A DNA stretch of 13,151 nucleotides, from IMG/VR virus record IMGVR_UViG_3300029305_004468. One strand, 5' to 3'. The position numbers and the translations under genes are program-made. Source of the stretch: a virus (taxonomy: Duplodnaviria > Heunggongvirae > Uroviricota > Caudoviricetes). Of this stretch, positions 1 through 13,151 are shown piece after piece (position 1 is the first letter of the stretch; every line of letters starts with the position of its first letter). The notes under the pieces are model-generated. The model was not told the origin of the DNA and did no database searches. It worked only from the letters and a program-made list of their open reading frames with translations.

Positions 1-92
1 TCTTTACCGCACATAGTGCAGCGATAAAATTTAACAGCTTCGTCTACCGCTTTACTAGTACGTTTGGCGGCAACTTTCTTCTTAGGTGGCAT
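1..92 (-). CDS. 5' part of a hypothetical protein with an N-terminal CxxC (runs off the window edge)
   Basis: Strong SD AAGGAGGTG, then ATG at 92; reads MPPKKKVAAKRTSKAVDEAVKFYRCTMCGK to the edge. Missed by the ORF track because it is truncated. Confidence 0.8.
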   Translation of the reverse strand, partial: MPPKKKVAAKRTSKAVDEAVKFYRCTMCGK

Positions 93-122
93 CGCCACAC
101 CTCCTTGTCACATTTTTACTTC

Positions 123-158
123 AAAAAAAGAGAGAGGACGAGCCACTTAGACTCGCCC
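123..158 (-). terminator. Rho-independent terminator-like hairpin 2
   Basis: Minus strand GGGCGAGT-CTAAGTG-GCTCGTCC followed by TCTCTCTTTTTTT. Confidence 0.6.
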
Positions 159-162
159 AATG

Positions 163-196
163 AAAAAGAGAGAAGGGGAGATTATGCGTTCCCCTT
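163..196 (-). terminator. Rho-independent terminator-like hairpin 1, directly after the tRNA cluster
   Basis: Minus strand AAGGGGA-ACGCATAATC-TCCCCTT followed by CTCTCTTTTT. Confidence 0.55.
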
Positions 197-205
197 TGGA
201 AATTT

Positions 206-281
206 TGGTTGCGGAGGCAGGTAATGCTCCTGCTGTCTCGAGCCTATGAAACTCGCGAGATAACTTTTTCTCTACTCCACA
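206..281 (-). tRNA. tRNA with CAT anticodon (Met, or Ile2 if lysidine-modified); atypical D and T loops
   Basis: 76-nt cloverleaf: acceptor TGTGGAG/CTCCGCA, D stem GAGA/TCTC, anticodon arm CGAGT-TTCATAG-GCTCG, T arm GCAGG-AGCATTA-CCTGC, encoded A-CCA end. Confidence 0.85.
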
Positions 282-339
282 ATACAATCAAGGCTTCACT
301 TCGATCACATATGAATGAAGATCGCCTCATGAACAATAA

Positions 340-423
340 TGGTGCGCCGGGAGGGACTTGAACCCCCACGCCATAAGCATTCGAGCTTAAATCGAATGTG
401 TCTGCCTATTCCACCACCAGCGC
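340..423 (-). tRNA. trnL: tRNA-Leu(TAA)
   Basis: 84 nt: acceptor GCGCTGG/CCGGCGC, anticodon arm TTCGA-TTTAAGC-TCGAA, long variable arm, GGTTCAAGTCC T arm, encoded ACCA. Confidence 0.95.
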
Positions 424-539
424 ATAATGTCCAACGCTCCGAAAAGACCCCATCTGCAGCTGGTACACTTTTTGCGAAAAGTCCAGTAAAGTAATGAGCT
501 GAACCAGAACGAACGCAAACATAGTGAGTTGGACTCATC

Positions 540-615
540 TGGAGGGCAGGGTGGGGGTCGAACCCACGACCTCGACCTTAACAGGGTCTCGCTACTACCG
601 CTGAGCTACCTACCC
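540..615 (-). tRNA. trnN: tRNA-Asn(GTT)
   Basis: 76 nt: acceptor GGGTAGG/CCTGCCC, anticodon loop CTGTTAA, T arm GTGGG-TTCGACC-CCCAC, T-CCA end. Confidence 0.92.
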
Positions 616-719
616 GCAAAATACCCGCCATGTTACGCTTCACCGAGAGGCTCGGCGGGTTCCGTTATAAACGCGCTCTCTGGGACACATCGTTGAGAGG
701 CGCGAGAGCTTCTGTTGTT

Positions 720-995
720 CTATTTACTTATTCTGTTTTTCAGTTTAATCGCAGGAGTGAATCTCGGATATTTTCTGCCCTCAATTCTGGTAAGTTCTCC
801 TGTATTCAAATCTTTCACTATCTTAGCTTTCTTATCATAGACATCAAAAGTTCCGAAGTGGGGGATCTTGATATAACCATAAGCCTCAAGCTCTCTGGTG
901 ATTACTTCAAATGCGTCACGAATAATTTCGCTGCAAACCTTATTTTCATAATCTGTTCGTAGAGACACCTCTCTGATTAATTCATTTCTTGTCAT
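720..995 (-). CDS. hup: HU/IHF-family DNA-binding protein (position equivalent to SPbeta yonN)
   Basis: 91 aa with MTRNELI..., IKIPHFGTF, and a beta arm KDLNTGE...YPRFTP; SD AAGGAGGTG. Confidence 0.9.
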   Translation of the reverse strand: MTRNELIREVSLRTDYENKVCSEIIRDAFEVITRELEAYGYIKIPHFGTFDVYDKKAKIVKDLNTGELTRIEGRKYPRFTPAIKLKNRISK

Positions 996-1006
996 GTCAC
1001 ACCTCC

Positions 1007-2230
1007 TTACAATTTGATGTGATAGTCAAGAACTTTGCCTTTTCCTTCTTCTATACAGAAGAGAGTAGCTCCAGGATTTGATGTCTTTTGAAGCTTCATT
1101 GAAAAATCATCTACGCCGATGATGCTTGGTGTCCTCATGACATCTGAATTAAAGCCAACGGTTTCATTAAACGTGTGATGTAAATGTCCGGCAATAAGTA
1201 TATCTATCGGAATGCCATACATCTTCGAAAAACCCTTCATAGTATTTTCCAAATTCTTTGACTCGCCATGATAGCCAAGAACATTAAAGCCTTGAATAGA
1301 TTCAAAGATCATTCCACTTTCATTCTTCTGGATATCAATATTTGGGTTATTCTCAAGGCGCACTTTTACAAATTCATAGATAATCTTGCCTAAGTTATCT
1401 TCTTCAAAAGAACCTTTTTTGGCACCCAACATTCTGAGTTCCGTATGATTACCGTCAGTCTGCCTGTATTTAATTCGACAATGTTTAGAAAGCTCGTTTA
1501 ACCACCCTGAAAGCCAGTATGCGTACTTTAAAGTCGCGTCAATTACGCCAAAGCGCAACTTCATAAGCTGGCCTACGCGCAGGATACCGTCAAGCTGATC
1601 TCCAAGATCAAAGACATACAATTCATCGATGTTCTCTTTGTTGATCAGGCGAATTGTCTGAGCAAGCAAATCATCCATACGTTCACAAAAAATCTCAGGG
1701 CTATATTCATTAATAATCTCTCCGCAAAGACCCTTGATGCAAAATTCGGAACCAAAATGAGTGTCTCCAAATGCCAACACCCATGATTTGTCATTGTCGT
1801 CCCCATAACTGTACAACGGGGCAGGGGCAGGGAGCTTATCTACATCCTTCAAAGCTTCGCATATCTTTTCCATAATCAGCTCATCTCGAGCTTCTTCTCT
1901 GAGCCATCTGTTATATTCAAGCTTTTCAGTTTGTATTTTCTTCTTTTCCTTTTCTAGCTCGCGTATCTTCACATCGAGATCTTCGCAATGCTGTTTGCCT
2001 TCGAGTTTCGAAAAGATATTTCTATAACTACGCTCAAAATCGCGGTATCTCTTTCTATAAACAGACACATCGAACCAAGGTTCTTCATCACCACGAAGTT
2101 CTTTGTTTATATCGTCGGAAATTTCCTCCCAAGTCTGTTCTATGATTCCACTGGCCTTAAGGCCGCCGATTCTCCATATGTATTGATCCTCATTTTCATG
2201 AGGCAGTTTTTTTAAAATATTAATCTCCAA
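1007..2230 (-). CDS. Calcineurin-like metallophosphoesterase with an N-terminal coiled coil (SPbeta YonJ-like position); true start may be ATT at 2224
   Basis: Motifs GDTHFG, LGDQLDG, GNH, YHG and GHLHH in order. Confidence 0.85.
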   Translation of the reverse strand: MEINILKKLPHENEDQYIWRIGGLKASGIIEQTWEEISDDINKELRGDEEPWFDVSVYRKRYRDFERSYRNIFSKLEGKQHCEDLDVKIRELEKEKKKIQTEKLEYNRWLREEARDELIMEKICEALKDVDKLPAPAPLYSYGDDNDKSWVLAFGDTHFGSEFCIKGLCGEIINEYSPEIFCERMDDLLAQTIRLINKENIDELYVFDLGDQLDGILRVGQLMKLRFGVIDATLKYAYWLSGWLNELSKHCRIKYRQTDGNHTELRMLGAKKGSFEEDNLGKIIYEFVKVRLENNPNIDIQKNESGMIFESIQGFNVLGYHGESKNLENTMKGFSKMYGIPIDILIAGHLHHTFNETVGFNSDVMRTPSIIGVDDFSMKLQKTSNPGATLFCIEEGKGKVLDYHIKL

Positions 2231-2244
2231 TACTCCTTTATCTC

Positions 2245-2439
2245 TTATTTTACGGTATGTTCAGCCCAATATTTTTCGAGCAGCATAATTGATTCATCGC
2301 TTTCGTCGACATACCATTTTTTATTACGGGACTTTTTCTTACCGCCCGTTACAGTAATTCTTGAATTTTTGGCGTGCTCACGAATATAAGCAGCCTGATC
2401 TCTAGTGATTTTTAAAATAATTCTTTCTCCTTTTCTCAA
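2245..2439 (-). CDS. Small basic hypothetical protein; true start probably ATT at 2421 or 2418
   Basis: 64-aa ORF ending just before the phosphoesterase SD. The SD AAAGGAG lies inside the tracked ORF, 5 or 8 nt before ATT codons. Confidence 0.7.
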   Translation of the reverse strand: MRKGERIILKITRDQAAYIREHAKNSRITVTGGKKKSRNKKWYVDESDESIMLLEKYWAEHTVK

Positions 2440-2451
2440 AAAATTTTAAAG

Positions 2452-2473
2452 GGCTACAGAAAAATCCGTAGCC
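2452..2473 (-). terminator. Terminator- or attenuator-like hairpin in the leader
   Basis: GGCTACGGA-TTTT-TCTGTAGCC (9 bp) followed by CTTTAAAATTTTTT. Confidence 0.45.
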
Positions 2474-2804
2474 GCTATATTTAGTTTTTTGTTTTCGGCA
2501 AAGCCTATTCGGGGTAAGTAAACTCAACTTACTATCTGAATCTCCGCTTGTGAGCCCGACAAACCACAAGCATCGTCGATTAATTTTAAACCTAGAAGGG
2601 AGACTCCACCGTCGACATCGCTTCATGTGTACTTTCGTGCCCGTGTACCGCTCCCTGAGTTTGTTTAAATAAGTTTGAAGCACCTGAGTTACTTCCATTA
2701 TGTGTAATTTTTAACGTTGAAATTTAGCCATTCTTGAAAATTGGCCCAGCGATTGCAACGGTTTCAGCGTTTTATTTTTTCACGCTAAAAAAGGGGACAG
2801 AAGG

Positions 2805-3602
2805 CTAATCGCAATAAATAATCTCATTTTCTTGTTGATTTTTAAGTCTTTTTCGACGTTTCTTCTCCCTATCTCTGCGTTTTTCTTCTTCATGCTGGCA
2901 CACATCACAACGTTTTTTGTTTCTAATAGACTTAGGCACTACAAACAACTTCCCACAATCTTTACAACTTACAATACGCTCATCTGGCTTACGGGCTCTC
3001 TCAAGGAAGCAACTGTCGCAATATTTGTGAGCGTTTGCTCTCGGTATAAATCGTGAACCACATTTCTTGCAGTAAGTTTCACGCGGATTTATTCGATGTT
3101 TTAAATTTTTAAGCATAATCTCACCAAAGCAACCCCATAGGAGCATTTTAGCTTCAGTGTCTTTATTATATAAATACTGTATAAGCATATCCGCGGTATC
3201 TTCTTCTGAATGTCCGAACTTCATCAAATCTGCTTTAACATCTGCGATAATATACGGAACATTGTCTTGATGTTTTTCGTCCGCATCCTCGTTATTAATA
3301 CGATTATGATAAGTCATACTCAGCTCGTCATACTTATCAAATAGGGCAGAGTCTATCAAACCACAATCAGGATTAGTCATAAATTTATGATAATCAAATC
3401 CATCCATGTATCTAAAGTTGAGCTGTTTTTTCTTTACTATACTGCGAATCTTATTAACTAAGGATTTGTTGATGTTGACAACTTGGTTTTTCTCATAGCC
3501 TTTAGCTTCCGTAAAGAAATAAGGCATTTTAGCTTTAGTGTATTTTCTTATAAGGGCGTCGGCCCAATCTGGTCGTTCTGGTTTGTACAAAGTTTTTGCA
3601 TA
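2805..3602 (-). CDS. yonO: YonO-like RNA polymerase, exon 2 (265 aa, C-terminal double zinc ribbon)
   Basis: Frame is open from TAT at 3602 (YAKTLYKPERPDWAD...). It joins exon 1 in frame to give NNFTID|YAKT. No SD precedes the tracked TTG at 3590. Confidence 0.85.
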   Translation of the reverse strand, partial: YAKTLYKPERPDWADALIRKYTKAKMPYFFTEAKGYEKNQVVNINKSLVNKIRSIVKKKQLNFRYMDGFDYHKFMTNPDCGLIDSALFDKYDELSMTYHNRINNEDADEKHQDNVPYIIADVKADLMKFGHSEEDTADMLIQYLYNKDTEAKMLLWGCFGEIMLKNLKHRINPRETYCKKCGSRFIPRANAHKYCDSCFLERARKPDERIVSCKDCGKLFVVPKSIRNKKRCDVCQHEEEKRRDREKKRRKRLKNQQENEIIYCD

Positions 3603-4534
3603 CCTTAATACCCTCGGTTTCCCGATATTTATTAGGGGAGTAGACTATATCATCTTCCCAGTAGGAAGGGTGGCGCTTCGCGATACGGAATTTCACCGTA
3701 AAGCTACTCCTTTCGGATAGTCGTTGCAGGTCGAGATTGTTTGTTGTTTTTATAAATAACCAAATACCCATCCTTTATGAGTTTTGTTTTTTCCATGAAG
3801 AACTCTATCTATACATTTTCTTGAAAATCCATTTTTCTCAGAAAAATCTTTTATATTAGTAAATTCTACATATTCACCGGTTGCTAAATTTCTCCCCCAG
3901 CATGATTTCTGTCCTGCGCGTCGACAATTTTCTGAAAACGTAATCCATTCGCAATTTTCAGGACAGTAATCTTTTTGAGGGTCTATTCTTTCTATAGTTA
4001 ATCCTTCTCTATATCCGTTCTTTTTTGCCCAATTGGAGAAATTAATATAGGTATGCCATTCGGGACATACTTTTATGCCTTTTCCTCCATATCGGCTATA
4101 ACATTCAATTTTACTGTTGTAGCATCTATTTTTCATATTGACCCACGTTTGATACAGTTTTGTTTTTCTTTCTCCATGTATCAAATGCTTTTCTCGGATA
4201 ACTTCTTTATGTAGACATCCACAAGATCTTGTCATGCCGCTTTTCATTCGCTTTTCGTTGATTGCTTTTATATTGCCACAATCACATTGACATAACCAAT
4301 AGCGACCTTGATTCTTGTCAGTATGCGAAAATTTTAAAACTTTCAATTTTCCATACTTATTACCTGTTAAATCTTTAATCTTATACTCCTTGTCTAAACA
4401 ATCTCTTTCCCACAGGATTCCCATACAAAACATTTGCTTAGGGTTTCCTGTTAGCACGGTTTCCCGCACACCCGGCATTTACCGGTTCACCACCTTATCA
4501 CTTATATATTGCTATATAAGGCGACCTATAATTG
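3603..4534 (-). mobile_element. Group I intron (932 nt; likely subgroup IA2) in the RNA polymerase gene
   Basis: 5' exon ends in U (GAT, 4535) and the intron ends in G (3603). P1 CGAUC/GGUCG with U.G at the splice site; P2 CTTATATA-GCAA-TATATAAG (4501-4520); P3 GGTGGTG/CGCCACC; P7 GACTA (3722-3718)/TAGTC (3647-3643); P7.1 TCCGAAAGGA; P9 TCGG-GAAA-CCGA. A 10-bp stem GAGATTGTTT (4405-4396)/AAACAATCTC (3742-3733) encloses the ORF. Confidence 0.92.
3750..4379 (-). CDS. Intron-encoded HNH-type homing endonuclease with a C-terminal NUMOD1-like HTH (about 209 aa from ATT)
   Basis: DLTGNKYGKL..WLCQCDCG..SCGC, YGGKGIKVCPEW, LTIERIDPQKDYCPENCEWIT, then a C-terminal HTH-like segment. The tracked ATG at 4478 lies in the ribozyme core, whereas SD AAGGAG sits 6 nt before ATT at 4379. 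Confidence 0.85.
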   Translation of the reverse strand: MKDLTGNKYGKLKVLKFSHTDKNQGRYWLCQCDCGNIKAINEKRMKSGMTRSCGCLHKEVIREKHLIHGERKTKLYQTWVNMKNRCYNSKIECYSRYGGKGIKVCPEWHTYINFSNWAKKNGYREGLTIERIDPQKDYCPENCEWITFSENCRRAGQKSCWGRNLATGEYVEFTNIKDFSEKNGFSRKCIDRVLHGKNKTHKGWVFGYL

Positions 4535-6601
4535 ATCGATAGTAAAATTATTTTCCATACATAGCAGTTTAACTGCCAATATTTCTTCTTCACCAACTTC
4601 TTTGCCTACATTCCAGATTTTCGTAATGTCGTTACTTATCGTACCTATATTTCCGCCCGACCAAGCCATGAGCATTCCTGCATAGAATTGTTCGTTATCA
4701 AGAATAACGGACTCGGCTTTTTTCATGTCATAATAAAGCGGCACTATGTCTTGCATATTTCTTTCAGCCACTTCAACTATAGTTTTATCAGCGACGATTA
4801 GTAAAATGTCACCGTCACAATCGAACTGGAGAAGCTTTGATATGTTGTCGAAACAGCTTGTATAAATTGCATCTGTCTGGAACCATTCACTCGTCGTCTC
4901 ATTTACGACATTCTTTCTTACTGCATGTTCTCTATATAGATGCGGCGAACGCAAGCAATCTAATTTTTCGACCCTATCATATAATCTGCAGGATACTTCT
5001 CCGTCTTTTAACAACCCCGGCGGGTTGTCCATATGTAAAAACCAACTCTGACATACGGCATACAAATCAGGAATTACAAACGCATACTTACATTTTGTCG
5101 GCAATTTGCCAGAATAATATTTCCTAATCATGCTGTTTTTAATATCATTCAGTTTACGTTTGCAGTATTTATCGCTCAACATTTCAGGGTAGAGGAGAAG
5201 CGCCTCTTGAAACGGCGTAAGATTTCTGCCTTTTACTGCCCCGAATGCATCAAGCATAGAACTAACACTTGAAGTTAGCTTGTCTATTTTATTTATTGCT
5301 GGCGTAGCAATCTTAATAAGCTCTTCGTCTGTGATATCTGTCAGCGTCTGTAAAATTTGATAGCTCAGCTGAGAATTCTTGACCGTGTCTTCTTCCTCTT
5401 TGCACGTACCAGCTTGACAATTATACTGCTTAAAGAAATCTTTATACTCTTTCCAACTATCGTAGTACTTGCTCATCTTAAATTGCGATTTTGTAAAGAT
5501 AATCTGTATGTCTTCCGCGATAACATCGTGTTCGACTCCATAGATGTCAGTTATTACCGGACTCGCTTCGTGTTCTTCAATAAACCTCACATAGTCAAAA
5601 CTGCAAAGGAGGCCTTTAATCCACGGCGCTCTAACCATAAAGTTCTTTTCACTGACGCTCGGCAGCATTAAACCACATCCATCTGTGTGTTCGATATTGA
5701 TATCCATTTCCTGCCGCGTCACTTCATATGTCACGTCATCGATAAAATCTACAGTACCATGAACTGCCGTTTCAAAATCCGGCACCACAATACAACGGTC
5801 GATGTCAAAATCCTTCCATTCATCTGTTGCGCTATTTGACAATGCAAGATATGCAAGAAATTTGTTGACATTTACGCCACCTTGAGCGTTTATGCTGTCG
5901 ACAGTTAATCCGCACATGAGAGTTTTCTCATGCTGTTCCCACAATGATTCTTTAATAAATACTGTCTTTTTCGTTCTTATCTGGCCGGCCGATGCCGTAA
6001 AGAATCGATATTTTTCGCCATTATGTATAAATCCGTTCACTATAATGTCCTGCATTACATCATAATAGAATGTTCTGACAACGATTATATCTTCGGACAA
6101 TTCATCCTGCCCGATGCCGAGAGTACGGGTCAATGTTGACTCAAATACCGATATAATATTCTTTTCATCGATTGCACTAGGGGCTAATCGTCTGATGCAT
6201 TTATTATCCGTTGTCTGATTATATTCGACTGCCTGAGCGAGTCTCATTTTCAATTCGGCCTTTAATTCATTTATATATTTAGTTTTATAAGACTTCCAAT
6301 ACGATAACTCTACAAATCTCTCATTGATAGCGACCAATTTTGAGATTTGCTCTACGGTGTAACATTCTCCGCATTCTGCAAAAAAATATTCAAGCCTACC
6401 CATATGCTTTCTGCACAGGTCGGCCTGCTCTTTATCTGCTATTATTCCATCCACCTCAATCTTGAGATGATCCAGCAGTTTATTTATTTGTTTCTTTTCA
6501 CTGATGAACTTATTCATCTTCCAGTGGACATAACGTTCTCGGTTTTTATAGAATGCTCCCGTATCAACACTATAAATATGAATTTGGCGGTCTAAACTTA
6601 T
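4535..6601 (-). CDS. yonO: YonO-like single-subunit RNA polymerase (double-psi beta-barrel, related to eukaryotic RdRPs), exon 1; spliced product about 954 aa from ATA 6601 or 926 aa from ATG 6517
   Basis: TDGCG motif, QFKM, LRSPHL, catalytic QFDCDGD, GNIG..SN..TKIWN. Gene order RNAP-phosphoesterase-HU resembles SPbeta. The frame is open 28 codons upstream of ATG 6517 to an ATA with SD AAAGGCGGTGA. Confidence 0.88.
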
Positions 6602-6639
6602 TCGATCACCGCCTTTAAAATTTTCGCTATTTTAACACC

Positions 6640-6897
6640 TCAGTCTTTTAAATCTTCATTATCTGTCAAGAAGCTATATAAAAGTAAAGCTTCATCTTCT
6701 TCATAGGTTGGGTGCTGTATTAAAAAATCACGCACTGCATCATAACTGTCAGGATGAAAATCTGTCAGTAACGCAATGTATGCTGCAATTAAAGTTCTCA
6801 AAATAATATAATCTTCTTTTGTGTTCAGCGGCCCAAGCCCATACAGTGCTCCATGAACTATCTCTATAGCCTGGAGAAAAGTTTTTTCGTTAATCAT
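6640..6897 (-). CDS. Hypothetical protein (85 aa)
   Basis: TAATG overlap with the upstream gene; protein-like helical composition. Confidence 0.75.
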   Translation of the reverse strand: MINEKTFLQAIEIVHGALYGLGPLNTKEDYIILRTLIAAYIALLTDFHPDSYDAVRDFLIQHPTYEEDEALLLYSFLTDNEDLKD

Positions 6898-7082
6898 TAA
6901 AATTCTCCGTTCCGGTCACGTAAATAGCGGAACCATTCACCTTTATAATGTTTTTTATTATGTAAGCTTGTAATATCTATACCGGCTTCATAGTCGGTCG
7001 GGTCGAAATGCTCACAACCTCCTTCTTCATGGCATTCATCTCCCCATATGCAATACTTGCAAATATTTTCTGTCTTATCCAA
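6897..7082 (-). CDS. Small Cys-rich hypothetical protein (CxxC..C..C, possible metal binding)
   Basis: 61 aa, TTG start with an AAGGGGT SD, CKYCIWGDECHEEGGCEHF. Confidence 0.7.
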   Translation of the reverse strand: MDKTENICKYCIWGDECHEEGGCEHFDPTDYEAGIDITSLHNKKHYKGEWFRYLRDRNGEF

Positions 7083-7229
7083 TGTTGTTTACCCCTTTTA
7101 ATCTCCTTTCGTTATAATCAGTATGATTTTCAAAAGAGGGCAGGGGGATCTCGTTTGCTTATAATTCGCCTCCTTTCCAGATAGACATTTTTTTAATCCT
7201 TATAAGGATTCTGAATAAAAAACGTCCAC

Positions 7230-7673
7230 CTAATCTAAATTTAAAGTCAGTATATCTTCAGAATTTGCCTGATAAAGTTCATATTCGAAATTTCGCGCAC
7301 ATCCAGTACAGTCGACCACTGTCGTGTCCATAATGCAATCACGATCATATTGCTCGCACACATTAAACAATGAACAGAGAATAGGAATCTCATCGCTTTC
7401 TACCTCGCGCCATAATCGCTTCGGCATATCGTCTCTTGGTGGAATGGTAATATTGACGTCTGGATAATATGTATTGACTAAATCCTGAATATGGTCTATG
7501 GAAAATCCTATATCTTTAATCGAACATAAAACGCGCATCAGATCTGCGCCTGTAGAAACAGAACCTATAAGAATATCCGTCTCTCCTGTATCTTCATGTA
7601 GAAGTTCCACATCGGCTACTTCTTCGTCCGTAACATAAATATGTTCGTCTGTGCCGTAGTAAAAATATTTCAT
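7230..7673 (-). CDS. Acidic hypothetical protein with a C-terminal Cys cluster
   Basis: 147 aa, SD AAAGGAG, very D/E-rich. Confidence 0.8.
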   Translation of the reverse strand: MKYFYYGTDEHIYVTDEEVADVELLHEDTGETDILIGSVSTGADLMRVLCSIKDIGFSIDHIQDLVNTYYPDVNITIPPRDDMPKRLWREVESDEIPILCSLFNVCEQYDRDCIMDTTVVDCTGCARNFEYELYQANSEDILTLNLD

Positions 7674-7682
7674 AAGTTTCTT

Positions 7683-8465
7683 TTAATCTCCTTTATTTGT
7701 GTGGGTTTTAATATATTTAACATACGCTCGAGCGCCGTATTCCAATTCAGCCTTGTAATCTGGAGAATTCTGAAGCACATAAATCGTATCTAAATTTAAA
7801 AATGCTTCTAATCCGGCGACACTGGTTCTCATAGCATTAAGTTTTCTAGTTTTTATAAGAGACAATTCTTCTTCGAGACGTGTCAGTGAATTAATCGCAG
7901 TGGGTTTAGACGTTGCCGCAGCTTCTGCAAGTTTATTTTGGCTAAAATGCCAATACATAGGATGATCTTCTATCGTCTGAGATTTTCCTCTTTGGTTAAT
8001 ATGTGATTTGATGAACAGATACAAAAACAAATCGAGGACTCTGTTTGAACTGTCAGTATCGACTATAAGTTTTCTATATTCATTAACTTCAAGCTTTGTA
8101 AATGTCTCTGCTAAAATTGGTGTGCCGTTAGATTTGTATTTTTCAATAGGAATTCCGGCGTATAGATTTCGAATTGTAAATACTTGGTTAAATCTAAATT
8201 CTTCGAGCTGTCCTTCTGGCAACTTTATATATTCTTTTTCTTCGAGCCATTTTAAAGCTGCAATAATATCTTTCATACGATTTGATTCTTTCCATGTGGT
8301 GCGATACTTATTGCCGCTGGCTTCAAGCAGCTCACCAAGAGTAATTCGTATTTCATCTAGAAGGCAATTATGTGTCATTATATATACGAAACAAAAGAGA
8401 ATAGCCTTCTTATTTTCGCTCTGATTAGTAAAAAAACTGTCTGGAACTGTTATGTATTTTGACAA
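7683..8465 (-). CDS. Winged-helix DNA-binding protein, possibly replication-initiator-like (two HTH-like segments)
   Basis: ITLGELLEASG..MKDIIAALKWLEEKEYI and FSQNKLAEAAATSKPTAINSLTRLEEELSLI look like wHTH units; SD AAGGAG, TTG start. Function is inferred. Confidence 0.6.
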   Translation of the reverse strand: MSKYITVPDSFFTNQSENKKAILFCFVYIMTHNCLLDEIRITLGELLEASGNKYRTTWKESNRMKDIIAALKWLEEKEYIKLPEGQLEEFRFNQVFTIRNLYAGIPIEKYKSNGTPILAETFTKLEVNEYRKLIVDTDSSNRVLDLFLYLFIKSHINQRGKSQTIEDHPMYWHFSQNKLAEAAATSKPTAINSLTRLEEELSLIKTRKLNAMRTSVAGLEAFLNLDTIYVLQNSPDYKAELEYGARAYVKYIKTHTNKGD

Positions 8466-8912
8466 AAATTATGATCTCCTTTCTGGTATGGAAGTAAAGA
8501 AAACATATTAAAAACATACTACTGTTGAAAAAATAGAGGTATAAAATACTACATAAAACATTTGCAAACCTGTCACATATAATATATAACCCTCTTAATA
8601 TAATATATATATTCTTTAGTGGGCATCTGTGGCACGCCTTGCTTTGCCCCAGAGCCCAGTTCGTTCTCTGAGGAACGAAAGGTCTTTTCCTTTTCTCTTA
8701 ACTGCAGTCTGTTTTGTTTTCCGTCGTTATCAAGAGGCCTTTCTACTTTTCCAAGTGCTTTTTCTCGTCCTGTTCTTTTTTGTCGAAAAAGAGGGTAGGG
8801 AGTCGGCTTCTCAGACCCTGGCTGGGAGCCTGAGCGCTCCGTACAGCGAGTTTCAGATGCAAGTCAAGTAAGTCTTTGGTCTGGGGTTTTGGCTCGCTCT
8901 AAGGTGCTGTTC

Positions 8913-9698
8913 TCAGCACGTTGTTGGCGGCAAAGCCGGCTTGGGTTTTACGGTAAGTCCAAGTTCTATAAACGCGTCGCGTAAGATATCCATAAAAGCG
9001 TCTCTTACTTTCCTTTCTGAGTAGATGAACTCCAGCGTAGACATATCGAGCAGTTTGCGGGCTCCTTCTTTATCGTCCTCTGCAAGTCTTGCGCTGACTC
9101 TGGTATCTTTGATATCGCTGATGCTAAATCCGTGTGCGTCTGTAAAGATGCGGTAGAGACGGCATAGTACTGCGGCGGTATCTTTAAGTTCGAGCTTATC
9201 TCGCAGTGTTTCGAGCGGCTTATTTATGCTCTGGGCCCATTCCCAGTATGTACCTACTTCAAGTATTTTACGTATTGAGCGGCGGTAGAAACCAGCTGGG
9301 CGTTCTTCGTATTGCTGTGGTGCCGCATTTTGAGCCTCTTCTACAGCCTTTTGTCCAAGTAGGAAGTAGGATGTCACAAGAGTGTCTTGTATTTGCCATG
9401 CTAAGTCGTCAGTGAATGATTTTACAAGCAATAAATATCCACGCTGCGTGATAAGATAAACCTTTTCCGGTAATCCGCCTTGTGGTCTTTCAAAACCAAG
9501 AGTGCGCATCTCAGACGGCTCAGAAATCAAATAGAAATGTGTGTCTTTTAAAAATCTTTCTTTGTTAGCGTTGAAATTTCTTCGCGCGGTTCCTTCCGGT
9601 CTCCGATGTACTTCATCAATTTCTCTCAGCGTAATAACGCGCTGTCCGTTATATTCTCTGATAGGGAGTTCATATCCCTGTACTGTTAATGTTTGCAT
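8913..9698 (-). CDS. ORF6N-domain phage protein (antirepressor-like DNA-binding protein)
   Basis: REYNGQRVITLREIDEVHRRPEGTARRNFNANKERF...YLITQRGYLLLVKSFTDDLAWQIQDTLVTSYF matches the ORF6N pattern; SD AAAAGGAG. Confidence 0.85.
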   Translation of the reverse strand: MQTLTVQGYELPIREYNGQRVITLREIDEVHRRPEGTARRNFNANKERFLKDTHFYLISEPSEMRTLGFERPQGGLPEKVYLITQRGYLLLVKSFTDDLAWQIQDTLVTSYFLLGQKAVEEAQNAAPQQYEERPAGFYRRSIRKILEVGTYWEWAQSINKPLETLRDKLELKDTAAVLCRLYRIFTDAHGFSISDIKDTRVSARLAEDDKEGARKLLDMSTLEFIYSERKVRDAFMDILRDAFIELGLTVKPKPALPPTTC

Positions 9699-9809
9699 AA
9701 TCTCTAAATCTCCTTTTCTCGGGCGCCTTATTTTTCCGCCCCGTGTTTCTGCAGTAGTTGTTTTATTGTTGACTTATACCAGTGCTCGGCTCTGTTGGTC
9801 GCTCGTTCA

Positions 9810-10064
9810 TTATCTGTTACCCTCTAAAAACGCAAGTAAATCTGACACTGTAGGCATGCTCACGTCATCTTCCACTGTGAATTTCAATGAAGCTATAGCG
9901 TCTGTTGTAAGTGTAGAAAAAATGTTGTGAGAAATCATAATATGTTTGATATCGTCATAGTTAAGGTAGTATTCGTCGTCTTCTAAGTAAAGACTTTCAG
10001 GAATCTGCTCTATAGAACCTATACCGGGTAATCTGAAAGTGAAAACATTATTGTTAGTTGGCAT
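9810..10064 (-). CDS. Array member 6: hypothetical protein with the shared C-terminal motif (VSMPTVSDLLAFLEG)
   Basis: 84 aa, SD GGAGAGG inside the end of the upstream gene. Confidence 0.85.
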   Translation of the reverse strand: MPTNNNVFTFRLPGIGSIEQIPESLYLEDDEYYLNYDDIKHIMISHNIFSTLTTDAIASLKFTVEDDVSMPTVSDLLAFLEGNR

Positions 10065-10065
10065 A

Positions 10066-10308
10066 TTATTTTTCCTCTCCGTTTAAGAATTTCAGCAATT
10101 CTGCGGGTTCCGGCATTTTCAATGACTCGGACTTTTTCGCGGGCTTTTTAAAAGATGAGCCAAATAGAGCTTCGGCGGCGCTGTAATCTATTGTAAAAGC
10201 TGTTTCTCCTAGTGTCGTATAGCCCGATCTGGGTCTTCTAAACGTGTATTCATACGTGCCCCCTGAAGGTGTGGCGAAAGTTGTAGTGTATAGTGTATAT
10301 GGTGTCAT
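10066..10308 (-). CDS. Array member 5: hypothetical protein with the shared C-terminal motif (LKMPEPAELLKFLNG)
   Basis: 80 aa, TAATG overlap, SD AAAGGAG. Confidence 0.85.
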   Translation of the reverse strand: MTPYTLYTTTFATPSGGTYEYTFRRPRSGYTTLGETAFTIDYSAAEALFGSSFKKPAKKSESLKMPEPAELLKFLNGEEK

Positions 10309-10733
10309 TATTTATCTCCTTTGTTTAAAAAATTTAGCAATTCTGTTTCTGACGGCATTTTTACCTTGTTGTGATCAATGTCCTGGACTATTTGCATGAC
10401 TGTTTTGCTGAAAGTTTTAAAATCATCAATAGTCAAAGTAATCATATCGCTGCGAGGAACTCTGTGGGCTTTTATACGAGTCATATTTTCAAAAGACCAT
10501 CGATTGTCTTTTGCAATTCTTAAGAATTGTTCAAACACAGCTACAGCATTTTCATATTTCATAATGCCGATTTTTTCTACTTGAAATATGACTTTATAAT
10601 CGTCTATGTTTTTAGTGACATGACCACCAAATGGGGCATAGAGCAGTAGTTCTTTGCCAGCTATTCGATTTATTATGGTAACTGCCAAGCTTATTAGGCG
10701 AACAGGTGTTTCTTTCAGTGTTTTCATTTTCAT
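10308..10733 (-). CDS. Array member 4: hypothetical protein with the shared C-terminal motif (VKMPSETELLNFLNKG)
   Basis: 141 aa, ATGA overlap with the upstream gene. Confidence 0.85.
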   Translation of the reverse strand: MKMKTLKETPVRLISLAVTIINRIAGKELLLYAPFGGHVTKNIDDYKVIFQVEKIGIMKYENAVAVFEQFLRIAKDNRWSFENMTRIKAHRVPRSDMITLTIDDFKTFSKTVMQIVQDIDHNKVKMPSETELLNFLNKGDK

Positions 10734-11098
10734 TTGCTGACCTCGCGTGTTGTGATGCCGTAGTTAAGAAAGTCCAGCAGTTCGGAGCGGGTCGGTATCT
10801 TTACTGAAGATAAGTGATAATATATAAGTCCCTCGCGGGCAATCTGTTTGAGGAATTTATGCACGTTTACGATGCTGTATCGTATAAAGCGAAGATCTCC
10901 TTCTCGCTCTTCGATGCAAATTCCCCACTGCGTTAAATTTGCCATACTGGTTGGCAGTGGCTCCATGTTTGCGAAGCTTTTACTTATCTCATAAGCTACT
11001 GCCTCGTCGATATCACAGGCAGGCCAGTTAATGTAGACGTGTATATAATTACCGTCTACAATGTCTTTACGTATGAGAAATGTTGTCGGTTGGTTCAT
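10730..11098 (-). CDS. Array member 3: hypothetical protein with the shared C-terminal motif (VKIPTRSELLDFLNYG)
   Basis: 122 aa, ATGA overlap, SD AAGGAG. Confidence 0.85.
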   Translation of the reverse strand: MNQPTTFLIRKDIVDGNYIHVYINWPACDIDEAVAYEISKSFANMEPLPTSMANLTQWGICIEEREGDLRFIRYSIVNVHKFLKQIAREGLIYYHLSSVKIPTRSELLDFLNYGITTREVSK

Positions 11099-11466
11099 AT
11101 ATTGGTCTCCTTGTTTAAAAAGTCTAATAATTGTATAGGGGACGGCAATTCAATATTTGGCCCAATGTCCCATTTGTGGTTCGTCTGCATTTTATATATG
11201 AAATAATCGGCATCTTCGATTCTGAAAAATATATCGCATTGATTTCCCGTCTTATGTGTACCAAGAAGTCTAATACCGTCCAGTTCAGAAATTCCATCGC
11301 TTATCCATATTGAGAAATTGCCAAAATTAAAATTGAAAAAATTAGATATTAAATTACGAAATTCATCCGTATTGTATTTCCAATCATAAAAGAAATGATA
11401 GTGTTTGCCATAACGAAGCGTATGAATGTGCATGCATGTTTCTGAAGGTTTAGTTTTGTATATCAT
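11095..11466 (-). CDS. Array member 2: hypothetical protein with the shared C-terminal motif (IELPSPIQLLDFLNK)
   Basis: 123 aa, 17-nt overlap with the upstream gene, SD AAAGGAG. Confidence 0.85.
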   Translation of the reverse strand: MIYKTKPSETCMHIHTLRYGKHYHFFYDWKYNTDEFRNLISNFFNFNFGNFSIWISDGISELDGIRLLGTHKTGNQCDIFFRIEDADYFIYKMQTNHKWDIGPNIELPSPIQLLDFLNKETNI

Positions 11467-11821
11467 TAATTTCTCCTTTGTTTAAAAAATCTAGTAACTG
11501 GTCTGGGGTCGGCAGAGTTATATCAGAGATGTGAAGAGGCGGTATTGATAATCTTTCGATAAGCAGGTCAGGTTTTAACACATCTAAGATTATTTCGCCG
11601 CCAAAATTAGAGCTAACAAGTCTCAACCCCCACTTTGAAAGATCTCTGCGAAAAGGAAGTTCATTCAAATTGGCAAACTTTTTGGTTACAAATGTTAAAA
11701 AGCCTTCTAGGTACATTCTTGATTTTGTATCTTTGAAAGTGGATATTGTGGGCCAGTATAGAACTATTCGCATGTCATGACGCGGTGCCCATGTATATAG
11801 TGTTTGATTTCTATCTGTCAT
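11450..11821 (-). CDS. Array member 1: hypothetical protein with the shared C-terminal motif (ITLPTPDQLLDFLNKG)
   Basis: 123 aa, SD GGGGGT, 11 nt after the recombinase stop. Confidence 0.85.
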   Translation of the reverse strand: MTDRNQTLYTWAPRHDMRIVLYWPTISTFKDTKSRMYLEGFLTFVTKKFANLNELPFRRDLSKWGLRLVSSNFGGEIILDVLKPDLLIERLSIPPLHISDITLPTPDQLLDFLNKGEINDIQN

Positions 11822-11832
11822 TTAATTACCCC

Positions 11833-12558
11833 CTATAAGACCGCCTGAGCTAAGTCCGCCCTGTAGTGGTCGATTACATCCTGCGTCTGGCCGCAATAAG
11901 CTAGCGTAGTCTTAAAGTCGTTGTGATTCAGCATTTTCTGCAGGGCAAATTTGACGTCGTCGTCATTAGGGTTACGCTGCAGGAGCTGATATGCAAATGT
12001 TTTTCGCAGTGAGTGAGTGCTGATGTGGCCCGGAACATTGCAGGCCTTAGATGCGTCTTTAAGAATAGTAGTAAGTTGCTGGAGAGTTAATGATTTGCGG
12101 TTGCCGTCCTTGTTGCGCTTTTGACTGGCAAACAATGGATCGTCGAGGCTGTATTCCGGCAGTGTGTCCAGATAGTCCTTAAGAAGCTGCTGTATTTCCG
12201 GTGTTAGTGCCGGATTATTGAATTTGCGCGTCTTTGCCTCAATAAGGTCGCAGTGTGACTTGAATGTGCCGTCCGGCTTAAGTACGTGATGTATGCGCAG
12301 GTTAAGCAGGTCGCTGGCTCTGAGGCCGAACAGAATACCCACAGTAAAGAGGGTATAGTTTCTGAGACTGCCTTTAGATAGGTAGTATTCCTGCATGGCG
12401 CGTATATGGGCAGGGTCTCTAATCGGGTCTGCCGCGGTCGCTTTCGGAACTCCGTTTGATTTGTATAGGCTGGTAGAGCGGCGCTGCTCTGGCGCGCGAA
12501 AGTCTACTTCTATAATATTGTTTGGCACGATTAATGCCTGTGCTAGGTTGTTTTTCAT
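11833..12558 (-). CDS. Tyrosine recombinase, essentially catalytic domain only (241 aa)
   Basis: Catalytic residues all present: GLRASDL (R), EAKTRK (K), THSLRKT (HxxR), MLNH (H), TTLAY (Y); N-terminal DPIRD motif; SD AAAGGGGAG. Confidence 0.93.
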   Translation of the reverse strand: MKNNLAQALIVPNNIIEVDFRAPEQRRSTSLYKSNGVPKATAADPIRDPAHIRAMQEYYLSKGSLRNYTLFTVGILFGLRASDLLNLRIHHVLKPDGTFKSHCDLIEAKTRKFNNPALTPEIQQLLKDYLDTLPEYSLDDPLFASQKRNKDGNRKSLTLQQLTTILKDASKACNVPGHISTHSLRKTFAYQLLQRNPNDDDVKFALQKMLNHNDFKTTLAYCGQTQDVIDHYRADLAQAVL

Positions 12559-12620
12559 AATCTCTTTTCTCCCTTTATGTAGTGAGTAACAACAGTGCTT
12601 TTACCCCTTGATGTAGTCTT

Positions 12621-12629
12621 ATTATACCA
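12621..12629 (-). promoter_or_regulatory. Extended -10 promoter (TGnTATAAT) for the recombinase/array operon
   Basis: TGGTATAAT about 60 nt upstream of the recombinase ATG; no good -35 at 17 bp. Confidence 0.55.
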
Positions 12630-13078
12630 TATAAAAAGGCACAAAACCCCCGAAAGAAAGAAAAATTTTAAGAAATTTTAAAGGAATTTTAAATCAGGAG
12701 AATTCAGCGGATCATGCGAAGGAAAATTTTAAGTTTTTAATTTTGGACGTTTTTTCGATGGAAATTTTGAGGCTGGAATATATTGAAATTTGTGGGTTTT
12801 GCCGAAAATTTGCTCCGAAAGGAAAATGGCTAATTTTCAACGGTTCGGGGCTGAAAATGGGGGCTGTTATATTTTGGGATAGACTATCCGGTTTTCAGCT
12901 CCTTTAAAAGTTGGAAAAATCTGTAAATACCCCGTACCATAGGGAAAAATTTGATATAACGGAAAAACTTCAGATTTACAGAAATTTCCAAATACAGAAA
13001 AAATGGAAATGATTGACAATTGATAATACGGGGGAATTAAAAAAGTGTATTTATTGTTTGATTTCCCGTTTTTTTCAT

Positions 13079-13108
13079 TTGACATTATAAAATCGGTTGT
13101 TCTAAAAT
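13079..13108 (+). promoter_or_regulatory. Possible sigmaA-type promoter pointing rightwards
   Basis: TTGACA (13079-13084), 18-bp spacer, TAAAAT (13103-13108); no target gene inside the window. Confidence 0.4.
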
Positions 13109-13151
13109 ATAATTGACGGTACGCCGTTTACAGTTATTACCATTTGTAAGA

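Follow-up and report, generated by a model that had tools for sequence, protein, structure and literature searches.

The question raised by this locus is why six consecutive phage genes for small, divergent proteins should all end in the same short peptide. The window, that is the whole stretch of 13,151 nucleotides that was analysed, carries on its minus strand, between positions 9810 and 11821, six translationally coupled genes, here called g1 to g6, each ending in this common C-terminal peptide (the tag). They are g1 (11450-11821, 123 aa, tag codons 11480-11521), g2 (11095-11466, 123 aa, tag codons 11113-11154, with a 17-nt overlap with the tail of g1), g3 (10730-11098, 122 aa, tag codons 10763-10804), g4 (10308-10733, 141 aa, tag codons 10323-10364), g5 (10066-10308, 80 aa, tag codons 10081-10122), in which a Lys/Pro/Ser-rich linker precedes the tag, and g6 (9810-10064, 84 aa, tag codons 9822-9863), which is the final member of the array and has no coupled gene downstream. 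All six open reading frames were confirmed at the coordinates and on the strand given by a previous sequence-only reading, whose leucine codons, motif coordinates, ungapped alignment, invariant P, LL and FL, and distance of 3-10 residues to the stop were likewise correct. A Shine-Dalgarno site precedes each of the six genes, and the stop/start pairs overlap or abut. Most of the residues after FL are encoded by the Shine-Dalgarno site of the gene that follows, a feature that the sequence-only reading had missed. A natural variant of g1 in locus L026 (P0004) stops after residue 91 and so lacks the tag.

The motif common to g1-g6, [VIL]x[LIM]-P-x-x-x-[EDQ]-L-L-x-F-L-[NE], lies 3-10 residues before the stop, and it had been proposed that selection acts on it as a peptide. 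Over the 14-codon tag block of the six genes, pairwise identity was 0.56, 0.81 and 0.43 at codon positions 1, 2 and 3, respectively, and at the invariant residues different codons were used in 39 of 75 pairs. The codon-position identities, with the third position the least conserved, and the synonymous codons at invariant residues both show constraint at the level of the peptide, as proposed. The DNA of the junctions is only 54% identical, no RNA structure was found there (RNAalifold, 0 pairs), and an orthologue of g3 with 65% identity (P0002) retains P, ELL and FLN with changes at the variable positions.

A position-specific scoring matrix was built from 24 tags. F is present in all 24 and followed by L or I at +1; the residues at -2 and -3 are aliphatic in every case, E, D or Q stands at -4 in 21 and T, S or N at -7 in 21. 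Between FL and the C-terminus there are 0-11 residues, one protein stopping exactly at ...DFL. True tags score at least 15.3 bits. In a scan of the stop-to-stop ORFs of about 280 fetched loci, with about 22,000 tails in all, the best non-tag C-terminal tail reached 13.3 bits; SPbeta protein tails were covered only as part of these loci. An origin of the tag by chance is excluded. By the same score, the tag is absent from the other proteins of the window, as had been stated: an 85-aa protein (6640-6897) with the loosely similar ending ...LLLYSFLTD... reaches only 1.4 bits. The family of this protein (p85) was considered as generally tag-like and rejected, with scores from 1.4 to -2.6 bits; the exception, both to this and to the scan of tails, is one p85-family protein in L051. 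A resemblance of the tag to the C-terminal helix of the neighboring recombinase was also rejected (-3.7 bits). A DNA pattern for MPTxxELLxFL gave nine matches in IMG/VR, none of them from this clade; in two (L199 and L202) the motif is internal, at a beta-strand/helix junction of a RuvC-like protein, in one (L204) it is in an open frame just after Met, and the remaining matches are out of frame. The sequence MPTPQELLKFL occurs internally in a RuvC-like phage protein. This type of helix N-cap pattern is common, and therefore the signal resides in the position of the motif and in its recurrence, not in the pattern alone.

The gene directly upstream of the array, and the first of the operon, encodes a small tyrosine recombinase (11833-12558, minus strand, 241 aa) that consists of a catalytic domain alone and lacks a core-binding domain. 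It matches Pfam Phage_integrase (4e-17, residues 61-222), phrog_216 (3e-34) and XerA 5hxy (5.7e-5), and its residues R80, K109, H182, R185, H212 and Y221 are invariant among 47 orthologues. In all nine other lineages that have a recombinase at least 57% identical to that of the window and are sequenced at this place (L001/L208; L108/L209/L210; L041; L042; L043/44/47/48; L045/46; L049; L211; L212), the recombinase lies upstream of one to seven tagged genes, L043 and L212 having a single one each. In eight of the nine lineages, the recombinase stop coincides with the start of the first tagged gene or is closely followed by it; in L001, two untagged genes lie between them. No tagged genes were found downstream of recombinases at 42-54% identity, and about 210 loci in which the recombinase is more distant, or YonO is present alone, have none at this place. 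The tag thus defines a phage clade, and its conservation across this clade, always downstream of one small tyrosine recombinase, had not been noticed in the sequence-only reading; the association of tag and recombinase may reflect only the shared ancestry of a single clade. Elsewhere, four proteins in a second region of the whole record behind L001 carry tag-like ends (..DDVMSFLENCK, ..TLINFL, ..SLCSFL and ..MLMKFLV), and no such ends were found among the 506 ORFs of a relative outside the clade. Bearers of tag-like ends include a phrog_7488 member and a 245-aa protein in G001.

The array belongs to an early operon together with an antirepressor gene, replication-type genes and a YonO RNA polymerase gene, and it adjoins the lysis-lysogeny region. 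The next gene of the operon (8913-9698, minus strand) encodes an ORF6N-type antirepressor-like protein (Pfam ORF6N, 9.6e-15; PHROG anti-repressor families). The phage is SPbeta-like (YonO RNA polymerase) and comes from animal-gut Clostridia; the public sequencing runs containing the sequence are DNA-based and stem from animal feces or gut, with no RNA runs among the public runs listed, and blastn against a phage collection gave no match. The gene order of SPbeta itself is different and, according to its annotation, does not include an analogous array.

The 24 tagged proteins are 66-168 aa in length and fall into 21 BLAST groups. The proposal that the tag is attached to variable payload bodies therefore stands in what concerns their diversity, but not all of the bodies are unrelated: g1 and g3 are paralogues, g2 shares W, F and N with the g1/g3 family when aligned with it, all three are distant paralogues, and this family recurs in two distantly related proteins from other lineages (L049 and L211). 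The proteins were also said to belong to no named family, and profile searches agree with this, Pfam giving no match at E ≤1 and PHROG, NCBIfam and PADLOC only chance-level rows (E 0.03-0.28, far below cut-offs). A word-based search returned only the query itself and one orthologue at 65%, and an exhaustive HMMER search of 1.84 billion representative proteins only proteins of the same lineage and two spurious repeat proteins. The bodies thus have almost no homologues, and they may have diverged beyond recognition from one ancestor. The Atlas features of g4 resemble those of minimal nucleotidyltransferases, with only 131 of 256 shared and a negative Pfam result; we take this likeness as a lead only.

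An AlphaFold2 model of g3 (pLDDT 77, pTM 0.64) predicts a beta-beta-alpha-(short alpha)-beta-beta-alpha body followed by a flexible linker (residues 92-99, pLDDT <50) and by the tag as an isolated helix (residues 104-113); a model from three sequences only (pLDDT 51) was too poor for use. This prediction, together with the order of P, T/S/N at -7 and E/D at -4, supports the proposed Pro-capped amphipathic helix. A fold search with the g3 model revealed no known fold, the best PDB match being at E 0.41 and the best AFDB cluster match at E 0.055 with TM <0.35.

A direct view of how such an array changes is provided by the lineages L041 and L042, whose recombinases are identical but between which there is a difference of 393 nt, corresponding to one cassette body. 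Both tags can be aligned with a tag segment of 34 nt, and the crossover of this indel falls within the tag codons. These codons are thus a breakpoint of cassette gain and loss, which had also escaped the sequence-only reading.

To account for these observations, we favor, at about an even chance of being right, a model in which the six genes are a cassette-like array encoding early accessory proteins that evolve fast, with the tag serving as a docking or address handle for a putative reader. Each protein would consist of its own small body, a flexible linker and a C-terminal linear motif of 10-11 residues, P-[TS]-x-x-[ED]-L-[LM]-x-F-L; this motif would fold into an N-capped helix presenting one hydrophobic face made of L, L/M, F and L. 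One putative reader, of phage or host origin, would bind all the different proteins alike through the tag, and any consequences for the payloads would follow from that binding. The tag codons and the ribosome-binding site would together make up a conserved boundary between cassettes, where these would be added or removed by recombination, so that unrelated bodies would come to carry the same tag. A comparison of gene presence and absence in G001 and G007 versus G008, aimed at finding a clade-specific reader, gave candidates too many and too noisy. When the recombinase (47-row alignment) was modelled in complex with the tag tails (24 rows), the score was 0.02, which speaks neither for nor against binding. 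We consider it rather unlikely that the array is a swappable 'payload plus address' system in the full sense, in which interchangeable, unrelated early effectors would share one docking helix for a single host-hub or phage reader, with payloads plugged in by recombination at the tag/ribosome-binding-site boundary beside a dedicated small tyrosine recombinase.

Other explanations of the common ending have to be weighed against the docking handle. The genes could be one old, fast-diverging paralogue family generated by tandem duplication, with the C-terminal helix as the most constrained part of the fold or as a handle for homo- or hetero-oligomerization. The tandem arrangement, the distant paralogy of g1, g2 and g3 with relatives in L049 and L211, and the speed at which small phage proteins lose sequence similarity all point in this direction, but the spread of lengths over 66-168 aa, the 21 of 24 bodies with no similarity at E ≤1e-3, the low-confidence linker between body and helix in the only usable model (g3) and the tag-like ends on the phrog_7488 member and the 245-aa G001 protein do not fit it well, and an obligatory hetero-oligomer is ruled out by the lineages with a single tagged gene, L043 and L212; on balance, we see this as a minor though real probability. 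Less probable still is that the tag is a turnover signal by which a host AAA+ protease or adaptor would make early proteins short-lived. This would suit early accessory genes adjoining the lysis-lysogeny region and a hydrophobic motif that is always 0-11 residues from the C-terminus, on a linker that the model predicts to be exposed; however, up to 11 variable residues follow FL, and known C-terminal degrons (ssrA-type tags) usually have to be at the extreme C-terminus. A capsid-loading or ejection signal, suggested earlier as a C-terminal counterpart of the capsid-targeting sequence of T4 internal proteins, appears highly improbable. It is favored only by analogy, namely a short terminal peptide common to different small phage proteins and directed, here putatively, to one reader. 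The T4 sequence is N-terminal, cleaved and found on late virion proteins, whereas the tag is C-terminal, with no protease-site pattern and no sequence likeness, and a role in capsid loading is made less likely by the location of its genes, which are found in the early operon, together with those for the antirepressor and YonO, and not among virion genes.

It is just as hard to credit that the tag mimics a host hub peptide, bringing payloads to the partners of that hub. The FtsZ C-terminal peptide ([DK]-I-P-x-F-L), the clamp-binding motif (QL[SD]LF) and the SSB tail (DDDIPF) are, like the tag, short acidic-hydrophobic motifs near the C-terminus on a flexible linker, and they bring many proteins to a single partner, as the tag would; there is a loose likeness of pattern to Lachnospiraceae FtsZ tails (...SLKIPDFLRSK), and another early protein in L043 ends in DDSDIPF, as in SSB tails. 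The sequence rules of these peptides are nevertheless not those of the tag: on the tag matrix, FtsZ tails from five Lachnospiraceae genomes reach only -6 to -14 bits, and, compared with the FtsZ-type sequence [DE/K]-[IV]-P-x-F-[LM]-[RK], the tag has neither Pro at -2 nor a basic residue after FL; it does not fit QL[SD]LF, QLxLx[LF] or QLxLxL, position 4 being polar and Q present in only 2 of 24; and, unlike SSB tails, it is not at the free C-terminus (0-11 residues follow) and has no P-F end. Moreover, hub-binding peptides belong to cellular replication and division proteins and not to the accessory proteins of a single phage clade. The possibility that the adjacent tyrosine recombinase uses the conserved junctions as its DNA sites, with the peptide as a by-product, brings in the comparison with integron cassettes (IntI and attC) and is, in our judgment, very unlikely. 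As in integrons, a tyrosine recombinase adjoins an array of genes that are small, variable and promoterless and whose 3′ boundaries are conserved; this enzyme has all its catalytic residues invariant and is encoded upstream of the tagged genes in every lineage that has them, the cassettes vary in number and content, also among close relatives, and one indel crosses over inside the tag codons. The crossover is explained equally well by short-homology recombination, and the boundary is kept here as a peptide, not as DNA or a hairpin: third codon positions are the least conserved (0.43), the junction DNA shows the low identity given above, amino acids but not DNA are kept between lineages, and neither an inverted repeat or hairpin common to the junctions nor any RNAalifold pair (0 pairs) was detected at the cassette ends in the attC comparison. 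The recombinase also differs from IntI-type enzymes in being much smaller, co-oriented with the array and its first gene.

Encapsulin cargo-loading peptides resemble the tag in being conserved C-terminal peptides placed after a linker on unrelated cargo encoded nearby, but no shell or reader gene was recognized beside the array, the constant neighbor of which is the tyrosine recombinase. Topical literature searches found nothing describing such a tag, and it looks like an undescribed address label.

Small genes of unknown function abound in the early regions of phages. A tag common to otherwise unrelated proteins offers a way to study them together, and with the motif as a simple criterion the accessory set of this phage clade can be picked out; the cassette indel shows how such accessory sets get reshuffled. 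Naming the reader of the tag would reveal the cellular process targeted by the whole set of early proteins. Should this reader be a hub of the host, the tag would provide Clostridia with a targeting peptide that is both compact and portable.

Positions 9810-12558 of the minus strand form a tight operon in which a tyrosine recombinase gene (11833-12558, 241 aa; Pfam Phage_integrase, 4e-17; phrog_216) comes first and is directly followed by the ORFs g1 to g6 (11450-11821, 11095-11466, 10730-11098, 10308-10733, 10066-10308 and 9810-10064), encoding proteins of 123, 123, 122, 141, 80 and 84 aa. A Shine-Dalgarno site precedes each of the six, and adjoining starts and stops abut or overlap. The sequence-only reading had proposed that these proteins share a C-terminal tag under selection as a peptide, and both parts were borne out. 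All six carry the C-terminal motif [VIL]x[LIM]-P-x-x-x-[EDQ]-L-L-x-F-L-[NE], with 3-10 further residues behind it. Pairwise identity over the 14-codon block was 0.56 at the first, 0.81 at the second and 0.43 at the third codon position, the codons of the five invariant residues differed in 39 of 75 pairs, the junction DNA was only 54% identical, and neither an inverted repeat nor an RNA structure common to the junctions was found; moreover, in a g3 orthologue (P0002, 65% identity) P, ELL and FLN are retained and the variable positions altered. This pattern places the constraint on the peptide. The Gly/Glu/Lys bias after FL (KGE, KE, KGD, GEE) arises because the codons there also serve the following gene as its AAAGGAG-type ribosome-binding site. 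A natural g1 variant (L026:1464-1739), also present as a separate database protein (P0004), stops after residue 91 and hence lacks the tag, the other array genes being unchanged.

Among 24 tagged proteins, F (position 0) was invariant and followed by L or I, positions -2 and -3 were always aliphatic, -4 was E, D or Q and -7 was T, S or N (21/24 each), and P stood at -8 in 13, the remaining tags having it at -9 to -13 or much farther upstream; between FL and the C-terminus there are 0-11 residues. In this profile a helix-capping box leads into a hydrophobic face of two turns. A scoring matrix made from the 24 tags was applied to about 22,000 ORF tails: true tags scored at least 15.3 bits and the best other tail 13.3 bits, bar one exception. 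This is a homologue (L051:7497-7778), ending in ...CPSADELYEFLFS and scoring 19.5 bits, of p85, a conserved 85-aa helical protein encoded just upstream of YonO (6640-6897, minus strand). The p85 end is an acidic, loosely tag-like L-[YF]-x-[FY]-L helix (L-Y-x-F-L in the window); the homologue is the only family member scoring as a tag, and its phage has no tagged array. This likeness is a lead.

More than 100 recombinase orthologues were found, and the loci around them were taken from Logan and ENA assemblies, IMG/VR, JGI metagenomes and GTDB genomes. Wherever the recombinase was at least 57% identical to that of the window, tagged genes lay downstream in every sequenced lineage: three in L041 and at least two in L042 (both 70%), one in L043/44/47/48 (66%), five in L045/46 (63%), six in L049, five or six in L211, one in L001/L208 and three in L108/L209/L210 (all 60%), and one in L212 (57%). 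The first tagged gene begins at or just past the recombinase stop in 8 of 9 lineages; two untagged genes intervene in L001. No tagged genes lay downstream of recombinases of 54% identity or less (L050, L051, L052, L054 and about 200 more loci), nor at 23 YonO loci of other SPbeta-like phages. The tag is the mark of a phage clade. About 15 metagenome contigs carry the same array, and the runs containing it are DNA runs from animal feces. The recombinase itself lacks a core-binding domain but keeps R, K, H, R, H and Y, which do not vary among 47 orthologues; short relatives of about 200 aa are frequent in phages of Streptococcus, Bacillus, Clostridium and Listeria.

Downstream of g6, an antirepressor-like gene of the ORF6N type is followed by several unknown genes and then by the gene of a single-chain RNA polymerase of the YonO type (51% identity to SPbeta YonO), which makes the element an SPbeta-like phage. 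No coupled gene of normal size was found between g6 and the antirepressor gene; an ATG overlapping the g6 stop (TAATG) begins a 15-codon ORF (9764-9811, minus strand). The polymerase gene is split (2805-6517, minus strand): a 663-aa ORF (4526-6517) ends where SPbeta YonO goes on, a NUMOD/HNH-type endonuclease ORF follows (3750-4478), and the ORF at 2805-3590 matches the C-terminal part of YonO-type proteins (phrog_8308, positions 649-842 of 847) and, in relatives, the 3′ end of YonO genes that are not split. This arrangement fits an intron with a homing endonuclease. At the low end, three minus-strand tRNA genes (206-615; Met-CAT, Leu-TAA, Asn-GTT) adjoin an HU-like gene (720-995).

The record behind L001 (G001, 115 kb) has a second region, on the opposite strand (G001:C1:103802-109174, minus strand; L106), that encodes proteins with tag-like ends: ..DDVMSFLENCK (19.1 bits, beside a reverse transcriptase gene), ..TLINFL, ..SLCSFL, ..CLINFL (a 245-aa protein) and ..MLMKFLV (a phrog_7488 member), whereas none of 506 ORF tails exceeded 7 bits in G008, a relative outside the clade. 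The label therefore extends beyond the array beside the recombinase. Besides the reverse transcriptase gene (RVT_1, 4e-19; 107468-108784), the neighbours of this cluster include a metallophosphoesterase gene.

As for known peptides, the tag departs from the sequence rules of the clamp-binding motif and of the SSB tail, and FtsZ C-terminal peptides of Lachnospiraceae, which resemble it loosely, scored only -6 bits or less. A 304-aa early protein (L043:6683-7597, plus strand; also L047:3859-4773) ends in ...DDSDIPF, as a bacterial SSB tail does, which suggests that it recruits SSB partner proteins; it occupies the operon position of the window's 260-aa ORF (7683-8465), with no similarity to it by tblastn.

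With the tag removed, the similarity of g1 to g3 was the only one left among the six; alignments with extra members revealed a W...F.N core in g1 to g3, in one L049 protein and in one L211 protein. The bodies span 66-168 aa, the 24 proteins falling into 21 BLAST groups. Pfam, PHROGs, NCBIfam and PADLOC gave only chance-level matches, in agreement with the earlier view that the tag is not a named family, and no description of the motif was found in the literature. A word search of 5.8 billion proteins returned only self and one orthologue, and an exhaustive HMMER search with a g1/g3 profile against 1.84 billion representatives only own-lineage proteins. For g3, AlphaFold2 run on six sequences gave a model (pLDDT 77, pTM 0.64) whose body, beta-beta-alpha-(short alpha)-beta-beta-alpha, is joined by a linker (residues 92-99, pLDDT below 50) to the tag, which forms a helix of its own (residues 104-113); no significant structural neighbour was found. 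That the tagged proteins form a diverged paralogue family, or that the tag is a handle for self-association, we regard as unlikely. The protein-language features of g4 lie nearest clusters of minimal nucleotidyltransferases at a score of 0.93, but with just 131 of the 256 features in common and no Pfam match; this is a weak lead for the body of that protein.

L041 and L042 have identical recombinase proteins, and 393 nt corresponding to the body of one cassette are missing in L041. Over 34 nt, tag codons can be aligned with each of the two L042 tags that flank this body, which puts the crossover within M-P-T-E; tag plus ribosome-binding site thus functions as a cassette boundary. Such a change could come about by short-homology recombination or through the neighbouring recombinase; the former is favoured, because DNA-level conservation across lineages is absent. 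To the view that the junctions are DNA sites for the recombinase we give very little credence. That the tag is a turnover signal seems improbable, though less so than the recombinase site, and loading into the virion or mimicry of a host hub we hold to be the least probable of all. The analysis confirms the observation and makes it stronger than first noted: a clade-wide C-terminal peptide, under selection as a peptide, on diverse early proteins, which has about an even chance of being a docking or address tag for one putative reader, a protein partner that would bind it.
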